Shown: positions 1 to 64,000 of the stretch, one piece after another
Layout of the letters: each line of letters starts with the position of its first letter
Position numbering within the stretch: position 1 is the stretch's first letter
From: a virus
Lineage: Duplodnaviria > Caudoviricetes
Direction: 5' to 3' (one strand)
DNA length: 64,000 nt
IMG/VR virus record: IMGVR_UViG_3300032236_001024
Coordinates: 96,001-160,000 of that record
Program-made: the position numbers and the translations under genes
Notes under the pieces: generated by a model
What the model was told of the DNA's origin: nothing
Databases searched by the model: none
The model's input: only the letters and a program-made list of their open reading frames with translations

Positions 1-2
1 TA

Positions 3-662
3 ACACCTGGTGGAGGTGGATTATCTAACGGAGTTGCTTTGTTTGGTGCATATGGTGCAACAGGAACTATTACGGGATTTTCTTTTTTCTTTTTAAATAC
101 TGGTGCTTTATACTTTAGCTCTTATGTTGCTGGCACACAACAAGCTTTGCAAGCTACAAATAATTTTGTTACAACTAATAGTTGGCAGCATGTAGCAATC
201 ACACGTTCAGGATCAACATATAGAATGTTTGTGAATGGTGTATCTGTAACATTTACAGGTTCAATAACACAATCACTGGATACTACTAATCCAGTTAATA
301 TTGGCGGATTAGTATATACTACATATTATGATTATTTTACTGGATATATTTCTAACGCTCGTATTGTAAAAGGTACAGCTGTCTACACATCAAACTTTAC
401 ACCTTCTACATCACCATTAACAGCAATAACTAATACATATCTTCTAACTTGTCAATCTGCTATAGTAACAAGAGATAACTCAACTAACGTATTTACAATA
501 ACAAATACTGGAACAGTAACAGCAATTGATAATTTTACCCCATTTACTGCTTTGGCTAATACTGCACCAACAATTACATCTGGTACAACATTAAGAAAAC
601 AATATGATAGTGGTAATATACAAATTATTAACCAATTCGATGAATCAACAGGAACAGCATAA
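3..662 (+). CDS. LamG/concanavalin-A-like domain tail-fibre-associated protein (5' partial)
   Basis: Frame is open to the left edge; NSWQHVAITRSGSTYRMFVNG...IGG...FTGYISNARI is a typical LamG-like jellyroll signature. Confidence 0.7.
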   Translation, partial: TPGGGGLSNGVALFGAYGATGTITGFSFFFLNTGALYFSSYVAGTQQALQATNNFVTTNSWQHVAITRSGSTYRMFVNGVSVTFTGSITQSLDTTNPVNIGGLVYTTYYDYFTGYISNARIVKGTAVYTSNFTPSTSPLTAITNTYLLTCQSAIVTRDNSTNVFTITNTGTVTAIDNFTPFTALANTAPTITSGTTLRKQYDSGNIQIINQFDESTGTA

Positions 663-688
663 ATATGAAAAACAATAGGATTTAAAAG

Positions 689-1432
689 ATGGCAAAATTA
701 CTTGGTGGTTCTAGAGTTTACGGTTCGTTGACAGTTGACGGTGCAATTATTGCAGGCGTGGGTGGTGGTGGGTTTCAAAATATGGTTGTGTTTACAACTG
801 GAACGAGTGCGACATATACCTTTCCTACTGCTCTTCAAACTCCTGGAGCAAGATTTAAAGTAACTGTAATTGGTGGTGGTGGTCAAGGTGGTGGAACTTC
901 AACCACTGCGGGAATGACTGGGGCTGGAGGAGGTTCTGGGGCTTTAATTGCTGTCATATTAACTGTCGTTTCTGGTCAATATACATTAACATATACTGTT
1001 GGTTCAGGCGGTGCTGGCGCTGGTACAAATTCTACAGGAACTCCTGGTGGCGCTTCCAGCATTACATATAATTCATTAACATATACAGCAGGTGGTGGGG
1101 ATGGTGGTCCTACAGCTACAGCAGGTAATTATGGTTTTGGTGGTACTGTTACAGGGCAAATTACATCAACTACTACTAACGCATTAGTTTTAACAGGTGG
1201 TCAGAGTAGTTATTCAGGAACTTCTGCTGCTGTTAGTCCTATTAATGCGAAAGGAGCCGATACTCCATTAGGCTATGGATTTGGTGGCCCAATGCATGGA
1301 GTTAATACTGGTGCAGCTGGTGTAGCGGCATCTGGATATGGTGCAGGAGGTTCTGGCGCAAAAAATGGTAGCGGTACAGTTGCATATGCTGGTGGTAATG
1401 GTACTGGTGGCATCATTATTTTTGAGTATTAA
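689..1432 (+). CDS. glycine-rich tail-fibre-like virion protein
   Basis: Gly/Thr-rich; VTVIGGGGQGG, YTVGSGGAG, ends GIIIFEY; paralog of next gene. Confidence 0.6.
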   Translation: MAKLLGGSRVYGSLTVDGAIIAGVGGGGFQNMVVFTTGTSATYTFPTALQTPGARFKVTVIGGGGQGGGTSTTAGMTGAGGGSGALIAVILTVVSGQYTLTYTVGSGGAGAGTNSTGTPGGASSITYNSLTYTAGGGDGGPTATAGNYGFGGTVTGQITSTTTNALVLTGGQSSYSGTSAAVSPINAKGADTPLGYGFGGPMHGVNTGAAGVAASGYGAGGSGAKNGSGTVAYAGGNGTGGIIIFEY

Positions 1433-1434
1433 AA

Positions 1435-2142
1435 ATGGCAAAACTTAGAGATACATCAGTTTCCGGAAACTTAACAATAGACAATTCCTTGCTATCTGGA
1501 ACTGGTATTCGTAATGGCTATCAAAATATGGCTATATTTACCACTGGTACTGCAGCTACATTTACATTTCCGGCAGCATTTCAATCTGCTGGTGTTAGAT
1601 TTAAAGTAACTATAGTTGGAGGTGGTGGTGGTGGCGGTGGTACAAACTCAGTTACTGGCGCTTGTGGCGGGGGTGGTGGTGGTGGCGGTGTATGTATAGC
1701 GTATTTAACCATGGTTAGCGGTGTTTATACTTTAACATACACTGTTGGTGCTGCTGGTACTGCTGGAGCAGCTCTTGGTTCAGGTGGCGGTGGAGGTACA
1801 TCTAGTGTTGTTTATAATGGCGTAACATATTCAGCAACTGGTGGTGGTGGTGGTGGACCGTCTACTTCAGGAGTTGGATATGGTACAGGAGGGACTGGAT
1901 CGAATGGAACTTTAAATATACAAGGCGGTTATGGCGCTAGTGGTAGTCAGAGTAGCGCAGTAAATCCTACATGGGGATGGGGCGGAATACCAGCTTTAGG
2001 TTTTGGAATAGGATATTTCATTGGTGGTGGTGGTGGAGGATATAATTATGGGGCGGGAGGTCAAGGAGGTAATAACACCACGCTTGCTACAGGCAGAGGG
2101 GGAGCTGCTGGTGCAGCTGGTCTAGTAATTATCGAATATTAA
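1435..2142 (+). CDS. glycine-rich tail-fibre-like virion protein (paralog of 689-1432)
   Basis: Shares MAKL start, QNM.FTTGT.AT.TFP.A.Q..G.RFKVT.GGGG and IIEY terminus with the previous gene. Confidence 0.6.
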   Translation: MAKLRDTSVSGNLTIDNSLLSGTGIRNGYQNMAIFTTGTAATFTFPAAFQSAGVRFKVTIVGGGGGGGGTNSVTGACGGGGGGGGVCIAYLTMVSGVYTLTYTVGAAGTAGAALGSGGGGGTSSVVYNGVTYSATGGGGGGPSTSGVGYGTGGTGSNGTLNIQGGYGASGSQSSAVNPTWGWGGIPALGFGIGYFIGGGGGGYNYGAGGQGGNNTTLATGRGGAAGAAGLVIIEY

Positions 2143-2152
2143 GGATAAACAA

Positions 2153-2488
2153 ATGGCTATTACGTATAATTTCAAAGTAACTAATATTAACTGCTATTCT
2201 GAATATGAATCATTAACTTATCTAGCATTTAATGTTTGCTGGATTTATATTGGAACAGATGGTGAATATACTTCTAATATGATTGGTAATACAGAAATAC
2301 CGTATGATCCTAACACAGAATACATTCCATATGGTCAATTAACAGAAACAGAGGTTATTTCTTGGATTGAACAATATACTGATCCTCAAGTTATTTCAGA
2401 TGCACAGACTCGAATTGAATTAAAAATCAATGAATTGAAAAATCCTATAAATACTATAAACCCTAAGTTGCCTTGGGATTTATCATAA
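2153..2488 (+). CDS. small acidic protein, possible tail-fibre assembly/chaperone
   Basis: IPYGQLTETEVISWI...LPW motif is common downstream of fibre genes; context. Confidence 0.4.
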   Translation: MAITYNFKVTNINCYSEYESLTYLAFNVCWIYIGTDGEYTSNMIGNTEIPYDPNTEYIPYGQLTETEVISWIEQYTDPQVISDAQTRIELKINELKNPINTINPKLPWDLS

Positions 2489-2510
2489 ATAAAAGAAAAA
2501 AGAGAGTACC

Positions 2511-4880
2511 ATGGTAGATAATAATCAAACTCCAGATAATAGTCAACCAGTAGATAAGACTACTACCAAGAAATCTACGAAGATGCAAAAATCATCTACG
2601 AAAGGTGATGCTATTGATAAAGGTCATACAATGACAGGTTCAAAGCCTGATAAAATTGATATGAATCCTGAGTTCTACCACAATGTAAATAGTTCTTTTG
2701 AAGCTGATTTTGGTACTCCCATCAATGAATTGAATGTTCAGCAAAGACTTAAAAAAGCTTTGAATTTTAGAAAAATAAAGAGCAAAGTTCAATTGGCTAA
2801 AAAAAGAGCTATGCTAAGAAAAGGTACTGGTAAAGTTATTGCCAAGAGAGCCAAAGTACTAGCTATTAAAATGATTAAATCTAAACTTGCTGGAAATAGA
2901 GATATAAGTTCTCTTTCCCCTATGGAAAAGCAGAGAGTAGAAAAACTTGTAGGTAGAAGAAGTGATTCTGTAAATAAACTTGCTCTTCGTTTGATTCCTG
3001 CGGTCAAGAAAAAAGAAGCGAAGAGATTTCTTAAGAAAGAATCTATCGATCTTGATAATTTAAAGGAAACAGTAGATTTTATCAATGAAATTGTAAATAC
3101 ATCCGCTGGTGGTGGTGTAAGAGGAATGGGTCATTGTTCTGGTTATCCTGATGGCGAATCATCAAATTATGTACAGAATAATGTAAATGATGCAAATTCA
3201 TTGTCTCAACTTATAAATCAAACTGTCGATGACCACAATAGTATACATTATTCTGATGGTTCAACCAATCAAAATATTGCTCCAGATTCAGATACAAAGG
3301 ATAACATCATGGGTCAGAAAAAAAGTGGTGCTAAGGTAGCTAAAGAATCATTTAAATATGATCCAAATGATACCCACAAGAGAGATGATGGCACTGTTGA
3401 ATTGGTCAAGACATTCAAGCATGATACTCCCGGTGAAACAAAAAGTGTTAAGCCTATATTTAAAAGAGAAGTTAAAAAGAAAATCGATGAAGATTTTGAG
3501 GCATTTTTTGAATGTGATTGCGAACGTGAAGCTATGCCACGTTCTGGTCAAAATAGAAAAACAATGGATAATGTAATAAGAAATGCTACTTCTCGTAAAG
3601 TATCTGGTGGACCCTATCGTCAACAATCAATTCAGAAGAAGATCATTGATGAACAGTTGACCATTCTTGAGAATGCAGTTTCTTCTATTGATAGGGGTGA
3701 ATATGATTATGAAGGAGCCATGGCTCAGACACAACTTCAAACAATTTATCGTAACTCAAAAGAACTTGTTGATATGCTCAAAGCAGATGAAAACATGCCT
3801 GAATGGGTTCAATCAAAAATTTCTTTAGCACAAGATTATATTTCTTGTGTACGTGATTATTTACTTTCAAGAAAAGAATTGGGCGAATCATATCATGTAA
3901 AGAGTCATTCTGTATATGGTAAGGTCTTAGCAAAAGATGGTGAAGCACAATTAATGACTTATGATAGAGCAATGCATCATGCAGCAAAACATGGTGGTTC
4001 TATTTTAAAAACAATGAGTGGCAAGAAATATATTGTAAAACTTCCTGAAACAATGGATGATGGTCATGAGTTGAATCCACAGACAGTTAAGGAAGATTTA
4101 AGAAATTGGTTTAATCCAAATCATCCTGAAGGTGGATGGAAGAGAATTAATTCAAAAGGTGAAGCTATTGGACCCTGTGCAAGAGAATCAGGTGAAGCAA
4201 AACCAAAATGCATGTCAAATGAAAAAAGAGCAATGCTCACTAAGAAAGAACGTGCATCTGCGGTAAGAGCAAAAAGAAAGTATGATTCAAATCCAGAGCG
4301 TAAAGGTGATCCTATCAACGTTTCAAATTTTGGCAAAGGAAAAATTTCTGAAGCAGCAAATGCAGCACAACAAGCAGCTATTGCAATTTCTATGAAGAAA
4401 AAAGGTATTAAACCGAAGAATGAAGAAGTAGAATATATTGATGAAAAGAATTCACCAACAAATCCTGCACTTTGGAGTAAAGCAAAAGCATTAGCAAGAG
4501 GTAAGTTTGATGTATATCCATCAGCTTATGCAAATGGTTGGGCAGCAAAATGGTATAAATCAAAAGGCGGTGGTTGGAAATCGGTAAGTGAAGAAACTAT
4601 AGATGAAGTTGCTGCATGGCAACGTAAAGAGGGAAAGAATCAAGAAGGTGGATTAAATCAAAAAGGTGTGGATTCATATCGTAGAGAACATCCCGGTTCA
4701 CATCTTAAAACTGCAGTGACAACTAAACCTTCTAAACTTGATCCTGATTCAAAGGCAGCAAAGCGTCGTAAGTCATTCTGTGCAAGAATGTCTGGGATGA
4801 AGAAGAGACTTACATCTGCTAAAACAGCTAATGATCCTGATTCACGTATAAATAAATCACTAAGAAAATGGAATTGCTAA
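2511..4880 (+). CDS. large mosaic head/virion protein of T4-like phages
   Basis: Basic helical block resembling prohead-core proteins; C-terminal NPALWSKAK...YPSAYANGW and KSFCARMSG modules seen in T4-like phages. Confidence 0.45.
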   Translation: MVDNNQTPDNSQPVDKTTTKKSTKMQKSSTKGDAIDKGHTMTGSKPDKIDMNPEFYHNVNSSFEADFGTPINELNVQQRLKKALNFRKIKSKVQLAKKRAMLRKGTGKVIAKRAKVLAIKMIKSKLAGNRDISSLSPMEKQRVEKLVGRRSDSVNKLALRLIPAVKKKEAKRFLKKESIDLDNLKETVDFINEIVNTSAGGGVRGMGHCSGYPDGESSNYVQNNVNDANSLSQLINQTVDDHNSIHYSDGSTNQNIAPDSDTKDNIMGQKKSGAKVAKESFKYDPNDTHKRDDGTVELVKTFKHDTPGETKSVKPIFKREVKKKIDEDFEAFFECDCEREAMPRSGQNRKTMDNVIRNATSRKVSGGPYRQQSIQKKIIDEQLTILENAVSSIDRGEYDYEGAMAQTQLQTIYRNSKELVDMLKADENMPEWVQSKISLAQDYISCVRDYLLSRKELGESYHVKSHSVYGKVLAKDGEAQLMTYDRAMHHAAKHGGSILKTMSGKKYIVKLPETMDDGHELNPQTVKEDLRNWFNPNHPEGGWKRINSKGEAIGPCARESGEAKPKCMSNEKRAMLTKKERASAVRAKRKYDSNPERKGDPINVSNFGKGKISEAANAAQQAAIAISMKKKGIKPKNEEVEYIDEKNSPTNPALWSKAKALARGKFDVYPSAYANGWAAKWYKSKGGGWKSVSEETIDEVAAWQRKEGKNQEGGLNQKGVDSYRREHPGSHLKTAVTTKPSKLDPDSKAAKRRKSFCARMSGMKKRLTSAKTANDPDSRINKSLRKWNC

Positions 4881-4881
4881 T

Positions 4882-5352
4882 ATGGAACAACTAATTGAAA
4901 GCATGAAAGTTCTTCATGCAACTAATTTTGCCTTTTATCTTAAGATACATTTTTTTCACTGGAATGTAACTGGTCCTAATTTTCCTCAGTATCATGAATT
5001 TTTTGGTGATCTTTATGAAGATATTCATAATGCTGCGGATGATATTGCAGAGCATATTAGAGCAATCGAAGGATATGCGCCGGGATCATTTCAGAGATTT
5101 AAAGAATTATCATTAGTTCATGATCAGCTTGATGTAATTCCTGCACATGAAATGTTCATTCAAGCTTCAATTGACAATAGTATTGTTATTGGAGCATTGA
5201 AAAACGCATACAGACTTGCAAATGATTATGATGAAGTGGGATTGTCTAACTATCTACAAGATAGAATTGACGCACACAAGAAACACGGATGGATGATCAG
5301 ATCAACTGGTATGCTTGGCATATCTACTGCAACATCCCCATCCTCAACTTAA
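4882..5352 (+). CDS. dps: Dps/ferritin-like DNA-protecting protein
   Basis: HFFHWNVTGPNFPQYHEFFGDLYE...DDIAEHIR ferroxidase signature; ends HKKHGWMI. Confidence 0.9.
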   Translation: MEQLIESMKVLHATNFAFYLKIHFFHWNVTGPNFPQYHEFFGDLYEDIHNAADDIAEHIRAIEGYAPGSFQRFKELSLVHDQLDVIPAHEMFIQASIDNSIVIGALKNAYRLANDYDEVGLSNYLQDRIDAHKKHGWMIRSTGMLGISTATSPSST

Positions 5353-5418
5353 TAAAAAACCTAAATATAGTATTATAAACAATTAATTACTTTATTCTAG
5401 GTCTAAAGGAGAAATAAA

Positions 5419-6252
5419 ATGGCTCAATGGGGTAAAAATGATACAGCATCAAATTCTGTATTGTGGGGAGTTTCTGGATTTAACAAGACTGCAAATTCCG
5501 CAAATCGTGATGCTTTTTTCGATAACGTTACTAGAGGTGCTTACATTACTAACATGATCGTTGGTCAGTTTGGTGTTGACGCTACAGAAGTTGGTATTCT
5601 AAATGGTAATGTTGTTCACATTACTTTAACTTATAATGGTTCTGGTTATAGTCAAAACGTGGCATTTTCATTCACAGGCGGTGGTGGTTCTTCTGCAGCC
5701 GCTACTGGTGTTGCCAATTCAACTGGTAGAATTGCATCAGTAATTATTACTAATGGTGGTTCATCTTATGAAACAAATCCAACAGTAACAATTCCTGCAC
5801 CTTATAGCAACACATTCAATTCTGCATCTGGCGTTCTTGCCAACAGTATGATTACATTCACATCAGCTGCATTATATGCTGTAGATGACCCAATTACTTA
5901 TTCAACTCCAGCTGCTAATAGTGCAATTAGTGGTCTTGCAAACAATACAACATATTATGTACAAGCAAATGATGGTACTCGTATTGCTTTTGCTGCTTCA
6001 GTTGGTGGACCAAGAATTACTCTTACAGCCAAGGGTGCTTCAGAAAGTCATAATCTAACTGGTGCTACAGCTACTGCAGTTGCAGTTGTTGGTGGTGGTA
6101 AGAACAAGGGAATTCCTCATGCTGGATGGAATGTTCGTAAGGTAGGAACTGGTGGTAGAGCAGGGCGTGTTCAGTATGAAACACTTGTTGCTTTAGGCAC
6201 AATTACTGGTGACGCATCTGACGATGCAGTTCTTCCTGACTCTAATACTTAA
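5419..6252 (+). CDS. virion structural protein of T4-like phages
   Basis: MAQWGKND start, GSGY repeats, HAGW...GGRAGRVQYETLVA terminus; strong RBS. Confidence 0.6.
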   Translation: MAQWGKNDTASNSVLWGVSGFNKTANSANRDAFFDNVTRGAYITNMIVGQFGVDATEVGILNGNVVHITLTYNGSGYSQNVAFSFTGGGGSSAAATGVANSTGRIASVIITNGGSSYETNPTVTIPAPYSNTFNSASGVLANSMITFTSAALYAVDDPITYSTPAANSAISGLANNTTYYVQANDGTRIAFAASVGGPRITLTAKGASESHNLTGATATAVAVVGGGKNKGIPHAGWNVRKVGTGGRAGRVQYETLVALGTITGDASDDAVLPDSNT

Positions 6253-6279
6253 TAATTAAAAACCAATAGAGGGTGCGTA

Positions 6280-7815
6280 ATGCCTAAAATTTCAGAATTA
6301 AACTCGATTACTAGTTTATCAAATGATGATCTAGTACCAGTAGTAAATGATCCTAGTGGCGCACCCTCTACTAATAAAATTACTTTTGATAACTTCAAAA
6401 AAAGTGTTACTAAAAATATTGTTTTTGAAGATGGAATGATACGAGCTAATACTGGTAATTTTGACATTTCTTCAAATAATAGTATATCATTACAATCAGT
6501 TGTCAGTAATTCAACTATTGGTTGGTCTGAATTATATTGGACAAATCTAAACCCTACACCAGCAAACAATGAAATGTCATTTGCAGATTTGTATGTTTGG
6601 GGCGATGGTATGGGATATACCATGGGCAAAGTACGACAAGATTTAAATTCTATTCAATTAAATGAATGGATATGGACAAAGGATGGTAATTATATCCTTC
6701 CAGATGGTGGAGACATTATTCTAGAAGGCAATTCTGTTATCAATCGTCCTATGTTGACGCCAAGTATTACTTATACAGGCACAGTAAAAGATTTCCCAAC
6801 GTTTTTTAATCTTTCAAAAGGTCATGCGTTACTTCACACATCAAACGGTCATGTCCTTGATAATGAAACACTATATTGGATAGAAGATAGATTTTACACT
6901 TCTGATTCAGATTTTAGTTTAGCTCAAACATTAGATTTTAATAATATAGGCGGAATTAATAATAATTTTACAATTGGAACCGATTCTGAAAACCTCTTAG
7001 CAATTGTAAATTTGCATAGCATATCTGTAATAACTGGTAATATAAGTATAACAAATCTTCCAGCATTAACATCATTTAATGCAAGTAATTTAGTATTTGT
7101 TGGTGGTAATTTATCTATTGATAGTATGGATAAAACAAATACTGTATTTAATTTTTCAAGTTTAAATCATATTGATGGTAATTTATCATTAACAAATAAT
7201 TCTGTTTTACAAACATTTCCACAATTTTCAGCATTAAAAATTGTTCAAAATATACAATATAATAATAATACTTCAACAACAGGAACGCCCATATTTACTA
7301 GTCTTGAAAATTCAGAAGCTATTATTTTTAATCAAAATTCTGGATTACCATATGGTCCTCAATTCCCAGCATTAATAACATCTCATGATATTTACATCAA
7401 TAATAATGTACATATGGCTACTGCGCCTGTATTTACTAATTTGATAAATGCATATGGTGCAATTGAAATAAGTGAATGTGCTGTATTGACTGCTGCTCCA
7501 GCATTTACTAATCTTGTATTATGCAATGGCAATATGATTTTACGTGCCAATCCTAATATGAATGGTGGTATTAGTCTTCCTGCACTTAAAACATTGAATG
7601 GTGATTTTATTGCTGATAATTGTTCATGGACAGATATTCAAGTAGATTATGTTCTTAATAAATTAGCAAGTCTTGACGGAACTAATGGCACTACAAGATA
7701 TCAGGCTCGTACTATTAATATGAGTGGTGCTGGTGCTTCTCCTCGTTCTCCAAATAGTTCCACTGCTTATTATGCACTTCTAAATCGTGATTGTAATATT
7801 ATTCTGAGTACTTAA
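6280..7815 (+). CDS. receptor-L-domain/LRR-like beta-solenoid virion protein
   Basis: Fibre-type N-terminus (KISELNSIT...LVPVVND) followed by about 22-aa repeats F..L..I.G.L.I.N. Confidence 0.5.
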   Translation: MPKISELNSITSLSNDDLVPVVNDPSGAPSTNKITFDNFKKSVTKNIVFEDGMIRANTGNFDISSNNSISLQSVVSNSTIGWSELYWTNLNPTPANNEMSFADLYVWGDGMGYTMGKVRQDLNSIQLNEWIWTKDGNYILPDGGDIILEGNSVINRPMLTPSITYTGTVKDFPTFFNLSKGHALLHTSNGHVLDNETLYWIEDRFYTSDSDFSLAQTLDFNNIGGINNNFTIGTDSENLLAIVNLHSISVITGNISITNLPALTSFNASNLVFVGGNLSIDSMDKTNTVFNFSSLNHIDGNLSLTNNSVLQTFPQFSALKIVQNIQYNNNTSTTGTPIFTSLENSEAIIFNQNSGLPYGPQFPALITSHDIYINNNVHMATAPVFTNLINAYGAIEISECAVLTAAPAFTNLVLCNGNMILRANPNMNGGISLPALKTLNGDFIADNCSWTDIQVDYVLNKLASLDGTNGTTRYQARTINMSGAGASPRSPNSSTAYYALLNRDCNIILST

Positions 7816-8210
7816 TGAATATTGATAAACTTGATGAGTCTAATTTTTTATTATATGCAGCAAAACATTATGAAAACCCACAGTGTTATGATACCGTCGA
7901 ATTTTATGATGATCTGAAAAGATTTAAATATATAAAAAGATTATTTAATAGGTATGCAGAAGAAGGTGATTTGAAAGAACGATTAATATTGAATCATATT
8001 ATTGTTCTTATCAATGTATTTGGACCAGAACCAACAGCAAAAATGTTGTTTCTGAAATGTAAAGGACTGGAAGAATATTTAAAGCCATTTCTTTTGTTTT
8101 TAAATATTCTACCAGAAAAGATAGAGAATCTTGGTATAGAAAATAGAACCATATATACTATGGAAATAAAAATGGATACAAATATCCTACAGGAACTAAG
8201 GAAAATATAA
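7815..8210 (+). CDS. conserved T4-like hypothetical protein
   Basis: NFLLYAAKHY.NP.C...EFYDDLKRFKYIKRL motif conserved in T4-like phages. Confidence 0.6.
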   Translation: MNIDKLDESNFLLYAAKHYENPQCYDTVEFYDDLKRFKYIKRLFNRYAEEGDLKERLILNHIIVLINVFGPEPTAKMLFLKCKGLEEYLKPFLLFLNILPEKIENLGIENRTIYTMEIKMDTNILQELRKI

Positions 8211-8731
8211 TGGTTGTAGATGCATATTTAGTCTATAGTTTTATTAGAAGACTAGTCACACCATTTGAAAAGTATCCAGCATTCAAGGCTGGATTGATCG
8301 ATAAGGATGGAAACTTCACCAAGAGTAGAAATATGTTCACTCCTGATGAACGTAAAGCACTTCCCATATTTGATATTATGATTATCAATTTGAAGAGACT
8401 GATTGCCAAAGTTCCTTTAGGCAAAACACGCATCGCTACTATTGCAGCTGCATTGATGCTTCTAAGATCAAAGCCTTCAGCTAAAAAAGTACAAGAAGAT
8501 TATGTTGATGAGTTGTTTAATCTTGAAGAAGAATTACTTAAGACTATGGAAGAAGTAGAATCTGTTATGGAAGATGGTGCAGGTGCAGTAGTAAATAATG
8601 CTGGAGGTGGTAGTATTGCTGGATTGGGTGATAAACCATCTGTTGTAGTTGTTCCCAATAAAGCGGCAGAAAAATATAAAAAGAAAAACAAAGCTGATAT
8701 TATTATGGGTGTAGTAAAAAGGAAATTATAA
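8210..8731 (+). CDS. conserved T4-like hypothetical protein
   Basis: YSFIRRLVTPFEKYPAFKAGLIDKDGN motif; usual position upstream of primase. Confidence 0.55.
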   Translation: MVVDAYLVYSFIRRLVTPFEKYPAFKAGLIDKDGNFTKSRNMFTPDERKALPIFDIMIINLKRLIAKVPLGKTRIATIAAALMLLRSKPSAKKVQEDYVDELFNLEEELLKTMEEVESVMEDGAGAVVNNAGGGSIAGLGDKPSVVVVPNKAAEKYKKKNKADIIMGVVKRKL

Positions 8732-9096
8732 TGTTTGGAAGATTGCCTCTTATACTTTTCGGAATAATATTTTTTATAGGCACATTTTGGACTTGGCTCG
8801 CTGTACATGATCATAATCTTAGAGTAGAGATTATTGCTGAGTTTAATGCACAACAAGAACAACTGCTTGCTGAGAAAAAGGCAGAGTTTGAAAAACAAAT
8901 GAACGATCTTAAAGATAAGACAACTATATTACAAAAAGAAGTAGATGATAAAAATGCTTCTATAGGCACAATGATAACAGAAATTGAATCAAGTGCAAGT
9001 AGAATGAAAGATGCTAATGATGATGCTGCACCATATCTTAAAGAAATTGTAAAGAATATGCAAAAGTCATTTGGTGAAAAGGTGAACAAGAAATGA
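8731..9096 (+). CDS. putative i-spanin (Rz-like)
   Basis: Single N-terminal TM helix then coiled coil; overlaps a downstream lipoprotein gene. Confidence 0.6.
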   Translation: MFGRLPLILFGIIFFIGTFWTWLAVHDHNLRVEIIAEFNAQQEQLLAEKKAEFEKQMNDLKDKTTILQKEVDDKNASIGTMITEIESSASRMKDANDDAAPYLKEIVKNMQKSFGEKVNKK

Positions 9097-9374
9097 AAAA
9101 AGTATTATTAATATCTTTGCTTACTTTGACTGGATGTGCTTCTGAAGAACCAGTAAAGCTTTTAGCACCAGAATACAAGGTTGTCAAGATTCCAGAACAA
9201 CTTTATGTGTGTCCTGTCATAAAGAACTATCCAGATGCATCTAACTTGACAAATAAACAAGTTGGTAGTCTTTTGGTAAATGTTCAGAAGAATAATATGA
9301 TGTGCAAGAATTCACTTGATAGCATCAAGAAATATATGGACGAGGCAGAGGCTACAGTAGCCAACAAAAAATAA
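9093..9374 (+). CDS. putative o-spanin (Rz1-like lipoprotein)
   Basis: Signal peptide with lipobox LTGC, Pro-containing body, two further Cys. Confidence 0.65.
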   Translation: MKKVLLISLLTLTGCASEEPVKLLAPEYKVVKIPEQLYVCPVIKNYPDASNLTNKQVGSLLVNVQKNNMMCKNSLDSIKKYMDEAEATVANKK

Positions 9375-9377
9375 CTC

Positions 9378-9405
9378 TTGACTTCTTTTTCAATGAGCGT
9401 ATAAT
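9378..9405 (+). promoter_or_regulatory. sigma70-type promoter of primase/nrd operon
   Basis: TTGACT-N16-TATAAT upstream of primase. Confidence 0.65.
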
Positions 9406-9437
9406 CAGTAATGCATCATTGAAATTGGAGATATTTA

Positions 9438-10478
9438 ATGAGTAATATTTGGTTAGATCAGAAGTATGCTACACTTCTTGGAACACAACTTGAAAGATTC
9501 AAGATAGTAAATTCTAAGCCATTTGGTGCAAGATTTAGATGCCCAATATGTGGCGATTCCAAGACAAACAAGCTAAAAACTCGTGGTTACTTTTATGAAC
9601 ACAGTGATCGTATCAATGTGAAGTGTCATAATTGTGGCTATAGTACATCTCTTCAAAAGTTTATTCAGACAATTAATCCTGTTTTGTATTCAGAGTATAG
9701 GATTGAAGTCTTAAAGAACACTGATCAGCCTAAAGAAGAACCTGAGAAGTTCGTGACTGATGTTACAAAGTTTGCATCACGAAGAGTTGATCATTTTGAT
9801 CCGTTCAAATCTTTAAAAAAGATATCTCAATTGCCTCATGATCACGTTGCAAAAAAATATATTTTAGATCGAAAAATTCCCTCAAATACGCACTTTAGAC
9901 TTTACTATTCACCTACATATTATCATTGGGTGAATGAAATTGTCCCTAATAAATTCAATGAAAAGGCTTTGAAATATGATGAGCCTCGTATCGTTCTTCC
10001 TTTCATTGATGAGAGGGGATATGTATTTGGATTTACTGGCAGAGCAATTCTTCCCTCAACAGGTTTACGTTATTCCACAATCATTCTAGATGACACGAAG
10101 CAGAAGGTATTTGGTCAAGAGACAATAGACAAGAGAAAAGTTGTTTATATTGTTGAAGGACCAATCGATAGTCTGTTTCTTGATAACTGTTTAGCAATGG
10201 CAGGATCAGACGTTAACTTTAATTTGCTTGCAGACCCTAACAAGATTGTGGTAATATATGACAACGAACCAAGAAATAAGGAAATTGTTGGTAAAATTAA
10301 TAAAGCAATCGATCAAGGATTCAAAGTTTGCATTTGGCCTGATCACATCAAAGAAAAAGATATAAATGATATGGTAAAGGCTGGTCATTCTGGTGCATCT
10401 ATTCAATCGATAATTGATCACAATACATTTGGTGGTCTTTCAGCCAAAATGAGAATGCAGAGTTGGAGCAAGTTATGA
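9438..10478 (+). CDS. DNA primase (T4 gp61-like)
   Basis: Zn finger CPICGDS...CHNCG; TOPRIM VEGPIDSLF, YDNEPRN, KDINDM. Confidence 0.93.
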   Translation: MSNIWLDQKYATLLGTQLERFKIVNSKPFGARFRCPICGDSKTNKLKTRGYFYEHSDRINVKCHNCGYSTSLQKFIQTINPVLYSEYRIEVLKNTDQPKEEPEKFVTDVTKFASRRVDHFDPFKSLKKISQLPHDHVAKKYILDRKIPSNTHFRLYYSPTYYHWVNEIVPNKFNEKALKYDEPRIVLPFIDERGYVFGFTGRAILPSTGLRYSTIILDDTKQKVFGQETIDKRKVVYIVEGPIDSLFLDNCLAMAGSDVNFNLLADPNKIVVIYDNEPRNKEIVGKINKAIDQGFKVCIWPDHIKEKDINDMVKAGHSGASIQSIIDHNTFGGLSAKMRMQSWSKL

Positions 10479-10642
10479 TATACACATCAATAATACAATC
10501 AGACGAAAATGGAGAATTGTTTATAGTTATCCCTGATGATCTAATCAATGAACTTGATTGGAAAGAAGGAGATACTTTAGACTGGTCCATTGATGGCGAC
10601 ACCGTAATTCTATCACGCAAAGAGGCAGAGAAAAATGATTAA
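10475..10642 (+). CDS. AbrB/MazE-like small DNA-binding protein (55 aa, not in ORF track)
   Basis: Hand translation MIYTSIIQSDENGELFIVIPDDLINELDWKEGDTLDWSIDGDTVILSRK; coupled to both neighbours. Confidence 0.65.
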   Translation: MIYTSIIQSDENGELFIVIPDDLINELDWKEGDTLDWSIDGDTVILSRKEAEKND

Positions 10643-12929
10643 TACAGTTTTAGTAACAAAGAGAAATGGGCATAAGGAACGTTTGGATTTAAATAAATTC
10701 CATAAGGTTGTCGCATGGGCGTGTGAAGGTATTAATGGCGTATCTGAATCTGAAATTGAACTTAAGTCTCAGATTCAATTCTATTCTGGTATCAAGACTA
10801 CAGATATTCAAGAAACTCTTATCAAGGCTGCAGCTGATCTTATTTCAGAAGATACTCCCGGCTATCAGTATGTTGCAGGTCGTTTGATCAACTATCATCT
10901 AAGGAAGCAAGTTTATGGCGACTATAACATCCCTCATCTTAATGACCATATTTCTAATGTTATTGACGCTGGATATTATGACAAGGATATTAAAGAATGG
11001 TATTCTGTTGATGATATTAATATTCTTAATTCATATATTGACCACAAGCGAGACTGCCAAATTGCTTATGTGGGTATGGAGCAATTTAGAGGCAAGTATC
11101 TAATTAAGAACCGTGCGACGGGACATATATATGAGACACCACAGTTTGCATATATGCTGATTGCGATGGTGCTATTTCGTAATTATCCCAAAGAAACTCG
11201 CTTGAAGTGGGTAAAGGATTTGTATGATGCAACATCTACTTTTGAAATTTCGTTGCCAACTCCTATTATGGCAGGTCTCCGCTCGCCTCAAAAGCAGTTT
11301 TCTTCGTGCGTCCTTATCGAAACTGGCGACTCACTGGATTCAATCAATGCTACAGCTTCTGCTGTTGTTAAGTATGTTTCTCAAAAAGCTGGTATTGGTA
11401 TTAACGCTGGGCGTATTCGTGCTATCGGGTCTCCTATTCGCAATGGTGATACTACACATACTGGTGTCATTCCCTTTTATAAGCACTTTCAGAGCGCAGT
11501 TAAGAGTTGCTCACAAGGTGGTGTCCGTGGCGGTGCAGCAACTCTTTATTACCCTATCTGGCATTTGGAAGTTGAAGACCTATTAGTTCTTAAGAACAAC
11601 AAAGGAACAGAAGATAACCGTATCAGAGGTTTGGACTATGGCGTTCAATTTAACAAGGTTATGTACGAAAGGCTTCTTACTGGAGGTAATATTACTCTTT
11701 TTAGCCCTAATGATGTTCCTGATCTTTATGACTCTTTTTTTATTAATACCGATAAGTTTAGATCATTATACGAGCAAGCTGAAAACAACCCGTCAATTAG
11801 AAAAAAGTCAATCCCAGCAATAGAATTGTTCTCTGCTTTCATGCAAGAGCGCAAGGATACTGGTCGTATTTACTTGATGAATGTCGATCATGCAAATGAT
11901 CATGGTGCTTTTATTAAAGAATTGGCACCTATTCATCAGTCTAATCTTTGTTGTGAAATTGACTTGCCAACCAAGCCACTATCTGATATAAACGATGAGA
12001 ATGGCGAAATTTCACTCTGTACTTTGGCTGCTATTAATTGGGGTAAAATTCGTGAACCTTCTGATTTCGAGCGCCCTTGTACTCTTGCTGTTCGTGCCCT
12101 TGATGAGTTGCTTGACTATCAAGACTATCCAGTGCTTGCAGCCAAGAATTCCACGATGGCAAGACGCCCTTTGGGTGTTGGTATTATTAATCTTGCTTAC
12201 TGGCTTGCTCGTAACGAACTTAGTTATCAGCATATCGATGCTGATGGATTGAACAAGCTTCATACGTTTGCTGAAGCATGGTCTTATTATTTGATTAAAG
12301 CTTCCATTGATCTAGCGGAGGAAAAAGGTGCGTGTCCGAAAAGTAATGAAACAAAATACAGCCAAGGTGCGTTCCCCATACACACCTACAAGAGAGAACT
12401 GGACGATATTGTATCGCCTGAATATAAGATGGACTGGGCTTCGTTGGGCAATAAAGTTCAGCAGTACGGCATCAGGAATTCAACGCTTATGGCTCTCATG
12501 CCATCAGAAACATCAGCACAGATTAGCAACGCAACGAATGGTATTGAGCCACCTCGCTCTCTTGTATCAGTCAAACAGTCGAAAGATGGAGTGCTCAAGC
12601 AAGTTGTACCAGAAGTTCGTAAACTTAAAAAGAAATACGACCTACTTTGGGACCAACAGTCACCCGAAGGATATCTTAAGATTTGCGGGGTATTGCAAAA
12701 GTTCATTGATCAAGGAATATCCGTTAACACCTCGTACAACCCTAAGTTCTACGAAGATGAAAAGATACCGATGAGTGATATGATTGGGCATCTGCTTCTA
12801 GCGTATAAGTTGGGAACGAAACAATTATATTACTTCAACACCAATGATGGTGCTGGTGAATATGAAGACTTGACTCCTTTGGCAAAAGGTGATAATGTGG
12901 AAGAGGATTGTGAATCATGCAAGATTTAA
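10635..12929 (+). CDS. nrdA: class Ia ribonucleotide reductase alpha subunit
   Basis: ATP cone, QFSSCVL, SQGGVRGG, QSNLCCEI, C-terminal CESCKI; uninterrupted. Confidence 0.97.
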   Translation: MINTVLVTKRNGHKERLDLNKFHKVVAWACEGINGVSESEIELKSQIQFYSGIKTTDIQETLIKAAADLISEDTPGYQYVAGRLINYHLRKQVYGDYNIPHLNDHISNVIDAGYYDKDIKEWYSVDDINILNSYIDHKRDCQIAYVGMEQFRGKYLIKNRATGHIYETPQFAYMLIAMVLFRNYPKETRLKWVKDLYDATSTFEISLPTPIMAGLRSPQKQFSSCVLIETGDSLDSINATASAVVKYVSQKAGIGINAGRIRAIGSPIRNGDTTHTGVIPFYKHFQSAVKSCSQGGVRGGAATLYYPIWHLEVEDLLVLKNNKGTEDNRIRGLDYGVQFNKVMYERLLTGGNITLFSPNDVPDLYDSFFINTDKFRSLYEQAENNPSIRKKSIPAIELFSAFMQERKDTGRIYLMNVDHANDHGAFIKELAPIHQSNLCCEIDLPTKPLSDINDENGEISLCTLAAINWGKIREPSDFERPCTLAVRALDELLDYQDYPVLAAKNSTMARRPLGVGIINLAYWLARNELSYQHIDADGLNKLHTFAEAWSYYLIKASIDLAEEKGACPKSNETKYSQGAFPIHTYKRELDDIVSPEYKMDWASLGNKVQQYGIRNSTLMALMPSETSAQISNATNGIEPPRSLVSVKQSKDGVLKQVVPEVRKLKKKYDLLWDQQSPEGYLKICGVLQKFIDQGISVNTSYNPKFYEDEKIPMSDMIGHLLLAYKLGTKQLYYFNTNDGAGEYEDLTPLAKGDNVEEDCESCKI

Positions 12930-13078
12930 TTGAAAAGTATGCAATCATTATGGCTCTTGGTAATAATGGTGGCGAATGGGCTACTCATTATACTGAGAAA
13001 CAGAAAGACCTTTGGCGTAAACGTGCTGAACAACTTATTAGAGATGTTCAGATGGAACTGAGTAATACACATTACTGA
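12917..13078 (+). CDS. hypothetical protein (53 aa, not in ORF track)
   Basis: Hand translation MQDLIEKYAIIMALGNNGGEWATHYTEKQKDLWRKRA... Confidence 0.4.
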   Translation: MQDLIEKYAIIMALGNNGGEWATHYTEKQKDLWRKRAEQLIRDVQMELSNTHY

Positions 13079-13079
13079 T

Positions 13080-13292
13080 ATGGATAAGGATCAACTGTAT
13101 AAAGACACCGATATTCGTGTCATCGATCAAAGAATTGGTATGGGTATCGGTGGTTTGAATACAGTTATCCGTCTCTATCATAAACCAACTGGTATCCTTA
13201 TTGAAATGCCACCAGTAATGAGAAATCAGTTCCTTGATAAGAAGTTGGCATTTGAAATGCTTGAGTATGCTCTCAGTGAAATTGGAGAATAA
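13080..13292 (+). CDS. stand-alone release-factor (RF-1) domain-like protein lacking GGQ
   Basis: NTVIRLYHKPTGILIE...RNQFLDKKLAFEML aligns by eye with RF VN.T.SAVRITH.PTGIVV...RSQ..NK..A. Confidence 0.55.
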   Translation: MDKDQLYKDTDIRVIDQRIGMGIGGLNTVIRLYHKPTGILIEMPPVMRNQFLDKKLAFEMLEYALSEIGE

Positions 13293-13464
13293 TGATGGAT
13301 AAAAATGGTCTTCAGATAGTTGTTCATGAAACAGAACCGACAGCTAAAATTTATATGTTTATTGATGGAAAGTACACACATTGGGTTGAATTTGATATAG
13401 ATCAAATGTGGAATTTACTTAATACTGTTCGTGAAAAAATTGATGAAATGGCGGAGAATATGTA

Positions 13465-13884
13465 ATGGATAGACGTAGTATGCTTTCATTCCTTGGTTTT
13501 GGTGCAGTAGCTGCTCCAGCTGTTGTCAAACAGTACGCTTCTAATCCTGTTCCAACATATGGATATGATGATAGTATCAAAGCTACTCCTGCTATTCTTG
13601 AAGATCGTGCTGACTATATCAAGCGTATGCAAGATGAACTTTCACAACTCAACGATCCTAAAGAGTGGATGGCTAATAGATTGGCAGAAGAGTTGAGAGA
13701 TTTCTATAATGGATACAGTTCATTTCGATATGAAACTATGGACCCAGACATTCGCAATATGAAATCTGTATCAGAGTCTGCTAAAATTCGTATGCATTTT
13801 GAACGTAAAGTTAAGCGTATACACGAGTCGCAGAAAACTTCAGTTACAAATCGTATCGCAGAATTTATGGGAATAAAGGCATGA
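13465..13884 (+). CDS. hypothetical protein with twin-arginine (Tat)-like signal
   Basis: MDRRSMLSFLGFGAVAAPA. Confidence 0.5.
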   Translation: MDRRSMLSFLGFGAVAAPAVVKQYASNPVPTYGYDDSIKATPAILEDRADYIKRMQDELSQLNDPKEWMANRLAEELRDFYNGYSSFRYETMDPDIRNMKSVSESAKIRMHFERKVKRIHESQKTSVTNRIAEFMGIKA

Positions 13885-14102
13885 GTAGCACTGTTACACA
13901 GTTGAACCCACCTATTCCTTTGATGACACCAAAAGGAAAAGCGATGGCGCATTTTCTTATTGATTATGGTATTGAGAATGATCTTATGTGGGTATGCTTT
14001 CAGGACGACACTAGTGAGTGTTGGACTTGGGAAAACGCATATATAAGAGCACGAACAAACGAAACAATTGGTCGAAACAAAATGAGTAAGATAAACAAAT
14101 GA
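13881..14102 (+). CDS. hypothetical protein
   Basis: ORF translationally coupled between neighbours. Confidence 0.5.
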   Translation: MSSTVTQLNPPIPLMTPKGKAMAHFLIDYGIENDLMWVCFQDDTSECWTWENAYIRARTNETIGRNKMSKINK

Positions 14103-15205
14103 GCTATTCAGTATTTGATTCAAATAATAAGAAAGATGCAACACAAGTAAAGGCTTTTTTCGATGATGCTCCTACTATTGCAAGATATGATAGACAGAAA
14201 TATGCTTGGATTGAAAAACTCACAGACAAGCAGCTTGGATTCTTCTGGCGTCCAGAAGAAGTCGATATTTACAAGGATGCTAAAGACTTTAAGGATTTGA
14301 CTGTTCATGAACAACACATTTTTACGTCAAATCTTAAGCGTCAGATACTCTTGGACTCTGTGCAGGGGAGAGCGCCAACTATTGCGTTTGGACCTATATG
14401 TTCCCTTCCAGAATTGGAAACGTGGATCACAACATGGGCATTCTCAGAGACTATTCATTCGAGAAGTTATACCCATATCATTCGGAACATTTACCCTAAC
14501 CCATCGAAAGTATTTGATGATATAATCGAGATCGCTGAGATTGTTGATTGTGCTAAGGATATTAGTAAGTACTATGATACTCTTATTGATATGAATCAAC
14601 GTGCTGCTAGTGCAACTCATCTTCATCTCGTGCCAGTTCCATATCAGCACAAGAAAGCTTTGTGGCTCGCTCTTATGTCTGTCAATGTTCTTGAAGGAGT
14701 AAGATTCTATGTCTCATTTGCGTGTAGCTGGGCGTTTGCCGAAGTCAAGAAGATGGAAGGTAATGCGAAAATTATTAAGTTCATCGCTAGAGATGAAAAC
14801 GTGCATCTTGCTGGAACACAACAGCTACTCAAGGCGTTACAGAAAGAAGATGAAGACTTCGCCAGAATTGCAGAGGAAACAAAGCAAGAGTGCGTCGAGT
14901 TATTTATCAATGCTGTTGAGCAAGAAAAGGCATGGGCAAGTTTTCTATTCAAAGATGGATCAATGGTTGGTCTTAACGAAACGCTCTTGAATGAATACAT
15001 CGAATGGATCGCCAACAAGCGTATGACTGCTATTGGATTGCCTACTCCTTATAAGGGTGGAAGTAATCCTCTTCCTTGGACACAGAAATGGATTTCTGGT
15101 GCAGAGGTTCAGGTAGCACCACAGGAAACAGAGATTACCAGCTATGTAAACGGAGGTGTTAAGAAAGACTTGACAACTGATACTTTTAAAGGATTTTCGC
15201 TATGA
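14099..15205 (+). CDS. nrdB: class Ia ribonucleotide reductase beta subunit
   Basis: FFWRPEEV, LLDSVQGR, ETIHSRSY, LEGVRFY, DENVH di-iron motifs. Confidence 0.97.
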   Translation: MSYSVFDSNNKKDATQVKAFFDDAPTIARYDRQKYAWIEKLTDKQLGFFWRPEEVDIYKDAKDFKDLTVHEQHIFTSNLKRQILLDSVQGRAPTIAFGPICSLPELETWITTWAFSETIHSRSYTHIIRNIYPNPSKVFDDIIEIAEIVDCAKDISKYYDTLIDMNQRAASATHLHLVPVPYQHKKALWLALMSVNVLEGVRFYVSFACSWAFAEVKKMEGNAKIIKFIARDENVHLAGTQQLLKALQKEDEDFARIAEETKQECVELFINAVEQEKAWASFLFKDGSMVGLNETLLNEYIEWIANKRMTAIGLPTPYKGGSNPLPWTQKWISGAEVQVAPQETEITSYVNGGVKKDLTTDTFKGFSL

Positions 15206-15468
15206 ATGAATCAGATGAATATAAGCGTGGATGGTATGATGGATATCAGGCTGCAAAGGAAGATAAAACAAAAATCTACCAGACACAACCTCTTGGTCCA
15301 GCTAAAACAATGGATATTCAATGGCCTGATAGGATTCCAACTACAATGCCATTTCCACCCAGTCGTTATAGTAATGTTTGTACATTGTGTAAGATAGACC
15401 TAAATAAGGCGACACATTATGTGTGTTCCCATCCAAATTGTACATCACAAATCAAAGTAACATGTTAA
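15202..15468 (+). CDS. hypothetical protein with C-terminal Cys cluster
   Basis: CTLC...CSHPNC. Confidence 0.45.
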   Translation: MNESDEYKRGWYDGYQAAKEDKTKIYQTQPLGPAKTMDIQWPDRIPTTMPFPPSRYSNVCTLCKIDLNKATHYVCSHPNCTSQIKVTC

Positions 15469-15478
15469 GGAGAAGAGA

Positions 15479-15643
15479 ATGAGCGATAGAGAAATCACAT
15501 GCGGTGAATGTGAAGCAGAATTTCAGGTTGTACATGATAATATTACAGACCCAGAATTCTGTCCATTTTGTGGTTCGAAGTTGAGATATGAAGACGAAGG
15601 TAATTGGTATGATGATGACGATGACGGAATAATGGACCCATAA
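15479..15643 (+). CDS. Zn-ribbon protein (54 aa, not in ORF track)
   Basis: Hand translation: CGEC...CPFCG, acidic tail. Confidence 0.6.
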   Translation: MSDREITCGECEAEFQVVHDNITDPEFCPFCGSKLRYEDEGNWYDDDDDGIMDP

Positions 15644-15678
15644 TAATATAATAAATAGGGTTGAAGGAGAACAACCCT

Positions 15679-16092
15679 ATGTCTTATGAAAATCCGTGGC
15701 TACATGATGATACAATAATTGAATCTGATATAATTGATAATTATGTTGGGTTTGTATATCAAATAACAAACTTGACAAACGACAGAAGATATATAGGTAA
15801 GAAGCTTCTTAAAAGGACTAAGACAAAACAAGTTAAGGGAAAAAAGAAAAGAAGCCTCGTAGAATCTGATTGGAAGACATATTATGGGTCCAATAAAGAA
15901 CTACAAGAAGATGTTATCCAAATGGGTGCATCAAATTTTAAACGAGAAATACTTCGTCTTTGTAAGACAAAAGGTGAGTGCAATTATTTCGAAGCGAAAT
16001 ATCAATTTGACCTAAGAGTTTTAGAGAGTGAAGAATTTTATAATTGTTGGATACAACTCAAAGTGCATAAATCGCACTTGAAAAATTTATGA
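15679..16092 (+). CDS. GIY-YIG family nuclease
   Basis: GFVYQITN...RYIGKK...YYGS...E; start moved to MSYENPW. Confidence 0.75.
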   Translation: MSYENPWLHDDTIIESDIIDNYVGFVYQITNLTNDRRYIGKKLLKRTKTKQVKGKKKRSLVESDWKTYYGSNKELQEDVIQMGASNFKREILRLCKTKGECNYFEAKYQFDLRVLESEEFYNCWIQLKVHKSHLKNL

Positions 16093-16104
16093 GGAGATGG
16101 TAAA

Positions 16105-16476
16105 ATGGAAGTATTAATCGCAGTTGTCGCTCTTGGTATTCTTGGGTGGTTTATTTGGCCCAAGGCTAAGAATGTTGCTGATGTAAATCATGACGGTAAG
16201 TTGAACACTGATGATGCTAAGGCTGCAGTAGCTAAGGCTGAAGAAATCGTCAAGGAAGAAGTCAAGAAGGTTGAAGAAGTAGTTGTTAAGGTTGAAACTG
16301 CTGTGGCTGCAGAAGTAAAGGAAGAAGCTGCAGCAATTGCCAAGACGATTAAGAAGAAGGTCGCAAAGGTAGAAGCTGCTGCAACTGAAACTGTTGTCAA
16401 GGCAGAAGAAAAGGTCAAGAAGGCAACGACGAAGGCAAAGGAAACCATTGCAAAATCAACATCGAAGAAGAAGTAA
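16105..16476 (+). CDS. membrane-anchored Lys/Ala/Glu-rich protein
   Basis: N-terminal TM, DVNHDGKLN EF-hand-like loop, low-complexity K/A/E helix. Confidence 0.55.
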   Translation: MEVLIAVVALGILGWFIWPKAKNVADVNHDGKLNTDDAKAAVAKAEEIVKEEVKKVEEVVVKVETAVAAEVKEEAAAIAKTIKKKVAKVEAAATETVVKAEEKVKKATTKAKETIAKSTSKKK

Positions 16477-16510
16477 TAGACCTACCAAAGCAATAAGGGT
16501 AGTAAATGAT

Positions 16511-16687
16511 ATGGGGGTCATGTCCGTAGTAGGAGAATGTCCCTCATGTCAAACAGGCGAAAGAAGTTTAATAATAACAGACTTCATTCAAAATTTTTTT
16601 AGTAGTACACAAAGCACGGTCTATATGAGGTGTATTGCATGTGATACTACATATGAGACTACAGTAAGTTCATTAGCGGAAAGGTGA
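16511..16687 (+). CDS. small Zn-finger protein
   Basis: CPSC...CIAC; start reassigned. Confidence 0.4.
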   Translation: MGVMSVVGECPSCQTGERSLIITDFIQNFFSSTQSTVYMRCIACDTTYETTVSSLAER

Positions 16688-16693
16688 TATATT

Positions 16694-16963
16694 ATGGGTA
16701 AGAAGAAGACACGTTCGAAGTACACTTCTAGTGGTGGTTCACCAACTATTTCTAGGAAGATTAGCAATGCAGTTCGACATGATGTTGATGCTGGTACAAC
16801 TTTGATTCGTCAGTTGAAGATGTGGGCTAAGGGAAAGAGAACCATGGTTACTATCGAGAATCCAAACAAGAATGAGACCAACAAGAAGTTCATTCGTGTT
16901 GAAGGTAATGATCCTCGTGCATTTGGTCCTTGGAAGAGAGCTATCAAGGAAGTTGGCGCATGA
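16694..16963 (+). CDS. basic hypothetical protein conserved in T4-like phages
   Basis: GKRTMVTIENPNKNETNKKFIRV motif. Confidence 0.5.
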   Translation: MGKKKTRSKYTSSGGSPTISRKISNAVRHDVDAGTTLIRQLKMWAKGKRTMVTIENPNKNETNKKFIRVEGNDPRAFGPWKRAIKEVGA

Positions 16964-17205
16964 TTACGGTGTATGGAAAACACAATTGTGGGTATTGCAC
17001 CAAGGCAAAGAATCTTCTTGAGTCAAAGAAGATTCCTTATCAGTATCTAACAATTGGTGAGGATATTGGTGTGGATGAATTTGTCGCACTCTATCCAAGC
17101 GTAAGGACTGCTCCGTACATCCTAAATAATACTACAGCCATTGGTGGTTTCACTGATTTGAAATCATATTTGGAAGAAACATCTGGTGGGAATGAGAGTT
17201 TTTAA
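16960..17205 (+). CDS. glutaredoxin (NrdC/NrdH-like)
   Basis: MITVYGKHNCGYCTKAK...RTAP...IGGF. Confidence 0.88.
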   Translation: MITVYGKHNCGYCTKAKNLLESKKIPYQYLTIGEDIGVDEFVALYPSVRTAPYILNNTTAIGGFTDLKSYLEETSGGNESF

Positions 17206-17217
17206 AAAAGATAAATA

Positions 17218-17589
17218 ATGTATAACAAACATAAACAAGAAAGCCTTTATTACATGACTGATCCAATTATAACTCCTATCATGGGGAAAGTTCTATCTGG
17301 TACTGGAGGCTTTGTAGGTGGAGCTACGTTCATGGCATTTTATCGTCCAAAAAATGTGTGGGACGCAGCGATACGATCAAGCGTCAGTACAGCATCTGCA
17401 ATCATAGGTGCAATACCTTTGATAGAATACTACAACATTCCAATATCAATGGATAATATTATTCTATCTGGTGCTGTAATTGGTTTTTGTGCATGGAGTC
17501 TTTTAACACTAGCAGCAAGAATGCTACTCAAAATTCAAGACGAAAAGACAGAAATCAAACTTCCAGAATTCATTAAAACAAAACAGTAA
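17218..17589 (+). CDS. membrane protein
   Basis: Three hydrophobic segments. Confidence 0.5.
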   Translation: MYNKHKQESLYYMTDPIITPIMGKVLSGTGGFVGGATFMAFYRPKNVWDAAIRSSVSTASAIIGAIPLIEYYNIPISMDNIILSGAVIGFCAWSLLTLAARMLLKIQDEKTEIKLPEFIKTKQ

Positions 17590-17610
17590 AACTTTACAAT
17601 ATAGGATATT

Positions 17611-18549
17611 ATGATGGAGCGAAATGAATTAAACCAACATGCTCGTGGTGGTACAGAACTCATGCAAGAACGTCTTCATGGTTCACTTTCCCCAGAACTT
17701 CTAGATCAATTTCAAATTATTCCTTCTCGTGTCAGAGAACTTGATCCTGATAAGAAGAAGATTCTTTGGCTACACGATCTTCCCAATGATCCAGAATCAG
17801 AACATCTAGCAGACCCTGAATCCAGAAAGAGGTTTGATAAAATTGTTTGTGTATCTGATTGGCAGATGCAGTTGTACAATATTACTTCAGCACTCCCATA
17901 TCAGGAATCAATCGTCATCAAGAATGCTATTGAGCCTATTCCGATTGAGAAGAAGGAATATGATGGTACTGTTCGTTTGATCTACCATACGACCCCACAT
18001 CGTGGATTGGAAATCCTTGTTCCTGTCTTTGAAGAACTCTGCAACATGCATGACAATCTTCATCTCGATGTGTATTCTTCATTCAAGATTTATGGATGGG
18101 AACAGCGTGATGCACAATTCCAAGAATTGTTTGATCGCTGCAAGGCAAATGAGAAGATCACCTATCATGGGTCAGTTTCCAATGAAGAAATCCGTGAGGC
18201 TCTTGTTCGATCTCACATCTTTGCATACCCATCAATTTGGCCTGAAACAAGTTGCTTGGCGGCTATTGAAGCAATGTCTGCAAAGAACATTGTTGTGTGT
18301 CCTAACTTCGCAGCTTTGCCTGAGACTTGTGCTGGGTTTGCGATGATGTACCCCTACAACGAGAACAAGAACCATCATGCTATTCAGTTTGCCCATACTC
18401 TCAATGGTGCAATCATGAACGTAAAAACAAATAATGGAAGTCTAGAACCATATCTAGACTTCCAGAAGCAGTACTTTGATTATTTCTATGGCTGGTATAA
18501 GCGAAAGCTAGAGTGGGAAAATCTGCTTTCGAGCATGGTCAGTAACTGA
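17611..18549 (+). CDS. GT-B (GT4-like) glycosyltransferase
   Basis: GGTE start, LWLHD, RGLE, YPSIWPETSCLAAIEAM. Confidence 0.85.
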   Translation: MMERNELNQHARGGTELMQERLHGSLSPELLDQFQIIPSRVRELDPDKKKILWLHDLPNDPESEHLADPESRKRFDKIVCVSDWQMQLYNITSALPYQESIVIKNAIEPIPIEKKEYDGTVRLIYHTTPHRGLEILVPVFEELCNMHDNLHLDVYSSFKIYGWEQRDAQFQELFDRCKANEKITYHGSVSNEEIREALVRSHIFAYPSIWPETSCLAAIEAMSAKNIVVCPNFAALPETCAGFAMMYPYNENKNHHAIQFAHTLNGAIMNVKTNNGSLEPYLDFQKQYFDYFYGWYKRKLEWENLLSSMVSN

Positions 18550-18790
18550 TCCCAAGATACTCGCTGATACCTTTGTACGTGTAAGGAATCCCAAGTTTCT
18601 TACACGTAATTTTTACAGCTTTACCATCTTTGTTTGCTGAGTGACGCATAAATGCAGCGAACATTTTATCACAGACAGTCACTGCTTCATCGATCCCATA
18701 GCAATAATCATTTGGATACTTATTGATGCAGTCCATCAAGCTTTCCAGATACGTGTCTTTGAACTTTTGCTGTTTTGATGTGAGGTTCAT
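18539..18790 (-). CDS. early hypothetical protein
   Basis: RBS-preceded start at MNLTSKQ. Confidence 0.5.
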   Translation of the reverse strand: MNLTSKQQKFKDTYLESLMDCINKYPNDYCYGIDEAVTVCDKMFAAFMRHSANKDGKAVKITCKKLGIPYTYKGISEYLGISY

Positions 18791-18807
18791 TGTAGTTCTC
18801 CTTCTTT

Positions 18808-18990
18808 TCAGTCTGTAGCCCAATCGGTAAGCTTGTAATCCCAGAAGTCAGCGTAGTTCTTAGCTTCCTCTGCCACCTTGTCTACAGCCATTGCTTTCTT
18901 GTAGTAGCCACCTTGTTGTGCTTTGATCTCTTCAAGCTTGGCAATCAGAGCGTCGATGCCTTCATTCATTTTCTGGTCTAAGGAAGTCAT
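18808..18990 (-). CDS. early hypothetical protein
   Basis: Directly after promoter at 19017-19044, GAGGAG RBS. Confidence 0.55.
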   Translation of the reverse strand: MTSLDQKMNEGIDALIAKLEEIKAQQGGYYKKAMAVDKVAEEAKNYADFWDYKLTDWATD

Positions 18991-19016
18991 ATGCTTATCT
19001 CCTCTGTTCATGATTC

Positions 19017-19044
19017 ATATTACCATACTCACATGGGGTGTCAA
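19017..19044 (-). promoter_or_regulatory. early sigma70 promoter
   Basis: TTGACA-N16-TAATAT with upstream A/T tract. Confidence 0.75.
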
Positions 19045-19064
19045 GCGTTTATTTAAAAAAAGAT

Positions 19065-19080
19065 AGGGGATTTCTCCCCT
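19065..19080 (-). terminator. intrinsic terminator
   Basis: AGGGGA/TCCCCT hairpin followed by U-tract on minus strand. Confidence 0.65.
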
Positions 19081-19279
19081 ACCAGTCTATCGTATAGCCG
19101 CTTTCCTTGGGGAAAAGAACCTTGTAGTCGGATTCCACATCCCACATGGCGTGACCTGAGTAACCTTCGTATTGCCAAGCTTGTACTACCTCGCCTTTCT
19201 CATCCATGACTCTGAGGATGTAGTTGAGCATCTGAGACTCAAGTTTGGTGTCGTTTGGAAGTTGGATAACTTTGGTCAT
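19079..19279 (-). CDS. early hypothetical protein
   Basis: ORF with RBS in early cassette. Confidence 0.5.
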   Translation of the reverse strand: MTKVIQLPNDTKLESQMLNYILRVMDEKGEVVQAWQYEGYSGHAMWDVESDYKVLFPKESGYTIDW

Positions 19280-19291
19280 TTTCGGTTCCTT

Positions 19292-19528
19292 TCAGAAGGG
19301 GATTTCTTCGTTTTCAGCGTAAACAGGGTTGAGGTTGTACTGATACGTTCCACAATCCTGCTCTTCAAACTCGTACTCTTCTGGATGAGGCTGCTTAGGA
19401 CCATTGTAGAAGGGGTTAGGATACCAAACGTCACGATCAGAGAGAATCCAAGCCCTATCCTGATTGTCGAAGCCTACGTTACGGGAATATTCCAGATCAG
19501 CCTGTGATTCAGTTGCCAGATAACCCAT
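19292..19528 (-). CDS. early acidic hypothetical protein
   Basis: RAWILSDRDVWYPNPFYNGPKQPHPE; follows promoter at 19553-19580. Confidence 0.55.
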   Translation of the reverse strand: MGYLATESQADLEYSRNVGFDNQDRAWILSDRDVWYPNPFYNGPKQPHPEEYEFEEQDCGTYQYNLNPVYAENEEIPF

Positions 19529-19552
19529 GTCCATCTCCTCTGTTGATGATTC

Positions 19553-19580
19553 ATATTAACATACCCACATAGGGTGTCAA
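19553..19580 (-). promoter_or_regulatory. early sigma70 promoter
   Basis: TTGACA-N16-TAATAT, near-copy of promoter at 19017-19044. Confidence 0.75.
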
Positions 19581-19595
19581 CTGTTTTTATGAAAA

Positions 19596-19619
19596 AAAGA
19601 GGGGTATTATCCCCTCTTT
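19596..19619 (-). terminator. intrinsic terminator
   Basis: AAAGAGGGG/CCCCTCTTT stem with U-tract; loop contains the stop codon of the ArfA-like ORF. Confidence 0.7.
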
Positions 19620-19723
19620 AAGTGCTTGATTTTCCTTGTGTATGCACCTTTTCCCTTTTTGGGTGCAACAATTTTTTGCTGAAACTGGCGTTCAGACAGG
19701 GATTTTGCTGTCAGATTTCGCAT
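19607..19723 (-). CDS. ArfA-like (alternative ribosome-rescue factor A-like) peptide, 38 aa
   Basis: MRNLTAKSLSERQFQQKIVAPKKGKGAYTRKIKHLKRG with GGAGGA RBS; matches ArfA core F.Q.V...KKGKGSY.RK.KH. Confidence 0.65.
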   Translation of the reverse strand: MRNLTAKSLSERQFQQKIVAPKKGKGAYTRKIKHLKRG

Positions 19724-19928
19724 TTCCTCCAATCCTTTGAATTGCCTCTGATATGTGATAATCAAGGCGGTTTGAGAAGTCTTCCAGATGGTACGTATCC
19801 ATGAAATACGCATTGGACTTGATGAAAGATATCAGATAGCCAATGGTGTAATCATCTCCTTTAAGTTGGAGAAGTGTAACAAGATTCTCAATCTTGGTTT
19901 CGATTTTATCATTAGAAGTGGTATTCAT
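19692..19928 (-). CDS. early hypothetical protein
   Basis: ORF coupled to upstream gene. Confidence 0.45.
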   Translation of the reverse strand: MNTTSNDKIETKIENLVTLLQLKGDDYTIGYLISFIKSNAYFMDTYHLEDFSNRLDYHISEAIQRIGGNAKSDSKIPV

Positions 19929-20197
19929 TATATAGCTCCCATGATACGAGGATACGAGCGAATAGGCGAACTTTTTTTGTGAACGACACGAACAAAGTCT
20001 GGGTATCGATCATATTTAGATTGCCAGACCTTGATGAACTTGTCAAGATCACAATCTTCCTCAAGATAAACGGTCTTTCCCTTCACATAGGAATATCCCG
20101 TAAAATCAGTAGGAACAAGACCAAGAGTCTCCAAAACCTTGATGGAAACTGCAACCCAACCGTGACCGGGATCAATGTAGTATTTGAAAACTTTCAT
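19928..20197 (-). CDS. early hypothetical protein
   Basis: DPGHGWVAV...VYLEEDCD motif; RBS. Confidence 0.55.
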   Translation of the reverse strand: MKVFKYYIDPGHGWVAVSIKVLETLGLVPTDFTGYSYVKGKTVYLEEDCDLDKFIKVWQSKYDRYPDFVRVVHKKSSPIRSYPRIMGAI

Positions 20198-20209
20198 TTT
20201 CCTATCTCC

Positions 20210-20404
20210 TTAGCGAACGGGTTCGATGACAAGCTGCAGACCGTTCTTGGTGATGCAGTCATAAAAACCGGGGTGATCCTTATCCTCTTCGATGAAAAGG
20301 GCATACAGATAGGTCTTGGCGTACTCAATCGCAGCCTCATAGGACTCGTAGACGCCAATGACGTTGTAGGCGTAGATGTTTGAGATGTTCACAAGCTTGA
20401 CCAT
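20210..20404 (-). CDS. early hypothetical protein
   Basis: AGGAG RBS before MVKLVN. Confidence 0.5.
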   Translation of the reverse strand: MVKLVNISNIYAYNVIGVYESYEAAIEYAKTYLYALFIEEDKDHPGFYDCITKNGLQLVIEPVR

Positions 20405-20414
20405 GATTTTCTCC

Positions 20415-20591
20415 TTATGCCACAATCTTGGCAGTGAGGGAAGGACTTTTTGTGCTGGTAGCCAGAATTTGAGGACGAGTGACGCCCTCTTCCTTGATTA
20501 CCTCGTAGAAAAACTTACGGGCGGCATTATAGGTTTTGAAAGGAACTTCATGACGGGTCTTTTTGAAGTAGGTGTAGGTGACGGTGAACAT
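20415..20591 (-). CDS. early hypothetical protein (58 aa, not in ORF track)
   Basis: Hand translation MFTVTYTYFKKTRHEVPFKTYNAARKFF...; follows promoter at 20616-20644. Confidence 0.5.
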   Translation of the reverse strand: MFTVTYTYFKKTRHEVPFKTYNAARKFFYEVIKEEGVTRPQILATSTKSPSLTAKIVA

Positions 20592-20615
20592 TGGCTATCT
20601 CCGTTTTGATGATTC

Positions 20616-20644
20616 AATGTAGCAGGGGGTTTCCCCCCTGTCAA
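20616..20644 (-). promoter_or_regulatory. early sigma70 promoter
   Basis: TTGACA-N17-TACATT; spacer contains a G/C hairpin. Confidence 0.6.
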
Positions 20645-20653
20645 CACTTTTTT

Positions 20654-20875
20654 TCAGTTTGTGACGCATATTCCGTTGTGAGCATAAGCACCAACTGCCC
20701 AATCGTTACCGGAAGCAATGACCAGCGGAACGAAGGTTCCGTCCATCTTGCGGTAGATCATGTACTTGGAACCATTTTCCTTGATGGTCTCAAGGCAATT
20801 CTCTAGACGCTTCATAGCACCTTTTTCAGTCTTGAGACCGGGAATTGTTTCGAGCCATGCATTGAGGTTGGTCAT
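20654..20875 (-). CDS. early hypothetical protein
   Basis: ORF with GGAG RBS after promoter at 20903-20930. Confidence 0.55.
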   Translation of the reverse strand: MTNLNAWLETIPGLKTEKGAMKRLENCLETIKENGSKYMIYRKMDGTFVPLVIASGNDWAVGAYAHNGICVTN

Positions 20876-20902
20876 TGGTCATCTCCGTGATTCGATATAG
20901 AT

Positions 20903-20930
20903 AGATTACCACAGCCAGATATGGGGTCAA
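20903..20930 (-). promoter_or_regulatory. early sigma70 promoter (leftward)
   Basis: TTGACC-N16-TAATCT, A-tract upstream. Confidence 0.6.
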
Positions 20931-20973
20931 CTGTTTTTTATAAAAAAAAGAAGAAAAAAGACAATCTTTTTGG

Positions 20974-21001
20974 TTGACACCACCTACATAATGCTTATAA
21001 T
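20974..21001 (+). promoter_or_regulatory. early sigma70 promoter (rightward, divergent)
   Basis: TTGACA-N16-TATAAT. Confidence 0.8.
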
Positions 21002-21028
21002 GGTCACATCAACAACGGAGAAAGCCAC

Positions 21029-22138
21029 ATGGCTAGGGCTAATGCCAAGATCAAGGTCAGGAAGTCTCATTCTGAGACCTATCTGATCAACAAGAAGTAC
21101 TACGGTGACGAGCCTACTTTCGAGGCTGGTCATGAGCGTTCCAAGATGCTTGGGGCGTTCAACTGGTACAACACGATGGCTGATGAGGATGATGTTCGTC
21201 AGTACATCACTGAGTATCTCAAGTCTGTCAAGGCGGATATGGAAGCAAAGAAGTTTACTCGTGTCCCTTTCATGCGTGTTCCTCGTACAGCTGCAGCAGT
21301 TGTCCGTATGCACATGCGTGGTGCGGTTCTAGACGATGGTATGCTGGATCGTGCCAAGACCAGCATCGCTGATTGCATGAAGTATGCGGAGCAGGAGAAG
21401 AAGGACGACAATGTGGTTCGTCTTTCTATTCAGGACCATATGAACAACAAGGTCTCTGAGTTCATTGGCGAGATTGAGTCCATCCTTGATGATGGTGCTG
21501 TCGGTTTCTCCATGTACACCTCTCTGCAGAGCAACAACTTTCCTGCTGCGCTCTCGACTCGTGTTGCTGAGTACTATCGTCCCATCCAGCAAGAGATTGC
21601 GGATGCGATTGCCAAGAAAGACCCGCAACTGGTGGAAGCTTATTCTGGCTATACCAAGCCTCAGATGAAGGCAAAGCTGGCTCTGTACACTGGCATCATT
21701 GACGACTGCGAAAAGCACAGCGGAAACGTCCGCAAGGCTCGTAAGCCTCGCAAGAAGAAGGCTGTGAGCCCAGCCAAGAAGCTTAAGAGCTTCCAGTACC
21801 AGAAAGAGGATGCATCGTTAAAAATCTCCTCTGTCAATCCTGAGAGTGTTCTGGGAGCCCAAGAGCTTTGGACGTTCAACACGAAGAGCAAGGTGCTTTC
21901 TGTGTTTCGTGCAAGGGGTCCAGCTGGTCTTGAAGTCAATCGTACAGCAATCGCTGGTTACGATGCTGATACCTCCATGTCCAAGAAGATTGGACGCAAG
22001 ACGGAGGAAATTCTCAAGACAGTCACCACTGGTGGTAAGGTGACACTCAGGAAACTGTTTGACACCATCAACACCGACAAACTCAAGTTTGTTGACCGCC
22101 TAAATAGTAGCACAGTACTATTGAAGGTGGTTAGGTGA
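21029..22138 (+). CDS. conserved T4-like hypothetical protein
   Basis: Long ORF with GC-richer codon usage; helical N-terminus, C-terminal VNPESVLGAQELWTFNTK domain. Confidence 0.65.
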   Translation: MARANAKIKVRKSHSETYLINKKYYGDEPTFEAGHERSKMLGAFNWYNTMADEDDVRQYITEYLKSVKADMEAKKFTRVPFMRVPRTAAAVVRMHMRGAVLDDGMLDRAKTSIADCMKYAEQEKKDDNVVRLSIQDHMNNKVSEFIGEIESILDDGAVGFSMYTSLQSNNFPAALSTRVAEYYRPIQQEIADAIAKKDPQLVEAYSGYTKPQMKAKLALYTGIIDDCEKHSGNVRKARKPRKKKAVSPAKKLKSFQYQKEDASLKISSVNPESVLGAQELWTFNTKSKVLSVFRARGPAGLEVNRTAIAGYDADTSMSKKIGRKTEEILKTVTTGGKVTLRKLFDTINTDKLKFVDRLNSSTVLLKVVR

Positions 22139-22141
22139 ACA

Positions 22142-22501
22142 ATGACAAGTAAGATTATACAGTTTCCGGATAAGAAAAAGGGAGAGGCTGGTAATCCAGC
22201 CTCTCTCGAAGAAACAATCTCTCAGATTGAAGAAGTAAGAAAGCTTTTCTGTGATGAGATTGCAGATGATGTTTTTCAAGCAGTGTTTGCAATCATTAGC
22301 AATTATGGAATGGTTCCAAAATCATCACCAGAATTTATTCGTGATGCATTTTTCTTTGAAGAAGTTCTTCAAGCAATGCTATATAGAATGAAGAACATCA
22401 ATCATCCCATGCACTCTCTGATCGACAAGACAGTTACGATTTCAGAAGATGTAGAAAAAGAACTTGAAGAAAAATTAGAAGAGTCCTTGAATCAGCATTA
22501 A
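22142..22501 (+). CDS. hypothetical protein
   Basis: ORF in operon with rnh. Confidence 0.55.
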   Translation: MTSKIIQFPDKKKGEAGNPASLEETISQIEEVRKLFCDEIADDVFQAVFAIISNYGMVPKSSPEFIRDAFFFEEVLQAMLYRMKNINHPMHSLIDKTVTISEDVEKELEEKLEESLNQH

Positions 22502-22535
22502 AAAATGCATATATATAATGTATGGACAGTAAAAC

Positions 22536-23396
22536 ATGATTATTATTGACTTCAACCAAGTCATGATCTCAAATTTGATGATGCAACTTGGCAACCACAC
22601 CAACATCCCTATTGATGAGGGATTGTTTAGGCATATGGTTCTCAATTCACTTCGCTCTTATAAGCAGCAATTTGGAAACAAATTTGGTGAGATCGTTATC
22701 GCTTGTGACGACAAAAACTATTGGCGCAAGCAAGAATTCCCCTATTACAAAGCAAATCGTAAGAAGACTCGTGATGCTTCTGAGATTAACTGGACTCAGG
22801 TTTTTGAGGTCTTTAACAAGATCAAGTCAGAACTGCGTGAGTTTTTCCCCTATCGTGTTATTCAGATTGATACTGCAGAGGCGGATGATATCATCGCAAC
22901 TCTGACAGAAAATTTTGGACACGAAGAAAGAAACGATGAAAAGCTTTTGATCTTGTCTGGTGATAAGGATTACATCCAACTTCATAAGTATCAGTATGTG
23001 AACCAGTATGATCCTACTCGCAAGAAATGGATTACTCATAATGATCCACACAAATATCTTTATGAACACATCTTGAAAGGAGATTCTAGCGATGGCATAC
23101 CTAACATACTTTCTGATGGTGATACTTTTGTTAGTGGGAAACGCCAGAAACCTTTGACGCAAAAGAGAATTGATGAGTTGTATGAACTTAATCTAGAAGG
23201 CAAATTTGATCATCAATATGCGTTTGCCTATGCTAGAAATAAAAGGTTGATTGACTTGACAATGATCCCATCACATATTAAAGAACATGTATTAGCTAAA
23301 TATGAAGAAGAAGCAGGGAAGGATCGTTCAAAAATCTTCAACTACTTCATCAAGTACAAATTGAAAAATTTAATGGAAAACGTAGGCGAGTTTTAA
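22536..23396 (+). CDS. rnh: T4-type RNase H / 5'-3' exonuclease
   Basis: IIIDFNQ, IACDDKNYWRK..FPYYKANRKK, EADDII, SGDKDY, GDSSDGIPN. Confidence 0.92.
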   Translation: MIIIDFNQVMISNLMMQLGNHTNIPIDEGLFRHMVLNSLRSYKQQFGNKFGEIVIACDDKNYWRKQEFPYYKANRKKTRDASEINWTQVFEVFNKIKSELREFFPYRVIQIDTAEADDIIATLTENFGHEERNDEKLLILSGDKDYIQLHKYQYVNQYDPTRKKWITHNDPHKYLYEHILKGDSSDGIPNILSDGDTFVSGKRQKPLTQKRIDELYELNLEGKFDHQYAFAYARNKRLIDLTMIPSHIKEHVLAKYEEEAGKDRSKIFNYFIKYKLKNLMENVGEF

Positions 23397-23399
23397 ACA

Positions 23400-23828
23400 A
23401 TGTCAAAATTATCGATATATAATACACTGGTAAAGTGTTGTGAATTTGAAAAAAGAGAACATAGAATTGAAGCACTTCGTGCAAATGGGAATCCTGCAAT
23501 GTGGGCAGTCTTGAGACACATGTTTGATCCTAATATCAAGTTTCTTCTTCCAAAAGGCGATCCTCCATTTGAACCTTTGGAATTTGACGAGCCGGGAAGA
23601 CTTTATGTAGAGGCTCGAAAGTTTTACCTTTTTGTTGAGGGTGGTCATCCAACAATCACACAGATGAAACGTGAATCCCTCTTCATCAGTCTTCTTGAAA
23701 ACGTAAACAAGGAAGAAGCAAAGTTACTCCTTGCTATGAAAGACAAGAAGAGTCCTATCAAGGGACTTACCAAAAACCTAGTCGCAACTGCTTTCCCAGG
23801 GTTACTTCCAGATGAGCAAACAACTTAA
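23400..23828 (+). CDS. conserved T4-like hypothetical protein
   Basis: FDPNIKFLLPKGDPP...LY.EARKFY.F...KRE.LFI.LLE motif; usually follows rnh. Confidence 0.6.
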   Translation: MSKLSIYNTLVKCCEFEKREHRIEALRANGNPAMWAVLRHMFDPNIKFLLPKGDPPFEPLEFDEPGRLYVEARKFYLFVEGGHPTITQMKRESLFISLLENVNKEEAKLLLAMKDKKSPIKGLTKNLVATAFPGLLPDEQTT

Positions 23829-24000
23829 AAAATCGGATATGAAAAAGAAGAATCATGGTGGGTATTCCTACATGATGGAGGAAGAAGAAATCTCTCTCAA
23901 GGAGATTAAGAGAAACAAGGAACATAAGCATTATCGTAATTATGAAAATGCTTTACGTTCAAAGAATGTAGATCGTCTACTCTCATATGAGGAAGATTGA
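23812..24000 (+). CDS. small charged hypothetical protein
   Basis: Coupled ORF. Confidence 0.45.
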   Translation: MSKQLKKSDMKKKNHGGYSYMMEEEEISLKEIKRNKEHKHYRNYENALRSKNVDRLLSYEED

Positions 24001-24182
24001 TGTTTGAAACATTGGTAGCAGCAACAGGTCTTACTTTAATTATGATGGTCGTTTCTATCCTTTATTATTTGAAGGGAAAGAAGCAGGGGATGGAATTTGT
24101 ACTCCAGATTCTCTATGATAATGATAAAAAGGCTTTTAATCGTTTACACGCAACACTACAGAAAGAATTAACAAATGTCTGA
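23997..24182 (+). CDS. small membrane protein
   Basis: N-terminal TM; coupled ORF. Confidence 0.45.
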   Translation: MMFETLVAATGLTLIMMVVSILYYLKGKKQGMEFVLQILYDNDKKAFNRLHATLQKELTNV

Positions 24183-24378
24183 CGAAACAGTATTTCTAGT
24201 CGATGGATTGAGCATGTATGATCCAAAGATTATCAATAAGCAAATGATTAATGATGAGAAGACACCACTTCTTTGTGATCAAGTCAAGCTAGATATGCTT
24301 GCACAAGGATTGAATCCTTTGAATTCAGAAGATGTTCGAAAGTTTTGGTCCAAGAAAGGCGTAGGTCTTAATGGCTAA
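24175..24378 (+). CDS. hypothetical protein
   Basis: Coupled ORF. Confidence 0.45.
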   Translation: MSDETVFLVDGLSMYDPKIINKQMINDEKTPLLCDQVKLDMLAQGLNPLNSEDVRKFWSKKGVGLNG

Positions 24379-24604
24379 TTATACCTTCCTGAATAAGGAA
24401 ACAAACGAAGAGTTTGATATCTCAATGCCAATCTCTGATCTTGATGATTACAAGAAAAATAATCCACATCTAGAACAGCTATTGACTGGTATCAGACTTG
24501 GTGATCCAACAAGGCTTGGATTGCGTAAACCAGATTCAGGATTTCGTGATGTTCTAAAGAAAGTGAAGCGAGCCCATAGGGGAAGCACTGTAAATACTTG
24601 GTAA
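24371..24604 (+). CDS. FmdB-like small protein of T4-like phages
   Basis: MANYTF.NKET.EEF...RKPDSGFRDVLKKVKRAHRGS. Confidence 0.55.
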   Translation: MANYTFLNKETNEEFDISMPISDLDDYKKNNPHLEQLLTGIRLGDPTRLGLRKPDSGFRDVLKKVKRAHRGSTVNTW

Positions 24605-24606
24605 AG

Positions 24607-24634
24607 AAAAGGCTCCATCATCTGGAGCCTTTTA
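24607..24634. terminator. bidirectional intrinsic terminator
   Basis: AAAAGGCTCC/GGAGCCTTTT stem between convergent operons. Confidence 0.75.
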
Positions 24635-24639
24635 TTATT

Positions 24640-25257
24640 TTATAATTCTTGAACTGTAAACGCAAACCAAACATCTAACTTTGTACTGTTATCTACTCGC
24701 CTCATACAAAGCGTCATCATATTTCTTGAGTCACCGCCATATAATGGGGAATATACAGAGTCACCACCTGTATTTTTACCAATGATAATACCACTATGTC
24801 TTAAATAAGTTCCTGTAGGAACAGTGAAAGCATTTCCTTGATTAGAAGAATACTTGTCCTGATATACTCGATATTGGCTATGCGTACCAAAAGTAGTCCA
24901 ACTAGGAACTGCTGCACCAGTAATAGTCAATGGCCCTTCATACCACTCGTACATAATAGTACTCGATGTAGCATTATTATTACCAATTTCATAATTTATG
25001 ATTTTTTCTATATCGCTGCTACTAGGACTCCCATTTTGAAAACTGACTACAGGTCGCATAGTATCATCCATAGTCCATCCACGATTTGCATTTGTGGCAT
25101 GGTTATTAAAAGAATAGAATGGTAAATTAGATTCATTTATAATGACACTTAATGGTGTCGCAGAAGAAATACTGGTGCCATTGCTATTAAAAATATTAAC
25201 ATTTCCAGTAACTTGTGTATTACTATTGAATAGAAAAGTCATTAAATTATTCTCCAA
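24640..25257 (-). CDS. hypothetical beta-rich (probable virion) protein
   Basis: Asn/Ser/Thr-rich; coupled to fibre-like gene. Confidence 0.45.
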   Translation of the reverse strand: MENNLMTFLFNSNTQVTGNVNIFNSNGTSISSATPLSVIINESNLPFYSFNNHATNANRGWTMDDTMRPVVSFQNGSPSSSDIEKIINYEIGNNNATSSTIMYEWYEGPLTITGAAVPSWTTFGTHSQYRVYQDKYSSNQGNAFTVPTGTYLRHSGIIIGKNTGGDSVYSPLYGGDSRNMMTLCMRRVDNSTKLDVWFAFTVQEL

Positions 25258-28157
25258 CTTCCGTTATTATACAACATATGAATTCCACCATTATTGATCG
25301 TCAATATGAACCCTGAAGGATCGTTGTCTACATTTCCAGAAACAGTGATTGGGTTGTTGATGCAGTTGCCAGATTCATCTTTTATTATTAAGTTTCTTCC
25401 TGAAGTTGTCGATGATGGTAATGTTACAGTAACTGCACCATTTAGGTTTATACCAACATAATAGTCAGAATCAAGTATCGTATAGTTACTTGATGTTACT
25501 GTTTTCGCATTGACTACATTTGTGTTGGCCCAATATACCACCGTGCCATTTGATGAAAGAACTTGTCCTGCCTTCCCAATAGACCCATTTGCAGTGATAG
25601 TTTTTGTTGTAATATTATTTGGCACAGTAATACCAGTAGAATCAATAAAAGCAGATGTTTGAATTACATTGCTGTTTAGCGGTGTTGTTTGAAATGAAAT
25701 TCTAGTACCAGCTGCATTACTGTTAAAATCTTGTGCAGCTTCAAAGTTTATTCTTACAATAGTACCAATAAATTGATTGGTATTATTAGTCCAACCCTGT
25801 GATGTTAAACGTAATAGTGTATCATTGTTAGCAGTAGGGAGAGGAGTATCTACTGTTCCTCTTGCTGCTCTAGTTGCAATTGATCCATACGTACCAGTAC
25901 CAAATGAGTCAATACTAATACGTGCTGGCTGACCATTTTGTGCAGTTGCCTGTAATAATGTTCCAGTAAAATTACGAGGCTGTTCATAACCGGAAGATGT
26001 GCCTACTATAGAAACTGCTGATTCTGAATTTAATATAGTATCAGGCGTATTAATAGTTATTCTACCACTTCTAGTAATTGCAAATGTTGTTTTTCCAGTA
26101 TCATAACTTTTAACAGAAATTGGTCTGTTAAATACAACATTACCCGTTGCTAGTGTTGTGCCAAATAAAATATCTCTTGCATTATTAGCAATTGCAATTT
26201 GATTATCACGAAGCGTGAATTCACCTACTTTAATACCTGCAGAACCAGTAATATAGAGAAGGTTATTTGCAGCACCAATACCTATATCAGTTCCTTTTAC
26301 TTCATCTAGAACATAGATCGTATTAGCACCAAAGTACGCACCTTTAAATCTCTTAGTTGGTGATCCAAGATATACGCCTTGATCTGTATAAGGAACAATA
26401 TCAGCATGAGGAACAATAAATCCACCAGGCCCTGGATTTAAAGTAATATCTGTATTTGCTCTTGTTGTAATTGCAAGACCAGCATTAACAATAGCTCTAA
26501 CAACATACATGTATTGTAGAGGTTGAGGCCATGCTGTTTGACTTATATCACCTATTGAAGTATTAGCAATTACAATTGCTGCATTTGCACCTGTTCCAAT
26601 CCATTTAACGCCAGAAAATACTGGAACACCTGCACCAGAAATAACATCATTTATCTCTAATACTGGATCAGGATTGGTTGTAAACTTATAAACTGTCCAT
26701 GGGTGAGGTATACCGTTCCTTAATCCATAATCACCAATATTAAGATTATCACCTACACCTGTTGATGTATCGACGATGCTATCTAATATTAAAGGCGCAA
26801 CAATAACTTCTACTGTATTTGCACCAGAAATAATTGTACCTGTAGGAATGTTTACAGTTTGTACATAAGCATTGGCCCAGCTATAAGATGTATTACCTAG
26901 ATTGTAGGTGTATGTGCTATTGGGAATGATATTAGAAGGCACATGCAGCAAATCTGTTATTACCGAATGCCCAGAAGAATTCTGAATATCTCCACCTTGT
27001 GGAAGTGTAAATACTCCATTATTATCAAAACTATATGTGTTTGATCCAACATCTATATTAAGAGAATCAGATGCATGGATATGGAACCCCATAGTTCCTT
27101 CTATGTATTGTTCAGGATTAGCAGAATTAAATATAATCTTACCATGTTCTGGAAGTGTCAATACACTATCAGTTCCAAATGTCCAAAGTGAACTTGCCGA
27201 TAGAATATCAATATTAGCAGAACTTTGAATTCTAGCATTTTTACTTTCAGTATTATTTGCACTAGGTAAATTAAGTTGACCAGTGGTTGCAAGAATTACT
27301 TCATAACCATTTGCAACTAATCTATCTGGTGTGGGTGTGTTCCAATAAATTGATGATCCATTCGATGTTAGTACTTGACCATTATTACCAAACGATCCAT
27401 TAGCTTCTATTCCACCACCATCTAAAATTAAACTATCAGCATAAACATTTGCCCAATAATCAGTAGGTGAACCAATATTATAAACGCCATTAGCTCCAGG
27501 GGTTAATTGTTGATCTATATGACTAAGATCAACATTACCTTCTGCAATTTGAGAAAAAATAAATTTTTTCGTGCTATTATCATATGTGAGAAAGTGACCT
27601 TGCCTAATACTAGAACGATCAATATCATCTAGATAACGAAGATTGACTTCACCACCACCATGACTACTACCAGCAAGAGCGATCTTTCTTGATTGATCAT
27701 GTACAAGCTTGTGGAAGTCAGCCACACTCTTTTTAATAACTTCTATTTCTTTGCGAAGAGAAGCATTAATTAAATCTGCTTCTGTTTTCTTTCCATCTTC
27801 TGGAACATTAGTAGCAGATACTGCCTGTGATACAAGATTAGCTACTTCTAATACAGGAGGTTCGACTACAACTTCTTTAACGACAGGTTCTGATATCGTC
27901 TCTATATGAACAATTGGTGTCTCAACGATAATCTGTGGTGCTTTCTTGATAAACTCATCAGGAAGTTTGATTTGTTTTGGAGGTTGAATTTCTTCTTTAA
28001 TCTTTATTTCAAAGTCAGCTTTTTTTGATAAGGCTGCGCCAAAACTCTTAAGAAGACGTTCTTCTTTAAGTCTCTTTTCTTCAATCTTCTTAAGTTCTTC
28101 TTGTGCAGAAGAACCTAAAATTTTAGCAAAGTGTTCAAGAAATTTCTTTTCGTCCAT
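25242..28157 (-). CDS. tail-fibre-like virion protein
   Basis: GGGEVNLRYLDD, repeated YNIGSPT.YWANVY / NGS.G..GQVL.SNG blocks, C-terminal YTILDSDYYVG...IKDESG. Confidence 0.65.
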   Translation of the reverse strand: MDEKKFLEHFAKILGSSAQEELKKIEEKRLKEERLLKSFGAALSKKADFEIKIKEEIQPPKQIKLPDEFIKKAPQIIVETPIVHIETISEPVVKEVVVEPPVLEVANLVSQAVSATNVPEDGKKTEADLINASLRKEIEVIKKSVADFHKLVHDQSRKIALAGSSHGGGEVNLRYLDDIDRSSIRQGHFLTYDNSTKKFIFSQIAEGNVDLSHIDQQLTPGANGVYNIGSPTDYWANVYADSLILDGGGIEANGSFGNNGQVLTSNGSSIYWNTPTPDRLVANGYEVILATTGQLNLPSANNTESKNARIQSSANIDILSASSLWTFGTDSVLTLPEHGKIIFNSANPEQYIEGTMGFHIHASDSLNIDVGSNTYSFDNNGVFTLPQGGDIQNSSGHSVITDLLHVPSNIIPNSTYTYNLGNTSYSWANAYVQTVNIPTGTIISGANTVEVIVAPLILDSIVDTSTGVGDNLNIGDYGLRNGIPHPWTVYKFTTNPDPVLEINDVISGAGVPVFSGVKWIGTGANAAIVIANTSIGDISQTAWPQPLQYMYVVRAIVNAGLAITTRANTDITLNPGPGGFIVPHADIVPYTDQGVYLGSPTKRFKGAYFGANTIYVLDEVKGTDIGIGAANNLLYITGSAGIKVGEFTLRDNQIAIANNARDILFGTTLATGNVVFNRPISVKSYDTGKTTFAITRSGRITINTPDTILNSESAVSIVGTSSGYEQPRNFTGTLLQATAQNGQPARISIDSFGTGTYGSIATRAARGTVDTPLPTANNDTLLRLTSQGWTNNTNQFIGTIVRINFEAAQDFNSNAAGTRISFQTTPLNSNVIQTSAFIDSTGITVPNNITTKTITANGSIGKAGQVLSSNGTVVYWANTNVVNAKTVTSSNYTILDSDYYVGINLNGAVTVTLPSSTTSGRNLIIKDESGNCINNPITVSGNVDNDPSGFILTINNGGIHMLYNNGSWRII

Positions 28158-28161
28158 ACTA

Positions 28162-28860
28162 CTACTTTAAAAATTTGGAGGTTATTTTTGTTTTGACTGT
28201 TCCTGTATTTAGGGTAACTTTCAATGCTACTCTAAGTTTGCCTTTTCCAGTACCAGCTTTGAAACCGCCACTGGTATCTAGAAAAGCTTCTTTAATATGA
28301 GTAGAATCAAATGGAATTGCGTTCATTCCAATCAATCTCTTTGTTCTCATATTGGTGCTAAATAATGAAAATTTTACGCCACCTGTTTGAACAATAGCAA
28401 AATAATCATCACCACTATCTGCCCAATGCGCTCTAATCAATTGAATAAAAAGATTGCGATCAGTTGGTGTTTTGAATTCAAAGTCTTCTTTTGGTACTCT
28501 ACCAGAAGGCACATCAATTCCATTATCACCAACAAACCCAGCATGATGATCACCTTTTATTTTTCTAAGATGATCAACATACTGTTCAAATGTATCATAT
28601 CCCTTTAGCTGTTTTATGATAATATCAACATCAGGATTTTTCTTTCCTCTTGTGATTGTTTTATCAAACACAGTAATAGAAGTGAAATCGCTAGTGCTTT
28701 TCACTTCTGCTTGCTGTAATCTATTATTTGATCTGAAAACAATATCAGGAAGATTGCTTGCTTTTCTAGCAATAGAAACTATAGGGATATCATAATTTTC
28801 TAGAATTGATGCAAAGTTAACTTGTGCTTCTGCACCTCTTTCAATACGAACTTTTGACAT
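28162..28860 (-). CDS. possible PD-(D/E)xK nuclease
   Basis: E...PDIVF...AEVKS motif spacing. Confidence 0.4.
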   Translation of the reverse strand: MSKVRIERGAEAQVNFASILENYDIPIVSIARKASNLPDIVFRSNNRLQQAEVKSTSDFTSITVFDKTITRGKKNPDVDIIIKQLKGYDTFEQYVDHLRKIKGDHHAGFVGDNGIDVPSGRVPKEDFEFKTPTDRNLFIQLIRAHWADSGDDYFAIVQTGGVKFSLFSTNMRTKRLIGMNAIPFDSTHIKEAFLDTSGGFKAGTGKGKLRVALKVTLNTGTVKTKITSKFLK

Positions 28861-28887
28861 ATGTAAATCCTAAATAACATCTATTAT

Positions 28888-29454
28888 TTAGGCAATCATG
28901 TCGTAAAGTTCTTTCCAGTTTTTGACCAGAGGAATACCTTTATGGTTCATGTTATGCCCATGTTCCATAAGAATAGGGTTAAGACCATATTGTTTTCCAA
29001 CTTCTGCATTTTCAATCTTGTCTTCAATCCAATACAGTTCCTTATCCTTATACTTTGCAAGTGCATCATGCTTATCAGCACCAGTATCTAGATAAGTAAA
29101 TCCATCAAAAACAGTCTCACCAAAAATCTTTTGAAGATTTTGTGTCCGTAATTGACATGCAGATGGATCAAGACTAAGAGAAGTGATTACATGGAATACA
29201 TATCCATGCTCACGATGAAGCTTCTGAACATATTCAATAGCATCACGAAGAGGAGGAAGGAAACCAATCATGGCTGATTCATTAAAATCACGAATCAAAT
29301 CCTTAGCACGTTCAGTACTAATCTCATATTGAACACCAATGCTATAAAAAGTTCCTTTGTTTAAATTCTTATAGCCTTTACGTTCCATCCATACATTAAA
29401 AGCATATTCCCAATTGAGAAGTACACCATCACAATCCGTCAAAATTAGAGTCAT
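28888..29454 (-). CDS. HAD-superfamily hydrolase (5'-nucleotidase-like)
   Basis: ILTDCDGVL, VITS, K, WIEDK. Confidence 0.8.
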   Translation of the reverse strand: MTLILTDCDGVLLNWEYAFNVWMERKGYKNLNKGTFYSIGVQYEISTERAKDLIRDFNESAMIGFLPPLRDAIEYVQKLHREHGYVFHVITSLSLDPSACQLRTQNLQKIFGETVFDGFTYLDTGADKHDALAKYKDKELYWIEDKIENAEVGKQYGLNPILMEHGHNMNHKGIPLVKNWKELYDMIA

Positions 29455-29464
29455 AATAAACCTT

Positions 29465-29959
29465 TCACTCTTGAATTACACCTTCGTTTATTTTACGATC
29501 TTGAGCCCATTGAACAACCAAACCTATTGCTCTACCATGTGCTTCTATTTCCCATGGCTGATCCCAATACGTAACTTTAGTAGTGTCTACTTTCTTTTTG
29601 TTGTAGACATATACTTTATTATTCTTCATTGTCTGATAATATTCGCCTTTTGCCCACTGCTTGACATGCACCAATTCATGGGCAAAACAATCCACCATGA
29701 CATGAAGCTTTTGATCTGGGTCTATATCTATGGTAAAAACTTTTGGTCTGAAATGAGTATCTTCCCATATACAACAGCCAAATATTTTTTCTTCTTTAAA
29801 CATATTTTTTTTAAAAACAACAGTTATGTTGAGTTTCTTTTGCATAGATTTGGTGAAAAATTTATCAAGAATATATCCACCAAAATCTTTGAAATATTCA
29901 AGCACTAATGGCGAAACATGTTTTTGATTTTTAAATTTGATCATAATAAAATGTCCCAT
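29465..29959 (-). CDS. putative zinc metallopeptidase
   Basis: AHELVHVKQW...PWEIEA (HExxH plus downstream Glu). Confidence 0.7.
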   Translation of the reverse strand: MGHFIMIKFKNQKHVSPLVLEYFKDFGGYILDKFFTKSMQKKLNITVVFKKNMFKEEKIFGCCIWEDTHFRPKVFTIDIDPDQKLHVMVDCFAHELVHVKQWAKGEYYQTMKNNKVYVYNKKKVDTTKVTYWDQPWEIEAHGRAIGLVVQWAQDRKINEGVIQE

Positions 29960-29965
29960 TTCAAC

Positions 29966-29977
29966 TATTTATAAATA
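29966..29977. promoter_or_regulatory. palindromic divergent T4-type late promoter
   Basis: TATTTATAAATA reads TATAAATA on both strands between divergent genes. Confidence 0.6.
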
Positions 29978-30000
29978 CCATAAACAATGGAGAATGTCAA

Positions 30001-30288
30001 GTGGATGTAGGTTCTATTTTCAAATTCATATCAGATGTAGGATTTCCAATAGCCGCAGCATGTGCTGGTGGTTATTTTGTTTTTCTGACCATGAAATTTA
30101 TTCTTGCTGGTGTGACCAGTTCAGTTAATGGATTAAAAGGAATAATTATAGCATTAGATAATCGTGTGAAGACAATGAACCATGACGTTATTCGCATTGA
30201 CACTCTTGTAAGTAATGCACTTGGTGTTAAGCCAGATGTTGATAGAATTGCCAGAGCAGACGGCAAAAATGATGCTAGAAGAGATTAA
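30001..30288 (+). CDS. single-TM membrane protein (paralog of 31261-31704)
   Basis: GFPIAAACAGGYFV...IIALDNRVKTMNHDVIRI. Confidence 0.6.
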   Translation: MDVGSIFKFISDVGFPIAAACAGGYFVFLTMKFILAGVTSSVNGLKGIIIALDNRVKTMNHDVIRIDTLVSNALGVKPDVDRIARADGKNDARRD

Positions 30289-30300
30289 TAGGAGAAAAAC

Positions 30301-30834
30301 ATGGCAGAAGTAAAACCATTATCAAGAAGTGAACGTGAAGCACAAATCAAAGATAAGGCTGGGTGGGTCATCACAGTTGTCGCTGCATTACTTGCATTCA
30401 ATACATACATCGCAAATGGTTTGAGTGGAACAGTTCTTACTAATACAATCAAGGCTAATGATACTTGGTCTTTCTATCAAGCTAAGTCAATCAAGCAGAC
30501 TATGAATGAAATGGCTGCGGATGAAGCAGAATCTCGTGGTGATAAAGCAAAGGCTGAAAAGTATCGTGCAACTGCTATTAGATATGAATCAGAACCTTCT
30601 ACTGGTGAAGGAAAGAAGGAATTGATGGCTAAGGCAATACAACTTGAAGCTGATCGTGATGCAGCAAAGAAAAGAAGTCCATGGTTAACTTTTTCTGGTA
30701 CTGCCTATCAATTAGGTATTGTGCTTCTTTCTGCATCAATTCTTGCTGTAAGTATGCCATTGTTTTGGGGTAGTATTGCTGCCAGTGCTGTAGGTGCATT
30801 ACTAATGAGTCAAGGTATATGGATGTTTTTTTAA
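30301..30834 (+). CDS. DUF4337-like membrane protein
   Basis: ANDTWSFYQAKSIKQ motif, three TM segments. Confidence 0.7.
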   Translation: MAEVKPLSRSEREAQIKDKAGWVITVVAALLAFNTYIANGLSGTVLTNTIKANDTWSFYQAKSIKQTMNEMAADEAESRGDKAKAEKYRATAIRYESEPSTGEGKKELMAKAIQLEADRDAAKKRSPWLTFSGTAYQLGIVLLSASILAVSMPLFWGSIAASAVGALLMSQGIWMFF

Positions 30835-30850
30835 TTAAGAGGAGTCGATA

Positions 30851-31165
30851 ATGATAAAGAAATTGGAAAATAATTCAAAATTTAATAAATTTGATATGGA
30901 TGGAGATGGTGTAGTGTCTGATGCGGAAATGAAAAAAGCTGAAGAGATGATGGAGTTTGAAAATAAGGATGCTAAAGAAGATCAATTGAGAAAGATGGCA
31001 TGGACTGCTATGATTAGTATGGTTCTTTTTACATTCTTTCTTTTCTTACCTTATGTTTCAATAGAAAGAATTGCTGCATTGGCTAGTGTTCTTCAGATGT
31101 TTTATATCGCACAGGCTGGTGTTGTTGCAACATTCTTTGGTGCTACTGCTTATGTGAGTAAATAA
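30851..31165 (+). CDS. membrane protein with EF-hand-like loop
   Basis: DMDGDGVVSDAE followed by two TM helices. Confidence 0.55.
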   Translation: MIKKLENNSKFNKFDMDGDGVVSDAEMKKAEEMMEFENKDAKEDQLRKMAWTAMISMVLFTFFLFLPYVSIERIAALASVLQMFYIAQAGVVATFFGATAYVSK

Positions 31166-31166
31166 A

Positions 31167-31268
31167 ATGAATTTAGAAAAATTTGAAACATATGCAGTTT
31201 ATTGTTTTGTAGTTATAGCTATTGTCCTAGTAACATTTGTTGGATGGGATATGATTGCAAATGGATAA
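31167..31268 (+). CDS. 33-aa single-TM peptide (not in ORF track)
   Basis: MNLEKFETYAVYCFVVIAIVLVTFVGWDMIANG. Confidence 0.35.
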   Translation: MNLEKFETYAVYCFVVIAIVLVTFVGWDMIANG

Positions 31269-31704
31269 TCTAGCAGACCTAATCAATAAATTTGGTTTTC
31301 CTTTAGTAGCCGCAGCTGGACTTGGATACTTCGTATACTTTGTTTGGCAGTGGGCTACTGTTGAAATTAAACCAGTTCTTTCAGAAGCATCAACAGTTCT
31401 TATTGCTCTTATTGATCGTATACGTATGCTTGATAACGATTTGATTCGCCTCAATCAAAAGATTAATATAGTTCTTCAATTGAGAGGAAAAGAGATTGAA
31501 TCAGAACGTCATCTTCATGATGTTGAAACAGCAGCCAAGGCTCAACAGCGTGAACTAGAAGCAGCTGATAAACAAGTAAGAGCGGCTGAGGAATTAGCAT
31601 CTAAGCATCATGGCAGTACTATCGAAATAGATCATATTACCATAAAGAACCCAGAGCATGATGCCACCAAGCAACCAGACAAAGAAGATAAGAAAGTAAA
31701 TTAA
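31261..31704 (+). CDS. single-TM coiled-coil membrane protein (paralog of 30001-30288)
   Basis: GFPLVAAAGLGYFV...LIALIDRIRMLDNDLIRL. Confidence 0.6.
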   Translation: MDNLADLINKFGFPLVAAAGLGYFVYFVWQWATVEIKPVLSEASTVLIALIDRIRMLDNDLIRLNQKINIVLQLRGKEIESERHLHDVETAAKAQQRELEAADKQVRAAEELASKHHGSTIEIDHITIKNPEHDATKQPDKEDKKVN

Positions 31705-31706
31705 TT

Positions 31707-32333
31707 TCAATCAAATTTGATTTCTATAACACCAGTAAATTTACCTTCTGGTGGTGGCAATGTAGATATAGAATTAATAATTTTTTCTGCTGTACTGTTT
31801 AGTTTTTGATTAGTAGAGTTGACTATCCAAGTTGACTCTACTTTCCCTTTTAATCCTATTAAGAAACCAATCTTTACGTTTCCTTTTAAACCATCTGGTG
31901 GACGTTTTTTATTCTTTTCAATCATTTTTTTGACATTTGCTCCATATGAAACATTGGTCATACCACCACCTTGAACACCAAAATCAACACCAGCAAGTTT
32001 CTTTTCAAATGTATCGTTTGATGCTTCTTGTTGAAGAACTGGTTTTACTTCTTCTTTCTTTTCTTCTTTTTCTATTGTTTCGGCTGTTTCATCTATAATT
32101 TTAACTTCTTCAATAGGTTTTTCTTCTGTAACAACTTCTTCAATTGCAGTAATAGCTTCTTGAGCTACTGAACTTTCCGTTACTTCATCATCAATTGATT
32201 CACCATATGCTAATTCGATTGCAATTACTTTCGATTGAAAAACAGCCGAATCAGCTTGCTTTGATAAAATAAATGGTATAATAACTCCTATATGTAAAGC
32301 AATTGACGCCAATAATGTAATATATTTTTTCAC
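31707..32333 (-). CDS. TonB-like energy transducer
   Basis: SIALHIG TM with S-x3-H motif, Glu-rich spacer, TonB C-terminal fold (G.V.I.F.I...G.V). Confidence 0.7.
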   Translation of the reverse strand: MKKYITLLASIALHIGVIIPFILSKQADSAVFQSKVIAIELAYGESIDDEVTESSVAQEAITAIEEVVTEEKPIEEVKIIDETAETIEKEEKKEEVKPVLQQEASNDTFEKKLAGVDFGVQGGGMTNVSYGANVKKMIEKNKKRPPDGLKGNVKIGFLIGLKGKVESTWIVNSTNQKLNSTAEKIINSISTLPPPEGKFTGVIEIKFD

Positions 32334-32539
32334 TTATGTAAATCTTTCAATAAGTTTAGATCAATTTTTTTCTTATCGTAGCATTTGCCTTCTGTATTAA
32401 ACCAACTAAATTTAGACCAGAAGATCATAGTCTTTAATGCTTCTTGACATTGCTGCTCTGTCTTGAACTCTAGTGCTATTTTCCCCGGTATATCGGTAGG
32501 AACGCTATTATGTACTACTATTAAAAATAAAATCCACAT
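32330..32539 (-). CDS. hypothetical exported protein
   Basis: MWILFLIV, F..EQQC..A...C motif. Confidence 0.4.
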   Translation of the reverse strand: MWILFLIVVHNSVPTDIPGKIALEFKTEQQCQEALKTMIFWSKFSWFNTEGKCYDKKKIDLNLLKDLHK

Positions 32540-32542
32540 ATT

Positions 32543-33271
32543 TCACGCCCATTTTATTATTTCAAATGATCCGTCATGGTTTTCTACCAAGGCGGTACAT
32601 GATTCTACCCAATCACCACAATTCATATATCTAACGCCGCAAATATCACGAATATTAGCGTGGTGAATATGACCGCAAATAATACCATCTAGCTTTTTAC
32701 CTTTAACATAATTACATAATGTTTCTTCATAATTACCAATAAAGTTTACTGATTCTTTAACTTTATACTTCAAATAAGCTGATAGCGACCAGTAAGGTAA
32801 CCCAAAAACCGTTCTCACTTTGTTAATGAAACGACTAATATTAATACTAACATCATAAGCCCATCCACCAAAGTGAGCAAGCCATGCAGCATTTCGCATT
32901 ACTATATCAAACTGATCGCCATGAGTAACAAGATATAACTTGCCATCAACGCCAACGTGTATGGACTCTTTGACCATGATAATATGACCAAATTCATTGT
33001 CACAATAGTTACGCATAACATCATCATGGTTTCCTGGGATATAAACAATTTCTGTACCTTTTCTAGCTCTACGAAGCAGCTTTTGAATCACATCATTATG
33101 AAACTGAAGCCATATCATTTTCTTAGACATAGCCCAACAATCAACAATATCACCTACTAGATAAACTTTCTCACACTCAAATGTTTTCATGAAATCAAGC
33201 AGTTTGTCCGCTTGACTCATCTTTGTGCCAAGATGAATATCTGAAATGAATACCGTTTTATAAGACTTCAT
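32543..33271 (-). CDS. UDP-2,3-diacylglucosamine diphosphatase-like metallophosphoesterase
   Basis: DIHLG, LVGDIVD, PGNHD, THGDQFD, CGHIH, NCGDWVESCTA. Confidence 0.85.
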   Translation of the reverse strand: MKSYKTVFISDIHLGTKMSQADKLLDFMKTFECEKVYLVGDIVDCWAMSKKMIWLQFHNDVIQKLLRRARKGTEIVYIPGNHDDVMRNYCDNEFGHIIMVKESIHVGVDGKLYLVTHGDQFDIVMRNAAWLAHFGGWAYDVSINISRFINKVRTVFGLPYWSLSAYLKYKVKESVNFIGNYEETLCNYVKGKKLDGIICGHIHHANIRDICGVRYMNCGDWVESCTALVENHDGSFEIIKWA

Positions 33272-33969
33272 CTAAAATCCTTGTATTCGTTTGTGGTAGA
33301 TTTGTTTTTGAACGTCACTGAGAAATAATTTGTAAGGTATAACCATGTAGTTTTTATGACACCTTGCTCTTCAAGTCTTCTTGGAGATGTTGTAGTAACC
33401 ATATACATATTAAATACTACTTTACCAAGATGCTGAATACGTTTTGCAGTCATAGTATCTTCACCATAGAAAGCAATAGATGTATCATAACCACCAACTT
33501 GATCTAGAGCTTTCTTTTTAATCATACAATTGCCGCCCTGAAGAAATACACCAACATTATCATTACTAAATTTTGCAAGAAAATAATAAAACTTTGTCAT
33601 AATCTTTAAACCAAAACTAGCACCTTCGTATTCGAGAGGACCAGTTACAGCAACAACTTCTTCATTTGATAATACGCTCAATGCTTCCCATATCCATCCA
33701 TCAGTCAACTTTGAATCAGCATCAATGTTAGCAATCAACCAACCTCTAGCAGCTTCATAACCAGCTTGTCTTGCGTACACAACCCCCTTACGAGGTTCTT
33801 TAATAACAAAAGCAAGTTCTTCTTCTGCGATTTCAGCTGTTCTATCAGTACAGTTATTATCAACTACAATAATTTCATACGGAACATACCACATATTTTT
33901 TCTGATTGAACGAATGCAATCTTTGATATGTTTTTCTTCGTTATAACATGGAATTATAAATGTAATCAT
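33268..33969 (-). CDS. GT2 glycosyltransferase
   Basis: IIPCYNEE, VVDNNCTD, DAD, GEDT. Confidence 0.88.
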   Translation of the reverse strand: MITFIIPCYNEEKHIKDCIRSIRKNMWYVPYEIIVVDNNCTDRTAEIAEEELAFVIKEPRKGVVYARQAGYEAARGWLIANIDADSKLTDGWIWEALSVLSNEEVVAVTGPLEYEGASFGLKIMTKFYYFLAKFSNDNVGVFLQGGNCMIKKKALDQVGGYDTSIAFYGEDTMTAKRIQHLGKVVFNMYMVTTTSPRRLEEQGVIKTTWLYLTNYFSVTFKNKSTTNEYKDFR

Positions 33970-34502
33970 TTTATTGTCATTTCTTTCTTTATTTTATAAT
34001 ATGAAGTGTTATTTTTTCTAGCAGCTTCGTTAATACCATTATACTCTATACCACGATAAATTATTGTTTTTAATAAAGGATGTTTAAGTCTTTTTTCTTC
34101 AGAACAAGGTTGTTTTTTACTTTTATTTGGGGAAGGTTTACCATACATTGGATTTTTATCGCCAATCATTTTTCTTTTTTCAATCCATTCTGGTGATTGT
34201 TTTAATCCTTTTGCTTTCCCTTTACGGTTTTCACTAATTTTCTTTTTTGTTTCTTCTGTGTGTTTTTTGCCATAAAAAAAATTACCATCACTACGTCTTG
34301 CGTCATACATTATTTTCATTCTTTCTTCTTCTGTTATAAGACCCAAAAGACCTTTCCAAGCAAGATAGTCTTGCCACCTTCCATATTCTTCATAAAGAAT
34401 ATGATGAGCTTCTGCGTGTTCTTCAACAGTCAGTTCAATTAAATTGGAAGGTTCGTCAGTTCCTCCCATATGTTTTGGTATTATATGATGTTTATGTTTC
34501 AT
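33966..34502 (-). CDS. HNH homing endonuclease with NUMOD3 repeats
   Basis: HKHHIIPKHMGG...NLIELTVEEHAEAH; GKKHTEETKKKIS; NPMYGK. Confidence 0.85.
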   Translation of the reverse strand: MKHKHHIIPKHMGGTDEPSNLIELTVEEHAEAHHILYEEYGRWQDYLAWKGLLGLITEEERMKIMYDARRSDGNFFYGKKHTEETKKKISENRKGKAKGLKQSPEWIEKRKMIGDKNPMYGKPSPNKSKKQPCSEEKRLKHPLLKTIIYRGIEYNGINEAARKNNTSYYKIKKEMTIK

Positions 34503-34507
34503 ATATC

Positions 34508-34515
34508 TATTTATA
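34508..34515 (-). promoter_or_regulatory. T4-type late promoter
   Basis: TATAAATA directly upstream of HNH gene. Confidence 0.55.
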
Positions 34516-34538
34516 AATTTTATATTTGTACGATAAAC

Positions 34539-36587
34539 CTATTTTACTGAAGTTCTAAAAATTCCATCCCAGTCTTTTGGTAACGGGTTCTTCTTATAAT
34601 CTTCAATTCTTTCCATCATCATATCATAGTATTCTTTCATCTCACCATTAAATGCTGGTATAAGAATTGTAAAATAATTATCTAATTGATGCCACTTCTG
34701 AGCACGATAGTAATTAATAAATTCTTTGTGGTACTTCGCATACTTCTCGTTGATATATGTTTTATCTACTATGGTATAAATGTTCACACCTTCTGACTTA
34801 CCCTTAACAGCAAGACAATCTAGTTCTAAACATAAATAATCATCCTTTACATACTCATATGTTTTGGGACCAATAACCATTTTTACATGGTATGGTTTAC
34901 TCTGTCCTTCAAGACGAGACGCCAAGTTAACAGTGTCACCCAAGCAAGTGTAATCAAAACGCTGGGCTGATCCCATATTTCCGACGACAACAGAACCAGT
35001 ATTGATACCAAGACCCATACCAAAAGGAGGAACACCATCCGCAGAAATTTCTTTGTTGAATCTGTCCAAGTCACCCAACATCTCCAATGCTGTCTTAACT
35101 GCATGTTTCGCATGTTCTGCATCATCTAACGGCGCATTCCAGAATGCCATCTGAGCATCACCAATGTATTTATCCAATGTACCTTCATTTTCAATAATCT
35201 TAGCAGTCATCGCTGTCATATAGCGATTCATTATTTGTGTAAGACCTTGTACATCACTACCATAGTGTTCAGATATAGTAGTAAACCCACGAACATCAGT
35301 AAACATAATCGAAAGTTCACGAGTCTCACCTCCTAATTTCAATAATTCTGGATTCTTTTGCAACTTCTCAACTAGTGCTGGAGATAGATAGGTTCCAAAC
35401 TGTTTTTTGATCTGTTGCTTGAGTCTAAATTCTCTAGCAAAATTGTTAAAAATTAATTGTCCAAATAGAAAAATACCTGAAACTAGCATGAAGCTTGCAT
35501 CGAATAATTGCATATACCATGCGAACATGTAATAGGATGAAGCAACTGCAAGGAGGACAAACGATGCGAACAACGGAATTGTCAACTTTACTGAAGTACG
35601 TGGAACCAGAAATAGCAATAACCCTAATAGTAATGTCAACAGGATTAGTTCTATCTCTTTGGCATCTGGCAAGCGTGTTATCGAGGTTCCATCAATGAGG
35701 TTCTGTAATGTTTGAGCTTGTATCTCATGTGCCCATTTTTCTCCATTTGGGGTGGAGATTATACCGCCAACGCCTTCAATAGTCAAACCAAGTATAACAA
35801 CTTTACCTTCAACTCTTTTATCAATTTCAGTTGCTTCTAATGAACTGAACTTATTATTCCAAGCTAACCAAATACGACCACGTTCATCAGTCTTGATTGG
35901 TGGATATTGAGGAACTCTTACTGCTTCAACTCCAAACTCATTTGTTTTAACTTGGAAACTTGGGTCTCCAGCTGCAACACGAATGGTTTCCAAAGGAATA
36001 GATGGATATAAATTCCCTGCAATATTAACAAGTAGAGGCATACGGCGAACAACGCCATCGATTTCAGGGATAGTAGCTGAAACCCCGACGCCTGAAGCAG
36101 ATTCTGAAAAGATATCCAGAGGGCGTAATCCACCAGGCCAACGATAAACAACATTATTAGGGTCAACAGAACCAATTGCAGCGAACCCACGACGAACAGC
36201 ATCTGGTTTACTATTTTGAGTAGTTGGGGTTTGAGCAAGGATAACACCATCAAGAGTTTTTGCAAGTTCACTATCTCCCCCTGCTCTATCTTTTTCTGAA
36301 AATATCATAGGTGCCACTATAACTGTGGCACCATTTTCCTTCAGTTTATTAATTGTTTTAGCAATATCTCTACGATCAAAAGGCCACTGACCAAACTTCT
36401 CTACAGACTTTTCACCAAAATTGACTAAAACTAATTCATCTGACTGTTTTTCAGGCAATGTTTTTATTAAATAATCAAATGTCTTTAATTGAAGAGTCTG
36501 AACAGGACTTGGGTTATAAATGTATAATACTATTAAAAGACATGCAGTAATTACTGCTGCCCAAGTACTGGTAAGATACTTCATCAT
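34539..36587 (-). CDS. CHASE2-domain class III adenylate/guanylate cyclase
   Basis: CHASE2 (GQWPFDR, DGVVRRMPL), three TM helices, catalytic FTDVRGFT, DKYIGDA, YTCLGDTVNLASRLEG; K in LDKY indicates ATP specificity. Confidence 0.93.
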   Translation of the reverse strand: MMKYLTSTWAAVITACLLIVLYIYNPSPVQTLQLKTFDYLIKTLPEKQSDELVLVNFGEKSVEKFGQWPFDRRDIAKTINKLKENGATVIVAPMIFSEKDRAGGDSELAKTLDGVILAQTPTTQNSKPDAVRRGFAAIGSVDPNNVVYRWPGGLRPLDIFSESASGVGVSATIPEIDGVVRRMPLLVNIAGNLYPSIPLETIRVAAGDPSFQVKTNEFGVEAVRVPQYPPIKTDERGRIWLAWNNKFSSLEATEIDKRVEGKVVILGLTIEGVGGIISTPNGEKWAHEIQAQTLQNLIDGTSITRLPDAKEIELILLTLLLGLLLFLVPRTSVKLTIPLFASFVLLAVASSYYMFAWYMQLFDASFMLVSGIFLFGQLIFNNFAREFRLKQQIKKQFGTYLSPALVEKLQKNPELLKLGGETRELSIMFTDVRGFTTISEHYGSDVQGLTQIMNRYMTAMTAKIIENEGTLDKYIGDAQMAFWNAPLDDAEHAKHAVKTALEMLGDLDRFNKEISADGVPPFGMGLGINTGSVVVGNMGSAQRFDYTCLGDTVNLASRLEGQSKPYHVKMVIGPKTYEYVKDDYLCLELDCLAVKGKSEGVNIYTIVDKTYINEKYAKYHKEFINYYRAQKWHQLDNYFTILIPAFNGEMKEYYDMMMERIEDYKKNPLPKDWDGIFRTSVK

Positions 36588-37570
36588 TTTGTTTGCCTTA
36601 TAGTTATTCTATTTGATCCACCATCACCTATTTTCGCTGTATTTATGTCGCTATTTCTTTGTAAGTCAATAGAAGCATTTCCGTTTGTACCAAAGTCAAG
36701 AAACAGATGGTTGTTAGCATCATTGTTTGTTCTGGCTGTAGTATTACCATTTTTCTTCTCTATTATAATAACAGGTGATGCTTCTTCTTTTTGATGGAAC
36801 TTGGATTGAATAGATATCTGTTCTTTTTCTATTTGTTCAGCTTCGTTTCTTTGTCTTTGCGACTCATTTCTTTCTTGTAAAGCTGCCATAATTTCTTTTG
36901 GTACAGCAATAATTAATAGATTGTTTATTTGCTTATCTGTGATACCTGTTATCCTGACTGGCTGAATAGGAGCAGCTGATGGTTGAGAAACATATGTAGC
37001 AGTATATGGTTGATCAAGAACTACTACACCAGAAAGAGACATTACTTCTATCTTTCCAGTAACACAACGTCCAACCTGATCACATGATGGAACAAGAACA
37101 ACAAGACTTCTACCAATCTCATCAACAGTCATATTAAAGTCAGTACCACGAACAGCAATAGTAGCAGTGGGCGTTTGTATATCAACTGATTGAGGATTGG
37201 CGTGTGCTATCTGACCAGAAGCATATCTTACTGTACCAAACCCAACTTTCAATCCAAGTTTGCCACCTGATTGATTAGGATTGAATACAAAATCATCTAT
37301 TAATAGTCTTGAGTTTTCTTTGATGACAACTTTTGTATCATCCTTAAACGAAATGTCCACCGTAGAATTTTTAGTCTCTACGGTGTCCATTGATTCTATA
37401 TTCGAGTCTTTAGTGCCTTCTAATAAATCTTTGTTTCTTTTGATCGAAACAACTGGTCCTTCAAGAGTTCTAATTTTACCTATTTCAGCAAAACTAGTTT
37501 GATGTGTGAACAGTAACGTTATTAGAAGTACCAGTAACCTGAAGCTTAACGGTACTATCAATAGTTCCAC
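36584..37570 (-). CDS. FecR-domain periplasmic protein
   Basis: Signal peptide, F.DDT.V.I.ENS, TPTATIAVRGTDF. Confidence 0.82.
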   Translation of the reverse strand: MELLIVPLSFRLLVLLITLLFTHQTSFAEIGKIRTLEGPVVSIKRNKDLLEGTKDSNIESMDTVETKNSTVDISFKDDTKVVIKENSRLLIDDFVFNPNQSGGKLGLKVGFGTVRYASGQIAHANPQSVDIQTPTATIAVRGTDFNMTVDEIGRSLVVLVPSCDQVGRCVTGKIEVMSLSGVVVLDQPYTATYVSQPSAAPIQPVRITGITDKQINNLLIIAVPKEIMAALQERNESQRQRNEAEQIEKEQISIQSKFHQKEEASPVIIIEKKNGNTTARTNNDANNHLFLDFGTNGNASIDLQRNSDINTAKIGDGGSNRITIRQTK

Positions 37571-38156
37571 CTTGGGTTGTTAATACGGTATTCGAGCTAC
37601 CAAGTATATTAATACCCAAAGTGCTACCAGCACCACCCACAGCGTTCATAGTTGAATTCACATTATTCGCATCTCCAGTGACGGAGATATTGCTCGTTGA
37701 ATTGGATTGTGTAATGTTTGTCGTTACTTGATTTGAAGAACCAGTAATAGCAAGGGTAGAACTAATGTTCTGTCCTTTTATTGTTTGACTGACTGTATTT
37801 AAATTGCCAGTTATAGTCTCAGTTATTTGAGAAGATGAACATGTAGTTAAAATATCACCACATGTTAAAGTGAATTGGTTTGAATCACCATTGATAATGG
37901 AACTATAAGTGTTTGTAGAACCAATAATACTAAAGTTATGAATATTATTACTGCCTGTTTGTTTGACAGTAACATTATTAGTATCACCATTACTTAAAGA
38001 ATAAGTTGTAGTGGAACCAATAGAATTGTTTGTTCCTACCTGTTCTAAATCAATAGTAGAAGCAGAACCAAGCTGCTTCATATATATTGAGTTTTGAGCA
38101 TAAGATGTACTCACAGTTGCCAGCATCATAAAGATTGCTAGTAATATTTTATTCAT
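37494..38156 (-). CDS. curlin-repeat-like secreted protein (CsgA/CsgB-like)
   Basis: Signal peptide then about 22-aa repeats (NSIYMKQLG, LEQVGTNN, VKQTGSNN, TGNLN.V.Q, GSSN.V..Q); N/S/T/Q/G-rich. Confidence 0.7.
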   Translation of the reverse strand: MNKILLAIFMMLATVSTSYAQNSIYMKQLGSASTIDLEQVGTNNSIGSTTTYSLSNGDTNNVTVKQTGSNNIHNFSIIGSTNTYSSIINGDSNQFTLTCGDILTTCSSSQITETITGNLNTVSQTIKGQNISSTLAITGSSNQVTTNITQSNSTSNISVTGDANNVNSTMNAVGGAGSTLGINILGSSNTVLTTQGGTIDSTVKLQVTGTSNNVTVHTSN

Positions 38157-38171
38157 TATTTACTCCCGTTG

Positions 38172-38966
38172 TTATTTGAATTGCCAGTATTTCTTCTTCT
38201 CACCTTCCCTGATCATTTCAACAACAGCAGCTTCAATTGCTCTCTGTGTAGCTAGATTCACACTTTCATTAATAGCATGACCAGCTTCACCTTCTATACT
38301 CAATGTACCAGCGTCAACAAATTTCATTATATTTATATTATCAGAGAAACTTAATATAGTTTTTGATGTAGTAACACTTATTAAAACTTCGCCAGTATTT
38401 ACTGATATTACTCTAAGATTTACTGTCACTAAATCCGATCTGTATTGAGTACTTGGACCAATTCCAAATACTCTTACACCAAGACCATCACTTTGAACAG
38501 TTGTATCATAACCGATTACACCACCTTCAATAATCAAACCAGAAAATAAAAGAGGCTCAAGTGGTTTTGCTTTTTCTCCTTCATAAAGATCACGCATCGA
38601 TTTAATAAGTTGACGTTCTTTGATCAAATTATCAACATCAATACGTTCAATTACACGAAACCATTTTCCATCACCAACATCTTGTAATGCTTTGACAAGA
38701 TAAGCATCAGGTGCTTGTGTAACAGCAGATGAAAACACTGCTAATTTATCGTTAGGTTTACGTTGTCCAGTTTGATCTTTAAAATTATATACACTGACAG
38801 TAACTTTACCACCCTTTGGTGGTTTTAATTGATTTTCTTCACGCTTGAAAAAATCTGGATTGACAATTTTTGGTTGTTCAACTATTTGTTCTGGTTCTGA
38901 ATATAGTATTGTTGACGCACACCCACTCAAAAACAAAAAACTGATTGCAGCAATAACTTTTTTCAT
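38172..38966 (-). CDS. csgG: curli secretion channel CsgG-like lipoprotein
   Basis: Lipobox LSGC; VYNFKDQTGQRKP, SSAVTQ, WFRVIER, EGGVIGYD, QYRSD.VTVNLR. Confidence 0.92.
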   Translation of the reverse strand: MKKVIAAISFLFLSGCASTILYSEPEQIVEQPKIVNPDFFKREENQLKPPKGGKVTVSVYNFKDQTGQRKPNDKLAVFSSAVTQAPDAYLVKALQDVGDGKWFRVIERIDVDNLIKERQLIKSMRDLYEGEKAKPLEPLLFSGLIIEGGVIGYDTTVQSDGLGVRVFGIGPSTQYRSDLVTVNLRVISVNTGEVLISVTTSKTILSFSDNINIMKFVDAGTLSIEGEAGHAINESVNLATQRAIEAAVVEMIREGEKKKYWQFK

Positions 38967-38973
38967 TTTTCAC

Positions 38974-39417
38974 CTATTGAACAAAAGTAGTGCTTGGAAC
39001 AATCAATTCAGTTGTTCCTTTGGGGGTTACAGTAGTAACTGTAACTGTTCCATTAAGATTTTTCTGCCAAGAAATAGTTGTAGTACCAAAAGTAATAATA
39101 CCATGATCAACACCATTACCAAAAATAGAATTAGTAACTTGCTGAGATAATTGTTGATAAACCATTGAATTCAATGTCATAACAAACTGATTAATTGGAT
39201 CAGAAGCAGCTTTAGCCGCTTCTTCTGCTTTTGCAAGAGAAATATTATCTTTGATTTTTTGTTTGTTTGCTTGCTCCAACTGATAGATGCTGGTTACATG
39301 TGCTGTATAACCATTACCATTAAATGCTGGAGAATTAAATTGGAATTGTAAATCATCAGCTAATGAGTTTGTTGCAAACAAAGAAAGCAAAAATACAAAT
39401 AATAATCTCATAATCAA
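38974..39417 (-). CDS. csgF: curli assembly protein CsgF-like
   Basis: Signal peptide then DLQFQFNSPAFNGNG, the CsgF N-terminal peptide that binds CsgG. Confidence 0.8.
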   Translation of the reverse strand: MIMRLLFVFLLSLFATNSLADDLQFQFNSPAFNGNGYTAHVTSIYQLEQANKQKIKDNISLAKAEEAAKAASDPINQFVMTLNSMVYQQLSQQVTNSIFGNGVDHGIITFGTTTISWQKNLNGTVTVTTVTPKGTTELIVPSTTFVQ

Positions 39418-39662
39418 ACTCCTGTTTTTTTCTTATTTATTGTTTTTCGATTTTCTCTCTTGTTTTTTTCATACCAGAACTTACTACTAGTACGGAGCTT
39501 TTCAGCACTAACTCTTACATGCTCAAGAAGAGCAGTGGCAAGTACCGATTGATGATACCGCCACTCTCTGTCTTCTTGTTCAACCATATCGGTTATTAGT
39601 TCCAGAGCCATATCTACATATGGACAAACGTGCTCAGGAACTACTGGTTTCTTTGTGTTCAT
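39414..39662 (-). CDS. hypothetical protein
   Basis: PEHVCPYVD motif; coupled ORF. Confidence 0.5.
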   Translation of the reverse strand: MNTKKPVVPEHVCPYVDMALELITDMVEQEDREWRYHQSVLATALLEHVRVSAEKLRTSSKFWYEKNKRENRKTINKKKTGV

Positions 39663-40345
39663 ATGTCAAGCGCATCCTTGAGTGATGGGAACTTCTCAAC
39701 GATCTGATTCCCAGCATCGATAGCAATCTCACGATGTTCCTTCTGAGTCTCTGGACCAGAGCGAAGTTGGCAGTAATGAATCCAAGAACGAAGCGTTCCA
39801 TTCATATACATACGAGAAACAGTCAGACCTTCTGGAAGAACAGCACGAGCCTGTTCCTTAGCAATACCTCTACGAATAGCCCAATTATATGCTTCCTGAG
39901 AGTTTGCAATTACTTCTTCTTGCTTCTTACGCCATCCATTCTGTAGTTCAGGATCATCATATTCAATAGAATTCTGACGATTCTTCTCATCCTGAATACG
40001 TGCTTCACGAGCAAAGAAACCCAAGTCCTGAGTAGGATCAGCATAACGCTGAGAGAATTCCTGAAACGAGAACGAACGGTGACGAAGAATCTGACGAGCA
40101 ATATCACGAGTCGTATTGATTTCCATCACAACACTGACCATTTCAAATGGAGACCAATGCTTATGCTTGGCAAGATAACGAAGAAGCTTGGTTGCAGTCA
40201 GTGTGTTGTTCTGATTGGATGGATTGGAAACACGAGCTACATAAGCAACAAATTCATCAACAGACATTAAAGGAGCAGCAGTTCCAATATTACCATTAAC
40301 GCTAATCGTAGGTTGAGTGATAGCAATAATTCGAGCATTATTCAT
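39659..40345 (-). CDS. thyX: FAD-dependent thymidylate synthase
   Basis: HWSPFE, RQILRHRSFSFQEFSQRY, KEQARAVLP, QKEHR. Confidence 0.95.
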   Translation of the reverse strand: MNNARIIAITQPTISVNGNIGTAAPLMSVDEFVAYVARVSNPSNQNNTLTATKLLRYLAKHKHWSPFEMVSVVMEINTTRDIARQILRHRSFSFQEFSQRYADPTQDLGFFAREARIQDEKNRQNSIEYDDPELQNGWRKKQEEVIANSQEAYNWAIRRGIAKEQARAVLPEGLTVSRMYMNGTLRSWIHYCQLRSGPETQKEHREIAIDAGNQIVEKFPSLKDALDI

Positions 40346-40356
40346 AATATAATTCC

Positions 40357-40590
40357 TTATTCGTTAATTTTACCATCCCAAATTTCAATGGTACTTTTAT
40401 TGACCATCTTCATTATTTGATTGGCAGTTTCTTCAACTTCCCATGATTGTGCAGGATTTCCGCCATAAACAAAAGTTTTTTCTCCTTCTATACCATCCAT
40501 ATCATATACACATGTAATGTGATCTGGATTAAAATATAAAGTAGTACCTTTAATGTCTTGACGAGCATTTGTAAGTCTGATGAATTTCAT
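40357..40590 (-). CDS. hypothetical protein
   Basis: MKFIRLTN...FNPDHI...VEET. Confidence 0.5.
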   Translation of the reverse strand: MKFIRLTNARQDIKGTTLYFNPDHITCVYDMDGIEGEKTFVYGGNPAQSWEVEETANQIMKMVNKSTIEIWDGKINE

Positions 40591-40610
40591 AATATATCCT
40601 TATAGAAAAA

Positions 40611-40687
40611 TGGTGCGTGGAGCGGGATTCGAACCCGCCCTGTACTGATTTTAAGTCAGTTGTCTCCTGCCTCTGGACTACCCACGC
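40611..40687 (-). tRNA. tRNA-Leu(TAA), short variable loop
   Basis: ACTGA-CTTAAAA-TCAGT arm, TTCGAAT T-loop, CCA. Confidence 0.85.
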
Positions 40688-40692
40688 ATTAT

Positions 40693-40769
40693 TGGCGGTT
40701 CCTGAAGGATTCGAACCCTCGACCTACGGAGTAGAAATCCGTCACTCTGTCCAGCTGAGTTAAGGAACC
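40693..40769 (-). tRNA. tRNA-Arg(TCT)
   Basis: Canonical cloverleaf, ACGGA-TTTCTAC-TCCGT, CCA. Confidence 0.92.
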
Positions 40770-40788
40770 TTGTAAAAACTATGGATGC

Positions 40789-40817
40789 ATATTAACACCC
40801 ATAGTTTATTTTGTCAA
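40789..40817 (-). promoter_or_regulatory. sigma70 promoter for tRNA pair
   Basis: TTGACA-N17-TAATAT. Confidence 0.7.
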
Positions 40818-40823
40818 GTGGTA

Positions 40824-41351
40824 TTAGAACTTGTAATTTACGCCAGCTGTGAAAGCGTTATTCTTGGTGCCAGTTTCATTCTTGAAATTAGCAAGATAAC
40901 GATAACGTGCGTCAATTTCGAAGTTCTTAGTTAGACCATAACGAACACCACCACCTATATTATAGATAGTCTGGTTCTTAACATCATTCCATGCATAACC
41001 TACACCAGCAAGAGCATAAGGTGTAATGTTAAAGAAGTTAAGAGGAAGCTGACCAATAACATTACCAGTTACAACTTCTGCCTTACCAACCTTATTCTTG
41101 TCGCTGAAATGATCATAATCAAGTTCCACACGAGCAAACTTATTTACTTCGTATCCAGCATTGCCACCAACTGTCCAGTTGTGAGCTTCATTCTTGTAAA
41201 GATCACCACCACGAATACCAACAAAGAAAGGAAGACTTGCTGAACTTGCTACAGGAGCAGGAGCAGGAGGTGCAATCTTTGATGGAAGATCAGCAGAAAG
41301 TGCTGCAGTTGAAGCAACAATAGCAGCGAGTGTAATAATAGACTTGAACAT
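40824..41351 (-). CDS. outer-membrane beta-barrel, Omp25/RopB-like
   Basis: Signal peptide + ADLPSK..PPAP, alternating aromatic strands, terminal Phe (GVNYKF). Confidence 0.8.
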   Translation of the reverse strand: MFKSIITLAAIVASTAALSADLPSKIAPPAPAPVASSASLPFFVGIRGGDLYKNEAHNWTVGGNAGYEVNKFARVELDYDHFSDKNKVGKAEVVTGNVIGQLPLNFFNITPYALAGVGYAWNDVKNQTIYNIGGGVRYGLTKNFEIDARYRYLANFKNETGTKNNAFTAGVNYKF

Positions 41352-41374
41352 TTTTTTCTCCTTGTGTTAATTTT

Positions 41375-41466
41375 TGGTAGGGGCTACAGGATTCGAACCT
41401 ATTCGAGAACGCTAATCGGGCGCTAGAAGGTTTATAAGACCTCCCTGTGTACCAACACCAACCCCC
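41375..41466 (-). tRNA. non-canonical tRNA with TAT anticodon and long variable arm
   Basis: GTGT-TGGT-ACAC D arm, GGAGGT-CTTATAA-ACCTTC anticodon arm, about 23-nt V arm, AGG-TTCGAAT-CCT, ACCA. Confidence 0.7.
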
Positions 41467-41698
41467 ATCCGTTTATATTACATCATCTTGTTTGATAATG
41501 CAATCTCTAATTTGGAATAAGCATTTTCTTTTCTGCCTCGTTTATCTCAGCGATGCGTTTTTCCAAATACTTAATGATGATATCATTATCATCACCCTTA
41601 TATATCTTTAACCTATTGTTCAGTTCATCCACAAAAGCTGATTTCTTTAAAATTTCTACGGAATAGTTAAAATTCATGTGAATGATTCCTTTACAGTT

Positions 41699-42373
41699 TT
41701 AGTCCCAGAGACCATGGTAGTATTTAGCAAATAGACGAAGCCCATTTTTTCGACGTTCCCAAGCCTTGTCCATAGCTTCTCTGTCTACTTTGAATGTATG
41801 ATTAGGACCAGTTCCCATTTTTGTATAGCCAGTTTTTTCATCTTTTTCCCAAGTGAAATCAGATGTTCCTGTTTCAAACTGAAGTTCCCATTCATCATCA
41901 ACTTCACATTCAAATGCATGAATCATTTCATCAATAACCCATTCCCAACGATCATGAACTGTGTTATCAATATCCCATTCCTCAATCTTACCATCTGCTG
42001 CAAGTTTAACACGCTCCGGATCAGGATGCAAATGTTCAGGAACATCTTCTAGATCAACATGTGGACTACCATGTTTTTGATCTTTAAGCTTCAAAAGCAT
42101 AGGATGAACAATTAATGCAAGAGTGTGATCCATAGACCACAAATCATAATCATGTATTTTAATATTGATCTTACGTTTTGAATTGATTTTATTAATAGTA
42201 CGGTTTAGAACAACTTGCCAGTTTTCACAACACCATGTGACAATTTTATCAAGGGTTGTGTAATCTTTTTCATTAATATCCCAATAATTATCACCATACT
42301 TTTTTTCAAAGTACCAACGCTCAAATACATAAGCTGACCAATCAGTTTTATACGGTCCCATATAAACTTTCAT
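41699..42373 (-). CDS. conserved phage hypothetical protein
   Basis: IHDYDLWSMDHTLALIVHPML..LK..KHGSP...RWEWVIDEMI. Confidence 0.6.
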   Translation of the reverse strand: MKVYMGPYKTDWSAYVFERWYFEKKYGDNYWDINEKDYTTLDKIVTWCCENWQVVLNRTINKINSKRKINIKIHDYDLWSMDHTLALIVHPMLLKLKDQKHGSPHVDLEDVPEHLHPDPERVKLAADGKIEEWDIDNTVHDRWEWVIDEMIHAFECEVDDEWELQFETGTSDFTWEKDEKTGYTKMGTGPNHTFKVDREAMDKAWERRKNGLRLFAKYYHGLWD

Positions 42374-42539
42374 TAGTCTTCCCTTTCCACTTTCAAACCT
42401 TGTTTGGCAAACCAAGTGATAGCTATCAATTTTTCTTCATCTGTGTAATAAGAAGATTCCAGAACCATATTAATTCTTTTTAGGATATCTGTCAACCAAT
42501 TTATTTGTGCTTGCTTAAGGTCAAGTTCAACATTCGCCA

Positions 42540-43298
42540 TCAGAACACCATCCAGTTATTTTTATAATCCATACGATACTTTTCATGATTTACAATTCCC
42601 ATCAAAGTCTTATCAGGCGGGATCATGTTGTATCTTGCTGTCTTTTCATTTGGCTGTGTATAAGATTTCTTTTCTTCAATTGCAGCAATACAAGGACTAG
42701 GATCAACTACACGAAGAGGAATACTAAAAGCATTAGTAACACCCATCATATGATCAATAGAAACACCAAGAGGAAGCATAGGCAATCTATCAAGTGCTTC
42801 TAGACATGCATTCGCAGTCCATGGGGTCAATGCATAAGCATGTGTTCCTTCAAACTTTGTGATATCAACTTTCGTATAAGGAGCATCAATACACTCATAA
42901 TCATCACGATTATCAAACCGATAACCTAAAAAAACAAATTCATGATCTACAACGTCCACATCAAGAAAATTCTTTTTAACCAATGCATCATGTTCAAACA
43001 CTGCAACAGCACCTTTATGATCTGCAGCAATCTTCTTCCATATAGCAAGATGACCAGTTATACAACACTGTTCCTTAAACCATACATCAAAAACAGGATC
43101 ATCCTTATTTTCTTCTACAACACGATTTACACGAAATCCCCATTTCTCATGTATATGATCAACAGTTGTAGGAAGCTTCAAACCAAGAAAAGGAGTTACT
43201 GGAATGCCATGCTCTTCGCAGGACTTCTTACACTCTTCCATATACTTAATTGAATTTGGCTCATCAATGTAAAGAATATATGCATGTTCAATTTTCAT
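42540..43298 (-). CDS. GT25-like glycosyltransferase
   Basis: AYILYID, C..GHLAIWKKI, VFEHDA, THAYAL. Confidence 0.65.
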   Translation of the reverse strand: MKIEHAYILYIDEPNSIKYMEECKKSCEEHGIPVTPFLGLKLPTTVDHIHEKWGFRVNRVVEENKDDPVFDVWFKEQCCITGHLAIWKKIAADHKGAVAVFEHDALVKKNFLDVDVVDHEFVFLGYRFDNRDDYECIDAPYTKVDITKFEGTHAYALTPWTANACLEALDRLPMLPLGVSIDHMMGVTNAFSIPLRVVDPSPCIAAIEEKKSYTQPNEKTARYNMIPPDKTLMGIVNHEKYRMDYKNNWMVF

Positions 43299-43378
43299 AT
43301 TTCACCTTATGATTTTTTAAATTTTCTTCCTTTATAATACCCTAAAGATATCCATTTTTCAAGATCATCTTTTTTTAT

Positions 43379-43744
43379 TTAGGCGTCTCTCGTAACAAAG
43401 TGAGGACGAATCTTGGTAGGTTCAAAATACTTCTGAACAACTTCAAATACTACATCATCTTCGAAGTCTTTGCAAGAGAAAACATCCATATAGAAATCAC
43501 CATTGTTTTCACAGAAGTGACCAGCAATATGTGATGTTTCAATCATCTGAACAAAACTAATACCAGCCTTATCAGGATCATGTGTTGCAAAACGACTAAT
43601 TATTGGTTCTCCATATGCAACCATGTCAATAGCAAAAACTAACTCTTTTACAAAATTATATACATTTTCTTCAGAAGTAATCAACTCATGATTACCACCA
43701 GAACAATCCAAAAGCAAGTGCCAGCCCCAAGGTTCTACAATCAT
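43379..43744 (-). CDS. speD: S-adenosylmethionine decarboxylase-like proenzyme
   Basis: WGWHLLLDC, GISFVQMIETSHI.GHF, YMDVFSCKDF. Confidence 0.75.
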   Translation of the reverse strand: MIVEPWGWHLLLDCSGGNHELITSEENVYNFVKELVFAIDMVAYGEPIISRFATHDPDKAGISFVQMIETSHIAGHFCENNGDFYMDVFSCKDFEDDVVFEVVQKYFEPTKIRPHFVTRDA

Positions 43745-43789
43745 TTCATTTCTCCATAAAAAAGAATACACCCTATGTATTCGGTTGTG

Positions 43790-44554
43790 TTAAACAGGTC
43801 TTCTATAATCTAAAACATAATTAACGGGGAAATAAGCAACATTTACGGATTTGCTTTGGTTTCCACCAAGAACCTTCACGTATAGTTGATTACCTTCCCA
43901 TTCATAACCATTAAAGAAACCGACATGTCCTGTTTCTGAGCTTTTTCCACGCTTCAAAACAACAATGTCCCCTTCTCTAGGGGTTTTAGTTTTAATACCA
44001 TAAGAAAGAAAACTTCTAGCCATAAGACTATCTGTTCCTTCATATCCAGTACGACGAAGTACTGCATTAGCAAAAGCAGCACACCATGGCGTCCTTACAG
44101 GATCAACAGGTGTGTCATGTGTAGTCGAAGCTTTGAGATAAGTTTTAATTTCTTCTCTATTCTTTCGAGTATTTAGCCCCTCAAGTCTAGAAGCTTCATT
44201 TATAATTTTAGTTTTGGAATTGTTAAATCCTTGATTTGAAATATCAGCAACTTTATTGGTCTGACGAGGTTCAAATTTAGTAGGAACAAATCCAATATTT
44301 TCACAAGCAAAAAATGCAGAAGCTGAAATATCAGAACCAAGATTATAATTATTATAACACTGTGTTTTCAAATCTGCAATAGTTGGTGTTTTATCTTTTA
44401 CCTTATTTTTTACTTGTTGTTTTTTTGTCACTTTTTTCTTTTCCTTCACAGGAATTACAGAAGAAAGTGGTTCAGCATATACATTATTTGGAATCATTTC
44501 TCCAATAGCAAATACACCTAATAATGCAAATACTGAAGTATTTATTTTTTTCAT
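43790..44554 (-). CDS. TIGR02594-like NlpC/P60-superfamily cell-wall peptidase
   Basis: TPWCAAFANAVL, ARSFLSYG, GDIVVL.RG...GHVGF, LGGNQS. Confidence 0.8.
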   Translation of the reverse strand: MKKINTSVFALLGVFAIGEMIPNNVYAEPLSSVIPVKEKKKVTKKQQVKNKVKDKTPTIADLKTQCYNNYNLGSDISASAFFACENIGFVPTKFEPRQTNKVADISNQGFNNSKTKIINEASRLEGLNTRKNREEIKTYLKASTTHDTPVDPVRTPWCAAFANAVLRRTGYEGTDSLMARSFLSYGIKTKTPREGDIVVLKRGKSSETGHVGFFNGYEWEGNQLYVKVLGGNQSKSVNVAYFPVNYVLDYRRPV

Positions 44555-44727
44555 TTTAATCTCCTCTCATATGCAGCTATAAATGACAACTTGCTGCAGT
44601 ATGAACACATAGGGTGTATGTGTATTTATTGTTTTTTAATACTTGTTATTCTTCCTTTATAAAATCCATCCCTCATTTATATAATAGTCTTATTGATATT
44701 GCTATTTATATAAATGAGGTGTTTATG

Positions 44728-44798
44728 CTGAGAGACAGGGACTCGAACCCCGATAAGCAGATTCAAAGTCTGCGGTCCTACCATTAGACGATCTCTCA
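44728..44798 (-). tRNA. tRNA-Gln(TTG), CCA not encoded
   Basis: TGAGAGA/TCTCTCA acceptor, GCAGA-CTTTGAA-TCTGC. Confidence 0.85.
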
Positions 44799-44844
44799 AT
44801 TATTGACATAGTTTAATATGATTTGTTAACTATGTCAATTAATA

Positions 44845-45642
44845 TTATGACTTACAGATTCTTTTCTTATCGTCTGCGATAGTCTTTAAATCAGTTACAG
44901 GAACTGGATTCTTAATATTCTTGGCATCTGGAACAGGGAATGACAAACTTGACATTTTTTCGATATCGTTAACTGTTACTTGATACGTAGCAAAATCAGA
45001 TACCAATCCATCCTTATGAGGGAAATAGAAAGCATAAGATTTCTTAGTTACATTATTAATAATAATTTTAAATAGAGCATCTGGAACAACTACTTTGTTT
45101 GCTCCAATAGTTTTTATTCCACCAATATTACCAGCAATAATAGTATGAGCCTGCTTTGAAGAATACACCCATGCTCTACCAGCTGATTCTAAGTTCTTCC
45201 ATACACCACGATTAACAGAAGGAAGTTGTGGTGACATATTAGACATATAAAATGATTCACGTTCTACAGCCAAATCCCAAGACTGATCAGCATCATTAGC
45301 AAGATGCCCCTGATCATAACCAGAACCAGCATAATCAGTAGGCTTAGGCGAAGCAGCACCAAGTGACTGATCTGCAGTGAATGCATTGGTACGTGGAATA
45401 CATCCAATAGCATGATCAGGTGTTAGTGTCCAAGAAACCCAATCAGGTGTCTTAGTCTGTGGATTAAATGCAAGCAAATAACCTGTACGACAAACAAGTG
45501 TATAACCAGTCTTAATTGCAGGCTGACCATAAGGAATATGAACAGCGCACTGAGCAATAGGAAGAGGTGGTGCTTGGTCTGCAGCGTATACACCAAATGA
45601 TGAAGCCAAGAACAAGAAAGAAGTAATTAATAATTTATTCAT
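44845..45642 (-). CDS. DNA/RNA non-specific endonuclease (secreted)
   Basis: Signal peptide; YAGSGYDQGHLA, SFYMSNMSPQ..SVNRGVWKNLE. Confidence 0.9.
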   Translation of the reverse strand: MNKLLITSFLFLASSFGVYAADQAPPLPIAQCAVHIPYGQPAIKTGYTLVCRTGYLLAFNPQTKTPDWVSWTLTPDHAIGCIPRTNAFTADQSLGAASPKPTDYAGSGYDQGHLANDADQSWDLAVERESFYMSNMSPQLPSVNRGVWKNLESAGRAWVYSSKQAHTIIAGNIGGIKTIGANKVVVPDALFKIIINNVTKKSYAFYFPHKDGLVSDFATYQVTVNDIEKMSSLSFPVPDAKNIKNPVPVTDLKTIADDKKRICKS

Positions 45643-45674
45643 AATATTTCTCCAAGAAATTATATACCCCTTAT

Positions 45675-46466
45675 TTAGGCATAAAATTTCTTGGTGGCTC
45701 TAGCTTCAAATAACCTAGTACTAGTTACTGATGAAATATCTTTGATATTAAATGCATTTGTTTCTTTTTCAGAGCACACCCACATTTCATCTTTATATCT
45801 AATAGATGCATGTCTGAACCATTCATGCCAATGATCTTTTTGTAAATCAAACCACCATTGATCTGTAATAGGATCAGGCAATTTTTTCACATGAGATGAT
45901 TTAGTCCACCAAAAATTTCCACTATAATGAGGCTCAGGCTCAGTCATATAATTTGTTCCTGCAACGTCAAAATTACTGTCTAGTGAATTTATACATTGCT
46001 TCCATTCATCAATGACTCCCCATACAAGATATTCTTTCCAATAATAATAATTTATAAAACAATCAAAATTATAAGTTTTCAAATATCTTTCAAATGATGT
46101 AATTCCTTTTGAATGATTGTAAAGAAAATATGCATCTTCTTTACATGCATGATCATATAAAAGTTTTATTGTAGTATTTTCATTAACTTGTGGAGGAAAT
46201 GAATGAGCATCATTCAGTGACAATAAATTATTATCATTCCCCATAGGATTATCATATGCTGTGAACTCATACTTATTCGAAAGAGTTTTAGCTAATCCAT
46301 ATGCTAATCTGATATTATCTATGTTGCCGATTACTATTAGATGAATTTTTTCTAACTCATCTAATAGTCCAGAGTCTTCCATTTTTTTATAATTATCTAA
46401 AAGAAATGAAGACCATGCAGCAACATCATCTGTCAGATATAGATGATAGTACGCATATTTTTTCAC
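45675..46466 (-). CDS. glycosyltransferase-like protein
   Basis: YFLYNHSKG, W.EYL.W, PHYSGNFWW; in glycan cluster. Confidence 0.5.
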   Translation of the reverse strand: MKKYAYYHLYLTDDVAAWSSFLLDNYKKMEDSGLLDELEKIHLIVIGNIDNIRLAYGLAKTLSNKYEFTAYDNPMGNDNNLLSLNDAHSFPPQVNENTTIKLLYDHACKEDAYFLYNHSKGITSFERYLKTYNFDCFINYYYWKEYLVWGVIDEWKQCINSLDSNFDVAGTNYMTEPEPHYSGNFWWTKSSHVKKLPDPITDQWWFDLQKDHWHEWFRHASIRYKDEMWVCSEKETNAFNIKDISSVTSTRLFEARATKKFYA

Positions 46467-47725
46467 TTCTTCATCTCAACCTTTGGGAAATAAGTAATGA
46501 AACGATCATACTGATGTTCTTCCTTATTCCTACGTTCCTTAATCTTATTACGAATCTCATCAAAGAAATTCCATGCAAGAGGAACGAAAAGAGTTGTACC
46601 AATATTATCAATAGCATCAGCTGATACAATCGGTATGGAAGAACCGGGAGTAAATCTTCCCTGCTTCAATGGATTATCATCAACAATAAAATCAAGCTTG
46701 ATCTTAGAATAGTTGAGTAGAGTCATACCCTTTGCAGCTGCGCCATAACCAACAACATTCCAACCAATATCATTCTGACGAACAAAATCAGTTTCGTACT
46801 TAAGTTTAGTCACAATATTCTCAGCATTCTGTGCATACTTAATATAAGTATCTTCATCATAACGCTTATTATTTCTTTCAATCTGAATCAATTGATCAAT
46901 CTTACCTTCGAAGAAAGGAAAACGAATTTCAGGATTCTTTGAAATAACAAACACGTAACTAGTGCCATGAATTGGCATATACTGAACATCAAGAAGATGA
47001 AGACCAGCTCTCTTACACAATTCATTCATAGACTGAATATTAAAGAATGAAATGTGCTCATGATAGATGGTATCAAATTCATTGTTTTCAATCATGAATG
47101 CCTGTGATGTTTGAATAAACAACAAAGTATTATCATGCATAGCGTGTTTTGCAGTTTCCAAGAACCCAAGAGGATTTGGTCCATGTGCAAATACATTCTG
47201 TGCAGTGATAACATCAAATGTCATTGGGTCGCCATCAGGCGAAAGAATAGTATCATCAAGGAAATCTTCACCAAAGTAATCGCACCATACTGTGTGATTC
47301 TTAGAAGAACGCTCATACAAATTTTGAGCAGGGTCAACACCATAAGTAATGAATCCCAATTCCTTAAAATAATCTAATTGAGTACCATCATTGCATCCAA
47401 TATCAAGTACAGACAATTGCTTATCAGTTTCACCAAGCGTAGTTTTTACATACTTGGCAAAATGACCACAATGACTATGCATTGTAGTGGCTGTTCCACT
47501 AACATAAAGATAATCATCAAACATAAGATGAGGATCGACAGAATGAGTTAACTGAATGTGATAACAATCAGTACAACGATTAATAGCAAGAGGATACTCT
47601 TCCTGCACATCGTCTTTATTCAATTTATAAGAGTTTGCAAGAGGCTGAGTATTAAGATCAAGAGTAAGCTTAAGATTGTGTGATCCACATGCCACACATG
47701 ATGTAAGTTCTGTACAATTTTCCAT
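46463..47725 (-). CDS. NDP-hexose C-methyltransferase-like
   Basis: CVACG...C.DCYHIQL Zn site, LDIGCNDG, FDTIYHEH, GYGAAAKG, DDNPLKQG. Confidence 0.85.
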   Translation of the reverse strand: MENCTELTSCVACGSHNLKLTLDLNTQPLANSYKLNKDDVQEEYPLAINRCTDCYHIQLTHSVDPHLMFDDYLYVSGTATTMHSHCGHFAKYVKTTLGETDKQLSVLDIGCNDGTQLDYFKELGFITYGVDPAQNLYERSSKNHTVWCDYFGEDFLDDTILSPDGDPMTFDVITAQNVFAHGPNPLGFLETAKHAMHDNTLLFIQTSQAFMIENNEFDTIYHEHISFFNIQSMNELCKRAGLHLLDVQYMPIHGTSYVFVISKNPEIRFPFFEGKIDQLIQIERNNKRYDEDTYIKYAQNAENIVTKLKYETDFVRQNDIGWNVVGYGAAAKGMTLLNYSKIKLDFIVDDNPLKQGRFTPGSSIPIVSADAIDNIGTTLFVPLAWNFFDEIRNKIKERRNKEEHQYDRFITYFPKVEMKK

Positions 47726-48414
47726 TATTTAAATGCTCCAATATTTGCTTCTTCAATTCCTCTACTAAACTTTCGAGTCATTTCAACAAGAGGTTCTTTT
47801 TCGAACACAACCATACTATCATAAAATGATATTCCAGACAAGCCAGTTGACATATTCTTTTTTTGTTCAATTTGACCATGACCATCACGCATATGGTTGT
47901 AATTAAGTACATCGACAAAATTTTTACTATACTCATTGAATGACATTAGATTTTTATATCCACCGCCAAATTCACCCCAATAACTTGTATGTGTATCTTC
48001 ACATACATACACACCACCTTCATTTATTATGGGGAAAACTTTTTCAAATGTTGTGATCTGTTGATTCATCGTATGACCACCATCTTCAACAATAGCATCA
48101 ATATTACCAATCTCAGAAAGTGTTCTATCCCAAAAATCTTTAGATGATTGATCGCCAATAATAATTTTTATATTTGGATTGTCATATACCAATTCAGCAC
48201 ATTTTGGTTCAATATCAATACCATACAATTTACTTTCTGGACCAAAATACTTGGACCACATTTCAAGTGATCCACCATTTTGAACTCCAACCTCTACAAA
48301 TGTTATATTTTTTCCTTTAAATTTATGAAAATGTTTTTCATAAACATCGAAATACCTATCCCATTTATCAGAGAATTTATTCAATCCATAGAATATTTCT
48401 CTTAATGTACTCAT
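47725..48414 (-). CDS. class I SAM-dependent methyltransferase
   Basis: EVGVQNGGSL, GIDI, GDQS, EDGGH, YVCED. Confidence 0.8.
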   Translation of the reverse strand: MSTLREIFYGLNKFSDKWDRYFDVYEKHFHKFKGKNITFVEVGVQNGGSLEMWSKYFGPESKLYGIDIEPKCAELVYDNPNIKIIIGDQSSKDFWDRTLSEIGNIDAIVEDGGHTMNQQITTFEKVFPIINEGGVYVCEDTHTSYWGEFGGGYKNLMSFNEYSKNFVDVLNYNHMRDGHGQIEQKKNMSTGLSGISFYDSMVVFEKEPLVEMTRKFSRGIEEANIGAFK

Positions 48415-49451
48415 AGTTCAATCCATTCTTTATTTGCAAGAGACCAATCAACAACTTCTTGGATACGTTCCTTCAAAGTCAAACGAGGTTCCCAACCAAG
48501 CTGACGCATAAAATCACCATCCAAAGCATAACGAAGATCATGACCGGGGCGTGAAGTATGAAAGTCAACCATTTCATAATTAAGCTTCTTGCCTTGTGCA
48601 TCAGCAATATATGTAGCAAGCTGTAGATTATTAATTTCTTCCTTGCCAACAACATTAAACTTAGGGCACTTTGCATGACCATAATCAGGTGTATAAACAA
48701 TCTTCTTCTGTTCTTCATTTAAGTGAAGAAGAAAATACATTGCCTCTGCAACATCCTTAGCATGAATATAATAACGAGAACCGGGAATTGTCTTAGAAGA
48801 ATCTGAATGAATAGTAATAGTTTCTTCATCACGAACTTTACGGATACACATAGGAATAAACTTTTCTGGATGCTGACGCTCACCAAAAACGTTCATAGTA
48901 TGCGTAATAAAGATAGGAAGCTTATAAGTATTCTCATAAGCAACACAAAACTCTTCTGCAGCTGCTTTAGAAGCAGAATAAGGATTAGTAGAATTATACC
49001 TATCACGTTCCTTATATGAAACACCTGGAGGTGCAACACCAAAAATTTCATCTGTACTGAAATAAATGAACCGCTCTAGATTCTTTAATGTACGTGCAAA
49101 GTTAAGAATGTTTACAGTACCTACAGTATTGTCCATAACAAATTCCATGGGATGCGTAATAGAACGATCAACATGGCTACTAGCAGCAAGATGCAAGATT
49201 ACATTAACATCGCCAATGAAATTATTATTGATCTCTGTGATTTCTGCCTTAAGATCATGCCATACAATCTTGACTCTCTTACGAGTTTCAGCATCATACT
49301 GAGATACTACACTATGCAATCGGTTTAGATTACCAGAATAATCCAAACGATCTAATGTAACGATTTCCCAATCTGTCTTCTTAAGGAAAAGATCAATAAT
49401 GTGATGCCCAATAAACCCAGCACCACCAGTGATAAGAACACGCTTTGTCAT
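48411..49451 (-). CDS. dTDP-glucose 4,6-dehydratase-like NAD-dependent epimerase/dehydratase
   Basis: TGGAGFIG, HLAASSHVDRSI, STDE, YSASKA, RPGHDLRYALD. Confidence 0.88.
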   Translation of the reverse strand: MTKRVLITGGAGFIGHHIIDLFLKKTDWEIVTLDRLDYSGNLNRLHSVVSQYDAETRKRVKIVWHDLKAEITEINNNFIGDVNVILHLAASSHVDRSITHPMEFVMDNTVGTVNILNFARTLKNLERFIYFSTDEIFGVAPPGVSYKERDRYNSTNPYSASKAAAEEFCVAYENTYKLPIFITHTMNVFGERQHPEKFIPMCIRKVRDEETITIHSDSSKTIPGSRYYIHAKDVAEAMYFLLHLNEEQKKIVYTPDYGHAKCPKFNVVGKEEINNLQLATYIADAQGKKLNYEMVDFHTSRPGHDLRYALDGDFMRQLGWEPRLTLKERIQEVVDWSLANKEWIEL

Positions 49452-49476
49452 TTATTTCTCCATATTAAAATTTTTA

Positions 49477-50217
49477 TTATTCAGAATTGTCCTGAATTTT
49501 CCACGCTCGCAAAACTTCAACAGATTTCTTGTATTCGTAATTATAACCAAGCTTCTCTGTCATGTATTTAGGGAAGAATTCTTTGGTCAAATATTCCATT
49601 TCTTGATATGCTTCAGAATGATCATATGTACTTTCATCTGGTCGCATATGCTTCACAGTATTCTTATGTATAACATATGCAGTGGTTTGTAAATACTGAC
49701 ACCAAATTAAATCCAACCCCCAAACACCTTTTTTGAATTTATAATCAGCCAACAACCTTAAAAGTTTTCTAAAGTTATCATTCCTAAAGAATGGCATCCC
49801 ACATTCAATAAAATCTGTTTGTGTATAAAATAATTCTGGATTGTGTTGCATTAAAGGCCAATTTGACCATGATGTGACAGCTTGATGAAACATTCCAAAA
49901 TCATAGTGTCTAGCAATTGCTAATGCCTCATTCACTGATTGAATATCAGTAGCAAAATCATCATCAAAGCATCCAATATAATCGTAGTCTTCCCATTTAA
50001 TTATTTTAGATGCTTCTTCAATAATATTCCACTTCAAACCTTTACGGCGAATGATATAATCATATGTTCCCGGTTCTGGTTCAAAATCATTATATACTAT
50101 TGCACATGTATCGTATGTGCGTTCAGGTTTAGTAAATCTCCAATGATTATCCTTATCATAATCATCATCAAAAAATAACCCAGTTCCCAATGCAACAAAT
50201 ATTAATGCTCTATTCAT
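49477..50217 (-). CDS. DUF707-like GT-A fold protein
   Basis: DYIGCFDDD, TDFIECGMPFF, WGLD. Confidence 0.5.
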   Translation of the reverse strand: MNRALIFVALGTGLFFDDDYDKDNHWRFTKPERTYDTCAIVYNDFEPEPGTYDYIIRRKGLKWNIIEEASKIIKWEDYDYIGCFDDDFATDIQSVNEALAIARHYDFGMFHQAVTSWSNWPLMQHNPELFYTQTDFIECGMPFFRNDNFRKLLRLLADYKFKKGVWGLDLIWCQYLQTTAYVIHKNTVKHMRPDESTYDHSEAYQEMEYLTKEFFPKYMTEKLGYNYEYKKSVEVLRAWKIQDNSE

Positions 50218-50218
50218 A

Positions 50219-50926
50219 TTAAAACCCCGTTCTGTACGAGTTGTCAATTCTGATCTTATTTATCAAGGCTGGCATATCCCTGTTATATACAATTCCTTCT
50301 GCGTTCATCATAGGAACTGCTTCTGGAATAGTCGAAGTTGTTGTAGCATATGGCGTATGATGAAGAAGATTGGTAATTAAATAATTCTGATTCATCATAA
50401 AATACTGTGTATCATATACAAAATTATCGCCCCAACAAATATCTAAACCATCAATAATAGGAATCCAATTATTTCTATGAAGAAACATAAGCATTCCAAA
50501 TCCAAGATGTTCACGGAAATGATATGGGTTTGGGCTATGAACAATATCAATCGTTCCAGTCGTCACAGGAATTTGTGGTGTATCTTTAACACCGGGAGAA
50601 ATACCATACACTCCCCTATGAGGAGAAATATGAGGATAAATTCTATGAAACAACTTAAGATCAAATATCAAATCATCGCCATAAAGACAAATCTTATCAT
50701 ACTTTACTTCTGGTACAGCATAATTCCATGCTGGGTTTACATAAATGTTTTTCCCAAAAGTATGCATAGTGATATTAGGATGATTAAGAATTTCAATATT
50801 TGGTCTTTCTTCTGGGTTGTTATCAATAATAAAAATCTCACCCACATATGAGCTAGATAACATATCCCCAAGAAATTGATAAAATGGTTTATATTTCCAC
50901 ATTGTGGGTACAATAACACTAATCAT
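50219..50926 (-). CDS. GT2-like glycosyltransferase
   Basis: VIVPTMW, IIDN, YVNPAWN, GDD. Confidence 0.65.
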   Translation of the reverse strand: MISVIVPTMWKYKPFYQFLGDMLSSSYVGEIFIIDNNPEERPNIEILNHPNITMHTFGKNIYVNPAWNYAVPEVKYDKICLYGDDLIFDLKLFHRIYPHISPHRGVYGISPGVKDTPQIPVTTGTIDIVHSPNPYHFREHLGFGMLMFLHRNNWIPIIDGLDICWGDNFVYDTQYFMMNQNYLITNLLHHTPYATTTSTIPEAVPMMNAEGIVYNRDMPALINKIRIDNSYRTGF

Positions 50927-50935
50927 AATAACCTC

Positions 50936-51652
50936 TTAAAGACTGATTAAACCATGACCAAAAAATTTAGTTTCTTTAGTTCCAAATCTGCTTTCATTCA
51001 TTTGCTTATAATAATATCCATGCCAACTCAACTTACAAAAATACATCTTATTATTTCCAACAGCAAATGGAATTAATGTAGGATATGAAAGCATATACTT
51101 ACATACGCCTTCAACAACACTCATCCACCAATGATTAGTAATATCATCAATGATGACAACACCTTCATTGTGAATTAAATCACTAGCAATCTTTAAATCG
51201 TTGATTGTATGCTCTACTGTATGACCACCATCAACGGACATGAAACGAAGAGAACCAGCTGGAATAGTTTTTCTCATAATATCTTTGGAATCTGTAGAAT
51301 CTTCTTCAAGCAAGATAATATTATTTCCCTTATGCCTATCATACTTGATGATATTATCAGCGAACATATCCTTTCTTCCTTGACCAGAATTATCAATGTT
51401 CAAGTGTTGAAGATCAAATACATCTACAGCATATGACTTATATTTTTCTTCGATTGCTTGATTTAAGAGAAGGAAAAGTTTTCCATGATGAATACCAATT
51501 TCACATGCGCCGCCTTCTTTGTTTAGCGGCAAACTATCAAAATGGTCTACAATTTCTGCCACTCTTTCGTGACACCATCCCTCAACATTATTAAATCCAT
51601 TATTCACATAATTTTCAATATACTTATTATTAAAATTCATAATATACCTCAC
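50936..51652 (-). CDS. class I SAM-dependent methyltransferase
   Basis: EIGIHHGK, AVDVFD, SVDGGH, IIDD. Confidence 0.8.
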   Translation of the reverse strand: MRYIMNFNNKYIENYVNNGFNNVEGWCHERVAEIVDHFDSLPLNKEGGACEIGIHHGKLFLLLNQAIEEKYKSYAVDVFDLQHLNIDNSGQGRKDMFADNIIKYDRHKGNNIILLEEDSTDSKDIMRKTIPAGSLRFMSVDGGHTVEHTINDLKIASDLIHNEGVVIIDDITNHWWMSVVEGVCKYMLSYPTLIPFAVGNNKMYFCKLSWHGYYYKQMNESRFGTKETKFFGHGLISL

Positions 51653-51693
51653 TCATTTTCTTCATAATATACTATTATTTATGTAATGTCAAT

Positions 51694-51721
51694 AGGGGGT
51701 AGAATTGATTTCCTACCCCCT
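51694..51721 (-). terminator. hairpin terminator after autotransporter-like gene
   Basis: AGGGGGTAG/CTACCCCCT stem. Confidence 0.5.
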
Positions 51722-51730
51722 AAAGTATTA

Positions 51731-53761
51731 TTAAAATTTAATCTTCAATCCAACCATACCAACAGCGGCAGTATATTCCTTGCCTTTATCAAATCCACCA
51801 GTTAAATCAAAATATACATCCTTAAAGATTTCATTTTTAACAGAAGCACGAATTTGTCCTACTGTTTTGAAATCCTTAGATTGTGTTACTCTGGTTTCTA
51901 CACCAAACCAATCAATATCATATCTGACACCAACGTATGGAGTATAAGTGAATGAACTATCTTTTTCTGGAAGTGTTGAAAGAAGTGGTGAACCAGTTTC
52001 AACAGCTGATGAAATCATTGATTTATTCAATGTAACACCAACAAGTGGTCTGAATCCACTATAATCTTCTCCAGAATAAAAAGTAAAATCAGCATAATAG
52101 TTCTTTACTTTTACCTTGCTTGAGTTGGCAAGAGCAAAGATTGGAAGTGAAATTGATGTATTATAGTCAGTCACACCAAATCCAATAGATGCTTTTGTCC
52201 ATACTTCGCTTTGCTTGTTGAGAATATAAGCAGTAGCGCCATATGAATCAGAACCAGAAGTTGTGTTTAGATATTCATGACTATTTGACTTGTTAAATGT
52301 GCCAGCAATACCTAAAGTATTATTCTCAATTGTATTTTGAGCACCAAATCCAAGTGAACTATTACGAATTGTTCCACCAATCTTGGCATATCCCAATGAA
52401 GGAGTTGTCCATGCACCATCTTTTGTTGAAATTACATCAACTAAAAATGGATTAAAATTACGGACAGCAATCGCATCTTTTAATCCAGCTGCGGAAACAG
52501 AAGCAGTTTGATTGGAAGAAGTAGAACGAACAATATTATCTCTTACAGTAGTAACAATAACTTCATTAGTTGTCACTGGTGTTTGTACAACTACATTAGT
52601 AGTAGATGTAGTTACAACAGGAGTACCATCAGTAGAAGTTGTTGAATTATCAGAATATGTGGTTACTGTAACAGGTATTGTAGTTGTAGTTGTAGTTCTT
52701 GGAGTAGTAGCTGTAGTCACAACAGTAACTGGTGTAGTTGCTGTATTTACAACAGTTCTTGGTGTTGTTCCAACAACAGTAGTAGTTCTAGTTATATCAA
52801 TTGTCTTTGGTGTTTTAGCAGCAACATCACGATTACTTGATGTATATGTTGTTGGTGCAAGTGTTGTAGTTGATACTGTAGTAGTTATTCCTCTTGTAGT
52901 AGTAGAGGATGTAGTTGTAGTACCATTAGAAGAACTTGAAGATACTTTTGGTGTTCCAGCTGCAGTACTTACTACAGTTGGAGGTGGTGGTGTTCCAGTA
53001 TTACCGTTTTGAGCAGCTGCGCCATTACCATTAGCACTAATTGTTCCGCCAACAGTACCAGCAACAATACCCTTAATGATATCGTCGAGTGCAGTTACGT
53101 TTTGCTTTTGTGCAGTAGTAGCTGTTGCTGCGGTGCTGAAACGAGTAGAATCGAGCCAATTTGTATCAGCAACTGTAACAATAGTACCTGTTACACCTTG
53201 ACCAAGATTACCAGCACGACCAATCCATGACATACCAGAAACAGCACCAGCACCGTCAGAAATAAGTGGAATGCCTTGACTATTTACGATAGCAGAAACA
53301 GCTGCATAGTTAACAGTGATGCCAGCAGTCATATACTTTGTATTAACATTGCTGGATACATTGTTTGTCATAGCAGAATTTGCACCGATAGTGGTAGTTC
53401 CACCACCTAGATTAGTAATAAGTGCAGCAACTGAATTATTTCTTGCCTGACAACAACCAGGATTTTCAGTTACGAAATAAGCAAAACCGCCATTTGTAAC
53501 ATATGTCTGATACTTTGTTTGTTCACTAGCAGTCAAAGCAGCAGAATATCTTAAGTCCCAAACTTGTTGATATGTGCTTGTGGCAGTTGGAATTTGTGCA
53601 AGGTCTGTAGTTACAGTTACTGTATGACCAGCAGCTTCTAGTCTGCCCTTGACGTTATTAGTAACTTGATCGTATTGTGCATCGATAACAAGAACATTAT
53701 CGGCATATGCAGTTGTTATGAGTGCGAATAGCATAGCTATCGCAGTTAATATCTTTTTCAT
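51731..53761 (-). CDS. autotransporter-like surface protein with Thr-rich stalk
   Basis: Signal peptide, globular N-domain, about 170-aa T/V/P/S-rich linker, C-terminal beta-barrel ending LKIKF. Confidence 0.7.
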   Translation of the reverse strand: MKKILTAIAMLFALITTAYADNVLVIDAQYDQVTNNVKGRLEAAGHTVTVTTDLAQIPTATSTYQQVWDLRYSAALTASEQTKYQTYVTNGGFAYFVTENPGCCQARNNSVAALITNLGGGTTTIGANSAMTNNVSSNVNTKYMTAGITVNYAAVSAIVNSQGIPLISDGAGAVSGMSWIGRAGNLGQGVTGTIVTVADTNWLDSTRFSTAATATTAQKQNVTALDDIIKGIVAGTVGGTISANGNGAAAQNGNTGTPPPPTVVSTAAGTPKVSSSSSNGTTTTSSTTTRGITTTVSTTTLAPTTYTSSNRDVAAKTPKTIDITRTTTVVGTTPRTVVNTATTPVTVVTTATTPRTTTTTTIPVTVTTYSDNSTTSTDGTPVVTTSTTNVVVQTPVTTNEVIVTTVRDNIVRSTSSNQTASVSAAGLKDAIAVRNFNPFLVDVISTKDGAWTTPSLGYAKIGGTIRNSSLGFGAQNTIENNTLGIAGTFNKSNSHEYLNTTSGSDSYGATAYILNKQSEVWTKASIGFGVTDYNTSISLPIFALANSSKVKVKNYYADFTFYSGEDYSGFRPLVGVTLNKSMISSAVETGSPLLSTLPEKDSSFTYTPYVGVRYDIDWFGVETRVTQSKDFKTVGQIRASVKNEIFKDVYFDLTGGFDKGKEYTAAVGMVGLKIKF

Positions 53762-53820
53762 ATATTGCTCCTTATGATTGATACATATCAAATAATATCA
53801 TCACATCATAACGAACATAG

Positions 53821-53828
53821 TATTTATA
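53821..53828 (-). promoter_or_regulatory. T4-type late promoter
   Basis: TATAAATA upstream of autotransporter-like gene. Confidence 0.5.
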
Positions 53829-53833
53829 TAAGA

Positions 53834-53909
53834 TGGTAGTCCGTGACGGGATCGAACCGCCGACACTCTGCATGTAAAGCAGACGCTTCTACCTCTGAGC
53901 TAACGGACC
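53834..53909 (-). tRNA. tRNA-Val(TAC)
   Basis: Canonical cloverleaf with CCA. Confidence 0.92.
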
Positions 53910-53914
53910 AAATT

Positions 53915-54553
53915 TTACATTAACTTATCTACAAATTCTAAAAGCAATTGGTGATGTTCACCTTTATGCCAGAATTTATTTATATACTTATATTGATCTT
54001 CATACCAAAATTCTTCACTCTCTGGATGACAACCAATCAATCCTATATTACCCTGAATGATTGCCATTGGCTCATCATTAGAATATTTGGCTATAGTATC
54101 ATAATATCCAGACCCTGTAAAGGTGCAACCATCATAAAAGAACATTTTTTGTTTCTGACCTAGCCATTCTATATCAGCAACAGTTCCGTAACTTCGTTTT
54201 ATGTCAGATGTTGGACGCTTAATATATTGTACTGCGTCTACATCTTTAAGGAGATCAAAATATCTAGACCCAGCCCAATAAGCACCCATACAAATACCCA
54301 CATACCTGCCGCCTCCATCAACAAACGATGCAATTTTGTTAGCTTTAGTACGTGTAAAAAAATCGAAATAGGAATCAGAATCACCAATCCCACCAGGAAA
54401 AAGAATCCCATCAGACTCATTTAAAACCTCGTCCAGATCATCATTAATAGTAAATATTTTAATTTCATATTTTGGTGATAAAGATTTTATCATTCCATCA
54501 CAACATTGTCTGGAACATTCAGGATGATGCTGAAACAAAGCTATTCTTTTCAT
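53915..54553 (-). CDS. BPL_N / class I glutamine amidotransferase-like protein
   Basis: LFPGG, YVGICMGAY, GCHPE triad. Confidence 0.75.
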   Translation of the reverse strand: MKRIALFQHHPECSRQCCDGMIKSLSPKYEIKIFTINDDLDEVLNESDGILFPGGIGDSDSYFDFFTRTKANKIASFVDGGGRYVGICMGAYWAGSRYFDLLKDVDAVQYIKRPTSDIKRSYGTVADIEWLGQKQKMFFYDGCTFTGSGYYDTIAKYSNDEPMAIIQGNIGLIGCHPESEEFWYEDQYKYINKFWHKGEHHQLLLEFVDKLM

Positions 54554-54591
54554 GATATCTCCATCTTATGATGGTATTTATGATATTTATT

Positions 54592-54677
54592 TGGTGGGAA
54601 GAGATGGATTCGAACCAACTCACCTATAAGGAACGGTTTTACAGACCGTCGCATCTCTCCAACTATGCCGCCTTCCC
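54592..54677 (-). tRNA. tRNA-Tyr(GTA)
   Basis: ACGGT-CTGTAAA-ACCGT, long V arm, CCA. Confidence 0.88.
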
Positions 54678-54683
54678 ATAATA

Positions 54684-54759
54684 TGGTGCTGCCAGAGAGA
54701 TTCGAACTCCCGACAACCTGATTACTAATCAGGTGCTCTACCAACTGAGCTATGGCAGC
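54684..54759 (-). tRNA. tRNA-Thr(AGT)
   Basis: GCTGCCA/TGGCAGC acceptor, CCTGA-TTAGTAA-TCAGG, CCA. Confidence 0.88.
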
Positions 54760-54762
54760 ATT

Positions 54763-54891
54763 TTAGTGCAAAAAGAATGAAAGAAATGTAAGTACGAAAA
54801 TAGGCATCCAAAACAGGAAAGCTACAATTCTACTCACTTCAAAAGCAGCTTCTGCTTTTTTTATAAGATTATCTTTATCGTATACAAACAA
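54763..54891 (-). CDS. small membrane peptide (42 aa, TTG start)
   Basis: AGGAG RBS, C-terminal TM; the longer track ORF runs through a tRNA. Confidence 0.35.
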   Translation of the reverse strand: MFVYDKDNLIKKAEAAFEVSRIVAFLFWMPIFVLTFLSFFLH

Positions 54892-54910
54892 TTTCTTTAC
54901 TCCTAAATTT

Positions 54911-54987
54911 TGGTGCCCCAAGTTGGATTCGAACCAACAACCCTCAGTTTCTAAGACTGATACCTCTACCAATTGGGCTATAAGGGC
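54911..54987 (-). tRNA. tRNA-Leu(TAG), short variable loop
   Basis: TCAGT-CTTAGAA-ACTGA, TTCGAAT, CCA; one acceptor mismatch. Confidence 0.82.
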
Positions 54988-54991
54988 ATTA

Positions 54992-55819
54992 TTAGATATT
55001 TATACCATACTTTTCAAAGATTGTCAATACCTCTGGATCAATAGAATTTCTGTCTGCAGGTAAAAGAACATTGCCTCTGGTATCAGAAAAAACATCCTTA
55101 CCATTTTTAATATTATCAACAATATTGTTAATATCTCTTACTCGTTCACTATTAAATTCTTGATGTGAGTAAGTTATTATTTTATGTTGAATAGTTTCAG
55201 GTGATCCCCAGAAACTAAGATGCCAACCTCCACCATATATGAATGGTATCTGGTGTCCCCAACGACTTTCTCTTATCCATTGAGGACCATTTTGTTTTGC
55301 TATTCTATTTGTACAAAGAACAGTTCCAAAACAGTCGTTCTCTTGCAAATAGTTAAAATTGTAATAAAACATATCTTGTTTGAAGCCAATCATAGGATTG
55401 TATTCATAATCGATATGTTGTAATGCCATATCTATTCCATACTTGGAAGGAATTTCATCAGCATCACCTATTAATACAAGAGCATCATCTTCAAAAAATT
55501 CTAATGCCTTTGCAATATGATTCCTTTGATATTGCTCTACTGCCCAATATCCTGTATCTCGACTTCCTGGGTCTAGGGCATATTGTCGCAAAGAAAAATC
55601 ATAATTGTTTTTGTTTATAAAAACTGGATAATAAAATATCTTGTCAATATAATTTTTATATCTATTGATGTTGTCTAAAAAATTTAACGATTTATCAGCA
55701 CCATTAAAACTTATATTAGCCTCAACTATAATAAATTTATCAACTTTATCATATAGATATTCTAATCTACCTTCAAGTATATCATACTCAGTTGAAAACA
55801 TAAAACAATCAAGTAACAT
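54992..55819 (-). CDS. GT17-like N-acetylglucosaminyltransferase
   Basis: DCFMF..EYDIL..RL, FIIVEAN, QRNHI, GDADEIP, GGWHLSF. Confidence 0.8.
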   Translation of the reverse strand: MLLDCFMFSTEYDILEGRLEYLYDKVDKFIIVEANISFNGADKSLNFLDNINRYKNYIDKIFYYPVFINKNNYDFSLRQYALDPGSRDTGYWAVEQYQRNHIAKALEFFEDDALVLIGDADEIPSKYGIDMALQHIDYEYNPMIGFKQDMFYYNFNYLQENDCFGTVLCTNRIAKQNGPQWIRESRWGHQIPFIYGGGWHLSFWGSPETIQHKIITYSHQEFNSERVRDINNIVDNIKNGKDVFSDTRGNVLLPADRNSIDPEVLTIFEKYGINI

Positions 55820-55828
55820 ATTAAACCC

Positions 55829-56866
55829 TTATATCAATTCTTTAAGTTTATTTTCTAATGCATTTATTCTATTATCATGAATTTCATTTTTGTTTTGATC
55901 AGAAAGATTGCACAACTCAATTGTAATAAAATCAGATAAAACCTTTGAATCATAACCATTCGTATTATTTATAAGAGTGTTCATTCTATTTTTCATGTTA
56001 CAAAATTCATATACTAAATGTTCTGCATAAGGTCCAATCAATTCTCTTATCACATCTCTAGTAATATCTGGATTACTATAATTAAATGATTCAGTTCCAT
56101 ATATCGAATGATACAATCCAGCCAAAAGAACTTCATCAGAAACTTTATTCTTTCTGTTCTCCAAACTCAACATAGTGCCAAAAAGATGTTCGAAAAACGA
56201 TCTACCACTATGCTTCACATCAGAAGAAATTTTTGTGATGAACTTCATCTGTGGACATACAATAGCAGGATCAATAGTTTTAATAACAAGAACAGACCTT
56301 AACACTGTACATGCTCTTGATAATGGTCTAGAAGCATGAAGTGTCTTTGATTCAAATATAAAAACTTTACCCAATCTTGGTAGAACTGATGCTACAATCT
56401 CATTCGATTCATCAGTCTTCAAATTCTCATATATAACAGTTTCTCCACCCCAATCTATATTCCATGTTGGGTTGAGATAAATTACAGCTGTTTCAGAAAG
56501 AGCAGATTCGCCGTACTTTTTAATTATCCATGAATCATCTTGGTGAGCATATCCTTCAGTACCAAAAGTATATCCATTGATATACGTTCTATAAAATCCT
56601 CTAGAACCAATCACAGACTGAATGATCTGCCATATTTTATTAATCTCAGGATAATTATTCAGATAAGGAGTATCATTATGATCACATGGGATACGAGTGC
56701 TATTTGTTATAAGTAATTTATTCCAATGCCCCTGATCATATGACTTATTATTATTGGATCGCCATCCATATGTGAGACCAGTATTAACATACTTCCTGCG
56801 GACTGTATTAGTTAATTCTAGATCATCACCTTCCAATTGGAAGACAGCACTTTTTACACTGTTCAT
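55829..56866 (-). CDS. 2OG-Fe(II) oxygenase fused to HD-like domain
   Basis: HQD...WGGET...H...R; C-terminal HSGRSFFEHL...AGLYHSIYGTE. Confidence 0.75.
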   Translation of the reverse strand: MNSVKSAVFQLEGDDLELTNTVRRKYVNTGLTYGWRSNNNKSYDQGHWNKLLITNSTRIPCDHNDTPYLNNYPEINKIWQIIQSVIGSRGFYRTYINGYTFGTEGYAHQDDSWIIKKYGESALSETAVIYLNPTWNIDWGGETVIYENLKTDESNEIVASVLPRLGKVFIFESKTLHASRPLSRACTVLRSVLVIKTIDPAIVCPQMKFITKISSDVKHSGRSFFEHLFGTMLSLENRKNKVSDEVLLAGLYHSIYGTESFNYSNPDITRDVIRELIGPYAEHLVYEFCNMKNRMNTLINNTNGYDSKVLSDFITIELCNLSDQNKNEIHDNRINALENKLKELI

Positions 56867-56900
56867 ATATAATTCCTCATTTTCACCGTATTCGTATTTA

Positions 56901-56908
56901 TATAAATA
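56901..56908 (+). promoter_or_regulatory. T4-type late promoter
   Basis: TATAAATA upstream of Ntn-hydrolase gene. Confidence 0.55.
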
Positions 56909-56936
56909 TTTGAATAATCATATAGGGCAATCATAA

Positions 56937-57845
56937 ATGTGTACAATTGTTGCAAAATATTTTAAGAAAACTGGTTGGGTTTTAGCCAAGAATCGTGACC
57001 AAGATTATGTTTCTCAAATATCTTTTGAAGACGAAAAGGACAAAAAAGTTGGCGAAATACTTCTTATGTATGACTATGAAACAAAATACAAAGAAGGTAT
57101 GAATTATAAAGGACTAGTCATAATAACAACCAGTCTTACACCTACTCTTCTTGGTGAAACAAACGGAAAAGATGGAAAAAATATAGAAATTGCACTCCAT
57201 ATGACTGATCCAATGGAGGCTGCAAAGTTTTTAGTCAAAAATAAAATGACTGGTTATATTTTCTGTGCGACACCAGAAAAATTAGTTTTAGTCGAAGCAG
57301 CAAAAACTGATCAGGGAAAAGGCGAATATCATAGTACAATTCGTGAAGTTTCAAAGACTGAAGTTGTAGCTCGCACAAATCATGGAATTGATTTTGAATG
57401 GGCAGGATTCCAATATGGCGTCATGAAACAACAAGACATTTGGAGAAAATCTAGCGAAATGCGTATGGAACAAGCATTAAAGGCAACCAAAAATTGTAAG
57501 GATGCCAAAGAAATGATTGAAGCCATGTCTAGTAAAATGACTAAAGACTTGCAATTCAATGTCTTTAGAGTAGAAAATAAACCAAGACAAATGCGTACAA
57601 TATTTCAATCAGCTTATGTTCCATCTGAAACAGTATTAATAATCAGACCAATTCAATGCAAGATGGATGTTAACGTAAGCCGTGAAAAAATCCATATTGA
57701 AATTCTTGACAACACAGAACTACATAAAATTTATGATGGAAGAATAAAACACTTCTCAAAAATCGTACAAAAGAGTGATGAAGAATTCAAAACTGTTGTT
57801 CAAGAAGAACAATTTTTAGGATTTAGAGAATACGTAAATTATTAA
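56937..57845 (+). CDS. Ntn-hydrolase-like protein (N-terminal Cys)
   Basis: M-C-T-I start, AKNRD, GMNYKG, RTNH. Confidence 0.65.
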   Translation: MCTIVAKYFKKTGWVLAKNRDQDYVSQISFEDEKDKKVGEILLMYDYETKYKEGMNYKGLVIITTSLTPTLLGETNGKDGKNIEIALHMTDPMEAAKFLVKNKMTGYIFCATPEKLVLVEAAKTDQGKGEYHSTIREVSKTEVVARTNHGIDFEWAGFQYGVMKQQDIWRKSSEMRMEQALKATKNCKDAKEMIEAMSSKMTKDLQFNVFRVENKPRQMRTIFQSAYVPSETVLIIRPIQCKMDVNVSREKIHIEILDNTELHKIYDGRIKHFSKIVQKSDEEFKTVVQEEQFLGFREYVNY

Positions 57846-57848
57846 TAA

Positions 57849-57926
57849 TGGTGCATCAGGAAGGATTCGAACCTTCAACCTTCGGTTTCGAAGACCGCTG
57901 CTCTCATCCAGTTGAGCTACTGATGC
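57849..57926 (-). tRNA. tRNA-Arg(TCG)
   Basis: GCATCAG/CTGATGC acceptor, CTTCGAA loop, CCA. Confidence 0.85.
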
Positions 57927-58122
57927 TGAATAAATTATCAACCAATCCTTTAGCTTCTTCTTCAGTAAATTCCTGCAAGAAAATACGAAAAGATGCCTGA
58001 CACATATTAGATGCAAGAAGAAGTAATTCATTTCTATCATTAGTCATATATATTTGCATTTCAATTGGTGCAAATAATTCTTGTTTCCTCTTCAATAGAC
58101 TTTGTATCTGTTTTTCATCCAT
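57904..58122 (-). CDS. hypothetical protein
   Basis: ORF whose stop lies inside tRNA-Arg(TCG). Confidence 0.45.
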   Translation of the reverse strand: MDEKQIQSLLKRKQELFAPIEMQIYMTNDRNELLLLASNMCQASFRIFLQEFTEEEAKGLVDNLFSISSSTG

Positions 58123-58138
58123 TATAACAACCTATTTT

Positions 58139-58216
58139 TGGAGGGGAAGATGGGAGTCGAACCCACCTAAAAAGGTTTTGCAGACCTTGCCATAACCGCT
58201 CTGGACTCACTTCCCC
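58139..58216 (-). tRNA. tRNA-Cys(GCA)
   Basis: AAGGT-CTGCAAA-ACCTT, U discriminator, CCA. Confidence 0.85.
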
Positions 58217-58226
58217 GTATAAATGA

Positions 58227-58299
58227 TGGTGGAGTAAGTGGGACTCGAACCCACCTCAGATTCCTTGCAAAGGATTCCTGCTTGCCCTGAGCCTACCCC
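58227..58299 (-). tRNA. tRNA-Ala(TGC), atypical D arm
   Basis: G3:U70 pair, TTTGCAA loop, GTGGG-TTCGAGT-CCCAC, ACCA. Confidence 0.65.
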
Positions 58300-58308
58300 A
58301 ATTCTTAT

Positions 58309-59739
58309 TTAGTAATCGTAACGCTCATTCATGATAGTCTTGAGCATGATTGCTTCTGGAGTGAAATCATCCATATCAGCTGCAAGAACTGACTTGACGA
58401 TTGCAGGAGAGAAACCAGAAACAAGAGCAGCACCACGAGTATCATACTTCACAGGTACGTTGTCGTTAGCATTAAGGTTCCAGAAGATGATATTAGGCAC
58501 CTTATAACCAGCTTCAGTATACTTGCGAGCAATCATTTCCATTGCAGAATCATCATGGTGAGTGCACTGATCAAACTGCATATCAGAAAGGATCAACAAA
58601 GCTTCAGGCATTTCCTCTTGAGGAACATTACCATTCTTTGCAACAACAAGGATATTATCCAAAGCCATATGAAGATTGGTGTTCATTTCCCACTTCGAAG
58701 TCACCATCTGCTTGATCTTGTCGAGGATGTTGCCACGAAGATTAAGCAACTGAGGCTGTGAAGAAAACGTTAGGAACGTATCTTTGAACTTACCTTTGTT
58801 CTTGTCAGCAAGATACAGACCCAGTGAGACTGCAACTTCAAGACAAGTTACAGTAGACTTCGACTGCCAACCACCAGCTTTTGTAGTCATTGATCCAGAA
58901 ACGTCAACTAGAGGAAGGATGTTAGCATCGCCAATATAGTTAGGCAAAGCTTCCCACTGAGCAAGGATATGATTCAAATTATGCTGATCATAATGATCAT
59001 AATGATTAATCATACCCTTCAGCACATCATAAGGATACACTGCACCAGCGTTAACCTTGACTTCCTTCTTGACTTCAGGATCAGTCGAAACGAGAGCAGC
59101 AGTCCATTCCTTATACTTTTCAGTATGACGAGAGAACGCCTTCTTATAACGACCAGAAGCAACAGAAGGAACATGGTTGAAGTTGATGTTATCCCAATCA
59201 TTGGCGCACATCTGAGTTTCAACAACCTTAGTCAGTTCAACCAGACGTTTACGATAGAACTTAGGAGTCCAACCAAGGTGGTTACGAAGCTTCACAGCTA
59301 CTTCACCTTGACGAGGCATCCACTTAGCACAGAGACCATTTGAATCCTCAAGGGCATAACGAATTTGTTCAAACGCATAGTATTCAGCACGAGTGCCAAC
59401 AAGAACCAACAGATCATCCCAGCGTCCAAGTTCAGGAACCTTACGCATCATAATCATACAATAGTCCAAATCTTCCTTAGCGAGATCAACAAGGATATCA
59501 CGAAAAATCTTGCGTTCTCCTGCACCTCCACGAACGTCACGAGCCCAAAGTGCAACACGAGTTGCAAGATCAAGGTTCTCAACACGAGCAGCAGTCCATG
59601 AAGGAATTACATCCTTGCCACGCATAGCACCAATCTTAAAGAAAAGATCAGTAACTGCGTTGGCAGTGGACTTACGAGCCTTCATACCATTCTGGGTACG
59701 AACCTCTTGATTGATTACAGCATTCACGAAGGTATTCAT
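58309..59739 (-). CDS. DUF2828 (TROVE-like + vWA) protein
   Basis: RDVRGGAGER, GRWDDL, AKWMPR, VDVSGSM MIDAS, LSDMQFD, IIFWNL, VSGFSP. Confidence 0.85.
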   Translation of the reverse strand: MNTFVNAVINQEVRTQNGMKARKSTANAVTDLFFKIGAMRGKDVIPSWTAARVENLDLATRVALWARDVRGGAGERKIFRDILVDLAKEDLDYCMIMMRKVPELGRWDDLLVLVGTRAEYYAFEQIRYALEDSNGLCAKWMPRQGEVAVKLRNHLGWTPKFYRKRLVELTKVVETQMCANDWDNINFNHVPSVASGRYKKAFSRHTEKYKEWTAALVSTDPEVKKEVKVNAGAVYPYDVLKGMINHYDHYDQHNLNHILAQWEALPNYIGDANILPLVDVSGSMTTKAGGWQSKSTVTCLEVAVSLGLYLADKNKGKFKDTFLTFSSQPQLLNLRGNILDKIKQMVTSKWEMNTNLHMALDNILVVAKNGNVPQEEMPEALLILSDMQFDQCTHHDDSAMEMIARKYTEAGYKVPNIIFWNLNANDNVPVKYDTRGAALVSGFSPAIVKSVLAADMDDFTPEAIMLKTIMNERYDY

Positions 59740-59756
59740 TTCACTTTCTCCTTTTC

Positions 59757-60045
59757 TACAGATTCAACTTTTGTTTGTTTTCAAGACAAATTTTGGTTTG
59801 TTGCGGAACTGAATCTAAACTCAACAGGATACACTTACTGTGGATTCGAACCACTAAGTCTGATTAAAAGTCAGATTGATAACCAATATCAAGTAATTGT
59901 TTGCTGAAGGTATCCTAAAACTCAACAGACTGACCCCTACTTTCATTTTTTTATAGTGGATTTCATCGAAACATAACCACTTTGATTGCCTGTGGGGCAA
60001 TTACCTAGCTTTTTTGATAGGTTTATGCTGAATAGTCAATCTAAA
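59757..60045 (-). ncRNA. array of three structured RNA units with tRNA-arm mimics
   Basis: Covarying closing stems, shared TTC(A/C)GCA motif and CTGTTGAG-TTT(T)AG linkers; inserts contain anticodon-like arms. Confidence 0.7.
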
Positions 60046-60057
60046 TTCTATTAACGT

Positions 60058-60086
60058 ATATTAAAGCATTCTCGACACAGTGTCAA
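60058..60086 (-). promoter_or_regulatory. sigma70 promoter for RNA array/DUF2828
   Basis: TTGACA-N17-TAATAT ending about 13 nt before the first unit. Confidence 0.7.
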
Positions 60087-60294
60087 CATCAAAAATGCCT
60101 TCAACGAAATTTTCTGCACAATCTTCTGCATAACTTATGCTATGCCTACTAACATCACGAACTTCTACCAAAACATCGTTAACATACAATCTAACATGAT
60201 AACCATTATCTGCTTTGATTATATCAGCACGACGCTTTTCATTATTCAAACTACCTGAACTATAAAAGCTAGACAAAACCATGAGTGACTCCAT
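60061..60294 (-). CDS. hypothetical protein
   Basis: SYAEDCAENFV motif seen in T4-like phage small proteins. Confidence 0.5.
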   Translation of the reverse strand: MESLMVLSSFYSSGSLNNEKRRADIIKADNGYHVRLYVNDVLVEVRDVSRHSISYAEDCAENFVEGIFDVDTVSRML

Positions 60295-60302
60295 GTCGTA
60301 AT

Positions 60303-60386
60303 TGGCGGAGGGTAAAGGAATCGAACCATCAACCTTGCGGTGGCAGAGTTTTCAAGACTCTTTGAGCACCTTGCTCGCTACCCTCC
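60303..60386 (-). tRNA. tRNA-Ser(TGA)
   Basis: AGAGT-CTTGAAA-ACTCT, long V arm, G discriminator, CCA. Confidence 0.85.
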
Positions 60387-61553
60387 AATTATTAATTCAG
60401 TGATCATTTCAGCTGTTGCAGGACTTAGCGTCCAACCCAAATGACCATGACCTGTATTATACCATACATTATCTATTGTCCTACACTTTCTAACCACAGG
60501 AAGCATGTTTGGAGTCATAGGACGCAAACCAGCCCAAGGATTAGTGTGTTCTGTAGATATATATGGAAAATTCTTACGCACCCATTTTACTAGTGGATCG
60601 ATTCTGTCCATTCGAATATCATAGTTAATACCAGCAAGTTCTGCCGTACCAGCTACTCGAAGTCTAGAACCCAACCTAGATGTTACAATCTTTGCTTCAT
60701 CATCAAGAAGACTTACCACAGGGGCGTCTTCAATGCCATGACCAACATCAAGAGTAATACTATACCCCTTCACAGGGTAAATGTCAATAGGGTCATGCAA
60801 CTTTTTTGAGAATTCTGCACTATTTACACCAGCACAAAGAACAACATGATCATACAAAGAACGTGATTCTTCAGGATCAGCCTTCATACCATACTCAAAC
60901 TTTACATTGTATTTTGATTTGAGAACTTTTTCCATTTCAACACAGAACTTGTGAATATCGCCATTCATATCAGATGGTGTGAAGGTTCCGCCGATAATGT
61001 CCTTAGAATACTGGAGCGAAGGCTCATAGTGCATCACCTGATTTTTGGTCAGTATGAAACGTTTGATACCAATTTTTTCATAGACCTCATCACAGCTACG
61101 TTTTGCAGCTTCAAAGTACTCTTCGTTTTTATAAAAATGAAGGATACCTTGCTTAGTTAGATTGAAGTTGATCTTTTCCTTTTCTGCAATCTCAAGATAA
61201 TGTTTTCTTGATTCAAGTCCCATTTGTGCGGTAGCAATCGTTCTCTCATTCGCATCACCAGTGAGGCTATGATAAAGAAATTTGCTGATCCACTTGTATT
61301 TTGAAATCGATGGAGTTGGATTAATCAACAAAGGCGCATCCTTCTTGATCATCCATTTCATTCCCTTGATGACATTGGGAACTGTAGTCCATACATCACT
61401 GTTGCTAACTGAAAGCTGACCACCATTTGCATATGAGGTTTTCATAGCTGGGTAGTTCTCTTCGTCAATTACAGTAACATCAACTCCACGCCTAGCTAAA
61501 CTATATGCAGTTGTTATTCCTGTAATACCAGCACCAATAACAAGAATTTTCAT
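60378..61553 (-). CDS. dadA: D-amino acid dehydrogenase
   Basis: GAGITG, TSYANGGQLS, PVKGYSIT, LRVAGTAEL, WAGLRPMTP, NTGHGHLGWT. Confidence 0.9.
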   Translation of the reverse strand: MKILVIGAGITGITTAYSLARRGVDVTVIDEENYPAMKTSYANGGQLSVSNSDVWTTVPNVIKGMKWMIKKDAPLLINPTPSISKYKWISKFLYHSLTGDANERTIATAQMGLESRKHYLEIAEKEKINFNLTKQGILHFYKNEEYFEAAKRSCDEVYEKIGIKRFILTKNQVMHYEPSLQYSKDIIGGTFTPSDMNGDIHKFCVEMEKVLKSKYNVKFEYGMKADPEESRSLYDHVVLCAGVNSAEFSKKLHDPIDIYPVKGYSITLDVGHGIEDAPVVSLLDDEAKIVTSRLGSRLRVAGTAELAGINYDIRMDRIDPLVKWVRKNFPYISTEHTNPWAGLRPMTPNMLPVVRKCRTIDNVWYNTGHGHLGWTLSPATAEMITELIIGG

Positions 61554-61571
61554 TTTACCCTCATATTAAAA

Positions 61572-61645
61572 TGGCACCAGTGGAAGGAGTCGAACCCTCG
61601 CCTGCGGTTTTGGAGACCGCCGTGCTACCGTAACACTTCACTGAT
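61572..61645 (-). tRNA. tRNA-Trp(CCA)
   Basis: GCGGT-CTCCAAA-ACCGC, CCA. Confidence 0.88.
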
Positions 61646-61646
61646 A

Positions 61647-62096
61647 TCAAAATCTCTTAAGAACTACACCAACTTCTATAGCTCCAACAGCTTTAGAATT
61701 ATAGAATGGATCAGGCATCAATCGAACTCTAGCAAAAACATTATCACACTTGATTGATGACTGCAATCCTATCATTGGAGTAACATCATATTTATATCCA
61801 GTGACAACTCCATAATAAGCGCCAGCATGTAAATTCAAACAACCAGATATATTTGCTTTGAAAGGACTCCAATCAACACCAAAATAAGTACTGTTTCTAC
61901 GAATACTATTATGATAGTTTCCAACTTGTGCTCCAAATTCATCCATATCAAGTCTAAGACCAATACCATAATTTTTTTCATTAAAATTATGATTATCTAG
62001 ATGTTTGGAAAATCCATGTCCAACAACAGAAATCTCTTGTGCTTGAACAGAACTAATAGCAATAGAACTCAATAGAGCAATAATTAACTTTTTCAT
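61647..62096 (-). CDS. small outer-membrane beta-barrel, PagP-like
   Basis: Signal peptide; SKH...NEKNYGIG, YHNS, GY, terminal Phe. Confidence 0.5.
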   Translation of the reverse strand: MKKLIIALLSSIAISSVQAQEISVVGHGFSKHLDNHNFNEKNYGIGLRLDMDEFGAQVGNYHNSIRRNSTYFGVDWSPFKANISGCLNLHAGAYYGVVTGYKYDVTPMIGLQSSIKCDNVFARVRLMPDPFYNSKAVGAIEVGVVLKRF

Positions 62097-62115
62097 GATG
62101 ATTCCTTTGAATGGT

Positions 62116-62205
62116 TGGCGGGGAGTATAGGATTTGAACCTATGGTAGACTTTCGCCTACGCTTCGTTAGCAATGAAGTGCTTTAGACCACTCAGCCAAC
62201 TCCCC
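62116..62205 (-). tRNA. tRNA-Ser(GCT)
   Basis: GGCTGAGTGGTCTAAAGC D arm, TTGCTAA loop, long V arm, GCCA. Confidence 0.85.
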
Positions 62206-63090
62206 CTTTCTTTTATACATTTCTGAAATGAAAACACTAAGACACATATCGTCTAGACCATATTGACAATCAACATAATCAGATATTTTTGAATCTGGTG
62301 GAATCAATGAAGTAACAGGATCGCCTTCACGCCTACCAGTTTCAATAACTTTGAAATTGATACCAGTCACATTTTTCATCGTATTAATAACATCACGACA
62401 ACTATATTCATTGCCTGATGCAACACATTCATACTCTGTATTCTTTGGATTGTCAACTGCTTTAACAACTGAATCAACCAAATCTGATACATGAATATAA
62501 TCTCTGATACATGTACCATCGACGGTATCATAATCAGTACCAAACAAATGCATGTATGGTCTAATCCCAACCGCAGTCTCTGCAGCAATTCTAATTATGT
62601 GGGTCGCTTTGCCAATTTGACTAAATGATCCATTATTGCCAGCAACATTGAAAAATCTAAAGATGGTGTAATTTGTGTTTTTTTCTTTTGCATGTTCTTT
62701 AATGATACTTTCTGCTAAGAGTTTGGATTGTGCATATGGTGATGATGCAGGATCAAATGCAGCCGCAGTGGATGCAAAAATAAAATTATCTGTTGGAGCA
62801 TGTTTAAGAATGTTCTTTGTTCCAATAATATTGGTATTTACATAATACCAAGGAACACTAACAGACTCACCTACAGCAAGTAGAGCAGCATAATGGATAA
62901 CAACATCATAGTTACCCCAATACATATCATGTCTGATATCACTAATCATATTCTTTCTTACAAATGGTGATATATCATTTGATGAAGGTTTAATGTCAAG
63001 TGAATCAACTACATATCCACATTCAGCTAATCTCTTAATCGTATGTGAACCAATATAGCCATATCCACCTGTCACTAAAACTTTTTTCAT
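62167..63090 (-). CDS. galE: UDP-glucose 4-epimerase
   Basis: TGGYGYIGSH, VGESV, YAQSK, FRFFNVAG, DGTCIRDYIHV, RREGDP. Confidence 0.85.
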   Translation of the reverse strand: MKKVLVTGGYGYIGSHTIKRLAECGYVVDSLDIKPSSNDISPFVRKNMISDIRHDMYWGNYDVVIHYAALLAVGESVSVPWYYVNTNIIGTKNILKHAPTDNFIFASTAAAFDPASSPYAQSKLLAESIIKEHAKEKNTNYTIFRFFNVAGNNGSFSQIGKATHIIRIAAETAVGIRPYMHLFGTDYDTVDGTCIRDYIHVSDLVDSVVKAVDNPKNTEYECVASGNEYSCRDVINTMKNVTGINFKVIETGRREGDPVTSLIPPDSKISDYVDCQYGLDDMCLSVFISEMYKRKGELAEWSKALHC

Positions 63091-63109
63091 TACATCCTCA
63101 ATCAAATAG

Positions 63110-63184
63110 TGGAGCGGAGAATGGGGATCGAACCCACGACCAACAGTTTGGAAGACTGTGACTCTACCACTGAGTTACCTCCGC
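63110..63184 (-). tRNA. tRNA-Gly(TCC)
   Basis: Canonical cloverleaf, TCCA end. Confidence 0.92.
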
Positions 63185-63194
63185 AAATTATAAA

Positions 63195-63758
63195 TTACTT
63201 ACCTCGTTCTTCTTCAACAGCACGAGCATTCAGATGTGCCATAATATTTTCTGGTGAAGATACGCCATAAGGATCATCTTCTGCGTTATCAACGTAACCT
63301 GGCTCTTCAAACCAAGCTTCAATCAAACCATTGTTAACAACCGCAGCATATCGCCAAGAACGACGTCCAAACCCAAGGTTGTACTTGTTCACAAGCATAT
63401 CCATCGCCATAGTAAACTGACCATTACCGTCGGGGATAACCTTTACGTTCTTAATTTCCTGCTGCTTCGCCCATGCATTCATAACAAACGCATCGTTGAC
63501 TGACAAACAATAAATCTCATCGATGCCATGAACTTCCTGAAACTCGTTATACATCTGTTCGAAGCCAGGAAGCTGGAATGTAGAACAAGTAGGAGTGAAA
63601 GCACCAGGAAGCGAGAAAAGAATAACACGCTTCCCAGCAAAATAATCAGCAGTCGTCATATCCTGCCAACGATAAGGGTTTGGTCCCCCAATCGAATCAT
63701 CACGAACACGAGTCTTGAAAATAGTATCAGGAACTCGCTTAACAATCATATCTTTCAT
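63195..63758 (-). CDS. peroxiredoxin (Prx5-like)
   Basis: LPGAFTPTCS, SVNDAFVM, RSWRYA. Confidence 0.92.
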   Translation of the reverse strand: MKDMIVKRVPDTIFKTRVRDDSIGGPNPYRWQDMTTADYFAGKRVILFSLPGAFTPTCSTFQLPGFEQMYNEFQEVHGIDEIYCLSVNDAFVMNAWAKQQEIKNVKVIPDGNGQFTMAMDMLVNKYNLGFGRRSWRYAAVVNNGLIEAWFEEPGYVDNAEDDPYGVSSPENIMAHLNARAVEEERGK

Positions 63759-63779
63759 AACAAAACTCCATATTATATA

Positions 63780-63998
63780 TTACTTATTGATACGGATAAC
63801 GCCATCCTTATCAACCTTGTTTGCAAACTTCTTAGCAGCTTCGTCGCTAACACCTTTAAGCTTCAAAGCAGAAACAACACCATGACCTGTTTTACCTTGT
63901 GTAAGTCCAGCCTGTGCATGACGATCAAACGTATTATCATCTTCGTCACCACCCATAACAGGATAACGTTTACCAGACTTTACATCTTCAACATGAGT
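63780..63998 (-). CDS. hypothetical protein, C-terminal fragment (5' partial)
   Basis: Open frame from right edge: ...RYPVMGGDEDDNTFDRH...VVSALKLKG... Confidence 0.45.
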   Translation of the reverse strand, partial: THVEDVKSGKRYPVMGGDEDDNTFDRHAQAGLTQGKTGHGVVSALKLKGVSDEAAKKFANKVDKDGVIRINK

Positions 63999-64000
63999 TG

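Follow-up and report, generated by a model that had tools for sequence, protein, structure and literature searches.

A minimal ArfA homologue of the short type in a T4-like lake phage

By sequence, the small leftward gene at 19607..19723 (minus strand) of the window, meaning the whole 64,000-nt stretch of DNA analysed (C1:96001-160000), is a minimal homologue of the ribosome-rescue factor ArfA, of a short type common to SAR11 chromosomes and alphaproteobacterial phages. Its product probably serves as a rescue factor that is made constitutively from an early-type unit and relies on the host's release factor.

The phage is a T4-like lake phage (record of 202,141 bp, with direct terminal repeats), in which a T4-type RNase H and both ribonucleotide reductase subunits were present. 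The best cultured relatives of the RNase H (about 50% identity) were those of Methylophilales phage Melnitz, Stenotrophomonas phage DLP6 and cyanomyoviruses. The tRNA genes of the window numbered thirteen (Leu, Arg and Ser with two each, and Ile, Gln, Val, Tyr, Thr, Trp and Gly with one each); they were scattered among leftward genes at 40611-63184 (minus strand), and with them the phage invests in translation. No phage tmRNA, SmpB or full release factor was found in the genome, so the phage must use host factors. A 70-aa ORF located between nrdA and nrdB (window 13080-13292, plus strand) matched the RF-1 domain weakly (17.1 bits, below the cut-off of 35; profile positions 31-71) and reads GGL at the GGQ position of release factors; it could be a second mini-protein related to translation termination, or a chance match.

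Gene model, transcription unit and terminator

The ArfA-like gene comprises 38 codons, from the ATG at 19723-19721 to the TAA at 19609-19607, and the window translation of this minus-strand ORF (19723..19607) gave the 38-aa peptide MRNLTAKSLSERQFQQKIVAPKKGKGAYTRKIKHLKRG. A mechanical ORF list contained a longer form of 68 aa in the same frame, with its ATG at 19813. The preliminary description had held this listed start to be too long, and relatives with an in-frame stop two codons before the short ATG (L008 and L010-L015) bore this out: the 38-aa start is correct, and the long form is excluded. In the DNA alignment of the relatives, the ATG and the sequence downstream of it were conserved and the upstream sequence diverged; the 68-aa model was rejected on this divergence together with the in-frame stops. 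The upstream gene is a different one in L005 and meets the same ATG in an ATGA overlap, and gene callers picked 38 aa in the relatives.

Copies 84-97% identical to the window gene were found on five metagenomic and six IMG/VR contigs, and a second group with 62% identity (L016-L023, L045 and L090) had the identical 38-aa frame, with 23 residues from the start to the GKG glycine and then 15 to the stop. Between the window and close relatives pN/pS was 0.04-0.14 (Nei-Gojobori counts), with 6 non-synonymous and 17 synonymous differences from L005; the gene is under strong purifying selection. Conservation of start and frame, the upstream stops and the pN/pS values establish therefore that the gene is real, coding and 38 codons long. 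It is highly improbable that this model is wrong and that either the 68-aa frame from 19813 is real or the 38 codons are open only by chance within the end of the upstream gene. The 68-aa frame does appear in the ORF list, and the start of the gene overlaps the upstream ORF by 32 nt, but the upstream stops, the other gene that abuts the ATG in L005, the choice of the gene callers and the pN/pS in the 38-aa frame all speak against it. The upstream ORF (78 aa, function unknown; 19692..19928, minus strand), whose last 32 nt form the overlap, was conserved, with the same overlap called in relatives, and matched no Pfam or PHROG family. A Shine-Dalgarno-like GGAGG was read from the sequence at 19726..19730 (minus strand), 2 nt 5' of the ATG. 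This spacing is short; AAGGA was present 9 nt upstream, and GGAG was retained in relatives L006-L008.

Five small ORFs run leftward here, with the ArfA-like gene in last place. A pattern scan found a sigma-70-type promoter (TTGACA-17-TACATT) at 20616..20644 (minus strand), probably the start of this five-gene unit; between it and 19619 the minus strand showed no terminator-like site. Directly behind the terminator of the gene lies the sigma-70-type promoter of the next unit (TTGACA-16-TAATAT; 19553..19580, minus strand), which was conserved in relatives. Terminator-promoter cassettes, in which a GC-rich hairpin and a U-tract precede a TTGACA-16-TAATAT promoter, were repeated at 19083-19017 and 19619-19553 (minus strand) and separate groups of small ORFs. 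These cassettes resemble the promoter-early stem-loop modules described in T4-type phages. The earlier placement of the gene in an early-type unit agreed with the sigma-70-type promoter and with the cassette layout, and the five-gene unit would be expressed early. An Rfam search of 18400-21100 gave no match.

An intrinsic terminator was located at 19592..19619 (minus strand) by pattern scan and folding, with a 9-bp stem from 19619 to 19596 and a 7-U tract that runs after the hairpin to 19592 (-14 kcal/mol, z -4.6). Its loop, AUAAUA, contains the UAA stop of the ArfA-like gene, just as had been described. This stop-in-loop terminator was kept in 11/11 close relatives. Two of them (L013 and L015) have G for A in the 5' arm, a substitution that makes Arg37 a Gly, together with a compensatory C for T in the 3' arm, and the stem stays paired; the end of the peptide is accordingly shaped in part by RNA structure. 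In relatives further away the gene stops at TGA or TAA and has no hairpin, and none of the 30 other short viral forms or the 60 genomic forms that were examined showed the layout. That the stop-in-loop could mark regulation in the manner of the E. coli non-stop hairpin was rejected, since only the 11 closest relatives have the layout, whose absence beyond them points to local genome packing and not to a family trait. Because the in-frame TAA precedes the 3' arm of the terminator and the U-tract, the terminated transcript keeps the stop codon, and with the stop retained the phage peptide is not made from a non-stop mRNA. Synthesis from a non-stop mRNA, through a hairpin cut by RNase III or a terminator within the ORF, which brings ArfA under tmRNA repression, was thus not found at this gene, with its TAA in frame and a stem of only 9 bp.

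Homology to ArfA and residue-level comparison

The Pfam ArfA family (PF03889; gathering score 25.5 bits) matched the 38-mer with 31.9 bits (E 8.7e-8) over profile positions 22-43 of 44 only, which confirmed the ArfA homology proposed in the preliminary description. ArfA was the one Pfam-A family found, for the 38-aa and the 68-aa forms alike, and in a six-frame scan of the whole 202,141-bp genome the ArfA-like gene was the sole match over the family cut-off (29.9 bits, E 9.5e-8). Among all PDB chains (phmmer), those of E. coli ArfA were the only matches; off the ribosome, ArfA is not ordered. The profile built from 47 short-type sequences aligned gap-free with that of gammaproteobacterial ArfA (hhalign; probability 99%, E 3e-18), which places phage residues 1-38 opposite residues 12-49 of E. 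coli ArfA. The E. coli core cited in the preliminary description equals residues 14-45 of the MG1655 protein. The peptide had also been said to have already the length of the short active form; this did not hold, as the mature E. coli form has 52-55 aa and extends beyond the 38-aa peptide at either end. The NCBIfam search returned no family for the peptide, PHROGs gave weak matches only, to two families of unknown function, and megablast of the locus against cultured phages gave no match.

Residues 2-16 of E. coli ArfA form an N-terminal minidomain whose folding opens RF2; Thr7 and Lys8 bind h44, Ile11 packs on Ala18, and the A18T change inactivates the protein with RF2 still bound (PMC5378476). 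A hydrophobic patch made up of Leu19, Leu24 and Phe25 binds RF2 Trp319, Val198 and Phe217, RF2 213-217 pairs with the ArfA backbone at residues 25-29, and the mRNA tunnel holds residues 31-48 (PMC5378476). Contacts with RF2 are made by residues 15-31 (PMC6299226). The shortest functional form reported is a truncation at Asn47, and shorter forms fail (PMC5378476, citing Chadani 2011).

The phage peptide has in common with E. coli ArfA the tunnel tail KKGKG-S/A-Y-x-RK-x-KH, as well as Phe25 and the RF2-pairing strand (Gln27, Arg/Lys28 and Val/Ile29). Its basic C-terminal half (PKKGKGAYTRKIKHLKRG) aligned with the E. coli tunnel residues 31-48, with the KGKGS and KH motifs present, and FQQKI of the phage peptide aligned with FRQRV of the E. 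coli RF2-pairing strand (residues 25-29). The C-terminus is the equivalent of Gly49, two residues beyond the minimal functional end at Asn47. Across the 47 short-type sequences, K23, G24, Y28 and R30 were invariant, K25, G26, A6 and L9 were conserved in at least 94%, and position 14, which corresponds to Phe25, was F or Y in 94%. Conserved in E. coli numbering were Asn14, Leu20, Phe/Tyr25, Gln27, Arg/Lys28, Val/Ile29 and KKGKG-S/A-Y-x-RK; the KH pair was conserved in the window gene's own clade. Channel sensing and RF2 docking are well supported, as judged from these alignments.

The N-terminal part of the peptide departs from E. coli ArfA. Residues 1-11 are lacking, Thr7, Lys8 and Ile11 among them, and the phage peptide starts at the equivalent of Lys12; Ala18, Leu19 and Leu24 are replaced by Lys, Ser and Gln. 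The position equivalent to Ala18 was K or R in 96% of the 47 short-type sequences. The RF2-activating minidomain (residues tested 2-20, plus Leu24) was incomplete, with only Asn14 and Leu20 kept. In place of the minidomain residues there is a nearly invariant A6-K7-x-L9 motif, peculiar to the short type. Because residues 1-11 are missing and a Lys stands at Ala18, RF2 activation cannot be assumed to proceed as in E. coli.

Relatives in phages and SAR11 chromosomes

A pattern and tblastn scan found ArfA-like relatives encoded on at least 235 IMG/VR contigs. Matches in cultured phages (tblastn) were to phages of Caulobacter (Cr30), Brevundimonas, Erythrobacter, Citromicrobium and a Roseobacter-group host; ArfA was already the annotation at two. 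Phage genes that carry this annotation are g10 of Citromicrobium phage vB_CbaS-RXM (PMC8953757), gp30 of pelagiphage HTVC027P, which is transcribed early and late in infection (PMC12753301), and a gene of Brevundimonas phage Kikimora (GenBank). The window gene joins these annotated phage homologues and is not unique; it is the short ArfA class as a whole that is under-appreciated, not the window copy.

An unannotated ArfA-like ORF was observed in Caulobacter phage Cr30 (L001:2447-2599; KF301602.1 about 11130-11290; ...RNPIAKALRSSHLQPKIVKPRKGKGSFTRKGK). Cr30 is T4-like, and the ORF is flanked on both sides by RNA-ligase genes within 2.5 kb. Control searches found no ArfA match in Caulobacter itself, and Cr30 in Caulobacter would be a tractable system in which to test a phage ArfA-like gene. 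At 34 of the best 78 IMG/VR loci, the ArfA-like segment was fused to a C-terminal extension of 60-100 aa. This extension (L025-L059, e.g. L030:2995-3297 and L029:2980-3405) has a conserved ...GQWSARKAQML...GGGY pattern and matched no Pfam family; some of the fused frames also reach about 40 aa further upstream.

Short ArfA-like ORFs of 35-43 aa with their own stop were observed on SAR11 chromosomes (L091-L162, e.g. L100:1992-2108). In the Pelagibacteraceae sample, taken from genomes G001-G085, PF03889 was matched in 56/81 genomes (42 over the cut-off) by open frames of 35-70 aa. The neighbours were housekeeping genes at L100, the one SAR11 locus checked. The number of residues before and after the GKG glycine was 34/32 in enterobacterial ArfAs versus about 23-30/12-15 in the short type. 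Reviews and a survey of 15,259 genomes describe ArfA as confined to Gamma- and some Betaproteobacteria, and the survey found it in 0/2,376 Alphaproteobacteria (PMC8012679, PMC11633108). No publication that links ArfA to a SAR11 chromosome was found in the literature searched.

Proposed function, alternatives and known systems

In the proposed mechanism, a ribosome that has run to the 3' end of a truncated mRNA and stalled there would receive the basic C-terminal half in its empty mRNA channel. The release factor would then hydrolyse the peptidyl-tRNA, and the ribosome would be recycled with the peptide untagged for degradation. Ribosome binding, RF2 recruitment, timing and benefit are all predicted here. 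Given the normal stop codon and the sigma-70-type unit, production of the peptide would begin as infection starts and, in contrast to that of E. coli ArfA, would not depend on tmRNA status. Activity of ArfA requires an almost empty mRNA channel (PMC5378476), so the natural substrates would be ribosomes on cleaved mRNAs, which could arise from host shut-off by the phage, mRNA-cutting toxins or defence nucleases. The likely benefit would be that ribosomes are kept available while host mRNAs, and some phage mRNAs, are cut. Rescue from host mRNA or tRNA nuclease defences had been suggested earlier. The first half of this suggestion may stand, as only mRNA cleavage products would be direct substrates, and the second does not: since ArfA acts only with an empty channel, ribosomes stalled by tRNA nucleases on intact mRNA would not be direct substrates (PMC5378476).

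The divergent N-terminus bears on two other modes of action. The peptide might be a rescue factor that works otherwise than ArfA, for example by recruiting both RF1 and RF2 through RN-x-x-AK-x-L, as does ArfT of Francisella tularensis, a 40-aa protein that works with RF1 or RF2 and is reportedly unrelated to ArfA in sequence (PMC6299226). The size of the phage peptide is near that of ArfT (PMC6299226), its stop codon is normal as in arfT, and its N-terminus diverges from Leu19 and Leu24, the RF2-specificity residues that contact Trp319 (PMC5378476). This mode is nevertheless unlikely in view of the homology to ArfA, the full KGKG-S/A-Y-x-RK and the aromatic residue at Phe25, in a comparison for which ArfT was taken by description only. 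Even less likely is an ArfA-derived channel plug that binds non-stop ribosomes, and perhaps compact RF2, and triggers no release, with the purpose of outcompeting tmRNA-SmpB or modulating host rescue and not of recycling ribosomes. A conserved tunnel tail and RF2-pairing strand next to a truncated minidomain and a Lys at Ala18 would fit such a plug, as would the E. coli A18T protein, which binds RF2 yet is inactive (PMC5378476). A self-inhibitor is implausible, however, in the 56/81 sampled SAR11 genomes with the short form, which has housekeeping neighbours at L100, and the 96-98% conservation of A6, K7 and L9 argues for a working N-terminal module. A host release factor-dependent rescue factor is kept as the preferred reading.

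A broader reading, possible though tentative, is that short ArfA constitutes a distinct rescue class with its own RN-x-x-AK-x-L module, perhaps used with RF1 as well as RF2, and that phages infecting Alphaproteobacteria and related hosts spread it to counter, early on, defences that cleave mRNA or the host shut-off that they themselves impose. It is suggested by the missing residues 1-11, the Lys at Ala18 and the lack of regulation through non-stop mRNA. If it were true, the textbook restriction of ArfA to Beta- and Gammaproteobacteria would be overturned. Should the peptide be active, it would with its 38 residues be about the smallest known ArfA and would define the minimal parts for empty-channel sensing and release factor switching; phages would bring their own rescue factor, not repressible by host tmRNA, as a cheap route to free ribosomes while messages are destroyed in infection. 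With copies on at least 235 IMG/VR contigs and in SAR11, one biochemical test could re-draw the distribution of release factor-dependent rescue.

Compared with known systems, the phage peptide is identical to E. coli ArfA (YhdL, PF03889; PDB 5U4I, 5MDV, 5H5U and 5MGP) at 16/38 residues. E. coli ArfA is encoded as 72 aa and is 52-55 aa when mature, whereas the phage-encoded peptide has 38 aa; RNase III cleavage yields a non-stop mRNA in E. coli, whereas the phage gene has a normal TAA stop. The SAR11 ORFs start 25-30 residues before the GKG and have their own stop 12-14 residues after it. They have the AK-x-L and KPKKGKGSY motifs in common with the phage peptide, to which they are 35-51% identical, but are cellular and richer in lysine. 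ArfT, known here by description, is very small like the phage peptide, and its C-terminal motif is likewise basic and its stop normal, but it has KKGGSTNKK where the ArfA type has KGKGS (PMC6299226). RXM g10, HTVC027P gp30 and the Kikimora gene are, like the window gene, small ORFs with a PF03889 match, and share the core RN-x-x-A-x-x-L ... KG-K/R-GSY-x-RK. They differ in host and in phage type, coming from a siphovirus and other non-T4-like phages; RXM g10 has 60 aa and a longer tail, and the window peptide is the shortest form. Unlike these annotated phage ArfAs, the window gene lies in a T4-like early cassette and has its stop in the terminator loop, and the layout of its unit is similar to that of the early regions of T4-type phages.

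Follow-up and report, generated by a model that had tools for sequence, protein, structure and literature searches.

A viral curli-type secretion cassette with a putative FecR-CHASE2 cyclase sensor, adjoining a separable envelope gene module, in a T4-like aquatic phage

A complete T4-like aquatic phage with a genome of 202 kb carries a tightly packed run of minus-strand genes that associates curli secretion components with a receptor cyclase and a TonB-like protein, which raises the question of whether these genes form a single trans-envelope unit. The run occupies positions 31707-39417 of the window, i.e., of the whole stretch of 64,000 nucleotides analysed, and all genes described below lie on its minus strand. 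It encodes, in this order, CsgF, CsgG, a curlin-type beta-solenoid protein, a secreted FecR-domain protein and a CHASE2/class III adenylate cyclase, followed by an HNH homing endonuclease, a GT2 glycosyltransferase, an LpxH-like metallophosphoesterase, a 69-aa ORF and a TonB-like protein. The eight genes listed in a first-pass annotation were all located and their domain identities confirmed, but this list had missed the homing endonuclease and the 69-aa ORF. The conserved upstream neighbour, outside the cassette, is thyX (39659-40345), encoding a flavin-dependent thymidylate synthase, with tblastn matches of 59-70% at the equivalent relative place in L002 (Melnitz), L005 and L006, and PF02511 called in L165 and L171. 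An 82-aa ORF (orf82, 39414-39662), for which no relatives were found in the viral loci, overlaps both thyX and csgF by 4 nt. Since orf82 and thyX, further upstream, are packed just as tightly, contiguity by itself is no evidence of a single operon. We lean towards reading the region as two adjacent, separable cassettes: a viral type VIII secretion system (T8SS) with a FecR-cyclase sensor (cassette A, 34539-39417), and an envelope/lipid module (cassette B, 31707-33969).

Cassette A begins with a CsgF-like protein (38974-39417; PF10614, E 1.2e-14, 55 bits versus a cut-off of 25.8), which has a signal peptide and, at its mature N-terminus, the CsgG-binding peptide motif FQF-N-P-F-GN. The CsgG outer-membrane lipoprotein pore (38172-38966; PF03783, E 8.5e-49) carries the lipobox LSGC and aligns with E. 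coli CsgG (chains 3x2r/6l7a; residues 3-262, E 8.4e-49). Among the three residues that we take to form the E. coli CsgG constriction, only F56 seems to be retained in the alignment, which is a lead only. The candidate fibre subunit is a secreted curlin-type repeat protein (37494-38156) with a signal peptide, matched only by the NCBIfam CsgA model (1.5e-4). As its own sequence misses the Pfam curlin model, its identity rests on its orthologues, 14 out of 17 of which match PF07012 (best 2e-12), and on its AF2 model, a solenoid of 20 short strands (pLDDT 89). A genome-wide search retrieved no further Curlin_rpt proteins, making it the single curlin-type protein of the phage. Compared to the enterobacterial csgBAC/csgDEFG system, the phage shares the CsgG lipoprotein pore, the CsgF N-terminal peptide and a secreted subunit with a Q/N/G ladder of repeats, but CsgE, CsgC/H, CsgD and a recognisable CsgB-type nucleator were not identified, and its curlin lacks a Gly-rich N22-type leader.

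The two remaining genes encode the putative sensor. The periplasmic FecR-domain protein (36584-37570; PF04773, E 1.1e-10; 325 aa) likely starts at TTG 37561 behind AGGTGG, so that its signal peptide would be encoded within the 3' end of the curlin gene. The signal peptide is followed by a FecR/RIN-like beta domain (residues 27-217), a charged helix (225-257) and a small C-terminal beta domain ending in I-x-I-x-Q, with Q326 invariant in the alignment. The receptor adenylate cyclase (34539-36587; PF05226 1.5e-38, PF00211 5.1e-21), whose gene shares a 4-nt ATGA overlap with that of FecR, consists of a transmembrane (TM) segment, a periplasmic CHASE2 domain (about residues 25-310), three TM segments and a class III catalytic domain. 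Its catalytic residues are intact: D431 and D477 (metal), K473 and D551 (adenine), R558 and K595 are invariant across 21 phage orthologues.

These five genes, part of the module proposed in the first-pass annotation, form a strongly conserved unit in viral loci. FecR is present in all 34 loci of a csgG-seeded survey (viral loci with 6.5 kb or more of downstream sequence) and a same-strand cyclase in 32 of them; in a cyclase-seeded survey (at least 5 kb upstream, n=48), CsgF, CsgG, curlin and FecR were found in 48/48. Co-occurrence of the core is thus obligatory in viruses, but the synteny did not extend to the GT2, LpxH-like and TonB-like genes that had been counted in the same unit. The five-gene core is a known system, already reported from pelagiphages in papers of 2020 and 2022 (PMC7029224, PMC9004378, PMC9599517), with the order CsgF-CsgG-CsgA/B-FecR-(CsgA/B)-adenylate cyclase (PMC9599517), and pelagimyophage MAGs likewise carry a curli cassette (PMC7029224). 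The annotated relatives HTVC008M (gp014-019) and Melnitz (gp99-104) display an identical gene order. A gap in the literature regarding the linked signalling chain, pointed out in the first-pass annotation, is therefore only partly real, since the linkage of FecR and cyclase to phage curli was published in 2022 (PMC9599517).

Gene set, order and genomic position (between the thyX/ssb-side replication genes and the structural genes) are identical to those of the pelagiphage T8SS, and CsgG is 43-46% identical to that of HTVC008M and Melnitz. Yet, this phage has one curlin gene, whereas in most viral loci the FecR and cyclase genes flank either a second NGSTQ-rich gene or a mini-curlin of 87 aa. 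Its FecR protein is shorter, with a charged helix where other viral loci have acidic LD-x-DFL repeats, and the upstream histidine kinase of the pelagiphage system is missing, while the homing endonuclease insert and cassette B lie downstream, in a 202-kb genome. Near-identical fragments are found in lake-water metagenomes, whereas the 2020 study did not find curli genes in freshwater pelagimyophages (PMC7029224).

In the bacterial genomes sampled, the two halves of cassette A occur apart. Of the bacterial loci with a CHASE2 cyclase, the 80 nearest include 30 with a FecR ORF within 10 kb and 19 with one within 1 kb, but CsgG, CsgF and curlin are found in 0/80, and seven alphaproteobacterial csgFG loci lack both FecR and the cyclase. 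FecR-CHASE2 pairs have been described in Burkholderia (BiofilmReg, a LysM-FecR protein with a CHASE2 kinase; PMC5192318) and in a Campylobacterota cluster combining a CHASE2 cyclase with FecR, PDE and TPR proteins (PMC9239204). A FecR-type periplasmic protein with a CHASE2 receptor is thus a recurrent sensor pairing in bacteria. As in the phage, the secreted FecR-domain gene adjoins, and often overlaps, the gene of a TM-CHASE2-TM receptor; unlike in the phage, these pairs are never linked to CsgG/CsgF in the genomes sampled. The bacterial FecR partner is often LysM-bearing, or a giant RTX/cadherin adhesin with an N-terminal FecR domain adjoining the cyclase, whereas the phage protein carries its own small C-terminal domain.

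The structure of the FecR protein provides a new lead as to its role. Residues 27-122 of its AF2 model (pLDDT 81.8) superpose on the 76-residue beta-sandwich of the LapA/MpIBP retention module (RIN, 5IX9; VIA Z 7.5, rmsd 2.0, 73/76 residues, 26% identity; Foldseek TM 0.74 by target), which is also the top match of a PDB profile search (E 0.035). The N-terminal domain thus resembles the periplasmic "plug" that LapA-like adhesins leave in TolC. One could then imagine a threaded mini-adhesin, in which this domain plugs, or is retained under, CsgG, the C-terminal beta domain extends as far as the surface or the growing fibre, and the CHASE2 cyclase reads the engagement of the plug. The bacterial adhesins described above and the absence of CsgE are consistent with such an arrangement, as is the invariant I-x-I-x-Q end strand, which resembles the last curlin repeat (HHalign P 0.0026). 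However, the HHalign probability is just 11.6%, no FecR tail matches Pfam Curlin_rpt, and the tail is more Ig-like. The linker is a predicted helix that should not fit through the narrow CsgG constriction, and, differently from LapA/MpIBP, the phage protein is Sec-exported and has neither RTX repeats nor a type I secretion signal. We therefore consider this scenario unlikely.

Slightly less probable still is the fibre-free role in lysis timing put forward for Melnitz by Buchholz et al. (PMC9004378) from modelled structures and from synteny with the tmRNA gene and thyX, according to which CsgG/CsgF is a gated secretin or pinholin depolarising or opening the envelope late in infection. The position of thyX next to the cassette in our phage agrees with it, as does the lack of clumping that these authors observed in Melnitz-infected cultures. 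Yet, the proposal presumed the absence of a curlin gene, while a secreted curlin-type protein, modelled as a solenoid, is present in every surveyed locus. Moreover, CsgG lies in the outer membrane and therefore cannot depolarise the inner one, and neither FecR nor the cyclase, both conserved as strongly as the pore, would have a role.

That CsgG forms an ungated channel importing cofactors or siderophores, with FecR as an iron-citrate-type regulator, an idea aired in two studies (PMC7029224, PMC9599517), seems improbable. The CsgE gate is indeed absent and the FecR name evokes such a function. The phage protein has the periplasmic FecR fold known from FecI/FecR/FecA signalling (VIA Z 15.5 against 6ovk, the signalling domain at the C-terminus of PupR), but a cleavable signal peptide stands in for the anti-sigma domain and TM anchor, and a cyclase takes the place of the sigma factor as output: the sole sigma factor match in the phage is weak and below the cut-off, and no FecI-type ECF gene lies beside the cassette. 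No TonB-dependent receptor or transducer, ExbB or ExbD was found in the phage genome, the partners of the bacterial FecR relatives are CHASE2 receptors and adhesins instead of iron transporters, and the conserved curlin would be left unexplained. The analogy with FecR-TonB relays drawn in the first-pass annotation consequently does not hold, and we rejected membership of the phage genes in a FecI/FecR/FecA/TonB relay.

Downstream of the cyclase, the HNH/NUMOD3 homing endonuclease (33966-34502; PF07460 1.6e-8, TIGR01453) is a mobile insert between the cassettes that belongs to neither. It is missing from the corresponding place in L165, L166 and L171, and copies 97-99% identical are found in lake-water contigs with different junctions; TATAAATA lies beside the gene at 34508-34515. 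Cassette B then starts with the GT2 glycosyltransferase (33268-33969; PF00535 1.5e-27). The following metallophosphoesterase (32543-33271; PF00149 7.5e-12) is LpxH-like and not a confirmed LpxH, as it scores 54.7 and 44.9 bits versus cut-offs of 134 and 190 for the NCBIfam LpxH models (E 2.9e-6 to LpxH in the PDB); such a gene is found at variable positions in 9/48 cyclase-seeded viral loci. The 69-aa ORF (orf69, 32330-32539) precedes the TonB-like gene, has an equal-sized counterpart at its place in L167, L169 and L170, and a blastp match adjoining the LpxH-like gene in L205. The TonB-like protein (31707-32333; PF13103 3.9e-5; TIGR01352, 28.1 bits versus a cut-off of 27.1) starts with a TM helix that contains an S-x3-H motif, followed by an E/K-rich linker and a TonB_C domain; it has 39 metagenome relatives (70-100% identity) and no match among GenBank phages.

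Based on its distribution, cassette B appears to be an independent envelope/lipid module, and its genes cannot be retained as members of the curli-signalling unit in which they had been included, as each cassette occurs without the other. The curli cassette stands without cassette B in about 130 viral loci, cassette B being missing from almost all of the 160 viral loci and from both HTVC008M and Melnitz, and the two are joined only in the close relatives L165, L166 and L171. A single relay from csgF to TonB, with TonB energising a signal from the outer membrane or passing it on to FecR and the cyclase, is thus very improbable: the genes are co-directional and tightly packed, their contiguity is repeated in these close relatives and the TonB-like helix retains its S-x3-H motif, but L167, L169 and L170 carry GT2, Metallophos, orf69 and TonB as a set while lacking curli and cyclase genes, a homing endonuclease splits the two blocks here, and the phage lacks the TonB partners sought above.

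We therefore return to cassette A as a pelagiphage-type viral T8SS. In the infected cell, CsgG and CsgF would form an outer-membrane channel exporting the single curlin-type subunit, which could polymerise into a surface fibre. The cassette would have acquired a FecR-domain protein and a CHASE2 receptor cyclase that constitute a stand-alone envelope sensor in bacteria. By contacting the CHASE2 domain, the FecR protein may report on a state of the periplasm or outer membrane that is linked to curlin export, possibly the state of the amyloid or of the pore, and the cyclase would respond by producing cAMP. As the phage encodes no cNMP-binding domain, this cAMP would have to be read by host proteins. 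Since the core is a conserved unit and FecR-CHASE2 recurs as a bacterial sensor pairing, it seems reasonable, from comparative genomics, to propose that cassette A may convert envelope signals into cAMP in the infected host.

The window covers bases 96001-160000 of the phage record, a complete genome of 202,141 bp with direct terminal repeats, whose nearest named relatives are the T4-like Kyanoviridae Pelagibacter phage HTVC008M, Methylophilales phage Melnitz and Pelagibacter phage Mosig; the G+C content of the window is approximately 35%. ORF listing together with Pfam and NCBIfam scans established a single run of minus-strand genes from csgF to a tonB-like gene, as the first-pass annotation had described. 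The genes it had named are all present: csgF (38974-39417; PF10614, 1.2e-14), csgG (38172-38966; PF03783, 8.5e-49), a gene for a secreted, N/G/S/T/Q-rich repeat protein of curlin type (37494-38156), a FecR-domain protein gene (36584-37570; PF04773, 1.1e-10), a CHASE2 receptor with a class III cyclase domain (34539-36587; PF05226, 1.5e-38, and PF00211, 5.1e-21), GT2 (33268-33969), an LpxH-like metallophosphoesterase gene (32543-33271) and a gene for a TonB_C-type protein (31707-32333). Yet two genes had been passed over, an HNH/NUMOD3 homing endonuclease gene (33966-34502) and a 69-aa ORF (orf69, 32330-32539). Upstream of csgF come an 82-aa ORF (orf82) and thyX, and since the 4-nt gene overlaps run on through orf82 into thyX, this close packing is a genome-wide trait and not proof of one functional unit. 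Promoter-like sites were no commoner in our scan than in shuffled sequence, and terminator-like sites showed no clear operon boundary. The word TATAAATA was found 14 times versus 7.1 expected; this late-promoter-like word lies at 34508-34515, beside the HNH gene. A tRNA array is located downstream. Two tRNAs, a long tRNA-Ile(UAU) and a tRNA-Ser(UGA) (41375-41466 and 60303-60386, minus strand), were called by ARAGORN and not by the Rfam tRNA model at its gathering score; the remaining 11 were called by ARAGORN and Rfam alike.

The core of this run is already known. csgF and csgG were reported in pelagimyophages in 2020, with a function termed unclear (PMC7029224), and a role in lysis timing was put forward when Melnitz was analysed in 2022 (PMC9004378); the cyclase and FecR go unmentioned in both papers. 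A further paper describes the full module in podo- and myo-pelagiphages: CsgF, CsgG, CsgA/B, FecR and adenylate cyclase, to which a second CsgA/B may be added (PMC9599517). It was found at each of the 65 ocean stations and also in metatranscriptomes, with viral curli cassettes making up ∼0.1% of assembled viral proteins in that ocean survey, and bacterial type VIII secretion system (T8SS) operons were reported to lack FecR and cyclase; CHASE2 and TonB are absent from the text of that paper. Our window has csgF, csgG, curlin, FecR and cyclase in the same order and on one strand, but lacks the second CsgA/B between FecR and cyclase as well as the upstream histidine kinase, both frequent and called optional in PMC9599517. 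The cassette is thus a further member of a published module and adds no new kind of system: this variant has one curlin gene only, contains an HNH insert and adjoins a separate GT2/LpxH-like/TonB cassette.

When compared to the bacterial curli T8SS, the phage shares the CsgG lipoprotein pore, CsgF and a curlin, and lacks CsgE and CsgB. CsgG carries the lipobox LSGC and matches PF03783 at 166 bits and the solved E. coli CsgG (3x2r/6l7a) with an E-value of 8.4e-49. CsgF matches PF10614 at 55 bits (cut-off 25.8), and its mature N-terminus reads ..LQFQFNSPAFNGNG.., corresponding to the CsgG-binding peptide; a phmmer search of the PDB with phage CsgF did not recover E. coli CsgF. For the curlin-type protein the best match of its own is weak (NCBIfam CsgA, 1.5e-4); 14 of 17 orthologues match the curlin repeat family PF07012, and the AF2 model is a solenoid, a stack of 20 short strands (pLDDT 89). 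The orthologue matches and the model point to a secreted curlin-repeat subunit as in bacterial curli, a candidate amyloid former. A Foldseek search of the PDB with the model gave some weak beta-helix matches and none that reached E ≤ 0.001. No match to CsgE (PF10627) was found in the complete phage genome, the E. coli control being detected, and there is a single curlin gene with no further Curlin_rpt in the phage genome that could correspond to the nucleator CsgB. CsgG and CsgF would thereby form an ungated, CsgE-less channel in the infected cell that exports the secreted curlin. In most viral loci a second N/G/S/T/Q-rich gene lies between FecR and cyclase; in close relatives this interval holds an 87-aa mini-curlin and in the window's clade none; the window either lost the mini-curlin gene or never had it. 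The mini-curlin of the relatives L165 and L171 (6255-6518 in both) is secreted and has two or three Q/N/G repeats.

The likely start of the FecR gene is a TTG at 37561, five bases behind AGGTGG, so that its signal peptide is read from the last ∼68 nt of the curlin gene, in another frame. Overlaps of 40-77 nt between curlin and FecR recur at orthologous loci, which points to coupled translation of the two. Gene callers overlook the true FecR start, for instance in L165. In the AF2 model (pLDDT 81.8) a helix (225-257) connects a beta domain (residues 27-217) to a second, small beta domain at the C-terminus. The model aligns with the PupR periplasmic signalling domain (VIA-align Z 15.5), and residues 27-122 with PDB 5IX9 (Z 7.5, rmsd 2.0, 73/76 residues, 26% identity). 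Foldseek relates the model to 5ix9 with a probability of 1.00 and a TM of 0.74 by target, and 5IX9 is also the best PDB match of a profile of phage FecR proteins (E 0.035). This structure is the periplasmic N-terminal domain of a Marinomonas ice-binding adhesin, a proposed plug of a TolC-like pore, and served as template for the LapA retention module. A reading of the 5ix9 match as a C-terminal plug was dropped, as VIA-align placed it on residues 27-122. The last strand of the FecR tail reads I-x-I-x-Q, its Gln being invariant, and resembles the last curlin repeat, but statistics are weak (HHalign P 0.0026, probability 11.6%). Among 24 FecR tails, Pfam gave no Curlin_rpt match, and the sole Big_9/cadherin match is an added bacterial segment; phmmer and profile searches of the PDB with the C-terminal domain returned nothing meaningful.

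These likenesses bear on the first, rather improbable, alternative to an envelope sensor, namely that FecR is a mini-adhesin threaded through the pore. Phage FecR does share the RIN-type beta-sandwich fold of the LapA/MpIBP retention module, but lacks the marks of a type I secretion substrate retained in a TolC-like pore: it has no RTX or other Pfam match, whereas bacterial neighbors of related cyclases do carry RTX. We prefer to view FecR and the cyclase together as an envelope sensor that would have been tied to curlin export throughout viral history. A complex prediction with FecR 29-215 and CHASE2 25-310, both with alignments, gave no answer (score 0.02 versus a mark of 0.32).

The cyclase consists of an N-terminal transmembrane (TM) helix, a periplasmic CHASE2 domain (approximately residues 25-310), three TM segments and the catalytic domain. 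Class III cyclases depend on two metal-binding Asp, an adenine-specifying Lys/Asp and a transition-state Asn/Arg. Residues D431, D477, K473, D551, R558 and K595 are invariant in 21/21 phage orthologues, and the position of N554 is occupied by N in 17 and by S in 4 of them; by class III rules, these invariant catalytic residues predict an active, adenine-specific enzyme. A gene for a cNMP-binding domain is missing from the phage, so cAMP would have to work through proteins of the host or through a phage reader that escapes recognition. The sensor would thus answer a condition of the periplasm or outer membrane that is linked with the export of curlin, and do so by making cAMP.

The association of these genes is very regular in viruses. 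Seeding IMG/VR with CsgG gave 80 loci. In 34 of them the sequence extends 6.5 kb or more downstream; FecR was found in 34/34 of these and the cyclase on the same strand in 32/34, the remaining two having a rearranged cyclase. Seeding with the cyclase yielded 80 further viral loci; wherever these reach 5 kb or more upstream (48 loci), CsgF, CsgG, curlin and FecR are all present. The gene order of the window recurs in 32/34 and 48/48 of these loci. A device of the pore only, acting in lysis, is another improbable alternative and would recall the role put forward for Melnitz; it would leave aside the FecR and cyclase genes that accompany the pore in these counts, and the envelope sensor takes them in.

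An uptake channel with iron sensing is a further, improbable alternative. The first-pass annotation drew an analogy to FecR-TonB relays. When compared to FecIRA/TonB signalling, phage FecR has a cleavable signal peptide followed by the FecR domain, and no anti-sigma domain, TM segment or other anchor. No match to PF00593, PF02472 or PF01618, the families that cover the TonB-dependent receptor or transducer and ExbB/ExbD, was found in the phage genome, and the relay analogy fails on these grounds; the only Sigma70_r2 match of the phage (20 bits, below cut-off) lies ∼60 kb from the cassette on the 202-kb record. An S-x3-H motif in the N-terminal TM helix is a TonB feature. The TonB-like protein carries it (..SIALH..) and looks genuine from its family matches (TIGR01352, 28.1 bits, cut-off 27.1; PF13103, 24.1, cut-off 22), with a linker that is E/K-rich and not Pro-rich. 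In a phage without ExbB and ExbD it would need a host motor, and its gene travels with GT2 and the phosphoesterase gene, not with the cyclase. A tblastn search against GenBank phages gave no match; relatives, 70-100% identical, occur in metagenome contigs only, up to 160 kb.

An eight-gene relay, the weakest alternative, has the single minus-strand run in its favor, but among the 160 viral loci only 4 have GT2, 11 have the LpxH-like gene (2 csgG-seeded and 9 cyclase-seeded, in variable places) and none has the TonB-like gene. The order in L165, L166 and L171, close relatives of the window, is thyX, csgF, csgG, curlin, FecR, mini-curlin, cyclase, GT2, Metallophos and TonB-like, without an HNH gene, and three other phage contigs (L167, L169, L170) show a PstS-like binding protein gene, GT2, Metallophos, orf69 and TonB-like, with no curli or cyclase genes within 10 kb. 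These counts and gene orders argue for two cassettes (34539-39417 and 31707-33969) that are adjacent only in the window's sub-lineage. The earlier interpretation was therefore right on the co-occurrence of the core from csgF to cyclase, and wrong in counting GT2, the LpxH-like gene and TonB in the same unit.

Within the second cassette, the label of diacylglucosamine hydrolase was too strong. The protein is an LpxH-like metallophosphoesterase that misses the curated LpxH cut-offs (54.7 bits for a cut-off of 134, 44.9 bits for a cut-off of 190) and matches solved LpxH in the PDB over its N-terminal half only (E 2.9e-6). In other phages this cassette comes after a gene for a PstS-like phosphate-binding protein, an arrangement reminiscent of the lipid-renovation operon of phosphate-starved SAR11, which combines the Mn metallophosphoesterase PlcP and a glycosyltransferase (PMC8231724). 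In Mosig, an LpxH-like gene also adjoins a phosphate transporter gene. The homing endonuclease gene that stands between the two cassettes in the window is missing between cyclase and GT2 in L165 and L171. Copies of it, 97-99% identical, are found in metagenome contigs from lakes and freshwater; in one of these contigs GT2 is missing and the LpxH-like gene directly adjoins the HNH gene. Besides the probable source sample, near-identical pieces of 31707-39417 were found only in freshwater and lake-water runs (public runs X5, X8 and X10), the near-identity being confined to the HNH gene and its edges. Judging from the labels of these runs, the lineage may be freshwater; the 2020 pelagimyophage paper found no curli genes in freshwater relatives.

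The sensor pair has a bacterial counterpart. Around the 80 bacterial cyclases nearest to that of the phage (mostly Alphaproteobacteria, 30-36% identity), an ORF matching the FecR profile lies within 10 kb in 30 loci and within 1 kb in 19, and CsgG, CsgF and curlin in none. Conversely, CsgG at 41-46% identity is found in 7 of 401 sampled alphaproteobacterial genomes, adjoined by CsgF and curlins, with no FecR or cyclase within 9 kb. The cassette as a whole had no bacterial copy in the sample of 80 cyclase-seeded loci, 7 csgG-seeded loci and 3 whole genomes. A Burkholderia operon of LysM-FecR and CHASE2 kinase and a Campylobacterota cluster of CHASE2 cyclase and FecR have been published, in agreement with this pairing, and the phage likewise has a secreted FecR protein beside a TM-CHASE2-TM receptor, with a 4-nt overlap. 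With FecR-CHASE2 found without curli, and alphaproteobacterial curli without FecR and cyclase, the phage cassette looks like a curli export set fused with a pre-existing bacterial sensor pair. Giant adhesin-like proteins (977-2354 aa) often precede bacterial CHASE2 adenylate cyclases (loci L085, L138, L110 and L104). Their FecR domain is N-terminal and may be a type I adhesin retention module; behind it come RTX repeats and domains of the cadherin/Ig, VWA or laminin-G kind. The neighbors with a FecR domain are often 1,200-2,350 residues long, which fits the likeness of phage FecR to 5IX9.

Cyclase and FecR were thus never apart from the pore in the surveyed viruses, and never with it in the sampled bacteria. 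This viral coupling and bacterial separation, together with the likeness to a retention plug, lead to a concrete, if rather improbable, hypothesis on CHASE2 input: CHASE2 receptors would read the periplasmic FecR/RIN-type plug domains of secreted, surface-anchored proteins, those of giant type I-secreted adhesins encoded beside CHASE2 cyclases in bacteria and, in phages, a miniature grafted onto a CsgE-less CsgG/CsgF pore, with the infected cell converting "fibre or pore engaged" into cAMP. While the core was known already, the likeness to the retention module and the strict viral coupling are the main leads. If CHASE2 does read plugs, this would be the first input defined for it, and the phage cassette would have a mechanism. 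Provided that the exported curlin forms fibres, such cassettes would give curli-less hosts a new surface structure, and their function would thus bear on the aggregation, superinfection and carbon export of very abundant bacteria.

What the first reader, a model, noticed from the sequence alone, without database searches (positions are those of the whole stretch)
58309..60086. Candidate new RNP system: promoter-led array of covarying RNA units feeding a TROVE-like/vWA (DUF2828) gene
Seen on the minus strand: a TTGACA-N17-TAATAT promoter, then three back-to-back units, each TTT-AG[stem]-NTTC(A/C)GCA-[variable insert]-[stem']CT-GT(T/A)GA. The stems differ yet pair: AGATTGAC/GTCAGTCT (60042-60035/59934-59927), AGGATAC/GTATCCT (59916-59910/59832-59826), AGATTCA/TGAATCT (59816-59810/59766-59760). 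The last unit ends at the RBS of DUF2828. Ro60/TROVE proteins bind Y RNAs, and bacterial Y RNAs mimic tRNA (established). Inference: these are modular Y-like RNAs, with a constant protein-binding frame and swappable tRNA-like payloads, acting as anticodon-nuclease decoys, RNA-repair adaptors or an autoregulatory leader.
Basis: partly seen in the sequence, partly recalled or inferred. Interest (0 to 1): 0.88.

Follow-up and report, generated by a model that had tools for sequence, protein, structure and literature searches.

The report
Y-RNA-like array before phage Ro60-like gene
Three small structured RNAs sharing one conserved "handle" sit in a row in front of a phage gene for a Ro60-shaped RNA-binding protein; this uncatalogued RNA family accompanies that protein in many phages and looks strikingly like the orphan Class I RNAs of social amoebae.

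Summary
On the minus strand, 59754-60045 holds three back-to-back units. Each has a 7-bp closing helix (5' AG..., 3' ...CU), three bases, an unpaired C(A/C)GCA(A/U) core, a variable insert, and G(U) after the helix.

A covariance model built from short units finds only these three in the 202-kb phage genome. In 80 related viral contigs it finds 145 copies, 144 of them on the gene's strand. The helix pairs in 99.7% of cells, with 201 double-sided changes. In 64 of 77 loci a unit ends 7-23 nt before the start codon.

The gene (Pfam DUF2828 + DUF7788) folds like Ro60 (TROVE ring plus vWA). Inserts vary: unit 2 holds a tRNA-Lys(UUU)-like cloverleaf, and some relatives hold YrlA-like permuted tRNA mimics.

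So this is a divergent Ro60/Y-RNA system with a different handle. No Rfam family reaches threshold on it, and I found no paper describing it. It is not a categorically new RNP.

Binding, processing and function are inferred. A 37%-identical homolog, Bas63 gp130, counters the Ppl defence.

The handle matches Dictyostelium Class I RNAs (stem, CAGCAA, CUGU), repeatedly but below Rfam's threshold.

This scan has noted the same family before on other DNA: 128 notes in at least 104 genomes.

The parts
60058..60086 (-). Promoter-like site TTGACA-17 nt-TAATAT, overlapping the stop codon of the upstream 77-aa ORF
   Evidence: 10 of 12 matches, the best in the region, but the count of such sites is not above shuffles. 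It is not conserved as such in L002, where a tRNA directly precedes the array.
59921..60045 (-). Unit 1: closing helix 60042-60035 / 59934-59927, core CAGCAU 60030-60025, about 90-nt insert with three hairpins, one of them T-arm-like (GUGG...CCAC)
   Evidence: fold -26.8 kcal/mol, z -2.6. R1 gives 15.6 bits. A homologous unit lies at L002:2442-2570.
59820..59919 (-). Unit 2: closing helix 59916-59910 / 59832-59826, core CAGCAA 59906-59901, insert 59831-59899 = tRNA-Lys(UUU)-like cloverleaf without discriminator or CCA, its acceptor helix running into the closing helix
   Evidence: R1 38.5 bits. Rfam tRNA 30.8 bits in the sensitive search only; not called by ARAGORN. L002:2671-2769 keeps it with a compensatory T-stem change. 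A genuine tRNA-Lys(UUU) lies elsewhere in the genome and is not a recent paralog.
59754..59819 (-). Unit 3 (gene-proximal, minimal): closing helix 59816-59810 / 59766-59760, variant core CCGCAA 59806-59801, small hairpin insert with the sequence CUUGAAA, 3' tail running into the ribosome-binding site
   Evidence: R1 60.8 bits. The same unit sits in the same place in L002, L003 and L026. In 64 of 77 related loci a unit ends 7-23 nt before the ATG.
59737..59753 (-). Shine-Dalgarno AAGGAG (59753-59748) and start codon (59739-59737) of the Ro60-like gene
   Evidence: Read from the sequence. The ORF is listed.
58309..59739 (-). Gene for a 476-aa Ro60-like protein (DUF2828 + DUF7788; helical ring plus vWA domain with invariant DxSxS...T...D MIDAS residues)
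   Evidence: Pfam DUF7788 6.9e-48 and DUF2828 2.2e-14. PHROG 850 'RNA-binding protein', full length. AF2 model pLDDT 73. Foldseek top hits are Ro60 of Thermus phage phiLo, Xenopus, Deinococcus and human, probability 1.0, over the full length. Invariant residues are listed.

Best explanation
The three units are members of a widespread, uncatalogued family of Y-RNA-like small RNAs. They travel with the Ro60-like (DUF2828/DUF7788) protein of tailed phages.

Shown:
- A conserved frame. It is a 7-bp closing helix with nearly fixed A-U, G-C and U-A pairs at positions 1, 2 and 5, then three bases, an unpaired CAGCAA core, and a fixed G after the helix.
- The frame surrounds inserts that differ freely: small hairpins, tRNA-like cloverleaves, YrlA-like permuted tRNA mimics, and inserts over 200 nt.
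- The units lie on the strand of the Ro60-like gene, usually in an array just upstream.

Inferred:
- The frame is the handle bound by the Ro60-like protein, as Ro60/Rsr binds the conserved stem of Y RNAs.
- The inserts are effector or mimic modules that bring tRNA-recognising enzymes or nucleases to the particle, or distract them.
- The array is transcribed with the gene (own promoter or read-through from the tRNA cluster) and cut into single RNAs.
- The last unit, whose 3' strand lies 14-22 nt before the ATG, lets the protein repress its own translation.
- The particle probably acts on RNA metabolism and counter-defence early in infection, because a homolog (Bas63 gp130) counters the Ppl defence system.
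For: Frame and covariation:
- 145 model hits in 582 kb of related loci, 144 on the gene's strand.
- 99.7% of cells paired, 201 cells changed on both sides, slid controls 30-37%.
- The consensus has invariant G5, U8, C17, G19, C20, A169, C172 and G174; A21 is nearly invariant (92 of 93).

Specificity:
- Only these three units in the 202-kb genome.

Linkage:
- 64 of 77 loci have a unit ending 7-23 nt before the ATG; 135 units lie upstream and 6 downstream.
- Units are also found beside the homologous gene in cultured phages of unrelated hosts whose other neighbours differ: Aeromonas LAh_8, Synechococcus BUCT-ZZ01, Listeria A511, E. coli LinBro and Bas63, and Mycobacterium Nicholas.

Protein:
- Ro60 fold over the full length.

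Inserts:
- tRNA 30.8 bits; YrlA 36.9 and 37.9 bits. In mycobacteriophage Nicholas the YrlA-like element sits inside a CAGCAA frame.

Precedent:
- Ro60/Rsr binds adjacent Y RNAs, also in phages (PMC4201824; PMC12135203).

Function of a homolog:
- bas63_0130 (gp130), 37% identical, counters Ppl.
- The A511/P100-type homolog CKA15_055 is present in virions.
Against: - There are no expression, processing or binding data for this phage. Only DNA runs hold the sequence.
- gp130 expressed alone rescues T7 on a Ppl strain, so at least that activity does not need the phage's own RNAs.
- No unit was found within 3 kb of the gene in Vibrio CZ01, Staphylococcus S-CoN_Ph7 or Sinorhizobium phiM7. Campylobacter F360 and Enterococcus EFDG1 gave only weak hits.
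- The handle differs from the known Ro60 binding motifs (GGUCCGA, GNCGAA), so the analogy is architectural.
- The promoter match is not statistically distinguished.
- Unit 1 scores only 15.6 bits.
Confidence: 0.65

Rival explanations
1. The units are purely cis-acting leader elements of the DUF2828 mRNA, giving translational or stability control. They are not separate trans-acting RNAs.
For: The gene-proximal unit is the most constant feature: 64 of 77 loci, ending 7-23 nt before the ATG. In the window the Shine-Dalgarno follows the helix by 6 nt.
Against: Units also lie downstream of the gene, or kilobases away inside tRNA arrays (L055:4465-4533, L017, L019, LinBro L089:4883-4938, Bas63 L097:4379-4445, Nicholas L088:4480-4750). 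Arrays hold up to about 8 units with tRNA-like inserts, which a leader does not need.
Confidence: 0.12
2. The frame is a processing signal (punctuation) read by a host or phage ribonuclease to release cargo RNAs from tRNA-cluster transcripts. It works independently of the Ro60-like protein.
For: The units abut each other and tRNA genes. The junction sequence (CUGUUGAG-UUUAG) is conserved. All 21 ARAGORN-called tRNA genes lie on this strand.
Against: The family follows one protein gene across hosts from Actinobacteria to Cyanobacteria, whose ribonucleases differ. The only constant neighbour is the Ro60-like gene. The own genome has 21 tRNAs but only three frames, all at this gene.
Confidence: 0.13
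3. The units are decayed tRNA genes or neutral repeats with no function of their own.
For: Unit 2 contains a tRNA-like cloverleaf and unit 1 a T-arm-like hairpin.
Against: Compensatory changes keep the closing helix in 93 distinct copies. An unpaired hexamer is invariant. The strand bias is 144 to 1. The tRNA-like insert is not a recent copy of the phage's tRNA-Lys.
Confidence: 0.03

Closest known systems
Bacterial and phage Rsr (Ro60) with YrlA/YrlB Y RNAs (Chen et al. 2014, PMC4201824; Rfam RF02553)
   Same: A Ro60-fold protein is encoded next to, and on the same strand as, small RNAs whose 5' and 3' ends pair. At least one of them carries a tRNA-like domain. Mycobacteriophage 'Ro-like' proteins are full-length homologs of the window protein (31-32% identity), and their YrlA-like element sits inside a CAGCAA frame.
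   Different: The handle is AG-helix-NWW-CAGCAA...helix-CUG, not GNCGAA(N)G. The protein matches Pfam DUF2828/DUF7788, not TROVE. There are arrays of up to about 8 units with many insert types. No window unit reaches RF02553. The window's tRNA-like insert is in the normal D-anticodon-T order, not permuted.
Thermus phage phiLo Ro60 with Yrl1/Yrl2 (PMC12135203; PDB 9KOP, 9L5Y)
   Same: A phage Ro60-fold protein with two Y-like RNAs just upstream of its gene. It is the best structural match of the window protein (E 9e-8, TM 0.58-0.60).
   Different: The phiLo RNAs were picked by a CGAA motif in an internal bulge. The window RNAs have none at the handle. Sequence identity of the proteins is about 15%.
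Dictyostelid Class I RNAs (Rfam RF01414; Kjellin et al. 2021, PMC7919456)
   Same: The layout is the same: (A)AG start, a short terminal helix kept by compensatory changes, an unpaired CAGCAA a few bases after the 5' strand, a variable middle, CUGU right after the 3' strand, about 60 nt for the minimal form, and occasional long inserts. RF01414 hits 9 phage units at 21-29.6 bits and nothing else in the stretches searched.
   Different: All scores are below the gathering score of 41.5. The spacer between helix and CAGCAA is one base shorter. [quoted passage not shown] Whether Dictyostelia have a DUF2828/Ro60-like protein could not be tested here.
Bas63 (Escherichia phage JohannRWettstein) gp130, anti-Ppl counter-defence protein (bioRxiv 10.1101/2024.10.10.617714)
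   Same: Same protein family (bas63_0130, 37% identity over 97% of the length). The authors noted its Ro60-like fold and guessed that some neighbouring 'tRNA' genes are Y RNAs. Model R2 finds a unit between its tRNA genes.
   Different: In Bas63 the units lie downstream, inside the tRNA array. The counter-defence activity was shown for the protein alone. No such test exists for the window phage.

Membership tests
Ro60 / TROVE proteins | Ring of HEAT-like helical repeats followed by a vWA domain with a MIDAS site | tested here: met
   The AF2 model matches Ro60 chains over the full length with probability 1.0. DxSxS (279-283), T354 and D386 are invariant in 20 homologs.
Ro60 / TROVE proteins | Sequence match to Pfam TROVE (PF05731) or to solved Ro60 sequences | tested here: not met
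   Pfam gives only DUF7788 and DUF2828. phmmer against PDB sequences finds no Ro60.
Ro60 / TROVE proteins | Binds Y RNAs on its outer surface and misfolded RNA ends in its cavity | not testable with these tools
   Needs biochemistry.
YrlA (Rfam RF02553) | Score at or above the family's gathering score (69 bits) | tested here: not met
   No YrlA hit in the window, even at E up to 10. Relatives reach 36.9 bits (L002) and 37.9 bits (Nicholas).
YrlA (Rfam RF02553) | GNCGAA(N)G motif near the 5' end (putative Rsr site) | tested here: not met
   Read from the sequence. The 5' sides of the units carry NWW-C(A/C)GCA(A/U) instead.
YrlA (Rfam RF02553) | Permuted tRNA-like domain (T arm, acceptor-like hairpin, D arm) | tested here: not met
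   Window unit 2 has the normal D-anticodon-T order. Permuted domains occur in relatives (L002:2271-2391, L017:467-586).
Dictyostelid Class I RNA (Rfam RF01414) | Score at or above the gathering score (41.5 bits) | tested here: not met
   Window unit 2 scores 22 bits. The best phage unit scores 29.6 bits.
Dictyostelid Class I RNA (Rfam RF01414) | 5' (A)AG, 6-bp covarying terminal helix, unpaired motif with core CAGCAA, 3' CUGU | tested here: met
   Phage consensus; Class I description and sequences. The spacer is one base shorter in phages.
Dictyostelid Class I RNA (Rfam RF01414) | Own gene with a DUSE promoter about 60 nt upstream; found in Dictyostelia | tested here: not met
   The units are in a phage, abut one another, and share at most one promoter-like site.
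tRNA (RF00005) | Cloverleaf with a free acceptor end (discriminator, CCA addable), called by tRNA finders | tested here: not met
   The unit 2 insert scores 30.8 bits only in the sensitive search and is absent from the gathering run and from ARAGORN. Its acceptor helix continues into the closing helix without a free 3' end.

The most novel reading that the evidence does not exclude
The CAGCAA-handle RNAs of phages and the Class I RNAs of dictyostelid amoebae, reported as unique to that group, are one RNA class. They would be either homologous or converged on the same protein-binding handle. If so, the long-sought core partner of Class I RNAs would be a Ro60-like/DUF7788-type protein, or conversely the handle would be read by a shared kind of binder. 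Class I RNAs would then be the amoebal counterpart of Y RNAs.
Probability: 0.3. Interest if true: 0.85.

Novelty: new variant of a known kind. Interest (0 to 1): 0.68.

Why it matters
Ro60 and its Y RNAs are a conserved but poorly understood RNA-surveillance particle, and a human autoantigen. This work points to a large, unannotated phage branch of that system. The protein occurs in 711 cultured phage records, among them Felix O1-like, A511/P100-like and mycobacterial phages used in the laboratory and in biocontrol.

The RNAs have a simple handle that can be mutated, and inserts that can be exchanged. One family member already has a phenotype, anti-Ppl counter-defence. That makes the role of Y-like RNAs directly testable in easy phage-host pairs.

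Annotation would also improve, because these RNAs are now hidden in 'non-coding gaps' or called as small ORFs.

If the match to Class I RNAs reflects common descent or a common binder, it would give a first mechanistic lead for an abundant amoebal RNA class whose function has been open since 2004.

Tried and rejected
- **Pseudoknot.** I tested pairing between UUCAGCA and the 3' tail UGUUGAG. It is possible in window units 1 and 2, but only 57% of cells pair across the family and C17-N177 pairs in only 27%. Rejected as a family feature.
- **Known Rfam family for the units.** None reaches its gathering score. Sub-threshold hits explain only the inserts (tRNA, YrlA) or resemble the frame (Class I).
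- **RNA-repair context.** The genome has no RtcB and no PF09414-type RNA ligase. The search for T4 Rnl1-type ligase was uninformative, since nothing rang even in the controls. The neighbours are sugar, redox and oxygenase genes.
- **Expression evidence.** Only DNA metagenome runs from freshwater hold the sequence, and no RNA runs do.
- **Unit 2 insert as a copy of the phage's own tRNA-Lys(UUU).** There is no close paralog. Identity is 56%, no higher than to other tRNAs, although the anticodon loop and flanking bases (11 nt) are identical.
- **A DUF2828/Ro60-like protein in Dictyostelium.** Foldseek against Swiss-Prot shows none. The AFDB cluster rows hide organisms. The protein atlas shows only viral clusters. 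A motif search in the partial proteomes supplied with PMC7919456 hit only an unrelated vWA protein. Left open.
- **Anticodon-loop mimicry by the short inserts.** Of 9 seven-base hairpin loops, 8 have U at position 2. Most gene-proximal units have 9-base loops. The idea is suggestive for a subset only.
Full report
**What is there**

On the minus strand, the 293 nt between a promoter-like site and the start of ORF 58309-59739 consist of three abutting units. Each has this order:
- UUU, then AG opening a 7-8-bp helix;
- three bases;
- C(A/C)GCA(A/U);
- an insert of about 30, 69 or 90 nt;
- the returning helix strand ending in CU;
- G-U-(U/A)-G-A.

Unit 3 ends 6 nt before the AAGGAG that serves the ATG at 59739. 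TTGACA-17-TAATAT at 60086-60058 is the best sigma-70-like match nearby, but such matches are no more frequent here than in shuffled sequence.

**Is it more than chance?**

I collected 80 viral contigs that encode relatives of the protein (61-86% identity). The same frame stood upstream of the gene in many of them, with different helix sequences.

A covariance model (R1) was built from 18 short units, with only the closing helix as structure.
- In the window it scores the three units 60.8, 38.5 and 15.6 bits.
- Nothing else in the window or the whole 202-kb phage genome exceeds 16.7 bits.
- In the 582 kb of related loci it finds 145 matches at E <= 0.1. Of these, 144 are on the strand of the gene.

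On the 93 distinct copies:
- the helix is paired in 99.7% of cells;
- 201 cells are changed on both sides;
- versions of the structure slid by 1-3 columns pair in only 30-37%.

This alignment was fitted to the model, which favours pairing. The slid controls and the strand bias do not depend on that fitting.

The family consensus is UUU-A-G-R-W-U-N-N, N-W-W, C-A-G-C-A-A ... N-N-A-W-Y-C-U, G-U-U. The G-C and U-A pairs at helix positions 2 and 5, C, G and C of the CAGCAA core, and the G after the helix are invariant.

In 64 of 77 loci a unit ends 7-23 nt before the start codon. Loci hold 0-6 detected units within 3 kb, with 135 upstream and 6 downstream. The closest relative, L002, has seven or eight units where the window has three, so arrays gain and lose units.

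**The protein**

- Pfam gives DUF7788 (6.9e-48) and DUF2828 (2.2e-14), not TROVE.
- PHROG 850 'RNA-binding protein' matches end to end.
- An AlphaFold model from 20 homologs (pLDDT 73) matches Ro60 structures over its full length with probability 1.0. The matches are Thermus phage phiLo Ro60, Xenopus Ro60 with RNA, Deinococcus Rsr and human Ro60.
- The MIDAS residues of the vWA domain are invariant.

So it is a Ro60-shaped protein of a sequence family distinct from canonical TROVE.

tblastn finds full-length relatives in 711 cultured phage records. These include Felix O1-like coliphages, Listeria A511/P100-like, staphylococcal, enterococcal, campylobacter, vibrio and aeromonas phages. They also include the mycobacteriophages whose 'Ro-like RNA binding protein' was the phage example of Chen et al. 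2014.

**The inserts**

- Unit 2 encloses a 69-nt cloverleaf in the normal order, with the anticodon loop CUUUUAA (Rfam tRNA 30.8 bits in the sensitive search). It has no free acceptor end and is not called by ARAGORN.
- The phage has a genuine tRNA-Lys(UUU) elsewhere. The insert is not a recent copy of it, though 11 nt around the anticodon are identical.
- Relatives carry T arm - hairpin - D arm domains that hit Rfam YrlA at 36.9 bits (L002).
- Short units carry one small hairpin. Some have anticodon-loop-like 7-nt loops; most gene-proximal ones have 9-nt loops.

**Spread beyond the close relatives**

R1 and a broader model R2 find units beside the homologous gene in:
- Aeromonas phage LAh_8 (eight or nine units upstream);
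- Synechococcus phage BUCT-ZZ01;
- Listeria phage A511 (two units upstream of gp57);
- E. coli phages LinBro and Bas63 (inside the downstream tRNA array);
- Mycobacterium phage Nicholas.

In Nicholas the three units downstream of the gene read GUGGAC...-NNA-CAGCAA-...-GUCCAGU. The middle one encloses the element that Rfam scores as YrlA at 37.9 bits. The phage 'YrlA' of the literature thus appears to be one insert type within this frame.

No unit was found within 3 kb in Vibrio CZ01, Staphylococcus S-CoN_Ph7 or Sinorhizobium phiM7. Campylobacter F360 and Enterococcus EFDG1 gave only weak hits. The other neighbours of the gene differ from phage to phage. The Ro60-like gene is the only constant companion.

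**How it most likely works**

Shown: a conserved, covarying, strand-specific RNA frame linked to a Ro60-fold gene.

Inferred from the established behaviour of Ro60/Rsr, which binds the conserved terminal stem of Y RNAs encoded next to it, including in phages (PMC4201824; PMC12135203):
- the frame is the protein's handle;
- the inserts are effector or mimic modules;
- the last unit places its helix inside the ribosome's footprint at the start of the gene, which suits feedback repression.

Function: Bas63 gp130 is the homolog (bas63_0130, 37% identity). It is needed for normal plaques on cells carrying the Ppl defence gene, and it rescues T7 when supplied alone. The homolog of a P100-like Listeria phage is found in purified virions. 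A role early in infection in counter-defence or RNA control is therefore plausible. The gp130 result also shows that at least one activity does not need the phage's own RNAs.

The decoy and RNA-repair ideas remain untested. This genome has no RtcB and no PF09414-type RNA ligase; the search for T4 Rnl1-type ligase was uninformative. No RNA data exist for this phage.

**Comparison with what is known**

The closest system is Rsr/Ro60 with YrlA/YrlB. The differences are:
- the handle (no GNCGAA or CGAA motif);
- the protein's sequence family;
- the array architecture and the range of inserts.

No Rfam 15 family reaches its threshold on the units. I found no paper that describes the frame. Two papers only guess that Y RNAs lie near the gene.

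**The Class I resemblance**

The Rfam model of Dictyostelium Class I RNAs hits phage units and nothing else in the searched stretches:
- window unit 2, 22 bits;
- an L002 unit, 24.2 bits;
- six LAh_8 units, 21-29.6 bits, and one A511 unit, 23.1 bits.

All are below the gathering score of 41.5, and the hits are not independent of one another, because the units share a frame.

Class I RNAs are described as (A)AG, a 6-bp helix kept by compensatory changes, an unpaired CCUUACAGCAA, a variable middle and CUGU, about 60 nt long, and were reported as found only in Dictyostelia. By my count of the 37 curated D. discoideum sequences, 34 carry CAGCAA and 35 end in CUG. The phage frame has the same elements in the same order, with a spacer one base shorter.

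I noticed this before consulting earlier notes of this scan. I could not test whether Dictyostelia encode a Ro60-like or DUF7788 protein. I rate common descent or a common binder at about 0.3.

**Earlier notes of this scan**

The same RNA family beside DUF2828 genes has been noted in at least 104 other genomes, and the Class I resemblance in 27 findings. These are unchecked AI notes made with the same tools, so they are not independent support. One of them gave me the lead to the PhageMaP preprint, which I then read and tied to the window protein myself.

**Verdict**

The finding is a new variant of a known kind: a Ro60/Y-RNA system with a new handle, widespread and uncatalogued.

Noticed in passing
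window 58227-58299 (-): A 73-nt tRNA-like element lies 10 nt after the stop of the Ro60-like gene. Its acceptor helix has G3:U70 and an encoded ACCA end, with a normal T arm. A 7-pair 'anticodon' helix carries the loop UUUGCAA (UGC, Ala). ARAGORN misses it. The best Rfam hit is the tRNA-like domain of tmRNA (21.8 bits). It is 86% identical to unannotated DNA in Caulobacter phiCbK-like phages. It could be an odd tRNA-Ala or another partner RNA.
   Followed up: partly
window 58142-58216 (-): A tRNA with anticodon GCA (Cys) scores 38.9 bits in Rfam but is not called by ARAGORN. Its D arm carries a 3-nt insertion.
   Followed up: no
L087:1507-2058 (Listeria phage A511, record 26196-26747): A ROOL RNA match (87.5 bits, E 1e-16, just under the gathering score of 99.1) lies about 1 kb upstream of the Ro60-like gp57. 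By position it probably equals the hugely abundant, unexplained 'CKA15_059-061' transcript (26,236-26,727) of the related phage CKA15.
   Followed up: partly
L014:2664-2921, L054 and L072 (about 330 nt upstream of the gene): Some relatives have a frame-like 5' end (AGGATG-NTT-CAGCAA) followed by an insert of about 250 nt, before a matching 3' strand. These may be large-cargo units, and they were not analysed further.
   Followed up: no
window 40611-63184 and genome-wide: All 21 ARAGORN-called tRNA genes of the 202-kb phage lie on one strand, interleaved with auxiliary genes (FAD oxidoreductase, 2OG-Fe(II) oxygenase, epimerase, redoxin, glycosyltransferase). The sequence occurs in freshwater and lake metagenomes.
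   Followed up: no
window 59801-59806 and the gene-proximal units of L002, L003, L026: In this clade the gene-proximal unit has CCGCAA instead of CAGCAA, while the distal units keep CAGCAA. This could tune the affinity of an autoregulatory site.
   Followed up: no

What the first reader, a model, noticed from the sequence alone, without database searches (positions are those of the whole stretch)
59835..59896. tRNA-Lys(UUU) mimic embedded in the middle unit
In transcript order: hairpin TTGATA-TTGGT-TATCAA, anticodon arm TCTGA-CTTTTAA-TCAGA, T arm GTGG-TTCGAAT-CCAC, closed by a short TTACT/AGTAA stem with no CCA. tRNA-Lys(UUU) is the target of PrrC and PARIS (established), and no true Lys tRNA occurs in this window. 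A non-chargeable mimic fits a decoy or damage sensor (inference).
Basis: partly seen in the sequence, partly recalled or inferred. Interest (0 to 1): 0.72.

Follow-up and report, generated by a model that had tools for sequence, protein, structure and literature searches.

The report
Phage tRNA mimic on Ro-like handle
A T4-like phage encodes a small RNA shaped like lysine tRNA but unable to carry an amino acid; it is fixed to a conserved "handle" just upstream of a gene for a Ro60-like RNA-binding ring protein, and it probably acts as bait for host enzymes that recognise tRNA anticodons.

Summary
The element is real. D, anticodon (UUU) and T arms lie at 59835-59896 (minus strand; Rfam tRNA 30.8 bits), with no 7-bp acceptor stem and no CCA. 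It is the cargo of unit 2 in a three-unit array of 'handle' RNAs (7-bp clamp plus CAGCAA) upstream of a DUF2828 gene whose model folds like Ro60. In 28 relatives the arms covary, while the acceptor side is not conserved: a maintained mimic, not a decaying tRNA gene. Two corrections. The genome has a true tRNA-Lys(UUU) 14 kb away. The anticodon is not fixed: near-identical bodies carry UUU, UCU or UAU, and a sister lineage has let this arm drift. Across the family, handles display anticodon loops far above chance (61/171 versus 1.8). These are never duplicated within an array, and Lys-UUU, Arg-UCU and Thr-UGU are enriched over true phage tRNAs; two of these are prime nuclease targets. Best reading: Y-RNA-like bait, most likely a decoy for anticodon nucleases (about 40%, untested). 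It is not a YrlA member. I found no published description; this scan has reported the same system in at least 13 other genomes.

The parts
60058..60086 (-). sigma70-type promoter, TTGACA-17-TAATAT (10/12), upstream of the array
   Evidence: best site in the region, but 5 sites found versus 4.7 expected, so position is the only support
59926..60042 (-). handle unit 1: 8-bp clamp, CAGCAT motif, cargo of about 95 nt of unknown type, partly conserved in L001 and L002
59825..59916 (-). handle unit 2 (92 nt): clamp AGGATAC/GTATCCT (59916-59910/59832-59826), CTT linker, CAGCAA (59906-59901), tRNA-like cargo
   Evidence: clamp 100% paired in 28 relatives with 31 two-sided changes
59835..59896 (-). tRNA-Lys(UUU)-like cargo (the finding); remnant acceptor-like stem TTACT/AGTAA, no CCA
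59877..59891 (-). D-like arm, 5 bp, loop UUGGU with G18 G19
   Evidence: 85% paired, 47 two-sided changes (shuffle max 22)
59859..59875 (-). anticodon arm, 5 bp, loop CUUUUAA (Lys UUU); carries U36AAUC|A41, the AriB cleavage sequence of E. coli tRNA-Lys
   Evidence: PMC12409363
59840..59854 (-). T arm, 4 bp, loop UUCGAAU
   Evidence: GTGG/CCAC becomes GCGG/CCGC in L001
59759..59816 (-). handle unit 3 with a stand-alone tRNA-Ser(UGA)-type anticodon stem-loop (59790-59774, loop CUUGAAA), directly before the ribosome-binding site (59753-59748)
   Evidence: the same loop on different stems in L001 and L002
58309..59739 (-). DUF2828/DUF7788 gene, 476 aa; model folds like Ro60 (helical N-terminal part plus vWA-like C-terminal part)
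   Evidence: 13 best Foldseek hits are all Ro60; best is phage phiRo60 9kop, E 4.5e-8, TM 0.56

Best explanation
Unit 2 is a Y-RNA-like small RNA with two modules. (1) The terminal clamp plus CAGCAA is a handle bound by the Ro60-like DUF2828 ring encoded just downstream (inferred, about 75%). (2) The cargo keeps the tRNA elbow and the anticodon arm but has lost the acceptor end, so it looks like tRNA-Lys(UUU) to anticodon-reading enzymes and cannot be charged (shown at sequence level). The array is probably transcribed with the gene from the upstream promoter and cut at the U-rich linkers (inferred). Each array carries a small non-redundant set of anticodon baits, here Lys-UUU and Ser-UGA. The most likely job is to engage host tRNA-attacking enzymes such as the anticodon nucleases PrrC, PARIS AriB or OLD as a competing or trapping substrate, stabilised by the ring, while the phage's separate true tRNAs keep translation running (inferred; this last step is the weakest).
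For: Covariation in all four helices with G18G19, C32U33, A37, T54T55C56 and A58 invariant, while the acceptor side is only 2-5 bp and unconserved (the GG and T-loop columns served as alignment anchors). Handles occur in 77/80 DUF2828 loci and the protein is Ro60-like by fold. Short units carry canonical 7-nt anticodon loops in 61/171 cases versus 1.8 (max 6) in shuffles, and A34 is nearly absent, as in real tRNAs. The repertoire is skewed against 1321 true tRNAs from the same loci: Lys-UUU 16% vs 2.8%, Arg-UCU 16% vs 2.6%, Thr-UGU 11% vs 3.7%; 106/112 have U36 or A36. None of 29 multi-unit loci repeats an anticodon, against 5.3 expected (P 0.002). Lys-UUU and Thr-UGU are the prime AriB targets (PMC12409363), Thr-UGU is the P2-OLD target (PMC12445682), and tRNA-Lys and tRNA-Tyr are the PrrC and retron-Eco7 targets (PMC11555353). 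This unit has the AriB sequence U36AAUC|A41 plus U16, whereas the phage's true tRNA-Lys has G41. U39, essential for AriB, is present in 61/63 Lys mimics versus 65/108 true viral tRNA-Lys. No RtcB or Rnl2-type ligase was found in this complete genome.
Against: There are no binding, expression or cleavage data. The complete AriB site is not enriched in Lys mimics (8/63 vs 9/108, P 0.43), and the U39 bias could reflect A/U-rich stems. AriB needs contacts outside the anticodon arm, which the commoner anticodon-only units lack. Arg-UCU is as frequent as Lys-UUU and is not a target in the papers I read. The middle anticodon base switches readily, and a sister lineage lets the arm decay while keeping the T arm. 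Many units carry no anticodon at all. Published phage escape from these nucleases is by resistant or abundant true tRNAs, and the word 'decoy' does not occur in those papers. A cleavable bait is a weak inhibitor of a catalytic nuclease. Counts are of related phages and are not independent.
Confidence: 0.42

Rival explanations
1. Classical Y-RNA role: the tRNA-like cargo is a stable tether or gate that links the Ro-like ring to host RNA decay or repair enzymes (PNPase, RtcB, modification enzymes). The elbow matters and the anticodon is secondary.
For: YrlA and Yrn1 work this way (PMC4201824), and phage phiRo60 with Yrl1/2 binds and attenuates host PNPase (PMC12135203). The T loop is the part kept in the sister lineage. 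Many family units are YrlA-like permuted elbows scoring 36-41 bits on RF02553.
Against: It does not explain the many anticodon-only cargoes, their canonical loops, the skewed spectrum or the lack of duplicates. No RNA ligase gene was found in this genome.
Confidence: 0.27
2. The baits recruit or titrate non-defence anticodon readers: t6A (TsaD), i6A (MiaA) or U34-modifying enzymes, synthetases, or the ribosomal decoding site, to redirect host tRNA modification or translation towards phage needs.
For: 95% of displayed anticodons have U36 or A36 followed by A37, which are the t6A and i6A substrate classes (established knowledge). U-N-U swaps preserve the t6A signal.
Against: t6A is also a positive determinant for PrrC (title of a paper cited in PMC12409363), so the same pattern fits the decoy reading. 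No clear benefit of sequestering these enzymes is known.
Confidence: 0.13
3. Sensor or cis-regulatory leader: the array stays part of the DUF2828 mRNA, and cleavage of the mimic or binding of the protein to the handles controls expression of the gene.
For: The units form the leader of the gene, and unit 3 ends 5 nt before the ribosome-binding site. A handle overlaps the start region in many relatives. The Salmonella rsr-yrl-rtc operon responds to damaged tRNAs (PMC7790460, title and abstract start only).
Against: In relatives, tRNA-like units often lie kilobases from the gene or downstream of it (L654, L658), which fits free small RNAs. Autoregulation could apply to the last unit only.
Confidence: 0.1
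4. A decaying tRNA-Lys gene that happens to lie in a handle unit, or a tRNA precursor from which a working tRNA is cut.
For: Sequence ancestry from a tRNA is plain, some relatives keep a canonical tRNA D arm, and the sister lineage is degenerate.
Against: D stems of unrelated sequence are fully compensated and the anticodon stems are 100% paired, while only the acceptor stem is lost, in 28 units. There is no 7-bp acceptor stem and no 8-9 linker. An intact tRNA-Lys exists elsewhere in the genome.
Confidence: 0.04

Closest known systems
YrlA-type bacterial and phage Y RNAs with Ro60/Rsr (Rfam RF02553; PMC4201824)
   Same: Small RNA next to a Ro60-fold gene; terminal stem plus a tRNA-like domain that keeps D- and T-loop invariants; generally not chargeable.
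   Different: [quoted passage not shown] The motif is CAGCAA, not GNCGAAN0-1G. The partner is DUF2828/DUF7788, without a Pfam TROVE hit. No RF02553 match in this genome.
Thermus phage phiLo phiRo60 with Yrl1/Yrl2 (PMC12135203; PDB 9KOP, 9L5Y)
   Same: Phage Ro60 ring with tandem Y-like RNAs directly upstream; best structural match (E 4.5e-8, TM 0.56).
   Different: 14% identity; those RNAs were defined by CGAA motifs; no anticodon display was reported in the parts I read; the function shown is PNPase attenuation.
Dictyostelium Class I RNAs (Rfam RF01414; PMC7919456)
   Same: Short covarying terminal stem, adjacent conserved motif ending CAGCAA, variable middle, ends AAG/CUGU; Rfam gives a weak hit exactly on unit 2 (22 bits, E 0.62).
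   Different: Eukaryotic; below the gathering score (41.5); the known partner is the RRM protein Rnp1A; no tRNA-like cargo described; homology untested.
Phage counter-defence tRNAs (T5 tRNA-Lys against PARIS, PMC11464382; tRNA-Tyr/Lys against retron-Eco7/PrrC, PMC11555353)
   Same: Phage RNA aimed at the same anticodons in tRNA-rich regions.
   Different: Those are chargeable tRNAs that replace the host pool by resistance or abundance; this RNA cannot be charged and keeps the sensitive sequence.

Membership tests
tRNA-Lys(UUU) gene | 7-bp acceptor stem with discriminator and CCA (encoded or addable) | tested here: not met
   At most 5 bp, pair probability 0.02 or less, 2-5 bp in relatives; the ends are locked in the handle
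tRNA-Lys(UUU) gene | 5-bp anticodon stem with 7-nt Y32-U33-UUU-A37-A38 loop | tested here: met
   the same stem occurs in 6/118 sampled prokaryotic tRNA-Lys
tRNA-Lys(UUU) gene | Elbow invariants G18 G19, T54 U55 C56, A58 | tested here: met
   present here and in all 28 aligned relatives (the GG and T-loop columns were alignment anchors)
tRNA-Lys(UUU) gene | Core: 2-nt 8/9 linker, R15:Y48, A21, 5-bp T stem | tested here: not met
   no linker, U15, U21, 4-bp T stem with an A-A mismatch
YrlA-type Y RNA | Encoded next to a Ro60/TROVE orthologue | tested here: inconclusive
   Ro60 by fold but no TROVE Pfam hit and no sequence match to solved Ro60s
YrlA-type Y RNA | GNCGAAN0-1G motif in the Ro-binding stem | tested here: not met
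   the handle has CUU-CAGCAA; motif definition from PMC4201824
YrlA-type Y RNA | Permuted tRNA-like domain (T arm, closed acceptor stem, D arm) | tested here: not met
   the order here is D, anticodon, T; permuted cargoes exist in other units of the family
YrlA-type Y RNA | RF02553 score at or above gathering (69 bits) | tested here: not met
   no match in this genome; permuted sister units score 36-41 bits
Y RNA (functional definition) | Bound by the Ro60-like protein in vivo; carries tRNA-type modifications | not testable with these tools
   needs a pull-down or EMSA and modification mapping
Dictyostelium Class I RNA | Terminal stem plus 11-nt motif, RF01414 score at or above 41.5 bits | tested here: not met
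   the architecture matches but the score is 22 bits
Anti-nuclease decoy RNA | Binds or is cleaved by an anticodon nuclease and protects host tRNA | not testable with these tools
   only sequence proxies: AriB site present here, not enriched family-wide

The most novel reading that the evidence does not exclude
Phages use a Ro60-like ring as a presenter for a swappable library of non-chargeable anticodon decoys (Lys-UUU, Arg-UCU, Thr-UGU, Ser-UGA, Tyr-GUA and others) that neutralise tRNA-targeting immunity. This would be an RNA-programmed counter-defence paired with nuclease-resistant true tRNAs, with the displayed anticodons predicting the targets of still unknown host nucleases.
Probability: 0.3. 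Interest if true: 0.85.

Novelty: new variant of a known kind. Interest (0 to 1): 0.6.

Why it matters
The function of tRNA-like domains in bacterial and phage Y RNAs is an open question (PMC4201824). Here the domain displays a readable anticodon and comes in a skewed, non-redundant repertoire, which turns the question into specific tests against PARIS, PrrC, OLD and retron nucleases. If the decoy reading holds, it is a new type of phage counter-defence, and the anticodon spectrum is a map of which tRNAs hosts attack (Arg-UCU would be a prediction). It also gives DUF2828, matched in 711 records of the phage collection, a candidate ligand. Practically, such units are mis-annotated as tRNA genes (for example the tRNA-Ser and tRNA-OTHER calls that overlap handle units in Cronobacter phage S13).

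Tried and rejected
Default Rfam and ARAGORN runs miss the element; it appears only with permissive filters. Folding energy alone is not significant. A profile search of the protein alignment against PDB sequences found no Ro60; only the fold search did. No RNA holder was listed for the region; this is no evidence either way. A T4-type Rnl1 search found nothing, but its controls did not ring either, so it is uninformative. The MAFFT alignment A2 slipped at the T loop, so pairs were counted on a motif-anchored alignment instead. One search used a pattern off by one base and was discarded. The mimic subset was biased against GAC/GTC-type stems and that towards them; one search is the corrected count. 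The idea that Lys mimics are generally more host-like or AriB-sensitive than true phage tRNA-Lys was tested: the full site is not enriched, only U39 is. The idea that the closing 31-39 pair matches the cognate tRNA held only partly (Ser-UGA, Arg-UCU). Paper searches found no description of CAGCAA-handle RNAs or of anticodon-decoy RNAs; the library lacks most subscription papers. Complex prediction was not run because it cannot score an RNA partner. No handle units were found near the gene in KVP40 or Ochrobactrum phage OC with my parser.

Full report
Observation. Rfam's tRNA model scores it 30.8 bits, E 8e-4, and ARAGORN calls tRNA-Lys at a lowered threshold. A paired anticodon arm followed by a T arm occurs in this genome only here and at tRNA genes, and never in 30 shuffled genomes. 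The three arms have pair probabilities of 0.67-0.98, but the closing acceptor-like stem only 0.01-0.02. The genome is a complete 202-kb T4-like phage (gp23 hit) and encodes a canonical tRNA-Lys(UUU) about 14 kb outside the window, so the mimic does not stand in for a missing gene.

Context. The element is the cargo of the middle of three units, each built as a 7-8-bp terminal clamp, a 3-4-nt linker, C(A/C)GCA(A/T), a variable cargo and the return strand ending CUG. A TTGACA-17-TAATAT site lies upstream. The array ends just before the ribosome-binding site of a 476-aa DUF2828/DUF7788 gene. An AlphaFold model of that protein (pLDDT 76) has Ro60 structures as its 13 best matches, led by the Thermus phage Ro60 (E 4.5e-8, TM 0.56). 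Of 80 viral loci encoding relatives, 77 contain such handle units.

Is it maintained? Pattern scans of viral contigs gave 28 distinct units with the same D-anticodon-T cargo, at 46-98% core identity. On a motif-anchored alignment the clamp and the anticodon stem are 100% paired with 31 two-sided changes each (shuffle maxima 15 and 13), the T stem 96% with 29 (max 16), and the D stem 85% with 47 (max 22); slid controls fall to 20-61%. D stems of unrelated sequence (TGATA/TATCA, CGCGA/TCGCA, TGTCT/AGACA, GCTCA/AGAGC) keep the pairing. C32, U33, A37, C56 and A58 are invariant. The acceptor side is only 2-5 bp and unconserved. The nearest relative (L001, 81% protein identity) differs by compensatory changes in the T stem and in the remnant acceptor stem. 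These counts do not correct for relatedness, but this pattern is the opposite of a decaying tRNA gene: the part needed for charging is gone and the rest is kept.

Is it Lys-specific? Not strictly. Among anticodon-blind samples, full-body cargoes are Arg-UCU 10, Lys-UUU 4, Phe-GAA 3 of 23. A well-supported clade has UUU, UCU and UAU on almost identical bodies. Positional orthologues in a sister lineage (72-80% protein identity) keep the handle and T arm but have weak D arms and loops reading UAU, UUU-AC, UUU-GC or nothing canonical. Yet the family as a whole clearly displays anticodons. Of 171 short units, 87 close a 7-nt loop (shuffles 24, max 36) and 61 have a canonical anticodon loop (shuffles 1.8, max 6), with A34 almost absent. 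Against 1321 true tRNAs from the same loci, Lys-UUU (16% vs 2.8%), Arg-UCU (16% vs 2.6%), Thr-UGU, Ser-UGA and Tyr-GUA are enriched, and 106 of 112 have U36 or A36. No multi-unit locus repeats an anticodon (0 of 29; 5.3 expected). This looks like a curated set of baits.

Mechanism. Shown: structure by covariation, loss of the acceptor end, tight linkage to a Ro60-fold gene, and a skewed anticodon repertoire. Inferred: transcription and processing into separate RNAs, binding of the handle by the protein, and the identity of whatever reads the anticodon. For the last step I favour anticodon nucleases. Lys-UUU and Thr-UGU are the main AriB substrates (PMC12409363), Thr-UGU is the P2-OLD substrate (PMC12445682), and PrrC and retron-Eco7 take Lys and Tyr (PMC11555353). 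This unit has the AriB cleavage sequence U36AAUC|A41, while the phage's real tRNA-Lys has G41, a position where a change to C impairs cleavage. The genome lacks RtcB and Rnl2-type ligases, which weakens a phage-run repair scaffold. Against this, the full AriB site is present in only 8 of 63 Lys mimics, no more than in true viral tRNA-Lys; AriB needs contacts beyond the anticodon arm; and many units show no anticodon. I put the decoy mechanism at about 0.4, a classical tether or gate role at about 0.27, titration of modification enzymes or ribosomes at about 0.13, a cis-acting sensor at 0.1 and decay at 0.04.

Comparison. It works like a Y RNA: a constant protein-binding handle plus a tRNA-shaped cargo beside a Ro60-fold gene. 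It is not a YrlA member: the GNCGAA motif is absent, the tRNA domain is not permuted, and RF02553 does not match. Other units of the family are permuted like YrlA and score 36-41 bits against a cut-off of 69. It is not a tRNA gene. The handle resembles Dictyostelium Class I RNAs (weak Rfam hit on unit 2; features in PMC7919456), a lead that I did not test. Phage Ro60 with upstream Y-like RNAs is known (PMC12135203), and a review notes ROT/TROVE proteins in jumbo phages (PMC7824862), but I found no paper on CAGCAA-handle RNAs or on anticodon display by Y-like RNAs.

Verdict. Observation confirmed; interpretation partly supported. New variant of a known kind; interest 0.6. The same system has been noted by this scan in at least 13 other genomes; those notes are not independent support.

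Noticed in passing
window 59790-59774 (-): Unit 3 cargo is a bare Ser-UGA-type anticodon stem-loop; the same loop sits on different stems in the gene-proximal unit of L001, L002 and L275, while other relatives show Cys-GCA or Gln-UUG there.
   Followed up: partly
window 60042-59926 (-): Unit 1 cargo (about 95 nt) is not tRNA-like; a GTGGT...CCAC stem and an A-rich tail are shared with L001 and L002. Unexplained.
   Followed up: no
L002:1227-1320, L660, L662, L674: Positional orthologues of unit 2 in a sister lineage keep the handle and T arm but have degenerate D and anticodon arms.
   Followed up: yes
L081 1926-1975(-), L087 1819-1867(-): Contigs named as giant-virus MAGs (GVMAG) carry handle units with a permuted tRNA-Lys(UUU)-like cargo; L093 (also GVMAG) has a similar CAGCAA-led Lys element. 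The family may extend to eukaryotic viruses; contig origin not verified.
   Followed up: no
window 58227-58304 (-): Atypical tRNA-Ala(UGC)-like gene with G3-U70 and CCA, missed by default ARAGORN and Rfam tRNA (weak match to tmRNA ends), next to a tRNA-Cys(GCA) at 58139-58216.
   Followed up: no
window 54684-54759 (-): tRNA-Thr with anticodon AGU (A34), unusual in bacteria and phages.
   Followed up: no
window 41375-41466 (-): ARAGORN tRNA-Ile(UAU) of 92 nt with no Rfam match at gathering score; possibly a non-canonical tRNA.
   Followed up: no
G000:C1:23988-24355 (outside the window): ARAGORN at a lowered threshold reports a permuted tmRNA with tag ANDNNAYDVALAA; from my own knowledge this type is typical of Alphaproteobacteria and may hint at the host.
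   Followed up: no
L009, L013, L059, L062-L078, upstream of the DUF2828 gene: Many relatives carry a long (about 200-nt) conserved structured cargo inside a handle; in the loci scanned it had no Rfam match at gathering score.
   Followed up: no
L654:4896-5138 (Cronobacter phage S13): The annotated tRNA-Ser and tRNA-OTHER overlap a handle unit with a permuted tRNA-like cargo, so they are probably mis-annotations.
   Followed up: partly
Sampled viral tRNA-Lys(UUU) genes have U29-A41 in 16/108 cases versus 54/118 in prokaryotic genomes (P 4e-7), in line with avoidance of the AriB site, though the viral sample is mixed.
   Followed up: partly
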